Assembly (NCBI GenBank): GCA_013239625.1
Contig: MU053810.1
Coordinates: 124,001-188,000 of the forward strand
Source of the DNA: Lama guanicoe
Taxonomy: Eukaryota
Direction of reading: 5' to 3'
Length of the DNA: 64,000 nucleotides
Part shown: piece after piece, positions 1-64,000 of the stretch
Numbering within the stretch: the first letter of the stretch is position 1
Layout of the letters: the number at the start of each line of letters is the position of its first letter
Position numbers and translations under genes: made by a program
The notes under the pieces: generated by a model
What the model was told of the DNA's origin: nothing
Seen by the model: only the letters and a program-made list of their open reading frames with translations
Databases searched by the model: none

Positions 1-1730
1 AACATCTGACCTGGACCTGGGCAGAGGGGTGGAAGTGACAAAGGCGGCCTGACCAACAGCATCTGCCGAGTCTGGCCAACTGTGGGAGAAGAGCATGAGG
101 ACATGGGCCCAGAAAGTCCCTGGACCCTCAGGCAGGTGGACAGGGGCCGGCGGCGGGCTAGAGGCTGACTCTGGATGCAGACTCAAGGTGCCGCACGGGC
201 ATAAGGGCTGAGGGAGGGCTTTTGCAAAGCAGACGTTTGGAGCCGCCACCTGCTCGCCTCTTCAAGAGAGCATCCTTGAAGCCCCCTGGAAAAGTGGTTT
301 GCCCTGGTTTTCACGCTGTGCTCCCTCAGTCCCACACTCTTATCCAGTTTGGCTGGTTTCAGCACTGAAAGTCCTTCATCCCAGGAAAGCCTTCAGTCCT
401 CAGCAAACTGGGATCTTTGGCGACCTCGCCATCACAGGTCTTTGGTTTCTGGATTCCCTTGGTCAGAGGGACGGCTTCCAGCACTGGCTGGGTGGATCTC
501 TGGCCATCACTGTAGCGGCGGGTGTCCTGCTTGCCAGGCGGTCCCTGCTCCTCACCATCCTGAAAAACAGTGTCTTTCCAAGGCCGCTCCCCTCTCCTCC
601 CCTGGACCACCATCCTCTGAGAACAGGGCAGAAATCCGCAGAGACAACTTGTGTGAGCTGGAGGCTGTTCTCAGTTGTAAGGTGAGAAATGCATTTTTTA
701 AAAAAACAGATAAATTTTAAAACTGAATCGCTGGGAGCAGGGCCTTCATGCGTCATCCTCCTCGAGAGAAATGAGAGCTGCATGTGCAATTCACTCTCAA
801 CAGGATGGCATCTTGCTCCTTCAGTTGGGGAGGCTCTTAAATCTTTGCTGGGGTCGGGGGTGGGCAGGGGTCCATCTCCTTCACCACGAGGCTAGCCTTT
901 TGTCTGGGGGAAGCAGGCTTCTTCATTTCTGAACGCTGATGGCAAGAGGCCCCGAGGGTCTCCACTCAGAGAGGGGTTTGCTGGGGGAGCTGCCAGGAAG
1001 GTTCCTCTGCAGGTCCCCTCCCACAGCACCCTGGGGGAGAAGACGGCAGAACGGCTGAGCTGTTTTCTCAGAGAGCTGCCCCTCCAAGGAAGAAGGGGAG
1101 AGAAAGAGAAGGAATTGAAGTAAAGTGCATTCTTCACCTTGGAGACAGATTCTCGATCAATCCTCTTGTTACAATTTTTAAAATTGTAATTTCTTAAAAT
1201 TCCCTTTGGAGGAAAAAAAAATCTCGTAAAGGTTAACATAAAATTCTACCACGGACAAGCGTAAGAAATAGCTCGTGGAACTAAGAAGTACAGCTCGAGA
1301 GGACGTATTTCTTAGAAGGAAAAAAAAACCCTAATGCACAATATTTACCAATACTTAAATAATCCAGTTGAAACCTTTTTTTTGTCATGAATGAAAAAAT
1401 ACAACACAGATGGTTACCTCTACTGGGAAGAGCAGAAACGGCAGGGGAGAGGACTGGGAAATAATCCGTTCTACCAGAGCCTTGCGAGAGTCCTATATAC
1501 AGCACCAGAGCCTATGAAGTCAGCTCCCTTGAGTCAGTAAAGTTAGTGAGAAATGAACACTTCAGAATTGCAGTATAAAATATGGCCGTAAAAAAACTTC
1601 TGTCTTCCAGTCCTGTGCAGGGAGGCGCCCGGTGCAAGGTGGGATCGCTCTGGAGTGGCTGGTGGCGCTGGTGGTCCTCAGGGGGGCCCCCTTCCCTGGC
1701 CCGCCCCCTGGGCCCCACCTCCAGGGCCAG
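1..1730 (-). other. CAMK1D: CAMK1D 3' UTR (partial, probably continues left of the window)
   Basis: Follows the stop codon. I saw no AATAAA/ATTAAA on the minus strand in this interval. U-rich blocks at about 1150-1420. Confidence 0.75.
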
Positions 1731-1886
<156 letters not shown>

Positions 1887-2084
1887 TCAGTCCTCCTTCC
1901 CGCTGCAAGGGTTGGTGGCAGGGGGCAAACTTTTGTGTGCTTGACTACATTTTTACCTGCTTGTGGGAGAACATCTGCAGTGTATCCAAATTCTTCTTAG
2001 ACCCAAGTCTCCCCTCCTTGTTTCGTTGTAATAATTACGACTGCTTTGTATTTGGATACGAGATACAGCGTGGCTTAACCACCA

Positions 2085-2225
2085 TACCACAGGTTCCATT
2101 TACTGAGCACTTACTATGTGCTCGGCATCAGGTTAGGTATGGAACATACACCATCTTTCTAAGAAGTGTCTATTTCTTACAGCAGCTCCGTGAAGCAGGG
2201 ACTTTAAGAGTAAATAAAGAATGTG
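2085..2225. repeat. MIR SINE fragment
   Basis: catttactgagcacttactatgtgctcggca core motif; boundaries approximate. Confidence 0.6.
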
Positions 2226-3338
2226 ATACCCTTTTGTGACCCCAGCTTGGCCTGTGGTCTGGACTCTTGGCTGAGAAGCGTTTGTGACTCAGAGGACACT
2301 GACACGGGGCTGCTGACCAAGGCCCGTGGGAACTCAGCAGCCCCCTGGCCTAGATCATCCCTCGTGGGCCGTCCCTCCACTGCTGCCCCTGAGCAGATGC
2401 ACTGGCCTGATGGGAACGACCCTGTGTCTCTCGGCGCCGGAGGTGCACCCCCGCCCTGCCCCCGTGAGCTTTATGGGCTGGAGCACAGGGATGTGCATAA
2501 ACACATAACTCAGATGGCTTCGCTGTGGTCAGGGCTGCTGTCCGAAACTTCAAAGCAATGCGCGATAGTGGGGTTCCTTTTGACGAGAAGGTGGGAAGGA
2601 TGTGCCCAGAGATGTAAACGTGGGTTTAAGCAGCGTGCGACTGTCAGGGGACGCTTGTGGAGACTTCCTGGGAGAATTTAAAGGCTGGACATTCCGGAAT
2701 GGGATGGGAGCACTATTTTGAGAGGAAAGGAACCGACCCCTTTTGGGGCGCCTGGGAAGGAGTGTGATGCCCGGAGTGAGACCAAGCTGAAGGGTCTCAA
2801 GGGCTGAGATGAGGGCCTTTGGGGACGATGATGGCAGCCGCTCTGCAGTGCCAAGGGGCCCGCGGAAAAGCCTAGCGCGAGGTTAGGACAAGAACGCAGA
2901 GGGGCGTGGGAGGGAAAAATCAGGAGCGTGTCGGTGATGTGACGCTCGTGCAAAGGTGACGGACAGCAGAATATTAGTACCATTACTTTGATCGCAAAGC
3001 CAACGCACTTCATGTGAATTAGCTTAAAAGATCATCATTTAAAAAAGATATCTTAAAAGACAATGAGATGGGGCTGTCACGAGTCTTCGTCATCCCTTCC
3101 TCAACCCCTAAAGGGGATGCGAAATGAAAAGCCAATCAGAACACGGGGAGTGGGTCAGAAAGCATCTGGGCTATTGTCCGGACACCCATGGCTGAGCGGG
3201 GCTTGAGCCACAGGTTTCTCACCTAAAAATGGCCATGATAATCCCAAGAGTTGTATAAATATGAAGTAATGAAATATAAAAAAATATTTACAAAAGTAGT
3301 GTCCTAGGATCTTGGGGGGGCGGTATTAAATGGGATCA

Positions 3339-3602
<264 letters not shown>

Positions 3603-4412
3603 TCAATACTCCAGTCAACGAGGAAAGACTCAGACCGTCTCCTATCGTTTCTGCTGTGACCCCAAGTTCAAACTTCTTAAAACGTTCTCATGACACTCCA
3701 GAAACTTGCCCCTTCTTCCAAAAGCACACTAGTCATTTGGCCTCCCCTCCCCACCATCAAAATATATTTTGGAGATTAAAAAAAATATTTTTCTTCTGAC
3801 ATAATAATGTAGATTAGGGCATAAATGTAACCCAATTCCGTCCATAATTGAAGAGAAGTGACTTCTAGAATTAAAGGCATATTATAATAACACCAAAACT
3901 TAAAGGATGATATTTTAAGAGTGTTCATTTTCTACTTTTTGGTGCTTTTATCCTAATAGCATTTCCTTGGAATAAAGTGGGTCAGTGGAATTACTGTTGT
4001 ATCTGCACGGTCTCTCTCTGTCAGCTCTCGTGGAAAAACAGCCAGCTCTTAATTACCCACACTGAAGAGACCATGGCGTTTAGGTAATGGTTCAAATCCA
4101 CGACGTTTTTTACCAGAAAGCATGGATGAGTTCAATTCAGATTTCCTTTCTTTACCCCCTTTATATCACTTCGATAAAAGTCGACTCTCCAAAGTCCCAG
4201 CAAAGTGAAGGAAGACAACAGGGATTATGTTCTTAAGAAATAGCAAGTGAAGAAGAGATGGTGGCATTGCTATTTTTGGATCACAGAGGGGAGGTGTTAA
4301 ATCATATACTTCAGCCCTCTCACACCACGATGCTCTCCTCAAGTCTTAATCCTTTTTGGTTAAAATGAGCACAGTTATTTGGGTGAGGTTCTGGGGATTT
4401 TCATCAAATTCA

Positions 4413-4760
<348 letters not shown>

Positions 4761-7700
4761 TTATTTCGCCCCACGGTGAAATGCACATGATCCACCACCA
4801 CCATGCTCCAATCCTGTCCACTTCCTGCCCCGCACCCGCTCCAGGATGGCCGGCACCTCCGTGGTGGACCGCTTGGCCTGGCTCCCCTTTCTTCCCTTTT
4901 GGACCCCAATTCCTGCAACATCAGAGTCCACAATGAGCACACAGCCTGAACTCAGTTTCCTCTCCCTACCTCTCCCCAGCTTCCTACCTGCCTTGCCTCA
5001 CCTCTGAGGTCTCAAGCCTGTCCCTACCTGATCTGACCACCGGATCCCTTCCCAGGGCCTTCCTCCCAGCTCCCTCCCCACACCCCTCTCTCTGGCATCT
5101 CCAGGACCTCTGATCCATGGACCTGCTCACATCCCCAGGCCCACAGCTCCCTTCTGGCTCCATCCTGTGTACACTAAGCTCCACTGTGTTCCTCTCACCC
5201 TCCCCCCAGCACCCTCCACCTGCTCTGTGCTCAGTGAGAGGGCTCCCGGCCTCAGCTCAGCCCTGTTTGGCACACCTGCTCCTGCATTTCCTCGCAAGCT
5301 TCTCAGAACTGCAAGGACCACGGCCACACTACATTCCACTGGGTCCCTGATCTCACCGGATAATCTTTCATGTAGTTCTTGCTTGACCTCAGCCTTCCAT
5401 CAGCAGGGAGGAAGGCAGGGTACCTTTTACCTCCTGTCCTTAGCACTCCCTCACCTTATTACGTCCTCCCTCTGCTTGGTCATGTGCCTTCTCCTCTCTG
5501 CCCGCCCCCCCACCCACTGCTTTCAGTCTCCAGTCTTGTGGATGCCTGGAGGCCCCGCCAGCTCATTCTTCACCCTTGCCTCAGCACCATCCTCCCTCCA
5601 CGGCCCCCAGTTACACAGGAAGCTGTGTTTTGCTTGAATGGGCTTGAATCCATCCATCTTCCCTTCCCTTTAGCACCAAACTATTCAATTCTAAGCTGAT
5701 GTCTGATGCCTAAGAAATAATTTCTTGGGTCTCAGTAGTTAAGGGGCAGACAGATGCCAAGAACACTGACCATCTTTTCTGGCTGGAAGTTGAGAGGTAG
5801 GTGAGGGAGCCCGTCAGGTCCCAGACCTAGATGGCCCTGGACACAAACCAGCCTGGACCCAGACTATTTGGGACAGACTGTTTTTAAAAGTGACATCCTC
5901 AGAAGAGAATGCCAGTGCCCCTCGTGGTTGGTCAGCTCTTGGAAACGAGGGGGCAGATGTGGTAGGAAGTACGGGCTTCCTCGGGCTGAGCACCGCCGCA
6001 GGGCAGAGCCTGCTCCGAACCAACAGACCGGGGTGGGGTGGGTGGGGGTCAGGGAGACTCCCTTCTCTGTGGGTGAGTGTGGCCGAGATGGGAGAAAAAG
6101 GCAAACTTCCAATTATTTGGGGACTGTCCCGCGCTCACTTCCCACAGTCCCAGGTAAGAACCAAGCGGGGCGCACGGTGGCCCAGAGCCCCTGTTAAGCA
6201 GTCTTCTAGGAGGTGAAGCCACCCAGGCGTGTGACAGCACATGACCTCCCTCCGATGTGCACCACGATCTCTCTGCAGCTCCCGGCAGCCAGGGAGTTCA
6301 CAGGGACAACACAGGACGCTCCGCGACACCAGCTCAGCACCGTTCACAAAGCCGGAGGCACGGAATCTTAGAACCGGAAGGGACCCTGGCGGTCACCCTG
6401 ATTGTCTTAGGAGTTGAACAATGCCTCGGAGACAGAAGAAGTCCCTGACGAACCTGTACACACAGACGTAAAGCTCTGGGCACCACACTCACGTGGGTCA
6501 CGGACTCTCTCTTCCCAGCTTTTGCCGCTGAACTAACACCACAGGCGACATCTGTATAAATCATGCTTCATCAGGCCAGTCTGCTCTCCCCCTCCACAAG
6601 CAGGTCATCAAACTGACCTCTCCTTGCCCTCTGCTGTTGGTGCGCTGTGCGTGGTCTGATCTACCTGCCAGACTGACGGTGCATTTCCCAGCCTCTAGAC
6701 AGGCTTGGTGATGCCTGGTGTGGATCCCGGACTCCTGGGGTCCTTCCCAATGCCTACAGTCACCATGGCTCGGCTGGCTGGAGCCCCAAGAAGGGAAGGG
6801 GTCTCCAGGGACACCGAGGTGGGGGCTGCAGATGCTACTCTGGCCTGGCCAACACACAACATTCCCCCAGGTGGGCACACTGCCGTTGCCGCGGGGGCTC
6901 AGTGTCACGTGGGATGCTGACAGCCAGGATAGTCACTGAAACCGGAGGCAGAGGTTCAGGACAACCCAAACGAGGTGCTTCTCTGGAACCAGGACTGGGT
7001 CTCATCCTGCCTCTCGCCATTCCCTACTCTCTGGCCACCGGCCAGGGGCCTGCTGGTCCCCTACCATCCACCACCAAGAGGAAGACAAGGCCTCCATGAG
7101 GGGCAGGGGACACATCTGGTGAGATGGGCTGACTGCCCCCTTCAAGGGCAGCTTTGAAAGGAGCCCTGTCCTGGCTGCAGTGGCCTGCTTGGGGCTCAGG
7201 GGGGCCCCAGCCGTGGGCGGCCGCGATTAGTCAGAAGAGCAAGTGCAGAGTAAGAGATGATGCTTTCTGGACACATGGATGTGCTGGGACCACCCCCCCC
7301 AGAACGGTGAGGTCGATAAAGCCCTACTCACTGGAATAATGACTCCACTTTCTGCAAGCTCTCAGCAGAATCAGTTTTAAAATTGTCTGGGGGCAATTTT
7401 ACATAAAAGAAACAAGTCTATCATAAATGCAGGCCAGCAGGGCGTCTTGGTGATGCTGGAGTCAAGTGTACCCCTGTTTATAATTTTCCGACACGACTTC
7501 TGGGAATTGTGAAATGTGCAGTAAAAATCCTAAAACACTGAGAGAAGAACCCACCTCTACAGTCAGGAGGCATTTATTTCTGCAGCTGACGTGCCAGCAC
7601 ATTTTAACGTGACCCAGGCGGAGGCCTGTGAAGTCAGCTTCTCCAGCTCGACCTCCTTCCTGAGCTCCAGACTCATTCAGCAAAGCGCCCACCACAGATC

Positions 7701-8734
7701 TGCACTGCTGGCACCTTCCTCTTCATTCTCTTCCACTCACATCTGCCTGTTCCCCCAGCACCACCATCCTCCCCGTCCCTTAAACTGGAAAATTGGGAAA
7801 ACCTTGCCACGCCTGACCCTTTGCCTCACTCCTCCCACAGGTCTTTCGAAGACCCACAGCTTCCCCACCCCTGGACTGTCTCTCTGCCCCCTCCATCCCC
7901 AGACGCCGGCACTGGGCAGGCCACCTCCGCCCTCCCTCTACTTCTGGTCTGCACTTCCTACCCTCCCCCACCCCCAACACCTCATCCCCGCTCCTGCACG
8001 CAGGCTGAGCTTTCAGAAATGCCAATCAGATCACCCTGCTTAAAACCTGTCAGAGGCCCCCACCGCCCAAAAGGAAAAGTACAAATTCCTGGGCGCAGTT
8101 AGGAAATTATGGCAGCTCACGTTGGGGAGATGATCAGGGACTCTTCTTTTCGTGGATTACTGCATTCGACCCCTTGAAAGTCTCTACAGGAGATGCACTG
8201 CTGTCACTTAGGGTCTCAGCTCTGCAGGGGAGGCCCAAGGGCGAGGGGCCTGCACACCCGCCCTGCCGGCTGGAGCCCAGGGCTGGAGCCCAGGCAGCCC
8301 TGCCAGAGCTCACGTCAGCACCTGCTGGTCCTTCCTTTCTGTGGCCTCAGCTCCCACCTCCCTCCTTTGTCCACTCTCCTCCGGGAATACCAAAGTCAAG
8401 GCTCCAAGGATGGGCGTGCAATTTAAGCCCCCATGCCAGGCCTGGAGTCCCATCACCCGACCCCAGAGAGCCGGGTGGAAGCCTCGGTGTGAGGCTGCAT
8501 CTCCGTGAAGATTCTGCTGAGCCCATCCTGCCCCCCCGCCAGGCCCCTCAGAGTAAAGCTGACCTCCCCCTTCCTTGTTTCTTCAAAAACATCTGGTGAA
8601 GGAGAGAGGAGGCTTTTAACCGGCCTCCTTCCTGCCTCCTGCCAAGTGAGGCTGGATTAGTAAACAAGAAGCAAGTCACTTCCCTTGTTTCGAGGTCATT
8701 TTCCTCCTAAGATAACCTCTAAAGTCTCATACAT

Positions 8735-8985
8735 ACAAGATAAAAAACACTGGGGGTGTCATGTACAACGTGATGATTACGGGGAACGCTGCTTTATGGT
8801 ATATTCGAAAGCTGTTAGAAAATGCTCAAAGTTGTCATCACAAGGGAAAAGAAATTTTCTAACTATATAAGGTGGTGGATGTCAAGTAAACCTATTATAC
8901 TAGTCACTTTGCAATACATGCAGAAGTCAAATTTTTATGCGCTACACCTTAAACGTCTATCTCTAACACAAAGAAAAAAGTTTCA
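8735..8985 (+). mobile_element. Old L1 (L1MA-like) 3' UTR fragment
   Basis: Resembles L1 3' ends: ...gtcatgtacaacgtgatgatta...tcatcacaagggaaaagaaattttctaactatataaggtggtggatg... Confidence 0.65.
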
Positions 8986-9639
8986 TCCAGCTGTAAAAGC
9001 CTACTGTTTACAAAATAAGAAAAACCTTCAATATCTTCAGCATCATGTACTTTGACCTACTGTCCAAAGTGACTTATTAAAAAAAATCAAGATGATAGAC
9101 AATCAAAACTGCCTCTTTAGCAAATTCCTTCCTCCCCCATCTCTCCTCCTGTCAGGGAAGTGCAGCATTCTGGACTCTTGACAGTTCTGCCTGGAAACGA
9201 CGTTAGCTGTCTGTGTCCTGTTCACTAAGCCACTTTATCTTTCTAAATCTACCTCCTTATCTCTAAAATGGAGACAAAACCTCCCTTACAGGGCTCTCAT
9301 AAAGGGAAAAGTGAGTATTTTAATATGATCAGCACAGTGCATGGTGGAACATCACAGATATTCAAAACATGACGGCTGTTATGATAAATTAAAACACTGT
9401 GAAGCTGGGTCACAAAGGGACTGTAGGCAGCTCCCCCTCTGGAAAGGTTAACCAGCATATGAGAATCTGGAAAAAATGCTGCAGGAGATGGTGGAACAGG
9501 AGATGGTGGGTGGGACAGTTTTCTAGGGGGCTTGTCCGGGGGACCGCTCCTGACACGGCTCTGTGCACTGTGCTTCGCTACTCCTGGCCTTTGTTTCAGG
9601 CTGGAGGCTCACGGTGCTTTAATAAGACAGCTTAACACA

Positions 9640-9800
9640 TTAACCCCATGCCAGATGTGCTCAGCCCTTTATGTGTGTGCGTGATCTCAGTTACTGCTCA
9701 TGTCGACCCTGCACGCCAGGCATCGTTATTTCCATTTTAAAGATGAGAAGAATTCAGGTTCAGAAAAGCATAAAACCTAAGGTCACCAGGTTCGCACCTA
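9640..9800. repeat. MIR SINE fragment
   Basis: ttatttccattttaaagatgagaagaattcaggttcaga...cctaaggtcac core motif. Confidence 0.6.
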
Positions 9801-10259
9801 GTCAGCGACATGAAAACCAGGCGGCCTCAGGGCCCTGCTGCAGACATAGTCCAGGAGGCCGTAAACTATCCATGAACCCCTCTGGAGGTGAAGAAACACT
9901 AACTGAAAAGCATCGTAAAAGAAAAAGAACATATAACGTCAATTCGCTTACTACCGAGCAATAGCTCAAGGAATAAAACTCCAACCTTAACACCTCCTTG
10001 GGGAATTACCTTCAATAAAGATGATCCTAAAATATTTCCCATAAAGTGAAAAACCTACAGCTATTTTTTTGCACAGTTGTCATTTCTGCATTCAGAAGAC
10101 CGTGTCCCCAAGTGCTGGCCTGGGGAAGGATGAGAGCCAGTGGCCAGATGGGGTGCAAGCTTCACCCGAGGGGTTCACAGTGATGATCAGCCAACTGAAA
10201 GTTTACTCTGGGACGGCGTCAGCCGACAGGGTCTTTCCGGGGATGGACGGGGTTCTTAC

Positions 10260-10338
10260 CATGGGTGCCGAGCTGCCTGCTCGCATGTGTATCTTTTATT
10301 TGGATCTTTCTCCATCAGATTCCGAATGAAGTCCTTTG
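10260..10338 (-). CDS. CAMK1D: CAMK1D coding exon 8 (79 bp), end of kinase domain
   Basis: (A)KDFIRNLMEKDPNKRYTCEQAARHP(W). Acceptor gaacAG; donor ATG|GTAAGA. Confidence 0.97.
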
Positions 10339-11174
10339 CTGTTCAAAAAAAAGGCACAAGGGGAGAAATCAGCATGTGTGACTTGAGAGATGACAAGATG
10401 ATACCAGTAGAGGTATCGAGGGTACCATAAAAAACACAAGACCAGGGACCTGGGACAAAAAGGCGAGGTGGTACCAGCATTTGCAGGAAAGGGAAACCAA
10501 GGCTGGGGATGCTGTGTGTTGATCCAGCAAACGAGGAGGCAGCCGAGCCAGCGCTGGGACCCCACCTTCCCAGCTCCGAGTCCTTTCCTGCCGGCAGCTA
10601 GCGGCATCTTCGGTTCAGGGGAAAGATGAGATACCTTTGTCCCCAGGTGCCTGTCGCTCAGCTCTGTGCTGCCATAGGGAGCTGTTTTGTTGACTTCTCT
10701 CCATGTGTAGATGTCACTAATTCAACAAAGTCACCTGAGCACCCACTGGGCCACTGGGGCCCTGACTAGCTCTGTGGACGTGTCACCTTCCAGAGGCCCA
10801 ACCTGCAGCCCGTGCCAATGGTTACAGACAGTGAGCAGGAAACTGTGATGCCAGAGAGGTGCCCTGGTGGGGAGGCAGAGTGTGCCTGGAGGCCCAGGAC
10901 CAGGGATGACCCAGAAGCAGGATGCTGGGAATGTGGGGGACTGGGTTCCAGAATAGGAGGATGACCCTGTGTGCCAGGTGGGGGAGCTGTCACCTCTGGG
11001 GCCTGGCATCCCACTGGCCACAGGACTGGACTCCTGGGGACGGCAGTGCCCTTCCAAGCTCAGAAGGAAGCTATTCCCCCAGCAGCTCTTTCCTGTTAGC
11101 CTTGGAGAACTGTACTCTGCTCCCAGGCTTTGGAAGATTGAGGAAGAAAGCAGGGTGTTCCCAGCTAGGAGGCA

Positions 11175-11598
<424 letters not shown>

Positions 11599-14500
11599 TC
11601 AGGCTGGTCTGACACCCAGCCCAGAGGAAGAGCTTTCCCCCGAGCTGGCGAAGGCTGCACCGTGTGCGCTGCAGACACCGTCTCCACCAAGAAATCACAC
11701 CTCCTACGTGTCCAGGCGGCACCTAAGTCAGCCTGTGACTTCACAGGGAGCAAAAAGGGGTAAACGCAGGTGGCAGCCGAGGCAAACGCATGCACTCAGT
11801 TCGTCTTAACTCTGCGCACCTTAATCCCGGCCGCTGGACGCCCGGAACACCTACCAGGCAGCCTTCTGCGCATAAATGTAACTGATCTTGCTGCTCGTGA
11901 GAGCAGCCCTCAGAGATGATGGGTTAATGAAATAAACAAAACACACGTTTAATATGCATTTCAGGACCTTTCCAGATTCACTTTATTTAATAAGTCATCA
12001 GAGGAAGAAAAGGAAACTTTATCAGCTGGAGGAACCAAGTCGCCACAAGTGGCTCCAAACCACAAAGCATCCCCCGACCCGGCCCAGATCGGGGACTGGG
12101 AAGGGTATAGTTTCACCCATTAATATGCAAGAAGCAGAAGGCGGCATAAACGATAACACGATCACCCTTTTCCCACTGAGCCCTTTCAAAGTTGACTTTT
12201 TAAAGATCTGATTAGGATGTCGGTGAACAGACCTTTTAGTTCCAGGGGTTCATCTGACAAACATAACAGGAGTAGAGATTTTTACTAAAGACCCCAAATA
12301 CAATTTGTTCCATGAAATTGTGGGTTCTCACTCCCAGTTCTGCCACCAGCTCTGACGTGACCTCTACCATTAATAGGCCAGTGAGGCATTTTCTGGACCA
12401 AAATGTCCTCATCTGAACATGGAGTGGCCAGACTAGAAAGTTCCTAGTATTTTTCCTGGCTCTAAGATGCTGTGGCCCTATGCCTCCTTCTCCCAGCTTG
12501 TCTGGGGAAACACCTAGTGCAGGCTGGAGGCCCACGTGGGGCAGGCCCCGGCTGGGCCTGGACATCGGGAGGGCATGGGGTTTAGGCTGATGCCATGAGG
12601 GACAGACAGAGCAGAAGGCAAGGCTGGATTCCTCAAGGCCAGGTGCAAAGCTGGATGGCGTAGATCCTGGTTCTGGGCTGGTGACAACCCAGGGGGTGGC
12701 AGCCACAGTGCCAGAGTTCTGTCCTCAGAGGAGCCGTGGGTGACTCCTCCCACACAGCCAAACTTTGTTCAAAGCACAGCTACAGCCTAGAGACCGATTT
12801 AATGGGAACGATCGAACAGGAATCAATAGAATCCAGGCCTTCGAGGGATTTCGACTGTCGGCAACTAAGAAATTTACTAGAGGTTCGAAACACACAGCTT
12901 TAGGACAATTTTTCAGCCCCTCCTGCCACACATGGGATTGCTGGCCACGCTGCACAGGGGAGAGGCTGATGACTTTTTAAAAGCTGTGGGACATTCTGTG
13001 GGCTGGTAAGATTCAAAATCATCTATCCCCTCAAGGTTGATTTAGGGGCTAAGTGCCTGGAAATTTTCATTTTTTAAAAGATCTGCTGCTCTTGGTGAAA
13101 TGAATAAGAAGAGCCAGGGCTTCTGAAACCACGAAGCACATATTTCACTGCCCAGGAAACCCTGGGGCTAAGTGATGGATATGGAAGTGTTTCCCATAAT
13201 GAGGATTTGGGCTAAACAAAGTGTGCATACTAAGAAAAGGAGACAGAGTGAAATGTTAGCTCATCTCGGAAAATAATGAAATTTTAGACACGTGAGGTTT
13301 TTGTTTATTAACAACAGACTGTGTTTTACTTTACAGTTTGGCTTTCTTTTCAGGGAAAAAAAAGTCTTAAAGATAATCCCAAGACAGATTTATTCCTCTT
13401 GTGCCAATTTTCTTCAAGTAATCCTGATTTCTTCTGGCTTCAGCTCTTTTGGTGGGGGGATTGTATAGAATATTGTTTACTTGGCTACACTGAGGATAGA
13501 AGGAAAGGAAATGGATGGAACTTGGGGACTAAGCTAAAATTAAGCAAGAAGATTTTGAAATAAGGATCGAAACAGAACAGAAGGGCAAGGAGAAGTTGTA
13601 AAATCTTCCTCAGACCTCGAAATTTCCCAGAGCTCCCTGGCTGGGATATTTCAGGAGTAGGCTTGTCTGGTGGGTTCAAATGGGAGAAATAACTTTGAGC
13701 TATTTCTGTTGCCATATACAGAACGCTGACTCCCCCACACGGTCCTGGACCTGTCCATTTGCGGTATCATCTCTGTCTTCACATTTGGCACGTCAAACCA
13801 TTTAAATAATCTACAAATCATCTCGCCATGGGTTCTCAAAGATGATAAAGCCACTCCCAATTGTTCGAGGCCGAAAAGCCCTGGTTCAAAATAACATCTA
13901 CATCTGCCAACCCAATGACTGCCCAATACGGGCACCTGGCCTTCACGGGCTGGTCCATCACCTCCATTCCCAGCCTCAGGACAGTCGTCCAGGGAGATCG
14001 CTTTATACCTCCTACCTTTCCTGTGCTACTTAGTCTGCCATCTTATCTACCTCGGCACAACTTCCACAAACGCATGGCTAGACTCTAGTACGGCCTTGAC
14101 TGAGTGCTTAGTTTGGGTCAAAATCTCCACCAAGAGCTTTGCTGTATTATCCCCCTTAAACCTCACTCCCCCAGGAGGTGGGTGTCCCCGACAACTTCCC
14201 TTCGCTCTTTAGGGCCACTCTCCACTATGCCTTTCCTGGGAGGCTGACCTGTGCGGAGGGTTGAAAGAGGGTTGAACTCTCTGACACCCGGGAGGGGGTC
14301 GGTCGATAGGGAGACAGTGGAGGGAGGAGGAAACCAGGGACAGGCTAAGTGGAGCCCTGGCCCCTCCACCCAGGCTCAGGCTGGTTACACCCGTGACCAA
14401 GGGCCACTGCCCCTCTGGAGTGGGGAGACTCCGTCAGGCTCTCCCTTTGGTGAGGTAACTGCTTCCTCCCTCCCCTGATCACCGAGGATCCAAGGGTGTT

Positions 14501-15996
14501 TACATTTCAGCTGCTATAAACCTCGGGGTCGCAGTGCCATCCCTTGTGGTTCCCTCACACCCCACCCTTGTACACAGTCCCTTGTCCAGCTCTCATTCTA
14601 AAGTTAAAGAAACTAACAAGCAGCCAAGTCAGGATGCGAGCCTTATCTGTCTGATTCCAGGTCTGTGTTCTTACCTGTTCCACTTGTTCACTAAAGAGAA
14701 GGTGGCTTGAGAACTGAGCCGTATGTTTCAGTCTCAGCTTTGAATTCTCTCTGTGGGCCATTTTGTTTGCCCACCGGCCCCTTTATCTGCAAGTAGAACT
14801 CGGTGATTGGACCCTACTTCCCCAACCCCGTTTCCCACACTCTGGGTCTAGTTGCTAAGATGCTTAGGGTTGGTTCACTGCACAATGAAACCAAGTTTTG
14901 CTTCTGGACCAAGGTAAACGTATTCACTTTACCTGGGCTACCCTCCCCTGGCCCCTGCGATCAACTCTGGCAGACCCTTGGAGACCGGCTGTGGTGTTAC
15001 TAGGAAGATGCAGCCCCTCCTGCCAGGCAGGGTGGGGGTCCTGCTCTGCCCCCCAGGCAGTGGACAGAGCTGTGCAGTGACACTCCCTACACCGCAGGCT
15101 GCCCTGACCTGTCCACAAGCTCCTTCAGGCAGGACCATGTCTTATGTCTTATTTTCGTCTTTGGATTTTCAGTGCCCAGCCCAGGGTTTAACCATGCTGG
15201 ATGCTGGGTAAGTGTCTGGATCAATGTATATGCTCTTGAAGAAGAGGCTTCTTCATTGACTGCTGAGCACCCCCGGCTGGGCTCTGAAACAGAGCTAAGG
15301 ATCCAGGATGCCCCAGCCCAGGGAGCCCTCCAGCCCCCACCTGCCATGACTCCTCCCTCCTGCTCATCACCCCTCCCAGGAGGTGGTGAAAAAAAAAAAA
15401 GCAATGTTCTGTGTACATTTGACAGACATTCCAGATAACCCAGTGCGCAAGGTCGGGTGCTGGGAGCAACCTGGCCTGTCTCTGTACAGAGAATGCAGTG
15501 GGCTCCCTGAAATGCCACTTTGGTCTTGTGGACAAGTTTCATAGAGGACAAGGTTTTCCACGAAGAGGGCTTTTAACATAAACAAATGTGAAAATTGGCA
15601 ATGGCCAACCGTGCCTGAGTCAGCAGTGCCTGCTTTTTCCTGGAAACTGAAATGCTGTCATCCATCAGAGCTCCTGCTGAGAAGCCCTGGGACTGTGCCG
15701 TGGTCATTATGCTCCAGGAAGTGACAGTCTCCCTCCTTGTTTGCCTCTGGTCGTGTATTTGCGTCCCTACAAAAATGGGTGCCCACTGAAAAGATTTCCA
15801 AGTAAAGATTAGTTGTTACCTCTTCCCCCTTTTATGTTAACCTTATTGCTATAATTCACCTCAACCTTCTACGTTCTTGTATATTTCTTTGACCCGTGAA
15901 TTACAGGTTTGAGGTTCTATTTTTCCTCATAGCTTTTGGTACCAGAGGGAGACCCAGAGCGGACAGGAGGGAGCTGGTATCAGAAGTAGTGGTAGG

Positions 15997-16836
15997 CAAT
16001 GAGATGTCACCTCACATCTGGTAGGAGAGCTATTATCAAAAAACAAAAGTTCACAAGAGTTTAGATGTGGAGAAGATGGAACGCTTTTATGTTGGTGGGA
16101 ACGCAACATGGTGCAGCCACAATGGAAACAGTATGGAGGTTCCTCCCAAAATTAAAAATGGAACTGCCACATGATCCAGGAATGCCTCTGTGGGACACAG
16201 TTCCAAAGGAAATGAAATCAGGACCTTGAAGAGATACACATGCTCCTGGGTTCACTGCGGCATTATTCACAATGGCCAAGATGTGAAAACAATGTGTGTC
16301 CGTTGACTGATACTTGCACAAAGGAATTATGCTGTATTTATACAATGAAATATTACTCAGCCTTAAAAAGGAAACCCTGCTATTTGCAACAACATGGATG
16401 AACCTGGAGGAGATTATGAAGTAAAATCAGCCAGACACAGAAAGGAAAAAAATACCTGATCTCAGTTATATGTGGACTCTAAAAAAGGTCAAATACATAG
16501 AAACAGGGAGCAGAACTGTGGTTACCAGGGGTGGGGAGGCCAGGGAACTGGGGAGGTGCTGGTCAAAGTGCAACAAGGTGTCGTTATGAAGGATATGAAT
16601 AAGTCAAGAGATCCAATGCACACATAACAAGTGACTATGGTTAATAATATTGGATTTAATACTGGAAATTTGCTAAGAAAGTAGATTTCAGGTATTCTCG
16701 TCATAAAAAATAGTAACCATGTAAGGAGAATACATGTAAATTAGCTTGAGCACAGTCATCATTTCACTGTGTAGATGGAGATCAAAGCATCATACTGTGC
16801 CTCTTAAATACACAGGGCTTTTATTTTTTTAAAAAA
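15997..16836 (+). mobile_element. Old L1 (L1MA-like) ORF2 3' end and 3' UTR, degenerate
   Basis: Typical L1 3' motifs: ggtgcagccacaatggaaacagtatggagg, tattactcagccttaaaaagg, atttgcaacaacatggatgaacctggagg, gctaagaaagtagattt. Confidence 0.85.
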
Positions 16837-16894
16837 TGGTGGTTGAGAAAGTACCAGCTGTGTTTGAACACGAAGCAGTGAATGACTTTAAAAA

Positions 16895-17140
16895 AAGGTG
16901 TCATTGTGCTAAGAAAACTTAACATGAGATCTAACTTCTTAACAAACTTTAAGTGTGACTACAGTATTGTTGCTTATGTACACAATGTGGTCAAGCAGAT
17001 CTCAAGAGCTTACCTATCTTACATAACTGAAACTTTACACCTGCTGTAACTCCCTACTTCCCTCTCTCTGCAGCCCTGGGCAACCACCACTTTACTCTCT
17101 GGTTCTAAGAATCTGACTATTTTAGAGACTTCTGGTATGT
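16895..17140 (-). mobile_element. Old L1 (L1MA-like) 3' UTR fragment, tail-to-tail with the preceding element
   Basis: Antisense L1 3' motifs: acttaacatgagatcta, cataactgaaactttacac, cagccctgggcaaccaccactttactctct. Confidence 0.75.
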
Positions 17141-17705
17141 GAAATGTGACTCTAAATGCCCGCAGATGGGCGCTGAGCTCGCCAGTCCACCGCACTACTC
17201 CCTAGTGCCTTATACCCAGCAGGTCACCCATTTACATCATCTGCTGCCTGGCCCTCCACAGCCTACGTTTGTGACTCTGAGTCAAGGGCCAAGGATGGAG
17301 GTCTGGAGAGGACAATTTTTTTTTGTCTTATACAAATGACTTGTTTAGATTTACTAAAGTATTTATTACTTCACATTCTTTTCAAGCCTTCGTACACTCA
17401 GTACTTTCATCTGAGAATCACCTTCCTCCTACCTAGGGTACATTTTTCAAAATTTCCTTTGGTGAAGACTTCCCAATTGCCTGTTTGAAGTGCCTGAATT
17501 TCCCCTTACCTTTTCCCCTGGGTGTAGAATTCTAGATTGTTTTTTCCTTGTATTTACATTCCAATGTCTTCTGGGTGTGACACCACTGAAGGTAAATCTC
17601 TCTTCCCTCTCTAGATAATTTTAAGATCTTTGTCTTTGATGTTCTGCTGCTTCACTGTAACAAAGCTAAGTGAGAATTTCCTTTTATTTAACCAGCTTGT
17701 GATTC

Positions 17706-18444
17706 TTTTTTTTAAAAACATTTTTTATTGATTTATAATAATTTCACAATGTTGTGTCAAATTCCAGTGTAGAGCACAATTTTGCAGTTATACATGAACA
17801 TATATATATTCATTGTCACATTTTTTTCTCTGTGAGCTACCATAAGATCTTGTATATATTTCCCTGTGCTATACAGTATAATCTTGTTTATCTGTTCTAC
17901 ATTTTGAAATCCCAGTCTATCCCTTCCCAACCCCTGCCCCCTTGGCAACCACAAGTTTGTCTTCTATGTCTATGAGTCTATTTCTCTTTTATATTTATGC
18001 TTTGTGTTTTTGTTTTTTTTTTTAATTCCACATATGCGTGATCTCATATGGTATTTTTCTTTCTCTTTCTGGCTTACTTCACTTAGAATGACATTCTCCA
18101 GGAGCATCCATGTTGCTGCAAATGGCATTACGTTGTCAGTTTTTATGGCTGAGTAGTATTCCATTGTATAAATGTACCACAGCTTCTTTCTCCAGTCATC
18201 TGTTGATGGACATTTAGGCTGTTTCCATGTCTTGGTTATTGTAAATAGTGCTGCTATGAACATTGGGGTGCAGGTGTCATTTTGAAGTAGGGTTCCTTCT
18301 GGATATATGCCCAGGAGTGGGATTCCTGGGTCATATGGTAAGTCTATTCCTAGTCTTTTGAGGAATCTCCACACTGTTTTCCACAGTGGCTGCACCAAAC
18401 TGCATTCCCACCAGCAGTGTAGGAGGGTTCCCTTTTCTCCACAG
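17706..18444 (-). mobile_element. Young 5'-truncated L1 (ORF2 C-terminus, 3' UTR, A-tail); part of a larger insertion 17321-18444
   Basis: Uninterrupted ORF2 C-terminal translation ([12 protein letters not shown]...[10 protein letters not shown]...YHMRSRICGI). AATAAA at 17729-17724; A-tail at 17713-17706. Confidence 0.95.
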
Positions 18445-18559
18445 TGGAGAGGACAGTTTTTAAGGAGAGGAGGGGACATTCAGCACTATGTTTGGTGCTG
18501 CTGGCTACAAGAGCTACGAGACCTGTGGGCCAGATCCCATAGCCCAGATGCCCAAGGCA

Positions 18560-18612
18560 GTGTGTGTGTGTGTCTGTGTGTGTGTGTGCACGCACGTGTG
18601 TGCACATGTGTG
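18560..18612. repeat. Imperfect (TG)n microsatellite
   Basis: Seen directly: gtgtgtgtgtgtgtctgtgtgtgtgtgtgcacgcacgtgtgtgcacatgtgtg. Confidence 0.8.
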
Positions 18613-18727
18613 CGATTTCCTCCTTGGCAACTGCTACAGGAACTCAGAAGAGGGTGAGAATCCTGACTGGAGTGATCAGGGAAGGCTCCTGGGAAGAGGT
18701 GTGACCTGTGCCATCTGCATCTGTAAT

Positions 18728-18850
18728 TCTGGGCTGGTGCTCATCAGAGCCACCTGGGACTCTGGTCAAAACTGAAGATGCCCTGTATCTTCCCCAAACC
18801 CAGTGCACCTGAATCTTTAAGGGCAGGCCCAAGTATCTTTATTTTTGTTC
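18728..18850. mobile_element. hAT-Charlie MER5-like fragment
   Basis: catcagagccacctggga...ctgaatctttaagggcaggcccaagtatctttattttt resembles MER5 consensus. Confidence 0.5.
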
Positions 18851-21800
18851 TTTACAAAATTATAAAGGTACTTTAGGTTCAGAGTTAAAGAGATCAAGTA
18901 CAGAAGAGTAAAGGGAATGTTTCCTCCCCGACCCTCATTCCCACTCCTGTTAACACTTTCCTGGGAATGCTTTTCAGAAACTTTCTTGGCATCTACAAGC
19001 ATGCACGTATGTGTGTGTATGGGGAACCAGAATTCAAATTACCTGGAAGTTTAGCCTGGACGGACCAGCTGCATAGGAACAGCTGGTTTGTTTCTTTGCG
19101 CGTGCTCGCAAGCCCCCGGCGTGAACAAAGAGGATCCCCGCTTTCAGGGGAATATGCTTGATTTTTCCCTCTGAGGTTTCCATCGAGTACCAGCTGGTTG
19201 CCCCTTCTCGCCTTGTGACTCAGGAGGAGCTGCAGCTGCCCGGCTCTCCTGAGCCACATCTGGCTTCCCTGAGCACAGGCCCCTCAGGTTCCGCACTGAG
19301 GACAGAGGATGAAGAACTGCCATGAGGCAGTCCTCTGGCTGTCCCTAAATGCTGATCGGGTATTGGCTGTGTCCCAGGCCTGGGGATACAGCATTGAATG
19401 AATCATCAGGGTCCTACTCTTCATATTCTATTTGGGGGAAGAGGGGGACAGACACTCAACATGAAATTTGCAAATAAACAGGAAAGCTAAGCAGCAAAAG
19501 TAATGGGTGGGGAGCTAGCTGGTCCCAGGAAGTCACAGCATCTCAACCTCAATCAAGCCTTCCTTTCCATGTACTGATCCCTGTGCCTGAAGTGCTCTTC
19601 TCCTCGAGGACAACTGGACTGGCTCCTCCTTACTCCCAAAGCTCGTGTGTGTGGCCCCTGGCTCCGTGATGTCTTTCCTGACCCCACCCAGCCAGGGCAG
19701 GCACCCCCACCGCGTGCTCCCCCAGCTTCCCAGGCATGGCCATCACGGCGCCCATGCTGGTGGATGTCTATGGCCCAGCCCATGTCACCTCCTGTTAGAC
19801 TCTGAGCTCCCCTCTGAGGGAGGAGGCCGTGGCTCATTGAGTTTTGCAATCCCAGTACCCAGCCCACGTGCTCAGCAAAAGTCTGCCGGATGAATGAGTC
19901 CATAAATGCTTCAGTGTGTCAAAGATGGCGGCCCCCACCCCACTCAACCCCTCTCTGAATAGTTTCTACTCTTCACACTCCACTGTAATCCTCTCTCTTT
20001 CTTGGGCCCTCTCAAGAAATTGAAGAACTATTATTTCACGGTTATTCTGTTTATCTTCCGCCTTGATTATGAATTCCTTGAGGAGAAAGACTATGTCATA
20101 CATTGTATTTCTTTTGTATCTCCCATTGGCACTCAACAGTATTCAATCACTCTGTGTTGGTTGACTGCTCTTTAATAAACGGTAAATCCTTCCGTGAAAC
20201 ATGCTTGTATGTGTGTGCGTGCACTGCAGCACATGCTGAAGTTGACTTAAGGTGCAGGGTTGAACGCCCTGAAATGGTGTTTACTCTGGAAAAAGTAATT
20301 CAGCTAAACTTCCCGAAGTGTTAAAATTTGTCAGCTACTTTTGCAGCGAAGTCTCCTAAGGGCCAACAGCATCCATGGTAAGTGACAGCCATCAAGGCGG
20401 ACGGGGGTGAGCACAGCACATCTTCAGCACATCCTCTCGGGGCTCATGTTTGCTCTGTGGCTGATGGTTTCCTCCAGGGATGCAGCTCCCCCTGCTCTGG
20501 ATTCCCTCCAACCAGTCAGTGCTCACGTGACCACACAACCCAGCAATCACACCCCCTGTTCCCAGCCTGAATCCTCAAGCCAGGCACTAAAGAAGGGCTT
20601 TGTGTGGCACGGGGATTCACACAGAATCCCAGAGTTTTATTTTGGGGTCCAGAAGTCATCATCTGTCCTACCCCTTATATAGGAGACCGACAAAGCGGGT
20701 CCCAAAGAGATGAAGAGGTGGCCTTGGGGCCACAGCCAGTGGCAGACCTGGGCATCTCTCAGCTCAACGCTCTGGCCTAGAAAACCAAGGCCAGTTCAGT
20801 CCAGTTCTACAGACATTAACGGAGCACTAAGGTTTATCAAATGCTGCCCACCCAGCAGTGAGGAAGACAGCCTCTGTTCAGAGTCCAGCCGGGTACAGAA
20901 AAAGGACAAGGGGAATGCTGATTTTCCTACAGAAGAGAAACTAACTGGGTTGCATGTGTCCCGTTACAGCTGTGAGCGCCATCCAGCACCTGCGGAGCGG
21001 TCACTGCGTGCCAGGCCAGGCCACACAGCTTCCATGTATTCCCTCATTTAATGCAGAAAGCAAGTATTTCAGTCCCCCCTTTCTGGACGAGGAAATGCAC
21101 GAGAGATTAGCAGCAACTTGCTCACACCGACAGGGCAGAACAGAATCTTAATTAATTCATCCAACTCCAGAGCCAAGTCAGGTCAACCTTTAGGCCCGAC
21201 AGTAGGTATGTCAGTTCAAAGATGGGGAGATGCCACATGTGTGCTCTTCCTAAACCTGCCCTCTGAAGTCAGGGTGCCGTGTTTTTTTTTTATAGTATAT
21301 GTTTGGAAACAGAACCAGAGACAGGGTTATAAGACCTGTCAATGGAATAAAGAACAGCTCAGAGTCCTTAGAAAATCAACACCTAAGGTTCTACCCCAGC
21401 CTGCCTTCCAAAAAGACAGACGGCAGGAGGATTCCTGGGACCATCACAGCATGTTGGGAAAAGAATGCAGCCGGGTCTACACTGAACCGAACCCCAAGAT
21501 GATCACGTCCTGCAGCCACCGTTCAGCGCCCTGCTCCCACACAGAGCTGCAAGGGGACGTCGAGGACAGAATAGCTTGTGTGGAACAGGGCTGGGCAGAA
21601 GTTCAGGCCTGCTGCAGTGACCCAGGGTAACTGGGAAACCGAGTAACATCCATGAGTGAAATTTCTAAGCACCTGAAATGCGCTTCTTAAGTGCTCCCAA
21701 ATATTTCAAATATTTTACACAAAAAGCATCCGAGTGCCACAGTCCACTCTGACAACCAAATAATCATCAGGAGACGGCCACCCGGAATTTGCCCTTTTAG

Positions 21801-21949
21801 TCTAATTGGATGAAGGCTCTGAAGGCGAACAGAGAGGTGATTTTTCAAGGAAAGGTGCGCGGCTATGCTCTGGGGGCTCACTGCTCTCGGAGGGGTTTCG
21901 TGGTGTGGCTTCCTCAGCCTGGGATTCAGAGAAATAAAGACACAGATTC

Positions 21950-22055
21950 AAATCCTGGCTCCAGCAAGTAATGGTTGAGTGACTTTGGGGAAATTATATA
22001 TCCTTTTCGGGTCTCAGTTTCTTTTGTGAAATGAAGGTAACAGGCCCACCTCATA
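21950..22055. repeat. MIR SINE fragment
   Basis: attcaaatcctggctcc...gtgactttggggaaatt...gtctcagtttc...tgtgaaatga core motif. Confidence 0.65.
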
Positions 22056-25000
22056 GAGAGATAGTACAACATATATAACATATGTTATAAAATAATCTAG
22101 ATTATAGAACACACGCACACAGATGGATGGAGAGAAATGATACACACGTGAGAGTGCCTGTCACAGAGCAATCATTAAATACCCACTCCCGCCCTTACCC
22201 ACCACGTCCCTTTTCCATCCCACCAACTCCATCTAACCTTTCAGGGTCCTTCCACTGAAATATGGTGCAGTGGGACACTGCTCACCATTGGGAAGAACAA
22301 GACAAGGGGGGAGAGGAGCAGAGGAGTCCTGAGGGACTCAGCCCAGGGTCCTACGTGCCAGACACAAAAACGAAGCAACATATTTAAAAATGTTGTGCCA
22401 AGTCTCAGAATCATCCATGAAGGACCACACATCCTGACCTGAACTTCTAAACTGCTACAGAGGGGAAGCAGAGGGGTGCCGCCTCCGGTCCTCATTTTGC
22501 ACACTGTTAAGGCTGTGAGGTCGGGAGGTCTGGAAATTGCTCTGCAAACTTCGTTTTTGTGTATTTCCAAGCATTTAGCCAAGGAGACCTCAATTCTAGG
22601 AGTAGCTCAAGCTCTCCTGAGAACACCTGGTCGGAGCCGCATCTGTGAAGGAGGAATATTTGCATGCACGTAGACCAGGGAGAGACAACAAACCTGCACG
22701 TATACTGTAAACTCGAGAAGCCACATTGGGCCAACCCAATGGGTCTCTGAAAAACACCCGCAAAATCAATCAAATCTGGGCGTCCTTCCTCTGGAAACTG
22801 GAGTCTGTTGGATAATGCAACAGCCACTCCAATCTGCCCCTCCATCTTGGCTGTAGCTGAGTATTCAACAAGTGTTTACTGAATGAATGTCTGGGACCCA
22901 CACTGAGGAATCTGAGTTGTTTTCATCTTGGTTAATAGGACAGGTTTTTTAAAATAAAATAAAGCCAAGTTTTTTAAGGTGACAGATTCCTTGAACTTCA
23001 CTGCAAGGCTCACTTACGAAAAAAATAGGTTTCAGCTTCTCATTCAGATTTATAGACCAGTATGAACAATGAAACCTGAATGATGACAAAAATGTAATGC
23101 AATTATTCCAGCAACTCTGTCTTTGATGATGTGCAAGCCAGAGCTTTCTCCTTGCAAACTGGGAAGAGACAAGGGAAGGTTCACACGTTAGAACCATGTG
23201 CAGGCTGACCGCAGCAAAGCACTGTGGGTAAAATGCAATGGATAAATGTCCCATGTCACACTTGGGATTTGCATAATACCTTGAAAGCTGAGAGTGAGGA
23301 AGCAGGACAGGGAAAGCTCTAGAGGAGGAAGGAAAGGGATATTGGAGGGAAGAAAGGAAGTGCATCCCTTAGAACGTTTGTACACAACAGGAAGCCGTGC
23401 AGGGAGAGGAAGAAAACCAAACACTTCCGCCAGCACGAGAGGTTAGCAGCATACTCCACTTGGAGTAAAGAGTTTAAAGAAATTCCGTACACAGTAAAGG
23501 GTGGGCCGGGGATAACATTGTCCAAAGCTGTTGTACTGCGATCTACTGATCCACTTTCAAGTGTCTAACTTTTTGATTCTTGCATCAGTCAAATGGACAG
23601 CGCCTCCAGGAAGTCTGCAGGATTAGTCCAGAGGCCTGGGGCCTCCTCCCTTAGGTGCAACATCTCTCAAGGAAGGTCAGGCAAAAGTACTTCCAACTTA
23701 GCCCATGCTGACTAGATGGAGGGCTCGGCCAGGGAGGAGGAGGAGGAGTGAGGAGAGCTTCCAACAGCCAGGAATGTTGTGTTAGGAGAAACATGGCGAA
23801 ACTTTCAGCAGCTAAAATTAGTTCTCACAAGTGATGGATTTTATAGTGAAGCACTGAGGGGTGCAGACATCCAGTCTGGAGGTGATTAACACAAGTGTTA
23901 ACTGATGATTCTGAACCCTGGGCGGATTTCCAACTCCACTTTTGCATCTAGACGTTGCTTTCTTGGCTGTGGGGTTCTTGTTCCCTCCCTCCCTCCCTCC
24001 TCTGTCCCCTAACCTCCCCAGATTCCTTCTCTCTCTCACGTGCTGCTCGGTAAGCGGCTATGAACCCGTGCAGACTAACAGCCACACTGGGGAAATGCCC
24101 TTGTACCTCCATCCCGTTGGCCTTTGACTGCACTTCTCGCTTGTCCCCTGGCCTCTGTCAGCCTTCTCACAATGCACGTCTGAGGACAACTAGAAATTGT
24201 TTTCATCCTCTGAGGTGCACAGACAACGATTTCCAGTCATCCTTGGAAACGCACTGTGAGAGCCTGGCAAGGTGGCCGGAAGCCCGCTTCCTAGGGGCCT
24301 CGGCTGTGGTCCAGCCCTGGTGCAGCTATGCTGGTGCCGCGTCCCTCCTTCCGAACCACCTCCATGAGTACTTCCCGACTTGCTGGTGTGAGCTGGTACC
24401 TCTCCCATTCTCACCCCCATCTCTGCTCCTCTCGGTCGCAAACGCTGCTCAGACTCAGTGGTCTGAACTCCCAACTCTTGTCATTAGAGCTTTTGGTCCT
24501 TTCACCTCTCCTCGCCCTGCCTCCCTCCAGCCTCTGTGCTGCTGTGCTGCATCCAGATGGCCAAGCTTTTAAACATCAGAAGGGCCTCTTTTGGTTCTTT
24601 CACTTGCTGGGTGTGCTGCCAGGTGAATTAAACATCCTGGTAATTCAGCAATTCTGGTTTCCCCATCACCAAGTGTTGGGTATCAGAAGTTCAAAGCTGA
24701 ATCAAATCTTCCGAATTATGTTTTCAAAATTACGTCTGAAGCCGAATGGTACCTATTTTATCAAACACAGCGAGCACGTCATACCCTTAGATAATTGGGT
24801 CTTGCAGGATAAACTGTCAATCTCTCCTGCCTGACAGCCCTGCCGACATCTGAAGGCAGTCCTTCCGAGCCCAGATCACTGCACGCCGCTCTTACGGAGC
24901 CTTCCTCCTGGCCTGGGAAGGGTTCACATCCCCCCCGCCGGGAGCAACCCCAGCTCTTGCCTCCTATCTCGATGACAGCAAGACCGGGCAGTAAGTTATG

Positions 25001-27596
25001 TGTTTACTGTCTGTCGCCTCCAGCAGACAGTAATCGCCTCCCTGGCCGGGGTGGTAATGAATCCGTCTCAGCCACCCCATCATATTGCCTGACACATATT
25101 AGACGCAATAAATGTTACTTAAGTGAATGAATGTCAACCCCTGCCTTCCCTTCTCCAGGCTTCATATCCCGAAGCATTTAGCTGCTACTTAAGTGACAGT
25201 CTCCAGGAGAAGATGCTTATATGAAATAAGAAAGCAGAGGAAGTAAAGTGTTTTCTCCATTTGGCCCAAAGCCACACGGTTTTCCGTGTGTAAAAGCGAT
25301 GTTGGAGGCACTCCATTCCTGCTTCTCCCTCTGGGCACCGTCCCAGTCAGGGCCTCTGCAGAGACAAAGGTGCAGATGTGGGTGGATCTGCCCTTCCCTG
25401 AAGTCCCTGGAGGAAGCTGCTCCCACCACCACCTAAAACACAGAATGTTTTAACCTCATTGGCGCTGCTTGTAAAACTTCCTCCCCTCACTGCTGTGCAC
25501 ATCCCTGTACCAGTTTTTTGAAACCAGAGAGTATTTTATGTTTGGCTCTTTCCTAAAGGGTTAGAGGTGAACCAGTTGTCAACAGACAGCCAAGTTTTCT
25601 CCCAAAGCAGCAAAGAGAGGATCATGGGCCCATGCACGAAGCAGAAATGAGGTCAAGCAGTCCTTGTAAACAAAAGGCACTGAGGCACCACAGGATCCAC
25701 CCAGTAGAAACTATGCGGGGTAGGGGTGAAGGATGCGTGAAGATCCTCAGAAAGGAGCCACAATGAAATGTGGTCGGTGAAGCAGAATCAGTGAACCTGG
25801 GAATTATAACCATCAGTGCTGGCTGAAACAAAAACAATGATGCTGGAGTGGCACAGGAAGAGCACGGTGGTGGCCGGTCTTCAAGGCAGGAGGAAGGAGA
25901 GGCAGGTGTAAGAACCGTCTGCACGTGGCCTCTCTGACCAGCCAGTGTGAAGAGCTGTGCCCCTTGATGGAAACGCCCTTCGGGGGGGAAGGTGACCCGG
26001 AGCCCATGACAGGCTCTATGGAGACATCCGAAGCCATCCCACTCCCCTGCTCTGGTCCCTCACTCACGGAGGAAACTGCTGTTTTGAATTTGGTTTCTCC
26101 TGGAGCATTTTCTACGGGGAGATAACTTGCTAGTCTGACGATCTGCATATTCAATGACCTCGCAGGGCGCGCATCTCATGATGACTTAGTAAATGCGCAC
26201 TCCAGTTGTGTGTGTGTTCTTTAATCTCTTTTGAGTCTGGCAAGTGTGAATCAGTTCACTGGGATTATCTGAACAAGATGAAGCAACAGATCTAATTTTG
26301 TTTCTCAATGTCTAAAGCCAGAGGCCAGACCGTGGGCCGTGGCCTCAAAGAGGCACTGTCCCACTCTGCACAGCTTATGAAAATAAGAAGATGACTTCTG
26401 CCTGCTGACAACGCCACATAATTATTCTTATTAGGGTTGCCATCCCTCATACCGAGTAGTAACCCCATCATAGTACCCCAGGCGTGGCTGCCTCACTGGG
26501 GCTCCGTGATGACACTACACTCTCTCCAGCTGAAACCTGGGTTCACGCCGTCTTCCTGGGACATATGTATCCACAGAAGACAGCTGCCAGTGGTTGAAGT
26601 AATGGTGACTGCTGTGGTGAGGACACCCTTTGTCTCAGAAAACGGACAGAAGTATGCAGATTAGACATTCCTGATTCCACTCTTCCAAAGCTAATTACGC
26701 TGTGTCTACTGGGTCAACTTATGTGACATCGTTTTAAAAGCTGAACAGCACAGGAGGCCAGTCACAAAGTAAGGGGATCAGTGTAAGTATTTGCCTGGGG
26801 TGTCTTCTAGGCAGAGAGGTCAGAGGGCATGGCATGGGTAAGTGCCCTCACCACCCGTGGCAAGTCCACCCTAACCATCCAGCCTGCCCTAACACCCTCT
26901 TCTCTGTAAGATCTTTCTTTGTTTTTCGGTCTGCAAACATTCACTGTGTTTCTCTCCACAACATGTTGTATCCCTGGGCATAATTTAGGCAAGTGATCAT
27001 TAAAGAATCTCCTTGAAGTTGCGAGTAGAAAGGCAGCCTACCGGATCACAAAATCCAGTTCGGTTCACATGGCGCTGCTCCTCATCTTGATGAGGCAAAT
27101 GTATTTCTTGACTGAGTCAACCTCATCAGACTAGACACCAACACACTCATCACAGTGTCCAGCCCACTCCATCCTCATTCCTTCCCAGTAGCTTAAGCTG
27201 CAGGCAAAGATGTTTTTTGCCAGTCCTGATCCCCAAAGGAAGAGTCCTGGCAGGGTAAGGGCCCGTCAAAGTGTTTTTAAAAAATGAGCATCCTTGACAG
27301 GAAAAAATATTTCTCCTTCCAAGTGATGGATAACAGAAATGAGTGTGGAGATCAAAAGAGAACCAATTCATCAAGGATCTGCACTGACAAAATGAAGAAT
27401 GTCTGCATGGCATGCGGAGAGGGGAAAATGTGGTGCCTGCCACGGCTACTGTTGCTGTAATCTGATACCTCAGCGTGACAGGTTTATCAAAGGAAGATAA
27501 TCAGGCTGCACTCCAAACAATGACAGAGGCTAACAGCTTTCCCATTATAGGTGACACGAGGAACGAGGGGCTCTGCCCTGGTCTCCGTGGGACAGC

Positions 27597-27693
27597 TGGA
27601 CTTCCAGCCTCCAGAACTGTGAGAAATAAATGTCAGCTGGCTAAGCCACCAGGCCATGGTATTGCGTTAGAGCAGCATGAGCTGACTAAGGCA
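27597..27693 (+). mobile_element. MLT1 (MaLR) LTR 3' fragment
   Basis: ggacttccagcctccagaactgtgagaaataaat...taagccacc...gctgactaaggca. Confidence 0.75.
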
Positions 27694-28889
27694 CTGCTCA
27701 GTTTTAAGCTGCTTGTCCCAATAATGCAGCACCTCCTCATGGCCACCCTGATACATCCTGTCCCGACGCCAAGACTTCAGGGAGATAATTAAATATAAAT
27801 TACACATATAGAAAGAATCTACAGACATTAGCGCAGACCAGCGCAGCGGTTCAAGATTCAGAACAGATGTCAAGACACAAGTAAGTAGAAGGCCAGATCA
27901 TTTCTCTAAGTCTTTCACACTCAAGTTGGGCAAGGATAACAATTGCAGTTGAGGGCTCAGGGAGCCAAGTAAATAACGTAGGGCCCGTGGCCAGTGTCTG
28001 CTCACCCAGGACCCACAAGTATGGTATGCAAAACTGTACGTGTGTGAACTTACTGGGGAAGAGGGCCCAGAGCTTTCATTAGATTCTTAAAAGGGTCTAG
28101 AACCCACCTCCCCCCACACAAAGGAAGAAACTACTGCAGAAGGTGGTCAGCAAGCCTTGGAGCCAAAAGCACTATATAAATGCAATATGTTAGTTTTGTG
28201 GCTCAGATGAATCTGGCCTTTCCCTAATTCCATAAGTGGGAGCCCTTCAGGCCAAGTATATGATAATGGATAAATTCTCCCGCGAGAATGGCAGGAATCT
28301 GCGGGAGCTGTCAGCTGGATCTATGCCTTGCTGTAAAACCTGCCCAGATGAACACAAGCTGTAGAAAAACCATTTGCTTCCCAGATAATGAGACAAAACC
28401 AACATGGGGGGGTGCATTTCCAGCCTTCCCTGAGGATGCCACCGGCAGACTCCAATCACAATCCTTCACAGCCTCTCACTGTGCACAGCGGGCTCTATCA
28501 GTTACGAAACGTTCCCTTCCTTGGGGAGGATAAGGAGGAGAAATTCACTTCCTATCCATTACAGACACTCAGCCTAAACTCACCCCAAAAGCATGTTCCA
28601 AAGAAAGTCTTTCAAAGTATCATTGCAAAAAAAAAAAATGTAACTTCAAAATAACTTTACAGCGGACTTTACAGCCAAACAGAACATAACAACGAAAACA
28701 CCCAAATTGATCATCTGAAAATAACTGCAACAAGCCTTTGACCTATGATGGCATTTCCTGGGTCATGGAGATAAGAAATGGGGGAATTCAAAGGCTAAAT
28801 TTTGGTTTTGATCACATTTTTCTTATTGTGATAAGTGTTGGAGATGTCATATTTTCAGAGAGGGTTGTATCTCCAGAAAAGCCGAGGTG

Positions 28890-30262
28890 ATGCATGAAAG
28901 GATGCTCAGCATCACTGGCCATAAGATAAATGCCAATCATCCATTGACATAGGACTGGATAAAGAAGTTGTGGTATATGTATACAATGGAATACTACTCA
29001 GCCATAAAAAAGAATGAAATCATGCCATTGGCAGAAACATGGATGGACCTAGAGATCATCATGTAAGTGAGGTAAGCCAGACAGAGAAAGCAAAATACCA
29101 TATGATATCACTCATATGTGGAATCTTAAAAAAAAAAATGAAGGAAAGAGGATACTAATGAAGTCATCTACAAAACAGAAACAGACTCACAAACATAGTA
29201 AACAGTCTTATGGTTACTGGGGAAAGGGGGTGGGAAGGGATAAATTTAGGAGTTTGAGATTTGCAAATGTTAACCACTATATATAAAAAAAGATTTAAAA
29301 AACCCCAAATTTCTTCTGTGTAGCACAGGGAACTACATTCAGTATCCTGTAATAACCTTTAATGAAAAAGAATATGAAAATGAATATACATATATATATG
29401 CATGACTGGGACATTGTGCTGTCCACCAGAAATTAACACATTATAACTGACTATACTTTAATTAAAAAAAAAATGTAGAGGGCCAAAAAGAAAAAAAAAG
29501 ATAAATGCCAATCAAACCCACAATGAGATACTGTTTCACACTAAGGACAGCCATTACCAAAAAATGGAAAAGAAGTGTTAGCAAGGATGTAGAGAAACTG
29601 GACCCCGGGCAGTCATTGTTGGGAATGTAAAATGGTGGCATTGCTTTGGAAAATGGTATGACAGGTCCTCAAGCAGTTAAACATAGAATTACTATATGAC
29701 CCAGCAATTCCCTTTCTGGATCTACACCCAAAAGCACTGAAAGCAGGACTCGAACAGATACTTGCACACCTGTGATCATCACAGCATTATTCACAAGAGC
29801 CAAAATGTAGAGCCAATCCAAGCGCCCATGGATGGATGAATGCATCAACAGAAGTTAGTCTACACACGCGATGGAATATAATTCAGCCTCAAAAAAAGGA
29901 TGGAATTCTGAACATGCTACAACATGGATGAACCTTGAGGACATTATGCTAAATGAAAAAAAAACAGGCAAAAAAGGACAGATACTTGATGATTCCACTT
30001 ATGTGAAACACTGAGAGAAGTCAAATGCATAGAGACAGAAAGCAGAATGGCGGTTACCAGGGACTGGGGGCAGGGGCTCGGGGAGAGTGTCGGATACGGA
30101 CAGGTTCCAGTTTGCGAAGATGAAGTTCTGGAGATGGCTGGTGCTGACGGTGTGGGTATGCTTGATGCCACGGAATTGTACTCTTAAAAATGGTTAAAAT
30201 GGTAAATTCTGTGTGCCAAGTTAAATGTGCATTTTGCTACAATTAAAAAAATAATAATAAAA
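28890..30262 (+). mobile_element. Old L1MB-like 3' end, interrupted by a younger L1
   Basis: gaaaggatgctcagcatcact...aatgccaatcaaacccacaatgagatac rejoins across the insertion. 3' UTR motifs gatgaagttctggagatgg and cttaaaaatggttaaaatggtaaatt; A-rich end near 30260. Confidence 0.85.
28940..29497 (+). mobile_element. Younger 5'-truncated L1 with a perfect 17-bp target-site duplication
   Basis: AAGATAAATGCCAATCA at 28923-28939 and 29498-29514. Body has caatggaatactactcagccataaaaaagaatgaa and an A-tail. Confidence 0.92.
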
Positions 30263-30296
30263 GGGATAACGAAGCCAAGGCGGCAAGCCGTACTTA

Positions 30297-30455
<159 letters not shown>

Positions 30456-33400
30456 CTACTCGGGCTGAACTTCCCATGATTCTACCAACAGAGGAGACGG
30501 ATACAATCTGATGTATCTGTCGGCTTTTCTAACTAGAAAAAAGTGAGTATCTGTGTGTGTGTGTCCATGTGTGTGTGTGTGTGACTGGAGGTTATCAGTC
30601 AATCAACAAACATTTCGCAGGAGGCTGTTTCATGCCCGGCTAAGCGCTACAGCTCAGACCAGAGAGAGAGAGAGAGGAGGGCATTACTCAGTTCGGGGCC
30701 TGGGGTATGACTTCACCTCGAATCAATTCAAGGAAGCATCTCCGGCCCAGGTGTAGAGCCTTCCTAGGTGCTGCAGGGACAAGAGACTGAAGCCCCCGCC
30801 CTCTGCCTTCCTGGAGCTTCAAATCAAGGTTAGACCTAAAATCTGGTCCCTCAGCTCCTGCGTTAGGCCTGCTCTGAGTTCCTGCTCTAAGGTTTGAGGG
30901 AGGTCATCCATCAGTACTGCCATCTTGTTTTCTCATCTGTGAAACAGGAAAACTGCTATTTAATCTCACTTCCCCGGTCCTAACCCACTGCTCATCAGGC
31001 ATCATCCGTCCAGGGCTGGGGCTCCTTTTGCACTCTTCCCACACTTCCCACTCCTGGCCTGTGGCCAGCGCCCAGGGCTGGACTTCCACCCGGTGTCCGG
31101 CGCCCAGCAGTGTCTGCCACACATATTTGTGTAAAGAGTAAATAAACACAAGAAACACAGGAAATCTTCAGAAGTAAAATCTCCTTTCCATGCAAATACG
31201 TCTGATTGAAGTGTCTAGCATGGACTTCCTGGAAAATTGAAGAAGGCAGAGGTAGTAACGTAAGAGCTTACAAGGCACTTGGCAGAGGCTGAGTTGGGTG
31301 AGTTGGAAGGCAGCAACTCATCACAACTGCTCTTGGTGAACAGCTGAGTTACCGTCACCATCACGATTTCCAAGTTCCAGGCGAGGGTGTGCAGGGACTC
31401 AGGTCAAGTGACCCACCCACAGGACCCAGGTGTCGGCAGGCCTCTACGCTGCCGCCCTGACCTGACCCGAATTAGGTGCCTGCCATGGTCTGGGTCATTC
31501 ATAAGCCTTCTTACTGCCATCCTTTCAGCAGTTCTGACAACCACCGTTACCTACATCTGATCAATAAGGCAAATGGGCCGAGAGAAGTGCCTTTGCGGAC
31601 ACCACACAGAAGACATGGACCAGCTCGGGCTGAGAGTAACTCAGTCTCACCCTGTGCCAGCCCCTTCTACTGGAGTCTCCTGACTATTAAGGTGAGAGTT
31701 TCTGCAAGAAGAGCCTTTTCGCAGAAAAACTAACAGGGAAATCCCCTCATTCTGTGGCAGATGAGTACCTTCCGGAGCAAGAACATGGACATATACAAAC
31801 TGTTGTTGGATGTTTCTGGTTCTGGTGGCAAGAGATACAATGCACAGATAGTCCCCAAATCTCATTTTAGGTTTCAGCTCCAGTTCCTCTAAACATCCCA
31901 TCAGGCTTTTGTTTTTTTTAATTTAACAAGAACAAAATAAATAAATCTGTACATCTTATCTTTGCTTTGTTTGCCCTCAATGCAGTAGCAAAAGGAGAGA
32001 GAGCTACGAGGCCAGGGCACCGCCACTCTGAAGAGGGGCCTCGGACAACGGGGAGCGGGCTGCCTGCTTCAGTGCCTCCTTTCCCCTGTAACTGCTAGGA
32101 GCATTCTTCTCGATGCTTCTGTGACAGCAGCTGACCAAAGGGAGCCATTTGCCACAGTAACTGGCTGATTTAGGAGGCAGGTGCTCTCGGAGCCGACGTT
32201 CTGCTCTGAGCAGCCACACGTCACAGATAGTGGGAGGTGACTGTTTCTGGAAGGAGCACGTTTCTGAGCCTGCAGGGTCATCCTCATGGCCTGATAGAAA
32301 GCTCAGAAGAGGCAGAGAAGGCTCACAGAGCAACATCTGCCCCAGCTCCACCTCCCAGCAAAGCAGAGAGCAGAAGGCAGGAGCACCACACCAACCTGGG
32401 GGCCGAGGCCCTGGCTCCTGCATCATGGGGTCTGCAGGGTTCTATGCGGAGCTGGGGAGACAGTTCGGCCCAAACACTCCATGGAGCCAAGTGTCAGAGG
32501 GTATCAAGGCACTCGGGACTCAGCACAGGACTTAAAGCACAAACTAACATCACGTACCTGGCGACAGTGACAGACACACGGGGAAGGAGCTTGGGGAAGG
32601 AAGCTGTCAGCACCTTTGACAGCTGATACTGTGGCTTATGAGCAAAGATGGGGCCGATTGGTCCCCCGAGGCACGACGTATGGAGGGGGCCTGGAGGGTA
32701 AGACTCGGCCCCTGTAAAGCAAGTATCTAGGAAGAGCCAATCCTCAGCGTTCTCCTGAGCTCTCCAGCCTCACAGTTTGTTCTGCGGATGTGGGAGGAAG
32801 GATTCTTTAAAAAAAAAGAAATCCTCCTCTTTGTCATCAGCTGTTAGAAAGCAGAAAGTCTTGGCCACCATCCATTGTTCAGCAAACAAAGAATAAAGAA
32901 CACGGTTTCCCTCCTAAAATCCACACACCTAGGGGCACTGGTGTGTGAAGCCCTTTGCCTTCAGTCTGTCTGGCACATTCGCCAGCATTTTGGAGAATCA
33001 GAAGATGGACTGTAGATGCTTGAAAAGCAAGTCACTGATTTTGATGCAACTTGGAACTTGGATTTACTCTGGACATTTAGGGTCTTGAAGCCACAGATAA
33101 CACTAAGATAATTTTTTTAAATATAAGATTTTTGTTTAAATGGTAAACTTTCTAACATCAAGTATATGATTATTTAATAAAAAGATTTCTGATTTAGGGG
33201 AAAATTCTAAATGATTTAACAAACACCAGGGTATCCACACTGGGGGTGAAACTGCAGACTTGTGCCAAACATTTCTTGTTCTTTTTGGTGTTGTATCTTA
33301 TCTGGAGCAACAACAACGAAATAGAAACATTTGTTAACTGACTGGAGGCAGGCCAACCATTTGCCATGAGATGAGGTTCTTAATTGCATCTGAAACGCAT

Positions 33401-36400
33401 CCAGGGGTGAAGCCAAACGTGCAATGTCATGATTAAAAAGACAAAAAGCAAACTGACTTGAAATAAAATTCTCACCAACTTGAAATATTTTAAAAATGGT
33501 ATCACGGCGCACACACACACGGCCTGCATTCTAATCTCTCTTGTGATAGGATTCCTGGAACCAAGTGTTTTTTGGGACATTGTTTCAACAATCCCACCTA
33601 CATCCTAACCCCCGCTAGCTTTAAATAGCTAACTTCTTATCTCATAGTAATTCTTGAAAAAAAAAAAAATCTCAGGCACGATTCAAAACCCTCCTGACCG
33701 TTTGAGACGGCCTCGATACGCTGACCAGGTCACAAAGGACCCCCGAGATCAGCAGGGATGTTTCCCTCCCCGTCTCCTCTCAGGCCCTGCCTCTGCCGCC
33801 ACTGTCTAGCCAACCTGTTGCCACCGGGGGTTTCAGTCCTCTGCCTATGTGCCCTTGACCCCTTTCAGCTCTGGAGTAGCAGGTGGTGCTGGGAGAATCC
33901 CCTTCTCTCTCATCTTTTCAGAGACCACTTTTCCCTTTGAGAACCAGCCAAACTCCCTCACGTTATGTCATCCATCTTATACCAGTTGGGCAACAATTCA
34001 GCTGTAATTCCAAAAAGTCACAGCATCCAATTTACAAACTTTCAGACAACAGAGGAGGCCCAGAGCCCAGTCCATTTGGAACCTGGGAAGGTGATAAGGG
34101 TCCTCTGTACCGCCACCACCATTCCATCTCTCCCCCGGCACCGTCAGCAGATGCTGAAGAACTTCTTAATCAAGGAGAAATAATGTTCTCTTCTCACTGT
34201 ACCCATCACGACTCGTGCGGAGTGGGAGGTTGGCAATGGCTCTGGCCACCCCCACACCTTCGAATAGAGGGAGGCTTTGAGTCGAAATAACTTAACTGGA
34301 GTTAATAACAAAGAGAGCAGTCATTCTAAGGCACTGTGGTTGTCTGTGATGCCATCGGCCCCCAGGCAGAGCAGGGAAGGGCTTAGTTTCCTGGCACAGC
34401 CATAACATGAGGGAAAGATTCAAGTGGACAGGACACATGTGTTCCTCCCATTCATTTCAAGGCCTGGTCCCTGGGGGCCATCAGTGGCCATCAGTCGCAG
34501 TAGAGACCCATCCACTGGGAGGTGTTGAAGGGATGAATACAAGAAAGGTGGCAGGTCCAACCTCCTGCCTGCCCTGTAGGCTGGGCTGAAGTCAGCCTTT
34601 CAGAGGCGGAGAGAATAGAGTGGGGTGAGGGCAGCTCAACCTGGGTGACATGCGTTGGGCATGACAGCTGGGTTCCCAGGTCCAGTCACCAAAATCCTAT
34701 AACACACTAGCTCCTGCACGCCCCCACTGTTCCTTACACACCCCTTTATGTAGCAATAGCCCACAGTCGAGCCCTAGGCTTCGTGCGGCTGGAGGGCAGG
34801 GAGACGCCTCTAGCCTGGATTTGCAAGGAGCAGAACTTCCTGATTGTTCACTAAATGGAGATTCAACTACACCCAACCTTCTCAATACACACACCGCTTT
34901 TTCTTTAAGAAAATGTTTTCCAAATTCAGACAACTGATTTAAAAATAAACTTAGCTGCCTCAAATATTTTCAGTGAATAGGTACAGGAAAAGACAGAAAG
35001 GGTGACAAATGAACTTTGGGAGGGACTGTATTAGGTACAGGTGAGATCGATTGTTAAATACATGTCCTTAAGCAAATTATTTCCGACATGAATTTGGGGG
35101 ATAAAAGAGGCAGAATTAGCCCTAATTCTCTGTGTGTGGATGTCTGTAATTCATGCTGCTTTCCTTTTAAAAGTTTTCCTCAAAGAGATTTCAGAATGAC
35201 TAGTTTTAGGGCTAAACAGCAGAAAAGATACTCTGTTAAATGATCTCTCAGAACTTCCTTCCTGGTCAGATCTTGGGGGCCATTCATTCCATTTTCTTGA
35301 TTATTCCCCATAGAAACAGTATCCCATCAGCCTGTTTAATTTACACCAGTAAACAGAATTTATCTCCATGTAAACCAGCAGCCTCTGCAGAGCGTCCCAC
35401 AAGCTACTGGAGGTATCTGTGGACAGATGTTCCTCCTTCTGAGCTCCAGGCTGAACCCACGCTCTTTAGTAAAACAGTAGGTTCAAAATTTTAAATAATT
35501 GAATTTACTGCTTTGAGATTCACTACCAACCCACGGTGGAAAATTCCACTTGGTGGGAAATGTCTTCTAGAAACCGAGCTGCTTTATATTGATTTAGAGC
35601 AAGGATTCCTGGTAAAGGGAAGAACTCCAGAGATTACAAAAAGAAGAAAAGAAGAATTTCAGAGACCTTTCATGTTGTTTTTAAAACAATTAAGTTGCCC
35701 ATTTTCCTTACTGAAGAGGGAGAGAGGGGAAAAAGGGCTTAACCAAGTGTAACTGGAAACGAGGACAGTGGCTTGTGGGGGTGGGGGCCGTGGTAACCCA
35801 TCCTCGGGCTCTAGTAAAACAGAAAAGGAATTTTCCCTTTTCCTGCATCCAAGGATGTGCTGAGAACAGTCTGTGCAATGGGAGACGGGAGACGGGGAAT
35901 CTCACCGTGTTACCACGTTCACGTTCGAGGTGACTTGTTCACCTGTGTGGATGCCTGAGGACCACTCTTCTCAGTACTTCAGAGCTGACCACACTCAGTG
36001 GGACAAGGACAGGGACACACTCAGAGGGGGAAGCCCAAGGTGGAAGGAGCAGCCATCCATGCTGGAAACTGAGAGCCAGGGGTCCAGAACCAGGGTGGTG
36101 GGGTTTCTCTTTATTCAATCATTTAATGGGTTGCATCCCATTTCAGGCACTGGGTTTAGGGGTGAAAAAAGCCCACCTGGGCCCTGTCCCCACGGCACAC
36201 CTGTCCTCCGGGGGGTTGAGCGTAGACACAAGCCACAGACGTAACGCCAGTCTCAGCTGCCTTCCTAAGGACGATGATCAGATTCAGACAAGGTCAGGGC
36301 AAGATGGGGCTGAGTTAACTCGGTCTAAATCAGACTCTGAAAATACTGAACTTACTCTAAATAAAACTCAAAAGTATCCAAGGAAAGAATTATTACTTTC

Positions 36401-37209
36401 AACAGTCAAATGACAGGGAAGGTGCAGACAAAAAGAAGGGGAAAGATACAGCCGGGTCAAGAAATTGCCGGGGCTAGTGGTGCTGTGAGAATATGCCTTC
36501 ACGTTGTTCTCTAAGAATAAAGCAGCAGGTGTAAGGATGCGGGAGCAGGAGAGCTGCAGAGCATCATCTGTAACTAAGTGAGAAGTAAGGGAGGGGAAAC
36601 GGGTGCTGGGATTTAGATTAATCAGCCAGCCTATGGCTTTGTCTAAGGGTTAACTGTTGCCCCTGCTGGCTGGCCTCGCCTCCCGAAGGCCACCACAGAG
36701 AAAGGCATTTGACTTGAACTTGATGCGTGTCATGATGGGGAGGAAGAGGCCCTGACACACGAGAGCCAGTCATGGTCAGAGGTAGTGAAGACTTCTTTTA
36801 ATATCATGGCTTTTCCCAAGCAGCTCATGAAAGGAGGTCACAGGGCTGGGGGACTGACTTCAAGCTCCACTCTGCTAGACAGGCTGGGCAGTGTGATAAG
36901 GTCTTGAGAGGAATGGAGTCTAAAAGAAATTAGGTGATCTAATGGGAGAGAGCTGAACTTCCACGCGGGCTTTAAAATGATTAGATTGTGCACACATAGT
37001 GGCACCAGCATCTCTCACCCTTGACCAGCACTGAGCCAGAGGACAGGATTCCAGGCTGGGCTCTGCACCAGTGCATCTGCATTTATTGTGTTTCTATGCC
37101 TCAGTTTCCCATCTTGAAGGACACCTGCCACTCTGTCCTGGGGTTAGGCGTTCATGGGAAAGAATGTGCGCTCACCTGGACGGCTGCACGTGTCCCTTCA
37201 TTCTAAGGC

Positions 37210-37503
37210 ACGTGTTCCCGCAGTATCCACAGGGTAGGAGGGGCAGGGCCCCCGGCCAGTGCCAAAATCAGTGGATGCCAAAGCCCCACACATAAGATAG
37301 CATAGTATTTACATCTTACTGACACCCTCCCTTACACTTCACATCATCTCTAGCACCCAGTACAGTCTGTGTAAATCACTGCAGGCATGCAGTGAATTCA
37401 AGTTTTGTTTTTTCAAGGCTTCAGGCAAAATTTTAAAAGTATTTTTGATCTGTGGTGGGTTGAATCGAGGAAGTGGAACCCATGGATCCAGATAGCTAAC
37501 TGT
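37210..37503 (+). mobile_element. MER2-like (TcMar-Tigger) non-autonomous DNA transposon
   Basis: cagtatccacaggg...ccaaaatcagtggatgc...gcatagtattt...catcatctctag...gttgaatc...ggaacccatggat...actgta. Confidence 0.7.
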
Positions 37504-40304
37504 ACTATTAGGGATCTGTGTCCAGGGCTAGATACTTCATCCACGTCTTCCTATCCTTGAGGAATTTCCCCAGATGGTGGGAGGGAGCGTGGCTCCTTTG
37601 CTGGTGGATAAGAGCAGAGAGTTTTATAAGTCCAGTGCGCTATCCATGGAGCCACAGAGCCTGACAAGAGGAGAGGGTCTTAAACCAGACTGCAGTGTGG
37701 TTCCGCACAGTGAGCGACACTGCGCATCACCGAGGTGGAGAGAAGGATTTTGTTTAAGCGGTGGGAGGGAAGGATGACATTTCTACCCAGCAGTGGCCTG
37801 CTCAGAGATGGTAAACAAAATTCTAAAGATCAAGGAAAATATGAGTCAGGCATACAACTCAGAGGAGAGTGAGGCCTCAGTAAGACATTATGTTACAATG
37901 TAATTAGGATGCATCACAACAAGGAAGCCGTCTTGTGTGTGTTTACTCAGGTCTGCTTCCTGTCAGTAGAATTTTCAGCAGGAGGGGTATTAAAAAGGAA
38001 AACCCCAGATAATGAGAGACTTTATTGTGAGCATCTTAATAAACAGGTGTTACTTCACCTGGGTTTGGACTATTGCAGTCTGGATTGTTTGCAAATAAAA
38101 ATGCAGCTGAAATGCAGAATCATTCCTTGCCTGGGGTTTGTCTTCAGCCGGAAGTTGCAGAGGTGAAGGGGAGCGGAAGGTTCCTGGGCCAGCACTGCTC
38201 TCTTCCTCCCGGTTAGAGGCTCCTTTCTCATCCTCCCTTACAGTTGTAATTTACTAAAAATGCCTCACAGAAGGGCAGCTCATTTGGATTTTCCTAGTAG
38301 CTTCTTGAATTTTACCACAGGCATGAAGAGTCCCCCATAAGAGCACCATCCTGGTTTCTCATTACCAGTCCGATCTAAGCTGGGTTACTATTCAAACGCT
38401 ACTGAGGCCAAAATGTGGCTGGTGGGTGGTGGAGCTAGGCTCTGGCACACGAAGGGAGTGGAAAATGGGAGGGCAGCTGGTGTCTGGTGTTTTAAAATGT
38501 GGGAGAGACCTGGAACTCTGTGCAATGGAGGAAGAAAAATGCTCTGAGTAAGGCATTTCAGAGCAATGTGGCAGCGAATCACCCTGTAATGTGTTCTGTA
38601 CAGGTGGTCCCAAGATTCAGCCTCCGCCCTAACCCACTTGTGACCGCAACCGGATGGCTACTTTGCACATACGCCCATCCTCGCTTCTGAAATCTGATGC
38701 GCTGCACTTCAGAATGAAAAAGGCTGTTCCAGTCATTCCAATGTTGGAGTTTATAACCATTAAAAGAAAAAAGTTACAAAATGCTGTAGTGTTTCTTTCC
38801 TCTCTGCCACCACAAAATGGTACCAGTTTAGAAACCATGAAACTCCGTCCCAATGTTAAAGATTTAGAGAGGAGCTGTTAAGGAATTCTAAAAGGATGGA
38901 AAGTGCTTCACAAAGGGTGTTAAGAGGGAGTTACTGGGACTGAACCTGCGGGGTGGGGGTTCCTCCAAGGCAGGGCTGGGTTGACTTTGCCCACGTCCAC
39001 ATTCATTACGTCCAGGCTAACCATGGGCCCTGCAAGTCTCCCCACGTGGGGGTGCCCTGTTCTTTCTGACAAGCGGGGTCTGCTGGCAGCTCCCAGTGTG
39101 ATGAAATAGTCGCTGCTGGCTGTTACTGAGTAGCTGCTGAGAGAGAAGAGAAAGTTCTTATCTGAGTCCTCCGCCTACTTAGCTGTGCCCCATGCGACAA
39201 CTTGTCAGTTACATAAAGTCCTGTTTCAACGCTAACCGTTTGAGAGGGTGAGAACACTGATGTCATGTTCATAGCCGTGTACTTAAATACGGTATTTAAG
39301 TGAACAACAGATAAAAACCAAGCTCTCTTGGAGAGAATGACCACACAGAAGGGGGAAGATTAAAGCATTAGAAACAGAGGGTCTAGGAGACAAGATCAAA
39401 GGAACTGACATGGCTCAGCTTGCTCGAGAGGACAGAAATGATGTCAACCTAGCTGAGGTTTTTCCTGTCTGTTCTGAGTAAGGATGTGGGAAAGTGACAG
39501 TCAATTTCCTTGACATGAATATTTATCCGCTTAAAGGTTATTAAGTCACACATCTGGAGAAATACAGGATGGGGGAACCAGAAAAAAAAATCACGGAGGT
39601 CCATCAGTTCAGCACACTTATTTTACAAGAGAGAAACTGAGAACCCAAGAGTCTGAGGGCAGGGCTCAGACCTCCCTTAACCGAACCAATGGCAGAGATA
39701 CACAGAATCTCGCACTCAAGACCCACTGTTGTGACCGCCACCGACGACAGGCTGGGGGACTGTGGGAACAGGTCCTCACTCCAATATTGCAATATTGCTG
39801 GAATCCCCATTTCCCAGCTCTCATCCTAACCTCAAGCCCTTCCTGAAGCTTTAAAAATGTGATGATCCCATGAATTAAGAGCATTCTTCTAATAATGAAA
39901 AAATACGCCAAGAATGTTGACCAACTGGCCTCCATTTCCATTTAGAAGAGAACTCAGCGAAACTTGCTGAAACTCCTTTAGGCACGGGCTGAACCAAAGC
40001 CTTCTGCAATGTCTGTGCAGGCAGCTACGTTTCGAGAGGAAATGACTCCCTCTCCACAGTTTAAGTAACCTACCAATTAGCCACCCTCTAAAGAACCACG
40101 ATGTAGCTCCGCTTCCAAGCACAAGCATGGATCAGACATAAATGCTCCGTCTTATTTTTGAGTAACACCCACTGATGAAAAGACTGGCTGCTGGTGCGCA
40201 CCCCCAGTGGAATATTGCAAAGCAAGGGTCATCACTCAATAAGGCTCGATGAGAAAAAAAAAAAAAAGAAGTCTCATTTACAAAATCATCAAACATAGAG
40301 CAGT

Positions 40305-40409
40305 NNNNNNNNNNNNNNNNNNNNNNNNNNNNNNNNNNNNNNNNNNNNNNNNNNNNNNNNNNNNNNNNNNNNNNNNNNNNNNNNNNNNNNNNNNNNNNNN
40401 NNNNNNNNN
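40305..40409. other. Assembly gap (105 N)
   Basis: Run of N seen directly. Confidence 1.
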
Positions 40410-42262
40410 TTTGCCCTCCTCTGGTGAGGCCCTTTGTCGCTTCATCTGGAGCCACAGTTTGAAGTTCTTTTAAAAGAGTTTAATTTTCTTTCTCAAACCA
40501 GGAGCAGGAGACCCACAGAATCTGAGAAATCACATCACCATGCAAAAAGCAACATCAAGAAACTAAACAATGGGCTTTCCTCTACCAACAGAAGTACTTT
40601 TGTTATCTTTCGTCTCTGATCAATTTCATGGCTGAAACGGATGCTTTCTGTGACTTACTGTTTCTCTTCAGTGATTCAGGAGAGCCAGCTGGATATTTTA
40701 ATTAATGCAGTAGAGCAAGTCAAATAAGCAATTTTACAAACATCCGTAGCTCTGACTTCTATCTTGTATTGGTGATGCCACAGGGAATGCTGTATCTGAC
40801 TCAGCAGAACGGATTCTAAATCCAGGTCTGTACCAGGGAGACCGTCACCACACTACCCCGAGGAGCTGGTTCCTACCAGATGGCCCTATCATTTCTCCTA
40901 AATTATCTCCAAGAACATACTGATCAAGCCCTCCCTCGAAGCCAAGTGAGCCTGCGCCTTTCCCCTAGACCCTGCGTACAAGACGCGGCTCACGACTCTG
41001 GGTCTTTGTTCTCCTGCTGGACCGCATCCACGGCTCCCTTCATCTCAGCCCGAGTTCCATCCTTCCTTCATGCCCCTCCTCCTCTAAGAATTGTCTCCTG
41101 ATCCCTCTCTCACCAGCATTTGTGAGGCTGCTTCTGAAATATGTCAGTTACTTCATCCTGCAAACATGCTACCTCATCCGGGTCTGCATCGCCCACTGGC
41201 CATACTGCGTCGGGGGAGGCCTGTGAGCTGCCCGCAGTAGGAACTCAGTATACCTGGATGGAGAGATGCCTGCCATCTCCTGCTATCAGTGACCTGACGC
41301 TCTGCACGGACCCTGGTTCCTCATACAGGGTGTGTGAGGACCAGGCAGCTGCTCAGGGTCAAGGGTGAAGTTCACAGTGCTCAGATTCCTCTGCCTTCTC
41401 CCAAGGCACCGTGTGCACTGGGGTACTTGGGATAAACAGCTCCTTTTTCATTATTTCTTCATTATTAAAGAACTCATTTATACTGAAGTCATAATCCTGA
41501 TGCTGGCAAAACTACCTACGTAGCTGAATAGTCATTTAGGTAACAATAACTGATACAAGAACACAACAGCACTCACCAGTTGAAACCAGCGCTCCCTAGA
41601 AGGAATCTGAACTAGAGCTGAAAGCAGACTGCATTCCTCCACTCCCGGCTTGGGCTTGTGGGAAGCGTGGCCCCAAGGACGGGGAGGGGAGTGGCCCCCC
41701 TCCCTCCTCTCACATAGATGCCCAATGGCTCTGCCCTGTTCAAATCAAACTGCCAGGCAAAAATGAGGCTGTAGCTTCTTTGTCCAAGATCCCAGAGAGT
41801 GTCTCCATCTTACAGCTACTGCTGGGGTCGGGGGAGGTGAGCAGGGGGACGTGGCTTTCTCCAGCCCCACACAGACACAGCATGCTGGGCTCCTCTTATG
41901 AAGACGTGTTTCATGTCCTCCCTGGCATCACTTTGACTGCCAGGCTCCCACAGGCTTAATTAATTGTTCAACTACTCCATAGTTTAAGGTCCCCCCAACC
42001 AGTGGCCCCCACTCACTCAGCCTTCATCTCATCTGACTCAGTAGCCACAACTGACACACAGTTCTTCATCCTTGAAGCACTTTCCAGATGCCATACTCCC
42101 CTCGTCATCTTCCTCCCTCCCACTGTCCCTTCTCAGTCCCTCTGAGTCCCCAGGACTCAGCCCTGGGACCTTTCCTCTCTCCTCCATCTACACCCACCTC
42201 CCTTGATGGTTTCATCAGGTTCACAGCTTTAAAACGCACCCAGAAGCTATCAGCTTCCAAAT

Positions 42263-42880
42263 ACAGTCCATCCCCACTACACGGGGATTCCATATTTGCA
42301 AATCTGCCTACTCGCCAAAATTCACGTGTACCCCCCAAATCAATGCTTAGGATGCTTCTGCGGTCATTTGTAGACACGCACAGAGTGGCCGGAACTTGGA
42401 GGTGCACGTGCCCAGCTGAGGTCAAACACGGCAACGCTCTGCCCTCTTGTTTGGTCTATGAGTGTAGTTTTCACGGTCTAGCCAGTGCCACGGTTTCCAC
42501 ATGTTTGTGCATTTTGTTGATTTCATTATTACAAATGGCCCCCAGGTGTCAGCGCTGAAGAGCTGTCCGGTGTTCCTAAGCACAAGAAGGCCAAGTGAGC
42601 CTCATGGGGAAATGTGTGCTAGATCAGCTTCCTTTAGACACGAGTTACAGTGCTGCTGGCCTGGCTTCAACGTTAATGAACTACTACTACATAAAGTGTC
42701 GCTGAACAGAGAGACACACATACAACAAGGCTAAGTATCGACCAGTTGATGTCAGCGCTGGGATCAGAGGCTCGCGGGAACCCAAATTCATTTTTTCCCC
42801 TGGGAGCAGCAGCTCAGCATTTGCTAATTCACACTCACCGCGACCTTATGGAACATAACTACTTGGCGTAATGAGAATCT
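42263..42880 (+). mobile_element. MER82-like (TcMar-Tigger) DNA transposon, near full length
   Basis: TA then cagtccatcccc...gattccatatttgcaaatctgcctactcg...cccagctgaggtc...gtgttcctaagcacaagaaggc...gaacataactac...atgagaatc, collinear with the recalled MER82 consensus. Confidence 0.8.
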
Positions 42881-42964
42881 CCCCACAATTCCAGATGCCT
42901 TCCTTACCTTTATCAGATCTGAACCCAAACCCCTGGTGATATTTCTGCAATGTCCTCCTCCACA

Positions 42965-43054
42965 TTTTTTTCCTTTTTGATGCAGGTACTGAGGGTTGAA
43001 CCCAGGACCTTGTGCATGCTAAGCACATGCTCTGTCACAGAGCTGCACCCTCCT
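42965..43054 (-). mobile_element. tRNA-derived SINE, camelid Vic-1-like
   Basis: Minus strand GGAGGGTGCAGCTCTGTGACAGAGCATGTGCTTAGCATGCACAAGGTCCTGGGTTCAACCCTCAGTACC plus A-rich tail; B-box-like GGTTCAACC; flanked by tcctcctcc on both sides. Confidence 0.8.
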
Positions 43055-43668
43055 TCCTCCTCCCATATCTTAATTAAAGGCCACTACACCCTTCCAGGTG
43101 CTCAGGTCAAAAACCTTGGAATTAACCTTGACTTCTCTCTTTCAAATCCGACTTTTACTTTTACAGAAATTCTTGGTGACATTATCTTCACATTATATTC
43201 CAAACCTGATGATTACTCATCACTTCCACTCTGCTGACCGGACTGAGTTCTCACTATTCTCACCTGGATAGTTCCAGAGACTTCTAACTGGTCTTCACCC
43301 TGGCCCTGCACCCCCATCATCTCTCCTTATCCCAGCCAGTCCCCTACAGGGATCCTGGTAAAAGTTCGATCATGTTGTGTCTTACTCAGAACCCTCTGAT
43401 GGCTTCCCACCTCCCAGTCTTGACAATGATTTCTAAGTCCTGGTCTGCACATGCTCTGCCCATTACTTCTCTGACTTCCTGTTTTCTCATCCTGTTCCTG
43501 TTGCTACTCCCCCCCCCACTCCTGCCTCAGGGCCTTTGCACCATCCTTGGAATGCTCTTCCTTCCCAAAACAGCATGACCAGCTCCTTCACATCTAGCAA
43601 ATCTTTACCCCATTGTCACCTTCTTGGTGAGGGCTGCTTGATCAGTGTATTTAAAATTACAACCCCCT

Positions 43669-43670
<2 letters not shown>

Positions 43671-43710
<40 letters not shown>
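43671..43710. repeat. Perfect (AC)20 microsatellite
   Basis: Seen directly. Confidence 0.97.
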
Positions 43711-43712
<2 letters not shown>

Positions 43713-46399
43713 ACTTTCTATTCTCTTTCCTGCTTTATTCTTCTCCATAGCACTTGTCACTATCTAAGATACTAATTAATATATTAAGCTGTTTGCTTAT
43801 AGTCTGCCTCTCTCTCACTCAAATGTTAAGTACTATGAGGTTGGGGATTTTTATCTGCTTTTTTTTTCTTTCTCCTGATATATCCCCACTGCTAGAACAG
43901 AAGGTGGGCACTAAATAAGTAATTTCTTGAATGATAAATAATGTAGCGCTTATCATACATCATTCAGTTTACTTGTTAACCCTCTGGCTCTCACAATTCT
44001 GTGAATCTTTGGCGGTCAGAAACTGTCTAATTCATATTTGTATTCATAACACCGAACTACTGTGTAGGACACATACCAGGAATTCCATAAATGCATGTTG
44101 AATGAATGGAAAGGGAGCTGAGGAAGAAAAATTGCTATTTCCATGAACCTTAGGTTTCTATTCAATTCAACAAGCACCTGTGCAAAGATGAGTACGACAC
44201 AGCCCCTGCTCTAGTGCAGTGGGGGACAGACACAGATAAATACAAACCCTGATGGGATGTGATCTAAGCCATGACAAGAAAAGGTAAAGAACCAGGATGA
44301 TAAAGGAGAGGATGGGTGATGGGAAAGCAACCAAAAGGGGGTCATGTAAGCTGGGTTTTGATGGCTGAATAGGAGCTTGCCATGCAGACTGTTATGGAGG
44401 AACAGCCCAAGCTCAGCTGCTCTCTGCCCAAGGCATGTCTGCGTGGACATGGCCTTGCCAATGTTGTCTCTTCCTTGCTCTAGAAGGTCTCCCAAGAGTC
44501 TTCTTGGTGCTTAATAAATACGAACACAGTATCACTATATTCCCATAGTCCATGAATTCCCTTTCCCCACTCAAAGAAAACTCTGTATCTGATGACAGAA
44601 TTACCCGATGGCTCTACTTGCCACCTTTTAGGGTGGTAAGGGCAAGGGCCACATCCAAACATCATTCCCAGTTCCCAGACTCATACACGTCCGACATCTA
44701 AACAGAACCAGACCGCTCGGACGGCAGCCACTCAGAAACCCAGAGAAAACCGCTATTCCATAGACTCTGCCAAGACACAAAAAAGCAAAAAGCAATTTAG
44801 AAAGTGCTAGAGATTTCCAACATCAGAGTCAAATGAGACAATGGTGTGATGCACGTGTAAATATGGACATTCTTTATCAGAACACCTAAATTGCAGCCCG
44901 AGAGCCTCGCTGGGAGGCTATAGCATCCCCAGTTCCCTGGCCCTCCATGGCCTGGGCAGTAGCCCCTGCAGAACAGAGCAAAGCCACTCTGGACAGGAGA
45001 CTGGCCCCATGACCTCACAGGCCTTTCCTTTTTCTGATGTCTATTATTCATCACAGTTGGAACAGGCTTTTTTTCCTCCCATCTCTTAAGAGAAATGAGA
45101 ATAAGTTTGTCTCATTCATTTTTATTTGCTGCTTGCTTGGTGGCTTGGACTGAACTGGAGAAATTCCACACACACACGCACTCACATTTCCACCCACAGC
45201 CCCCACCTCTGGGCATACACAGGGGTTACACATCATCTCTCATCACAGCTGCTGGGTCCCCCTGGTGGGGTCCGGCTCTTCCTGAAACCATCACTTTTTA
45301 CCCTACAACGGAGATGGCTAGCCCTACCATTAATCTCCCTCAGATGCACTGGCTTCTTAAACACGACCAGAACTCTGTCTCCTTCTCTGCCCAGTGCGTA
45401 TACACGACCCAGGGACAAAGTCCTGGCCTGCGACAGTCGAGGGCTAGGAGGTGCTGACTACACCCTTTCCTCCCCTGCCACCTTTCGCCCCATCTCGACA
45501 CCTCTTAAATCTCTATTGCTTCCTTCCTTCCCCCTCATTTTATTCTCTGTTCCCTCAGTTCTGTTCTTTTCACCTCCGAGTTCCTTTAAAAATGCAGGAG
45601 CTGTGACCTAACAGTGGTGACTTAACACCCATTGTCACGCAAGCACTTGAAGGGCCCTGAAGTGCCTCCAAGGTCATTCAGAGTTTCCCACAATGCTCTG
45701 GGCCCCAGACCAGTTTAGTGTGAGGCCTGCTTTCCTCAGCCTGCCGGTCTCATTCACTGTCCTCACCCCAGGGCCCAGGACAGCGTCTGGTACATGGCAG
45801 GCATTTTAATACACATTTGCGGGATGAACAAATACATTCACAGGTTTCAAAAATGTCACACACGGTTCCAATGGCCCTTCTCCAGGGCTGAGAAGATGGA
45901 AGAGGAGTCTTAGGATGTCAGTATCCAGATCTGCCTGCATTCTGTATGTCTGCGTTGTCAGCTTTGCCTGCATTCTGTATGTTATGTCTGTGACAAAGGA
46001 TGTGGGGTTCTGATTTTAGGAAAAACTTTAATTCTTGGCTTCTCTGGGGCAGATCAGGACTGGCTAATTACAGAGAGTGAGTTCATCAAGGTTTGAACCA
46101 GACTCCTCCCATCAATGTTTTCTTTCTAGCTGCTTCTATTGCAACATTTTCAGTGTTCCATGTGTGTCTGCACCTTACTGTTACCTCTGTGTGTCCCTGT
46201 AAGTCATTTGAAAACATAGATGCCCATGCAACACTTCTGGCCTTAGAACCTGGGAACTCATCCAAGTCAATTCCCGGCCTCCAGTCAGGCCCGCACCCAA
46301 GTCAAACAGGAGTTCTACCCAACTCTTAAAAGGTTTCAGGGGAAATCACTTCCCTTCAAACTTGTTCCAGTGTCTCTCAATCTTTTTATTCCTCCCTCA

Positions 46400-46624
<225 letters not shown>

Positions 46625-48029
46625 CTAGAAGGGAAGTTAGAAAAACAAAATTTACAAACCATGTTGAAAGCTGGGTTAACTGCGGGAGACTCACCCAGCC
46701 ACCAAAGCTTAAAGTCACAGCTGAAGAACAGATCTGAACTTTTGGACACAGTGAGCGCATTAAGAAAAGCAGTGTTTAATGAAAGCAATTCAGGGGGCCT
46801 GGCATGGTAATGGGCACTTACGGGTTTTCAATAAATGCTAGTTCCTTTCCCTCATTAGTATTTGGTCTACTTGAAAAAAACGAGCCGTTTATTGAGGCAA
46901 TTAGGAAGTGATTCCTCTCATGCTTGTCAGTTCATTTGGGTTAGGGGAGACACTCCGGGAGAGAAGGTTGCTTTCACGGGTGCTGTTCTGTTTCTCTTTT
47001 CTGACCCCTGTCAGCAACCTGTCTCTAACCCAAGGGACTCTCTCCTTGCCCTCAGGGACATCCGCATCCCGGGGTTCTGGCAGATGCATGGCACCCCCAC
47101 CCCTCCCTGGACAGCTGACACCCACTCGCTCGGCTCCCCGGGAGCAGTGGGAGGTCATCACGGAATGACTCAGAGTTGGAAGATCCAGCACTTTCTAGCC
47201 ACGTGTCCGAGGTACTCCAAGCTTCTGCTTGTCTATCTGTAGACCCTGGGTTGTGACGTTTCCTTGTCTGCCTCCCTGACTACATGTCGGAGCTCAGGCA
47301 GCAGTAATGCACGACGTGCAGTGAAGGCCCGAGGACAGCCCCATCTCCACTACAGCCCTGCATGCTGGGGGCGCCTCCAGGGCGTCTATGCGGGAGGGGC
47401 TTAAGCATGGCGGTCCTGGGGTCGACCCGGAAACAGTGCAGCTTTTGCAATTTTCTTATGGGAAACTGGGGAATCTGGTTGTTCCCAGCGAAAAAAATGG
47501 AGACAGGGCTTATGGAGACTGAAGGAGTTCACAGCCCCAGGGCCTGGGCCTGAACACAGGAGAGGTGCCTGCATGTTTTCGTTTTTCAACGTTGTTTCAA
47601 CTGATGACACCGTGGCTGAGGGAGACGAGGTCAAGGACTGACAGCTCCACCATCATCCAGTAACATGAACCTGCACTGGGAAAGCCGTTCCCCCCCCCCC
47701 GACGGTTCCTGCCCGGCTCCCCTCCCGACCCCAGGGGTGAAGCCATAGTCTCTCTTGTCAATGGTTTGTGGTGAATTTTTGGTTTCTAAGCATTGACTTT
47801 TCAAAGCTATTCTTAGGCAGAGTGACTACATTGTACATCCAAGACTTGGAAAAGTGTTGAGAAAAGTGGTTCCCAGCCTGGCTGTGCAGCAGAACCAGTC
47901 CCCTGTGAGGGCATGAAGCATCTTCAGCAATTTGAGACTGGGCCCAGGTCTCTGGGGCTTAGAAGTCCACGGGGGCTTGGGGGGTGGGCTTCAGAGGTAC
48001 GACCACTGCCGGGAAGAAATGGTGAGAAC

Positions 48030-48931
48030 TGACCAAGAGTCCCTCCTTGACCAGACTTCCGTCAGGCTCCTCTGCACCCTCTTCTCCACCCAGCCTTGAC
48101 CTTGGCCGTCTGTGTTCTTCCTGCTCTTGCCCCTCCCACAAAGCCCAGTCTTCGCAAGAATCTAGCCACCTCTCTGAGAGAGAACCCCTCTTCCCAGATA
48201 GCTCGTCAGGTTGCTCCACCCCTCTCCCCGACTTTTGATGATGTTGAAAAATAAATGATTCAGACACATGCGGAAAATCCTAAGGAAGGTTTTGTCCAGG
48301 GGAGCCCTCACTGCAGCGGGGTTTTGCAGTAGAAGAGGAAGATTCGACTCCACCCCTAACACAACAAGGACAAGTGGGGATTTACAGCCTGGGAGCCGGG
48401 TGGGGTCGGGGAGGGGAAATTACTAGGGAGGGTAAGGGGGATTCTGGCTGCACCAACTTAAGGAGTTTTGCAGAAGGCAGGTGAGGGGGGTCAGCCACAG
48501 AGGGCGGGGGAAAAAGGAATCTGATCAGGTTTCAAGGCTGGGGGTTTATCTTGACGGGACTCGCCGGGGTTCTTGCTAAGACCGGACTATGCGGGCAGCC
48601 AATCAACCAAGCGTGGAGCCCAAGGGCCAAGCCTGGTCAGAAAGCAGACTCCGTGGGGCCCGCCTCCGGTCTGGTCAAAGGACAGAGTCTGTCAATGTCC
48701 AGGTCCTTCGCCACATTTGACAAGAATCCCCTACCCTCGCTGTCTCCTCTCAGGGACTTTCCATCCATGGCCCCTCACTCTGCTCAGTGGATATACAGCC
48801 CCACATGGCCTCATTGAACTTGGAATGGAGCTCAGTTCCTTCCCCTAATGCAACACCCTTCTCACAACAGTCTTGAATAAAGCCTTCCTGACCATTTTAA
48901 CATGTCAGAATTGTTTTTTCTTTCTTTAACA
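48030..48931 (+). mobile_element. MER31-like ERV1 solo LTR (outer), interrupted
   Basis: TG...CA termini; 4-bp TSD GAAC at 48026-48029 and 48932-48935; start tgaccaagagtccctccttgaccagac; AATAAA near the 3' end. Confidence 0.8.
48242..48694 (-). mobile_element. MER31-like ERV1 solo LTR (inner), inverted
   Basis: TG...CA termini; flanks ATGA/ATGT; its reverse complement aligns by eye with both halves of the outer LTR. Confidence 0.78.
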
Positions 48932-49865
48932 GAACCTAAAGGAAAAAAAAAATACTACCCTTCACCCAAAAATAACATGACAAAAAGGAACAGAAAGGGA
49001 TGGTGTTTATCATTCACAGCGACATAACTTCTGTGGATGAAGCATCAGATTAGAAGAAAATCAAATGTATGCTGAGGAGGCTTTCAATGAGTTATAAAAT
49101 GGAATAAAATGGGCCAGTCAACAGTGGAAATAAAAATGACGGTTAGAAAGGGGAGGGAACTAATGGAACCCAGCAGCACGTGGTTCCTGTTTTCCCTGAA
49201 TGCTGACGGAGGAGCCTTCGATGAACAGTAAGAGTCCAATCATGCGTGCGGAGAGGACTTTTTTTTTTTTAAGTTTATGATTTTTCACCTTCCTGTCCCG
49301 GGACTCAATACAGCTGTAAAGTCAATGATCCCATGCTCCTAAACCAGGCTGCGTCCAGGCTGGAGATGGCCAAGGAACCCAGACCTCTCCTTCCTCCTAC
49401 AGGAGATTCATTTGGATCAATAAATTGCTCTTTTGAAGGACAAGTACCAAGGAGAGTTCAATTGACTGTTCCTTCTCAGCCTAGGTCTGTACTGTCTCAA
49501 GACTTAGAAAAGACAGCAGGGCTTTTCTTGGAGAGGGAGACGGGGGGAACAGGGGAGAAAGTGGGAGAGAAGACGGGCTCAGATAATCAGGCGGAGACCC
49601 TCCCCTTTGGCAGGAGGAGGGCTGTGGGGGGTGAGGGGCCAGGGAAGGGAGGGAATCCTACAGTTCTACCTGGGGTCCAGTGGGGCCTAGGACTCCCCTA
49701 AAAAATTATTTTTCTTTATTTTATGGCATCTCTGGAAGACAACTGGTGGCTAATACTTGACTTGGAATGTCCATTCCAACCCTTTAATACTTCACATAAG
49801 CTCTTAAAAGATCTGAATCAATACTTCCCATAAAGTTAATGTTATACATAATCATACTTCTAATC

Positions 49866-50058
49866 TAGTGATTCCCAAATGGGGGCAGTTTCACCCTCCA
49901 GGGGATATTTGGTAATGCCTAGAAATATTTTTGGTGGTCAGAAGTTTAGAAGGTGGTACCGGCTTAGAGGGTAGAGACCAGGGCTGCTGTTAAGCATCCT
50001 CCTCTGCACTGGACGCCCCTTCACAAAGAACAATCCAGCCCCAAATGTCAACAGAGCA
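49866..50058 (+). mobile_element. MER20-like hAT-Charlie DNA transposon
   Basis: ggggcagtttcaccctccaggggatatttggtaatg...gggtagagaccagggctgctgttaagcatcct...acaaagaacaatccagccccaaatgtcaa. Confidence 0.8.
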
Positions 50059-50881
50059 GCCCTGCCCTCATAGGAGGAGGCGGCAGTGGACATTTCCCTT
50101 GTTTTGATAAAAGGACAGCTGATCGTCTCTAGTGGCTTCCCGGGGCAAGAAGGCACAAGAATACCCTCCTGAAGGGAGAAGGAGGTAAACAGCCACGTGT
50201 GAGGGTAGGGTGGTACCCAAACTGCGCCCTAATCTTAAATGAAACCGATCATGTTCTCTACTGCACTGGCTTGCATCAGAGTTTGTTTTCATTTTCTTAG
50301 AGGTTTATGAAAATTCAATTTCCTAACCCCAACTTCCTCTGCATAGATCAAATCTCTTTGTGCCTCTGAAAAGTGGTCACAGAAAGGTTCTAAAATGGTC
50401 ATGTTCTTTCCACAATTATAACGCTGGTGATCTTCAAGCTCTGCAGGCTGGGAGTGGCACACACGTCTCCAGAAGCATCACGTGGGTGGAAATCACAGCC
50501 TCTCCCTGACAGCCAACCTGCCTTCCTAAATGGGAAATAAACATTGCCCATCTAGGAAATGGCTTGGTTTCTAATAAGGACAGACAACTTACCCTTCACA
50601 TCACATCTCCACGGTCAGCACACTACCTTGTTCAGAAAGAGTTGCCTGCTGTGTTCTGGAAGCACAGAACTGGCATCTTGTGTGGGCACAAGAGAGCAGA
50701 GCAGACACTGCTGCCCAGTTTAGAGGTGCCAGGTCAGCTTCCAGAGCCCTCACCTGGCCCTCAGAAAGACCTCCAGGTCCTCACGATTAACTACTGGTGC
50801 GCATGGCCCATGTCACCCACCAAGAAGTCTGCAAAGGGCAAAGGCTGTACGAACTCCATCAGCATTCCCAGATACCCCCAT

Positions 50882-51065
50882 CGGCGGTTCTCCCAGCGTG
50901 GGTCCCAGGCCAACATCAGCATGACCTGCAAACCCCTCAGAAGTTCAAGTTCCTGGGCCCCCGCCGCAGACCTGCCGAATCAGAACCTCCGGGCTGGGGC
51001 CAGTCATCTGCGTTTTCACAAGCCCTCCAGGCAGTTCTGATGCAGGCTAACATTTGGGAGCCACT
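50882..51065. mobile_element. MER5A-like hAT-Charlie DNA transposon
   Basis: catcagcatgacctg...cagacctgccgaatcagaa...tctgcgttttcacaagccctccagg...ttctgatgca...tttgggagccact. Confidence 0.8.
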
Positions 51066-51942
51066 ATCCTGGTCAATGGAAAATGGTAACAAGGAGAAAA
51101 GAAAACATTACAACGAGTCCCTATGAGAAGAAGACTACGCTATTTTGTACCTTGGTGCCCAGTACCGGTAACGGGCAGGTGTTAAATTTCTCTTTTAACA
51201 CCTGTTTATGACTTAGTCTTTAAGTTGACTTAGATTGCCCAGAGTCATGAATAGCATGGCTTCAGCACAATATAACCCCTGGGTTTCTGATGGGCGTGGG
51301 GAGTCTGTGTGCTGGGGTGGAACTGCTATCTTGACCAGCGCAGTGAGCTCTCGGGCTGGACCTGGAACTGCTAAGTAATGAAGCCATGTTACAGCCTTTG
51401 GTCAGCGAGGCTGCTTTTTTCTGTTCCTCAGATTGTACTGTAGGTTTGCTATCTACCCTTCGAGGACATCCACATAGCCCTTTGGGCCAAGGTGACCAAG
51501 TAGAGCCCAGATCCTTCCTTTACAGTGAGAGCTATTGGGGGAAGGCTGAATTATGCCAAAACCTCATAAGGAAAAGATAAGGAGGACCCCAGCAGACACT
51601 GGGAGAAAGCTGTAACTGTAGGTCAGGTAACCTAGCTTTCCTTTTATTAGCATTTTATTTCCCTCCTCTCTACTCATGCCCTCTACCCACTCCTCCCTTT
51701 CTTCCATGTGGTGTGTGATGCTGGGCTGGGAGAAGGTTCTTCAAGGCCTCTATGTCTTGAACAAAATTACTTTCTAGATAGGCTGGAAGCAATACACAGA
51801 CTGTCTGCCGGGGGCCCTTTGGCTGCTTCACAGTTATCAAATCTCTGAAACGATGCCAGCCCCATTGCTCTTCATCACCCTTCAAGCTACTTCTGGGTCC
51901 CAAAAACTCCAATAAGGAACACTAAACAATGCCCACCATTCA

Positions 51943-52257
<315 letters not shown>

Positions 52258-54482
52258 CTATCACTAAGACCTTTCAAGACGGTGAAAGACCCAAATTTTA
52301 TTTCAGAAATGAATCCATTTTCAGATTTAAAATTTGCCCCCTTATTCCCTGGAAGCTACACCAAGGAAGTGTTTGTGTCAGGGTAGCACAGCTGGTTCCG
52401 AATGATGAAAGGAAGTATAAACCAGGACCCATGGACTGAGAAGTCTCTCTTGGCTTCTGGATCCATCTTGCTGGGACAACAAAAAGTCAGAGTAACCTGC
52501 CAGAGTGCCAGCATCATCAGTGACAGGGAGATGAGACGGGATAAAACGTCTTCGCATGCGAGGGCAGCCTTAACGGGGTGGGGTAAGTAGGAGGGGGCCT
52601 GTGGGCAAAGCGGCAAGCGGCCCACAGGACGTCTGGGTTCTTGACCCACTTCTGCTCCTAACATGCTGAGAGGATGAGCACTCCTGCAATCTCTGGACCT
52701 CAGTCTTTTCAATCTGCAAAATGGGGGAGTGAATCTAGTCAGCCATTCCCTCAGAAGCATCAGAACCTCAAAGTGACTTGTGATTTACAAAAAAAGGAAG
52801 AACCACACTTCATTACATTGTTTTGCTTTGATTTTTGGTAAGAATATTTAATTTTAATTTGTTTTGAATTTCAGCTTTCAGTGACCGTTTTGTTTTTTTT
52901 CATTTATCGAAAGGGGGCCTAGGTTGCCAAAGGCCAAAAAGCCCTGGTGGACAACCTCTTAGAGACCCTTTCAGCTCTGATATTTGATGCTTCTGTGAGT
53001 TGAACAGAACTGTACAGTCCTGAATAGAACAATTCAACTAGCACCTTAGCCTTCAAGTTCGTGTACACTTCTCTAAGAGAAATAGTGTGCTTTGTTCAAA
53101 TAATTAAGCCATCTTGGAAATTAGCTTTAAGGGATATATCAGCATCATTTTAATAAAAATGAAACACATTTTCCAAAAACAAAATGGACAAGATTTGAGA
53201 TATTAAAATTCGAGATTCATAAACAACTTCTACAGCTTTAAAGACACCCCAGCAGTAACACGCATACACACACCCTCACACACAAAGCGATGACTCACTC
53301 TCTGCAAGTAAAGGCAAGTAACATTCAATGACTGAGCCACCGAAATGCTCTTTCAAAAAAAACTAATGGAACACAATTGCAGCTACAAAAGGCCTATGTG
53401 ATGTGCTAGCGTCTCTCACATTACCTATAGTCATTCCAAGCCATATTGTGCTTGGATAATGTCCTGTTTCCAAAGCAAACTGAGCAATCTAGATTAAAGG
53501 AGAACGACGCTCAGGAGAAAGAAAGCAATTCAAAGAATGAAAACAAAATTGAAACAACAGGGGAGCAGCTATATTTTGACGACCATGTTGTCTAAATGAT
53601 CCATCCTGAGGTAAACCAAAATCCCAAGACAGTCCCGCTCAGCAACTGACATCAAGTTCTCGCCAGGCTTCATTCTTCTAGAACCTGCTTCAACGACAGG
53701 ACGTCCCAGAGCTTGAGGATGTCCCACAGGGGATGCACTGCTGCCAGGCGTTGGGAGAACCTGCGTGCGTTCACTTCACTGAATCATTTATTCAGTCACT
53801 CACCCCACATTTACCGAGCACCGTTAGGTGCCAGCTTTCCCACGTGCAGTTAGTGTCAATCAGTGCGGCATCAGCTGTGCAGGAGAAAAAGTCTGTTTTG
53901 ACTGCGGTCCTCTCACCCCCACAGCGGCCCCGCTTCAGTAATGCCCCTTCCTAGTGTTCCAGGGCTTTCTCACTGCTGCTCTGCCTGCCACTCACATGCT
54001 CTGCAAGATGTGGAAGACTCAGGCAGCAAAGCCCCCCCCCACTTTAGCACCCCATGACCCGCCCTTTACCAGATCCTTTCCCTCCCCCAAACCTCATCCT
54101 TCCTGCTTCCCATTCTCTCAGCGTCCTCTCTTCTGCCCTGTGATAGAAGGTATTGGTAGCTACTGAATAGTACCGCTTTCACGGTGACAGGTCAGCAACG
54201 CAGGAAGAACTGCACCGTCAGACTTGAAGTAAAGATACTGCTGTCGTAGGTAGTGTCCGAGTTTCAATTTTCTGCACATTTACTATTTCACTTGTGAAAT
54301 TTCAAGTTGCACCAGGGCTCTATTTTTCTGAATACTGCTCGGAAAGAATTTGATTTCCTTAGAAACCGAGGAACAAGGGAAAAGTTTAAAACCTTTCCAA
54401 TTAAAAAAAAAAGTAACAATACTGATAAAAATGTCTTAAAGTTTGTAAATCACTTGATACTTTATACATTTCAAAAGGCCAC

Positions 54483-54862
54483 TGTTATAGACTGAATGTC
54501 CCCCGTCCCACCCATTTGTTTGTTGACGCTCCAACCCCATGTGATGGTACTGGGAGGTGGGAATCTGGGGAGGTAGTTAGGTTGAGTTCAGGACATGAGG
54601 GTGGGGCCCGATAGTGGGATTAATGTCTTTATAGGAAGAGTGAGAGACACCACAGTTCCACTTCGCCTTCTTTCTCTGTGCTGTGTGAGGGCACAGCAAG
54701 AAGGCGGCCATCTGTAAGCCAGGAGCAGAGCCCTTAACAGGATCCAAATCTGCCCGCACCTTGATCTTAGACCGCCCAGACTCCAGAACTGTGAGGTATA
54801 CATTTCTGTCCTTTACGCTGCCTGGTCTCTGGTATTTTGTTATGACAGCCTGAGCTAAGACA
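54483..54862 (+). mobile_element. MLT1A-like MaLR solo LTR
   Basis: tgttatagactgaatg...tgtgatggtactgggaggtggg...gccatctgtaagccagga...ctccagaactgtgag...gtattttgttatgacagcctgagctaagaca. Confidence 0.85.
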
Positions 54863-55866
54863 CCCAGTCATTTTCAAAATCGCAGACAACAGAACAGAAT
54901 TCCAGAATCACTGGTAAGGAAATAAGTGTAGGATGGTGGCGAGGGGCGTGCTGCATCTTCAGGCTGGCAGGACAAGCGAAGCTTGGGGCGGCTAGCTGCT
55001 GAGCGGACACGTTACGTTCTTAAGTCAACGTCCTTCTAGGGCAAACTTCCAATGGGGGTGGTTTAAAGGTTCTTGTTAGAAATGAAGTTCCCCAGCAAAG
55101 ACATGCAGAGCATCAGAATGCAGTTAGAAGGATCAGGGGTCAGGATTGGGGAAAAAGAGCAGAACCATAATAACAGGCCAGTAAATAAAATTACTTCATG
55201 GGATAGCTATGGGAGAGCAGTTCAATTTGGGGGGGGATGTAGGCATAGAAGGAAGCTGTCTACCCAAACATGAAGGGAGCAAAGACAGGAATATGGTTTG
55301 AAAATTCTCTACTCTTCTCTATTTAAACTTGGACATTTATTTCGAACAGACTGCCTTTGCAGTGAACTTGGGTTTGCCCAGTCTCTGATCTTCCTTGCCT
55401 ATTACATTGTCTTGGGATCACTGCGTGTGAATCTTTTAAACATGCAGAGATGAAATAGTTGGATGTAATCATCCCCCCCAAATTTTAAGTAATGCAAATC
55501 TCTTCAAATTAAAAAACAGTCAAGAAACAATTTCAAAGTTTCTGGATCAAGTAAACTGTACGGTTTGATTCCACTCTGGTATACTGCAGTGTACTAGACG
55601 TAACTGCCAGCGTCCCAGGCTCCCGTCGTGTGGCCAGTACTGGGCACACCATGCTGCTGTCTACATGCACTTGAACATCTCCATGTGATTTTGGTTGGTA
55701 TTATCCTCTTGTTTTAAGATTTACTGCTAATTACAATTTAAAATGTTTTACATCTTCTAACAGTATCATTCACACATTCGTTAAAAAAAATGGTACCTGT
55801 GCTAATGCTGAAATGTGGGCTCTGAAAATCCATCACTCTAGAAGAGAAGTTAGATTTAATAAAACA

Positions 55867-56411
55867 TGAAGAAGGCCAAAGGGATATGTCATCCCCAAAA
55901 TACGCCTCTTTAACATGAAATTATTTTGAGCTAAAGGCAGTTAACACCAGAAATTGGCACATTGTAATTGACTGGACTGTACTTCAATTAAAAAAATTAA
56001 TAAATAAAGGCAGTTAAGATGCAAGTAAGTGTAGAAGAAGCTCCCCTGTATAAAGGCAGGAAATAAATTCTCCTTTCACTGGAGACAGACTCTTACCAGC
56101 AGAGTGGAATCAGCAAACGAACCTTGTTCAGCTAACTCTTCTCATCTCACTTATGTCTTCACCATTTACGACCCTAATTCCAAACCCCTTTGTCTTGTCC
56201 ATTCTCCACAAATTTACTGTTTGCCAACAAGGTATAAAAGCTTCCTGCTCTGGTCACTTCTCGCGATGTCCCTTCTCCTCAGGAAGGCTCCTGGGCACAT
56301 GTGAAAATTCAGTACCACGTATATGCTTTTTTCCCTATTAGTCTTCATGAGTTTCATCTTTGGACCCAACCACGGAGCCTCCGAGGACTGAAGAAAACCT
56401 CTTTCTTTCCA
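55867..56411 (+). mobile_element. MER34-like ERV1 solo LTR containing a tiny L1 insertion
   Basis: atatgtcatccccaaaatacgcctctttaacatgaaattattttgagctaaaggc resembles the MER34 5' end; right boundary approximate. Confidence 0.65.
55945..56004 (+). mobile_element. 60-bp extremely truncated L1 3' end with a perfect 13-bp TSD
   Basis: TAAAGGCAGTTAA at 55932-55944 and 56005-56017. Insert caccagaaattggcacattgtaattgac...tacttcaattaaaaaaa resembles the terminus of the L1 at about 29425-29470. Confidence 0.85.
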
Positions 56412-56504
56412 GGAAGGCCAAAAAGCATAGCCCTGCGCTGTTAGTCTTAGACAGCAGTCTGAGAAATACTGGTGGTGACAGTGGGATGATAAAAGGCAAT
56501 GTGA

Positions 56505-56698
56505 CAACAAGGACCTACTGTAGAGCACAGGGAATTATATGCAATTCCTTGTAATAACATTCAACAGAAAAGAATCTGAAAAGAAAAAATATATATATAT
56601 GTGTGTGTGTATGGTATATGTATAATTGAATTGCTCTGCTGTACACCTGAAACTAACATTGTAAATCAACTACACTTCAATAAAAAATGTAAAAAAAT
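56505..56698 (+). mobile_element. Short L1 3' UTR fragment (cetartiodactyl type)
   Basis: caacaaggacctactgtagagcacaggga...gctgtacacctgaaactaacattgtaaatcaactacacttcaataaaaaa. Confidence 0.85.
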
Positions 56699-57424
56699 TT
56701 TTTAAAGCAGTGTTATGGCAGCTCTGCCCTGAAACCCACAAGACTGTCATTTAACTAAGCGGAGCGAGTGGAAAAGACCCAGGTGACTTGGCCACAAGAG
56801 CCACGCAGCCTTGTTTACCCCAGAGCAAGGCTGGTTATAAATGTGTTTTCCAAGAACCATTGCCTGTCTTTACATTTGATCCTAAGGGGAAAGTAGTCCT
56901 GAAATAGGCAGCTTGTGATTAAGAGCAGCTGTAAACAAAGCATTTTTCAGCTGTGAAACCCCCAGGCCCAGATAATAGAAATGGACTTTTTCTTCACCCA
57001 GCCTGGAGAAAGAAACTATCGGTCTTTTCCTCGATCAAGTCCCAGCTGGGCAGCCCAGGGACTGCCCTCCTCCCACACAGGGCACCCACCCGCCTGTCCG
57101 TATGATCTTCACTCTTCATCTGTCTCTGGTGTCCCCACACTCTGCTCCTGAGTGGGGATGCGCTCACCCACTCCAGGAAGATTAAGGGTTTATTTCCTGA
57201 AACCTCTGTCCTCAGCATTTCCTTCCTTCAACAAATCCTACTTTAATAATAAAAATATCTTTATTCTCCGAATTCAGTTTCACAGCATCTTCCCAGCCTC
57301 AATCTGTTCAGAAATGTCCAAAACACAAACACTTGCCTCTCCATGGAATGGACCGGATTTAACCCCTTGTGTGCCATTACATTTTGATTCTGGCCCTTTC
57401 GCCTTCACCCTAACTGCCCCCTCC

Positions 57425-57718
57425 CCAGCACACCTCAGTAGGGGACTGTATTTGGAGACAGGGCTTTAAAAAGGTAACTACAGTTAACTGAGGTCATACA
57501 GGTCTAGTAAGAAGAGACACCAGGGACGCACACAGAGGCTGTGCCATGTGAGCACACGGTGAGAAGGCAGCCATCTGCACGCCAAGGATAGAGGCTTCAG
57601 GAAGAACCAAACCTGCTGACACACTGTCCTTGGACTCCACGTGAGGGGGACTCATTTCTACTGTTTAAAGTCACCCAGTGTATGGTGTCATGTGACAGCA
57701 CCCCAGGCAGATGAGTTC
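57425..57718 (+). mobile_element. MLT1B-like MaLR LTR fragment
   Basis: gactgtatttggagacagggctttaaa...tgagaaggcagccatctgcacgccaagga...aaccaaacctgctgacac. Confidence 0.75.
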
Positions 57719-59675
57719 ACCGGGCGACTTAAAGGGTCTCCATATCCATGAGTCTGTCTTTGAATATACATTGTTATTTCTTCAAGGTTTATGGGGGGAA
57801 GCACTTTTGCTTTTTTCTGTATTGTATGCTTTTTTATCCACCTAATCAAATCATCTCGTATCAAATGAAAAATATGGGGTTCTTGTTTCCAAGGTGTACA
57901 CAGTCCAGTGTGTATGTGTGTGTGTGTGGGGGGGGACTAAGACACACAAACAAGTGAAACACGGTGCAGATGGTTTGATGTTGGGGGGAGAGGGGGTGGA
58001 GTGCTTTGGAAGACCTCAGAAGGGCATTGAGAAGAGGCCCAGGGCACAGGGCAGGACAGAGTGAATCTGAGCTGTCTTGAAGGAGGAGCGGTATTTAGTC
58101 AAGTGGAGAAAGGCCCAGGCAATGCCCAGTCATTTGAGTGATCATGAAAGTTTTTGCTGAATTAATTTTCAGGGAAAGAGAGTCAATGAAAGAAGGGTTC
58201 AGTGAGCATCTTCGGCAATCCCACCACACGGCAGGCAGCTAGTTTGTATCTGGGGAGCTACGAAGTAAGTTCAAGTTGACTATCAGGACCACCAGTGACC
58301 AATGACTTGCCCAACTGTGACCCAGGCTGCTGTGGATGGGAGAAATCTGTGTTTAGAAAAGGCTTCCTGAAGGAGATGTCCTGACCTTCTCTGTGTCTCC
58401 AGAGTCCAGCACAGCTCTCAGTGAACTGCAGAAAAGTGCCAGCTGATTCCCAAAGGAAGGACCTGGGAGGAAGAGCATGACAGGCAGGGAGCAAGAAGAG
58501 AGGTGAGGCAAGGATGGACAAGATATGCCAAGAAGCCTGATGCATCTGTAAGACGTGACTGGTGAGGATGAAGTCAAATCATGAAGAATTCTGAAAACCA
58601 GGTGGTGGAGGCTGGATGGGCTGCATTGGACGGCACTCAATTCTGAGCCGCCTGTGATCTAAGGCAACCTACTTCTCAGAGAGATGCCACTGAGACTGAC
58701 CATCTGTGCATGTGGGCATGGGGCGAGGGACAGTTGGGAACAAGAGTCCTTTTGCACGTGTGCACACTGTCTTCCAGTGAAGGTCTGTCCCTGCCATCCT
58801 GGAGATCCGCTGCTTTGACATCCTTGATCCTGTGGGCTTCCTGCCACCCTTAGATGCACCTCAGAAGAGGAAATCCATTCCTCTGACTCCCTGTCAGCCA
58901 GCTCTGCAGTGGACACTGATTCTCCATCCATCCAGGCAGCAGCTTTCATTGCTTTCGGTGGGGCCTCAGTGATTCCTTACAGTCCTCTCTCCCTGGTTTC
59001 CAACTACGCCCTCCAGTTCCCATCCAGCTGCCCCTCAAGGAAGGAACTGAAGGCGTTTTAATGTTGTATGTGAAACTTGCCTGCTGAGACTCTGATAAAG
59101 AAATTTTACTTTTGCGTTACTCGTGAGAGAAGGACAAAAGGATTTGTTAAAAAAACACCAACATGCTCAAGATACAGAGAAAACAGCTAACCTCCTCCAA
59201 CTCCAACACCTGTTCACAGTCCAGAAAAAGATAAGTTAATTACAAATCATTTTTAGATTTGTGTATTCCAAGAGGGTAAAGCGTGTCTTATTCACATTGA
59301 ATCCCCAGTATCTAAGACTTATATTCCAGTGAGAGAGGAGGAGAAAGAAAATAAATGAACAGACAGACAGATGTGCAACACTCAGAGTGTGGAATGCTGT
59401 GGGGAGAGTGGGAACAAACCTGGGATAGCTACCGGGTGCAGCCCCTTCTGTGTGGGCGCCGAGACGGCCCCACTGGGTGGCGGGAAAGAGCCATCCAAGT
59501 GACGATCAGGGGAAGAGCTTCTGGGCAAAGGGCTGAGCCAGTGCTAAGTTCCGTAGCACAGCACAGGCCTTATAGGGCATTTGGGGACCAAAAAGGAAGT
59601 CAGAGTGACTGGGGTCTGGTAGGTAATGAACAGAGTGGTTGAGAAAGACAAAGGCCCAGATCATGCAGGGCCATG

Positions 59676-60029
59676 AGTTACAGGTTGAATGTTTATATTC
59701 CCCCTTCAACAAATTCATATGTTGACCTAACCCCCAATGTGATGGTATTAGGAGGCGGGGCCTTTGGGAGCTGATCAGGTCATAAGGGTGGAGCCCTCAT
59801 GAATGGGGTTAGTGCCCTTATAAAGACCCCAGAGAGCTGGCTTGCCCTACTCCCATCATGTGAGGACACAGGGAGAAGCCGGCGGTCTTCAGCCTGTTAT
59901 AGGGCCCGGTCACGCTCACACTCTGATCTGGGAGTTCCAGGCTTCAGAACTGTGAGAAATACATTTCTGTAGCTTAAAAGCCACCTACTCTATGGTCCTT
60001 TGTTATGGCAGCCCAAATGGATGAAGATG
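59676..60029 (+). mobile_element. MLT1A-like MaLR solo LTR
   Basis: aaattcatatgttga...cccaatgtgatggtattaggaggcggggcctttggg...gggtggagccctcatgaatggg...cagaactgtgagaaata; flanks CCATG/TCATG (5-bp TSD, one mismatch). Confidence 0.85.
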
Positions 60030-60469
60030 TCATGTACACTAAGATTCAAATGGGGTGGCTTTATTCTACATTTGATGACATATCACTGGAGGATTTTCAG
60101 CCAGGGGACAGGTGAACTGGTTTACAGTTTTCAAAGATCATTCTGGCTGCCTGCCACGTGGAGAACAGGTTATAGAGACAAGAGTAGAGGCAGGCAGATC
60201 ACTGAGGAGCTACTGGAGGATCCGGGGGACAGAGTCTGGTGGCTCAGCTTGGAGAACACTGGAGTCTAAGAAGTACTCAGACATGAGGTGTGTTCTGGTG
60301 ACACAACACACAGGACTCACTGATCAGGCTGACAGAAAGCATGCTGGAAGGAGAGGAATCAGGAATGTCTCCTAGATTCTTGACTTGAGGAACAGCTAGA
60401 TGGTGGTGTCATTTTTTGAAATGGGGGATCCCTGTGAAAGAACCAGTTTAGAGGGATTAAAAATGAGGG

Positions 60470-60650
60470 CAGAACTTCCTGATGATGAAAACGCTGTTGG
60501 TCTGCAGTCTGGTGTGGTGACCACTAGCCACAGCAAGCTGCATGAATTTCAAACATGGCTAGTGCAACTGGAAAACTGACTTTTAAATCTTATTTACTTT
60601 TACTGAATGTAAATAGCTCTGTGGCTCTACCATACTGAGTTGCACAGATC
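60470..60650. mobile_element. MER3-like hAT-Charlie fragment
   Basis: ccactagccaca...atggctagtgcaactgga...ttttaaatcttattta...aaatagc...gtggct...ctaccatactg. Confidence 0.65.
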
Positions 60651-62829
60651 TAGAACCTTGGGTAGGACATGGAAATCTAAGATGCCTACTGGATAGAGAC
60701 CTCAAGCAGGTGCCCTTAGATTTGAGTCTGAAGTTCAGTGGGAAGATCAGGGCTAGAGTTCAAAAGGAGCAAGTCATCGGCATGTGGATGGTCTTAAAGC
60801 CAAGAGGGTAGAACTGATCAACCACCGGGTGACTGTAGTTGGGTAAGGAAAAGGTATTTGAGTGCTGAGGATGCCAACACTCAGATAAGGAAGAGCCTGC
60901 AAAGGACCGGACAGAAGTAGGAAGCAAAGGAAAGGTGTGGGGCCGTGGAAACCAAGGAGGATCTGGTCAACCCTGACAGATGCTGCAGAGAGACCTTGGG
61001 GCTGTTGATGTCCAAGTACACAGGAAAGGGTACCTAGGACGGGCCTCTCTGAGCCTCGTTTTTCTCATCTATACCCGAGAGAATTATACCTGATCTAAGA
61101 ATAAAGTGAGACCACGAAGGGAAAATCCTGAGGCTGACTCCCCACATGCTCCAGTGGTTTGTAAATGTGGGTCCCCTTCTCCCTTCTCTGCCGGGGATCT
61201 CAGAGGAGGAGCCAACCCCTGACTGACAAGAAATCAGTGAAGAAATCAGCTGCTGGAAACAGGGAGTTGCAACGAGAGGAGGGTGATGTAAGGGCTTCTG
61301 GTTCTACCAACAGGAGAGCCCCCTGCTCTTTGCTCTGCTCCCCACAAACAGACTGGCTTTTGTTTTGTTTTGGGTTTTTTTGATGATACCCATGCCTTTG
61401 ATTAGAATGGAAATTTGTGAAAATGTCAGCCTTCTTACCTAATCTCACAACTTTGTACTGTGGCTTCTGTATTAGGTAGATACATTTCTATAACCTTATA
61501 TAATGAGGACTTGCAGTGGGAGGGTCAGAACGCTGTTGATCTAGGACAGGACATTTCCTGGGACGATCTAGGTTAATGAAATACTCACTGACCTGCCAGT
61601 GACCCTGTAGAACACACACAGCACAAGCTTGGTATTAACAGATGTCCTTGAATATATTAAATATAACTTTTGGAAAAATTACATAATGAACTATTTGTTA
61701 CCTATTGGCCTTCCTACCATTAGTTCCAGTGAGGAAAATCTTGCTTGGCCACAATGATTTTTCTATTCTAATTCTTTAGTATTAAAATACTTTTGCATTC
61801 CTGGAGTTGATGACAATTGGAAGAGATTGGAGACGGCTCTGGAAGGGTCTGGTGTATGGCTTGGTTACAGGAGTCCGTAAAATTGCTACCTCTTGTACAG
61901 GGGATTGCCAGTTGGTTGTAAATGCATCCTTGTCTGTCTTGGGTAACTGACTTTGTTAAAAACTCATGGAGAACAATTACACAATTTCACATATGCTCAG
62001 AGACTCAGAATCTAAAGACAAGTTAATAGGGCCCTAATTTATGACAAGTCTAAAAAATGCATTTTAATTCCTTTGTCCAACTTTAATTGATTATACGTAT
62101 TTATATTCATTCTAGTGTTTCTCAGCCAATCTCTACTGAAAATCTTATAGTAGCTCTGTGGGACAGCACATGCATTTAGGAAACATGAGAAAGATCTAAC
62201 AATGCTTTCAAAAAACCACAACCCAAATAAAAATTGTCTACCTATTGTTCAGACTTGATTAGATCTGCAGAGTTCAAGTTTACTTTCTATCAATGACATT
62301 GACAAATGTGCAAGGTCACAGCTGCCCACTGCAGGGTTTCCAGGCTCTAGGTCACCTTGCTACCTGTTGAAACATCACATATTTTTATCTTTCTAATTCC
62401 TATTCACCATTCAGATCCTAGTCTGAATAGCACTATTTCAAAAAAGCTTTTCTTGACCTGTTGACCCCTAGACCAGATTAGGTCCTTCCTTCCTCCGTTA
62501 CACTTTCTCTTAGCATCTGTATCTCTGCACAGCACTCACCAGGCAGAACTAACTATTGGCACATTTGTCTGGGCGATGCTTGTCCTCCTACTCCACCCCC
62601 GCCTATTCCAGATTGTGAACTACACCAAGGCAGCCAGCCACTTTTCTGACAGTTTCACCCAGAGCCTAGCAAGGTATCTGACATAGACAAAAAACTAACT
62701 AAATCCATGTTGAATAAACAAAGATGTTGCACATGCGAGCAAATACACATACACACACTAGAAAACAGTGAGTGTGATCTGGTGTAGCTGGGCATGGCAC
62801 ACTCAAGCAGTCAAGCACATCCTCAAAAC

Positions 62830-63912
62830 ACGTACCGTATAGAAACTTGTACATAAATGTTCACAGAAAAATTATTCACAATAGCCAAATGTCCATCAGC
62901 TGATGGTTAGATGAACAATGGTACAGCCATATAATTCATACAAGGACAGTTATTCAGCCACTAAAAAGAGTGCAGTACCCCCAGTGTTCACAGCAGCACT
63001 ATTTACAATAACCAAGACATGGAAACAGCCTAAATGTCCATCAACAGATGACTGGAGAAAGAAGATGTGGTATATTTATACAATGGAATACTATTCAGCC
63101 ATAAAAATGACAACATAACGCCATTTGCAGCAACATGGATGCTCCTGGAGAATGTCATTCTAAGTGAAGTAAGCCAGAAAGAGAAAGAAAAATACCATAT
63201 GAGAGCACTCATATGCGGAATCTAAAAAAAAAAAAACAAAACCAGATCATAAATACAAAACAGAAACAGACTCATAGACATAGAATTCAAACTTGTGGTT
63301 GCCAGAGGGGAAGCGGGTGGGAAGGGACAGATTGGGAGTTTGAAATTTGTTACCAACAGGCATATGTAAAATAGATAAACAAGATTATACTGTATAGCAC
63401 AGGGAAATGAATACAAGATCTGTGGTAGCTCACAGCGAAAAAGAATGTGACACAATGAATATATGTATGTTCATGTATAACCGAAAAATTGTGCTCTATA
63501 CCAGAAATTGACACAACACTGTAAACTGACTATAACTCAAAAAAAAAAAAAACAGGAGTGCAGTACTGTTATACATGGCATAACCCTGCAAACACATACA
63601 AAACATTATGCTACGGGAAAGAAACTGGACACAAATGTCCGCATTTTGCATGATTCCACGTATATGAAATGCCCCAGAGAGGCAAATCTATAGAGATGTA
63701 GACTCGTGGTTGCCAAAAGCTGAGAGGAAGATGAAACAGGAAATGACCACTAATGGGTACAGAGTTTATTTGGGGGGTGATGAAACATTTGGGGGAGTTA
63801 CAGAGTGGTGATAATTGTACCGTCTTGTGGATGTACGAGAAACCATTGAACTGTATTCCTTAAAAGGGTGTATTTATGGTATGTGATTTATATCTCATTT
63901 ATTTTTAAAAAA
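62830..63912 (+). mobile_element. Old L1MC/ME-like 3' end, interrupted by a young L1
   Basis: acttgtacataaatgttcacag...tattcagccactaaaaagag|...|gagtgcagtactgttatacatgg...atgggtacagagtttatttggggggtgatgaaa. Confidence 0.8.
62979..63552 (+). mobile_element. Young 5'-truncated L1 with TSD, related to the copy at 17706-18444
   Basis: ORF2 C-terminal peptide FTAALFTITKTWKQPKCPSTDDWRKK; A-tail ending at 63552; GAGTGCAGTAC duplicated at 62968-62978 and 63556-63566. Confidence 0.93.
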
Positions 63913-64000
63913 TGCCCTCTTTCCTTTTTCTAGACCCATTATTTTATCGCCCAACGTGCACAAGGCATTTATACCAACCTGAGAAGTAGGCTAGTGTTTT

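What the first reader, a model, noticed from the sequence alone, without database searches (positions are those of the whole stretch)
17304..18461. Apparent L1 3' transduction: about 380 bp of extra DNA carried into CAMK1D intron 6
Seen: the L1's own AATAAA and A-tail end at 17706, but the duplication is not there. TGGAGAGGACA(A/G)TTTTT occurs at 17304-17320 and again at 18445-18461 (17 bp, one mismatch), directly at the L1 5' truncation point. The right copy continues TTTTT|AA, the L1 endonuclease consensus. A second T-run (17316-17324) and a second minus-strand AATAAA (17367-17362) bound the segment 17325-17705. Established: L1 read-through past its weak poly(A) signal mobilises flanking DNA. 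Inference: this segment came from another locus (it looks like ancient L1M/HAL1-type sequence) and tags the source element.
Basis: partly seen in the sequence, partly recalled or inferred. Interest (0 to 1): 0.7.

Follow-up and report, generated by a model that had tools for sequence, protein, structure and literature searches.

The report
Old LINE-1 insertion carrying flanking DNA
A dead LINE-1 jumping-gene fragment landed in an intron of the CAMK1D gene millions of years ago and brought about 380 bases of DNA from another place in the genome with it; this is a clear but ordinary case of a well-known process.

Summary
A 17-bp target-site duplication (17304-17320 / 18445-18461, one mismatch; 2 hits, 0.09 expected) brackets a 5'-truncated L1 (17706-18443) plus a 381-bp segment (17325-17705). 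No duplication lies beside 17706. In 4 of 4 sequencing runs laid, one contig matches 17324-17680 at about 93% and then runs on for 513-1338 bases unlike the window. So a second copy of the segment exists, and its likeness stops exactly at the second A-tail. Depth fits about two copies, not a repeat family. This is what a partnered L1 3' transduction predicts. Divergence of 6.8% gives a rough age of 7-15 million years. Not shown: an L1 upstream of the second copy (its contig breaks at 17680) and an empty site in an outgroup. The remaining untemplated tail is only about 3 bases. One side detail: the target overhang is complementary (7 of 8) to the L1 sequence just upstream of the truncation point in a distant surrogate L1, a hint of twin priming that was never extended. 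Known mechanism, new instance, low interest.

The parts
17304..17320 (.). Target-site duplication, copy at the 3' (tail) end of the insert
   Evidence: 17 bp, 1 mismatch to 18445-18461
17316..17324 (-). Second (new) A-tail remnant, 9 A: 5 within the TSD, 3 untemplated (17321-17323), 1 shared with the second copy (17324)
   Evidence: the second copy's alignment stops at 17324 in 4 of 4 runs
17325..17705 (-). Transduced segment, 381 bp, GC 0.365; by eye a decayed ancient L1 ORF1-end fragment (recalled, not confirmed by a tool)
   Evidence: Second copy 17324-17680 with 23-24 substitutions and 1 gap in 4 of 4 runs; no other copy in the window; GC; no Pfam or PDB hit
17362..17367 (-). AATAAA most likely used for the read-through transcript, 37-38 nt before its end
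   Evidence: no difference listed at these positions in the second copy (table 3)
17683..17688 (-). Further AATAAA just downstream of the L1 tail, also read through
   Evidence: lies beyond the end of the second copy's contig (17680), so its state there is unknown
17706..17729 (-). L1's own AATAAA (17729-17724) and internal first A-tail (ends 17706)
   Evidence: thousands of L1 contigs end at 17717-17722 in T-runs (table 7)
17706..18443 (-). 5'-truncated L1: ORF2 C-terminus (human ORF2p aa 1133-1269) plus lineage-specific 3' UTR
   Evidence: E 1.9e-58 to ORF2p in PDB; 87% to the copy at 62979-63547
18444..18444 (-). Single base between the L1 and the TSD; L1-derived or untemplated, unresolved
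   Evidence: Differs from the base before the left TSD copy and from the surrogate L1 L001
18445..18461 (.). Target-site duplication, copy at the 5' end of the insert; ends in TTTTT followed by AA (endonuclease site). Its first 8 bases match the L1 sequence just upstream of the truncation point in inverted sense
   Evidence: 7 of 8 match to L001 sense positions 386-393, with the junction at 395

Best explanation
A partnered L1 3' transduction. A full-length L1 elsewhere in the genome was transcribed through its own poly(A) signal and a second one 35 nt further on. The RNA was cut and polyadenylated after a CA, 382 nt past the L1 tail and 37-38 nt after an AATAAA in the flank. L1 endonuclease nicked CAMK1D intronic DNA at TTTTT/AA. 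Reverse transcription ran from the new tail through the flank and 738 nt of L1, then stopped. A staggered second nick gave the 17-bp duplication. Both copies have since decayed neutrally. Shown: the anatomy, the second copy, its boundary, low copy number. Inferred: the RNA read-through, that the second copy is the parent locus (it could be a longer sibling transduction), that an L1 lay upstream of it, and the age.
For: TSD brackets L1 plus segment, and none lies beside 17706. Endonuclease site in the right orientation. Two A-tails in one insert, a pattern given for about 72% of partnered transductions in PMC13009371 (passage). In 4 of 4 runs one contig (869, 1694, 1694, 1694 nt) aligns 17324-17680 with 23-24 substitutions and 1 gap and runs on 513-1338 nt unlike the window. 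It does not extend into 17323-17316, so most of the T-run is not templated by it. Run X6 shows window-like pieces (17491-17680, 0 differences) beside that contig, so both copies are in one genome. The piece shared by both copies has 1.3, 2.4, 2.4 and 2.0 times single-copy depth, while the L1 tail is over 10,000-fold deeper. TSD mismatch of 1 in 17 agrees with 23/356 segment divergence (1.1 expected). A second L1 of the same lineage at 62979-63547 has an 11-bp direct repeat (62968 / 63556) right beside its tail, so this L1 normally ends there.
Against: An L1 upstream of the second copy was not seen: its contig ends at 17680, 25 nt short of the L1 tail, and the loose-end and piece tables were cut (363 and 21478 rows not shown). 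Only about 3 untemplated A remain. AATAAA lies 37-38 nt from the end, outside the 10-30 nt stated in PMC13009371. The nearer AGTAAA variant is absent from the second copy (17355 differs). No empty site was seen: 17150-17299 had no cover in 4 of 4 runs and no genome is held. In X1 the depth ratio was 1.3, not 2.
Confidence: 0.9

Rival explanations
1. RNA chimera: reverse transcription began on a separate polyadenylated RNA from the second locus and switched to, or was ligated to, an L1 RNA. The second locus never had an L1 upstream.
For: The L1 upstream of the second copy is not shown. L1 chimeras by template switch or ligation are known (PMC13174262, passages).
Against: In the passages seen, the partner RNA sits at the 5' end of the L1, not after its tail. 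Here the join falls exactly at the L1's complete poly(A) end, which read-through explains without an extra step. A parent locus without an L1 is common in dog transductions, because the parent L1 was polymorphic (3 of 27 had an adjacent L1; PMC13141329, passages), so absence there would not prove a chimera.
Confidence: 0.04
3. Two separate events: the segment was already here (an ancient L1 relic), the young L1 inserted at 17706 and lost its own TSD, and the 17-bp repeat is chance.
For: The segment looks like an ancient repeat by eye (recalled). No outgroup was examined.
Against: Chance expectation 0.09 in the whole window, and the right copy sits 1 base from the truncation point. A resident relic would not have a 93% copy elsewhere that ends at the T-run.
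Confidence: 0.02
4. The segment is the normal 3' end of an L1 subfamily or of a repeated half-L1 family, not a one-off capture.
Against: At 80% likeness, 17325-17650 is covered at about 11-35 depth units by one or two contigs per run, against over 200,000 for the L1 tail.
Confidence: 0.01

Closest known systems
Partnered L1 3' transduction (Goodier 2000, Pickeral 2000: seen only in a reference list; PMC13009371: passages)
   Same: 5'-truncated L1, internal A-tail, downstream unique DNA in the same sense, second A-tail, one TSD around all, TTTT/AA site, second genomic copy of the tag. The 381-nt tag is within the modal lengths listed there (37-818 nt).
   Different: An old germline event (6.8% diverged) in a non-human mammal rather than a recent human one. 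The tail has shrunk to 9 A. AATAAA lies 37-38 nt from the end. The parent L1 is not shown.
Canine L1 3' transductions (PMC13141329: passages)
   Same: Same event type in another laurasiatherian mammal, traced by a second genomic copy of the tag.
   Different: That study used dimorphic insertions, at least 95% identity and unmasked sequence. This tag (93%, probably old repeat-derived) would likely fall outside those filters.
Twin-primed 5'-inverted L1 (Ostertag and Kazazian 2001: seen only as cited in PMC2912911, PMC2837659 and PMC4245944, passages)
   Same: The top-strand overhang is complementary to the L1 RNA right next to where first-strand cDNA stops (7 of 8 in a surrogate L1). TSD length of 17 is in the 10-20 bp range given for inversions.
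   Different: There is no inverted L1 segment at all; the match lies wholly inside the TSD.

Membership tests
Partnered L1 3' transduction | L1 3' end with its own poly(A) signal and A-tail inside the insert | tested here: met
Partnered L1 3' transduction | One TSD brackets the L1 and the extra DNA; none beside the first tail | tested here: met
Partnered L1 3' transduction | L1 endonuclease site (TTTT/AA) at the tail end | tested here: met
   18457-18463
Partnered L1 3' transduction | Second, untemplated A-tail after the extra DNA | tested here: met
   Second copy stops matching at 17324 in 4 of 4 runs; only about 3 A lie outside TSD and template, so this is met weakly
Partnered L1 3' transduction | Poly(A) signal 10-30 nt before the second tail | tested here: inconclusive
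   AATAAA at 37-38 nt, kept in both copies; AGTAAA at about 25 nt in the window only
Partnered L1 3' transduction | The extra DNA has a copy elsewhere in the genome that continues past the tail point | tested here: met
   table 8, 4 of 4 runs, 513-1338 nt of unaligned continuation
Partnered L1 3' transduction | That copy lies directly downstream of an L1 | tested here: inconclusive
   Contig ends at 17680 where the two copies become identical; tables 7 and 8 were cut; metagenome scan for the tag found 0
Partnered L1 3' transduction | Empty orthologous site with one target copy | not testable with these tools
   No genome held; only near-identical runs listed; left flank without cover
Twin-primed 5'-inverted L1 | Inverted L1 segment between the TSD and the forward segment | tested here: not met
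   Forward L1 begins 1 base after the TSD; no opposite-strand L1 piece there
Twin-primed 5'-inverted L1 | Top-strand overhang complementary to the RNA next to the break | tested here: inconclusive
   7 of 8 in L001, a 70-74% identical surrogate; 2 of 1316 positions reach that score; the true source sequence was not obtained
Repeated half-L1 (HAL1-like) or 3'-extended L1 subfamily | Many genomic copies of the segment | tested here: not met
   About two copies at 80% likeness
Ancient L1M/HAL1 ORF1 relic (origin of the segment) | Detectable ORF1p homology | tested here: inconclusive
   0 Pfam hits in 3 of 3 frames, 0 PDB hits in 2 frames tried; resemblance across frameshifts is by eye and recalled

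The most novel reading that the evidence does not exclude
The 5' end records 'aborted twin priming'. The top-strand overhang annealed by 8 nt to the L1 RNA, was never extended, and blocked first-strand synthesis exactly at its edge. If this is general, some plain 5' truncations without microhomology are zero-length inversions, and the TSD end should match the L1 just upstream of the break in inverted sense more often than chance. That can be tested now on existing human and mouse insertion sets. I did not see this described in the listings of two searches or in the passages read, which does not show that it is unpublished.
Probability: 0.15. Interest if true: 0.5.

Novelty: new member of a known kind. 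Interest (0 to 1): 0.2.

Why it matters
Little by itself. About 25% of human L1 insertions carry a 3' tag (PMC13009371, passage), about 15% of full-length human L1s and about 1.8% of mappable dimorphic dog L1s (PMC13141329, passages). The locus is a usable tag for an L1 that was active in this lineage roughly 7-15 million years ago, and a presence/absence marker for related species. It adds three sense-strand AATAAA to a CAMK1D intron, with no evidence of any effect. The only part with wider reach is the 5' junction hint, because how L1 truncation points are set is still open.

Tried and rejected
Whole-genome search for the donor: no genome held. Self-search of the window: no second copy of the segment. 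Metagenome scan with a 24-nt word shared by both copies: 0 hits. Viral-contig scan for the L1 junction word: 0. Metagenome scan for the same word: 1 hit, L001, a distant L1. Paper search for that word: 0. Supplements of PMC8605555 could not be read; a camelid repeat library there could give the true L1 sequence at the junction and the family name. ORF1 test of the segment: no Pfam or PDB hit; the third frame was not sent to PDB and the protein atlas gave no result, so the ORF1 label stays unconfirmed. Empty allele: no joint and no cover at 17150-17299 in 4 of 4 runs; this is probably the tool's filter on human-like contigs and is no evidence either way. Four rows with share 0.00 are small data sets (2-68 million letters) and were not used. 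I tried to read the donor's upstream L1 from depth at 17675-17699 and dropped it, because overlapping short contigs make it ambiguous. Literature: no listing on this locus or on camelid transductions (listings only); PMC8605555 mentions transduction once, in general terms. Earlier notes of this scan: none near this place, none by sequence, none for 'transduction' in this genome.

Full report
Observation. The 17-mers at 17304-17320 and 18445-18461 differ at one base. The pattern occurs twice in the window at up to two mismatches, against 0.09 expected, and 0 of 100 shuffles reached two. The right copy ends in five T followed by AA, an L1 endonuclease site on the strand that fits a minus-strand insert. 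Between the copies, read on the minus strand, lie one unassigned base (18444), a truncated L1 (18443-17706), a 381-bp segment (17705-17325) and an A-run (17324-17316). The L1 part encodes the ORF2p C-terminus (aa 1133-1269 of human ORF2p, E 1.9e-58), followed by a 3' UTR that is 87% like another copy at 62979-63547. No TSD lies beside 17706; the best candidates are low-complexity 7-8-mers.

Setting. The host gene is CAMK1D: one exon is identical to the human protein over 42 of 42 residues. Five exons were located on the minus strand, and the insert lies between those starting near 30371 and 11547, in the gene's sense. 'Intron 6' rests on recalled numbering.

The second copy. No genome was held, so I used public runs. 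Of 24 runs listed, 20 hold 0.77-0.94 of 120 sampled words of 16600-17760, from 5 coded organisms and 8 studies. A genome without the insert could hold at most 0.68, so the insert is probably present in all five; these rows are not independent. I laid 4 of the 24 runs (four organisms) on 17050-17790 at 80% likeness. In 4 of 4, one contig aligns to 17324-17680 with 23-24 substitutions and one gap, then continues for 513 (X1) or 1338 (X6, X7, X9) bases that do not fit the window. Twenty-two listed differences are common to all four runs, so this is one locus. Run X6 also shows window-like pieces, one with 0 differences over 17491-17680, so both copies are in one genome. The contig ends at 17680, 30 bases after its last difference (17650), which is where an assembly graph merges two identical copies. 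The merged piece has 1.3, 2.4, 2.4 and 2.0 times single-copy depth, while the L1 tail is more than 10,000-fold deeper. The segment is therefore a roughly two-copy sequence and not a family.

What the boundary shows. Likeness stops at 17324, the first A after a C on the transcript strand. Cleavage after CA is the usual mammalian preference (recalled). The second copy does not match the rest of the A-run, so it is not a sibling retrocopy with the same tail, unless that tail decayed. It does not match the window's left flank, so it is not a DNA duplication of this region. It is either the parent locus or a longer sibling. The AATAAA at 17367-17362 shows no difference in it. Against this reading: only three A lie outside both the TSD and the template; the signal is 37-38 nt from the end, where PMC13009371 gives 10-30 (passages); and the L1 expected upstream of the second copy was not seen, because the contig stops 25 nt short and tables 7 and 8 were cut (363 and 21478 rows not shown). 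The left flank 17150-17299 had no cover in any run, so an empty allele could not be tested.

Age. The copies differ at 23 of 356 sites (95% interval 4.1-9.5%; K2P 0.068). That gives 6.8 million years at 5e-9 per year (2.5e-8 per five-year generation, PMC8605555, passage) or 15.5 million at 2.2e-9 (recalled mammalian average). One mismatch in the TSD is what this divergence predicts (1.1 expected). Sixteen of the 22 listed differences are transitions. At 17374-17375 the window has CA and the other copy TG, which fits one CpG decaying independently in each.

Mechanism. The best reading (0.9) is a partnered 3' transduction: read-through of two AATAAA, polyadenylation 382 nt past the L1 tail, nicking at TTTTT/AA, reverse transcription through the flank and 738 nt of L1, truncation, and a 17-bp staggered second nick. 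The anatomy, second copy, boundary and copy number are shown. The RNA step, the parent L1 and the age are inferred. Rivals are an RNA chimera (0.04), a DNA repair patch (0.03), two separate events with a chance repeat (0.02) and a repeated family (0.01). As an internal control, the related L1 at 62979-63547 has an 11-bp direct repeat right beside its tail.

Origin of the segment. This is recalled, not shown: Pfam gave 0 hits in 3 of 3 frames and PDB 0 in the 2 frames sent.

The 5' junction. A metagenome scan returned one distant L1, L001 (70-74% identical), that spans the truncation point. The first 8 bases of the right TSD match L001's sense strand at 7 of 8 at positions 386-393, and the retained L1 begins at 395. 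The one mismatch would pair as G-T. So the top-strand overhang is complementary to the RNA just upstream of where the cDNA stops. Only 2 of 1316 positions in L001 reach that score; the chance is about 0.0004 at a fixed register and 0.002 allowing five registers. This is the geometry of twin priming as described in PMC2912911, PMC2837659 and PMC4245944 (passages), but with no inverted segment. [quoted passage not shown] The caveats are real: one locus, noticed after the fact, a surrogate sequence, and an unexplained base at 18444. It is a lead, not a result.

Comparison and verdict. The element meets five of eight tested features of a partnered 3' transduction; two are inconclusive and one was untestable. 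It is not a 5'-inverted L1. Such transductions are common in humans and documented in dogs (PMC13009371, PMC13141329; passages). Searches for camel, alpaca or CAMK1D with L1 terms listed nothing on this locus (listings only). PMC13174262, PMC10191854 and bioRxiv 2024.12.14.628481 were seen as passages. Supplements of PMC8605555 could not be read and might hold the camelid L1 consensus. Verdict: real, correctly interpreted, a new member of a known kind, interest 0.2.

Noticed in passing
window 18445-18452 against L001 (sense positions 386-393): The target overhang is complementary at 7 of 8 bases to the L1 sequence just upstream of the truncation point; possible aborted twin priming.
   Followed up: partly
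window 17352-17520, run X6: Two window-like contigs at depth 5 and 3: one with 1 difference, one with 5 substitutions and 2 gaps in 169 nt, two of them (17397, 17480) shared with the second copy. Most likely two diverged alleles of this locus; a third copy or gene conversion is not excluded.
   Followed up: partly
window 62979-63555: A second 5'-truncated L1 of the same lineage on the + strand, with an 11-bp direct repeat at 62968 and 63556 beside its tail; it seems to sit inside an older repeat.
   Followed up: partly
window 17683-17688, 17724-17729, 17362-17367: The insert is in the same sense as CAMK1D and brings three AATAAA into the intron; no RNA evidence was sought.
   Followed up: no
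window 16066-16486, 28940-29476, 29683-29803, 56516-56697: Older L1 3' fragments, 68-70% like the insert's L1 part.
   Followed up: no
window 18030-18040: The ORF2 frame runs on past the position where the related copy at 63218-63224 has a stop; a one-base gap is seen there in the alignment.
   Followed up: no
window 40305-40409: A run of 105 N (assembly gap) in a CAMK1D intron.
   Followed up: no
L001:1-1323: A mammalian L1 3' region inside a 3.4-kb metagenome contig, most likely host DNA in the sample.
   Followed up: no
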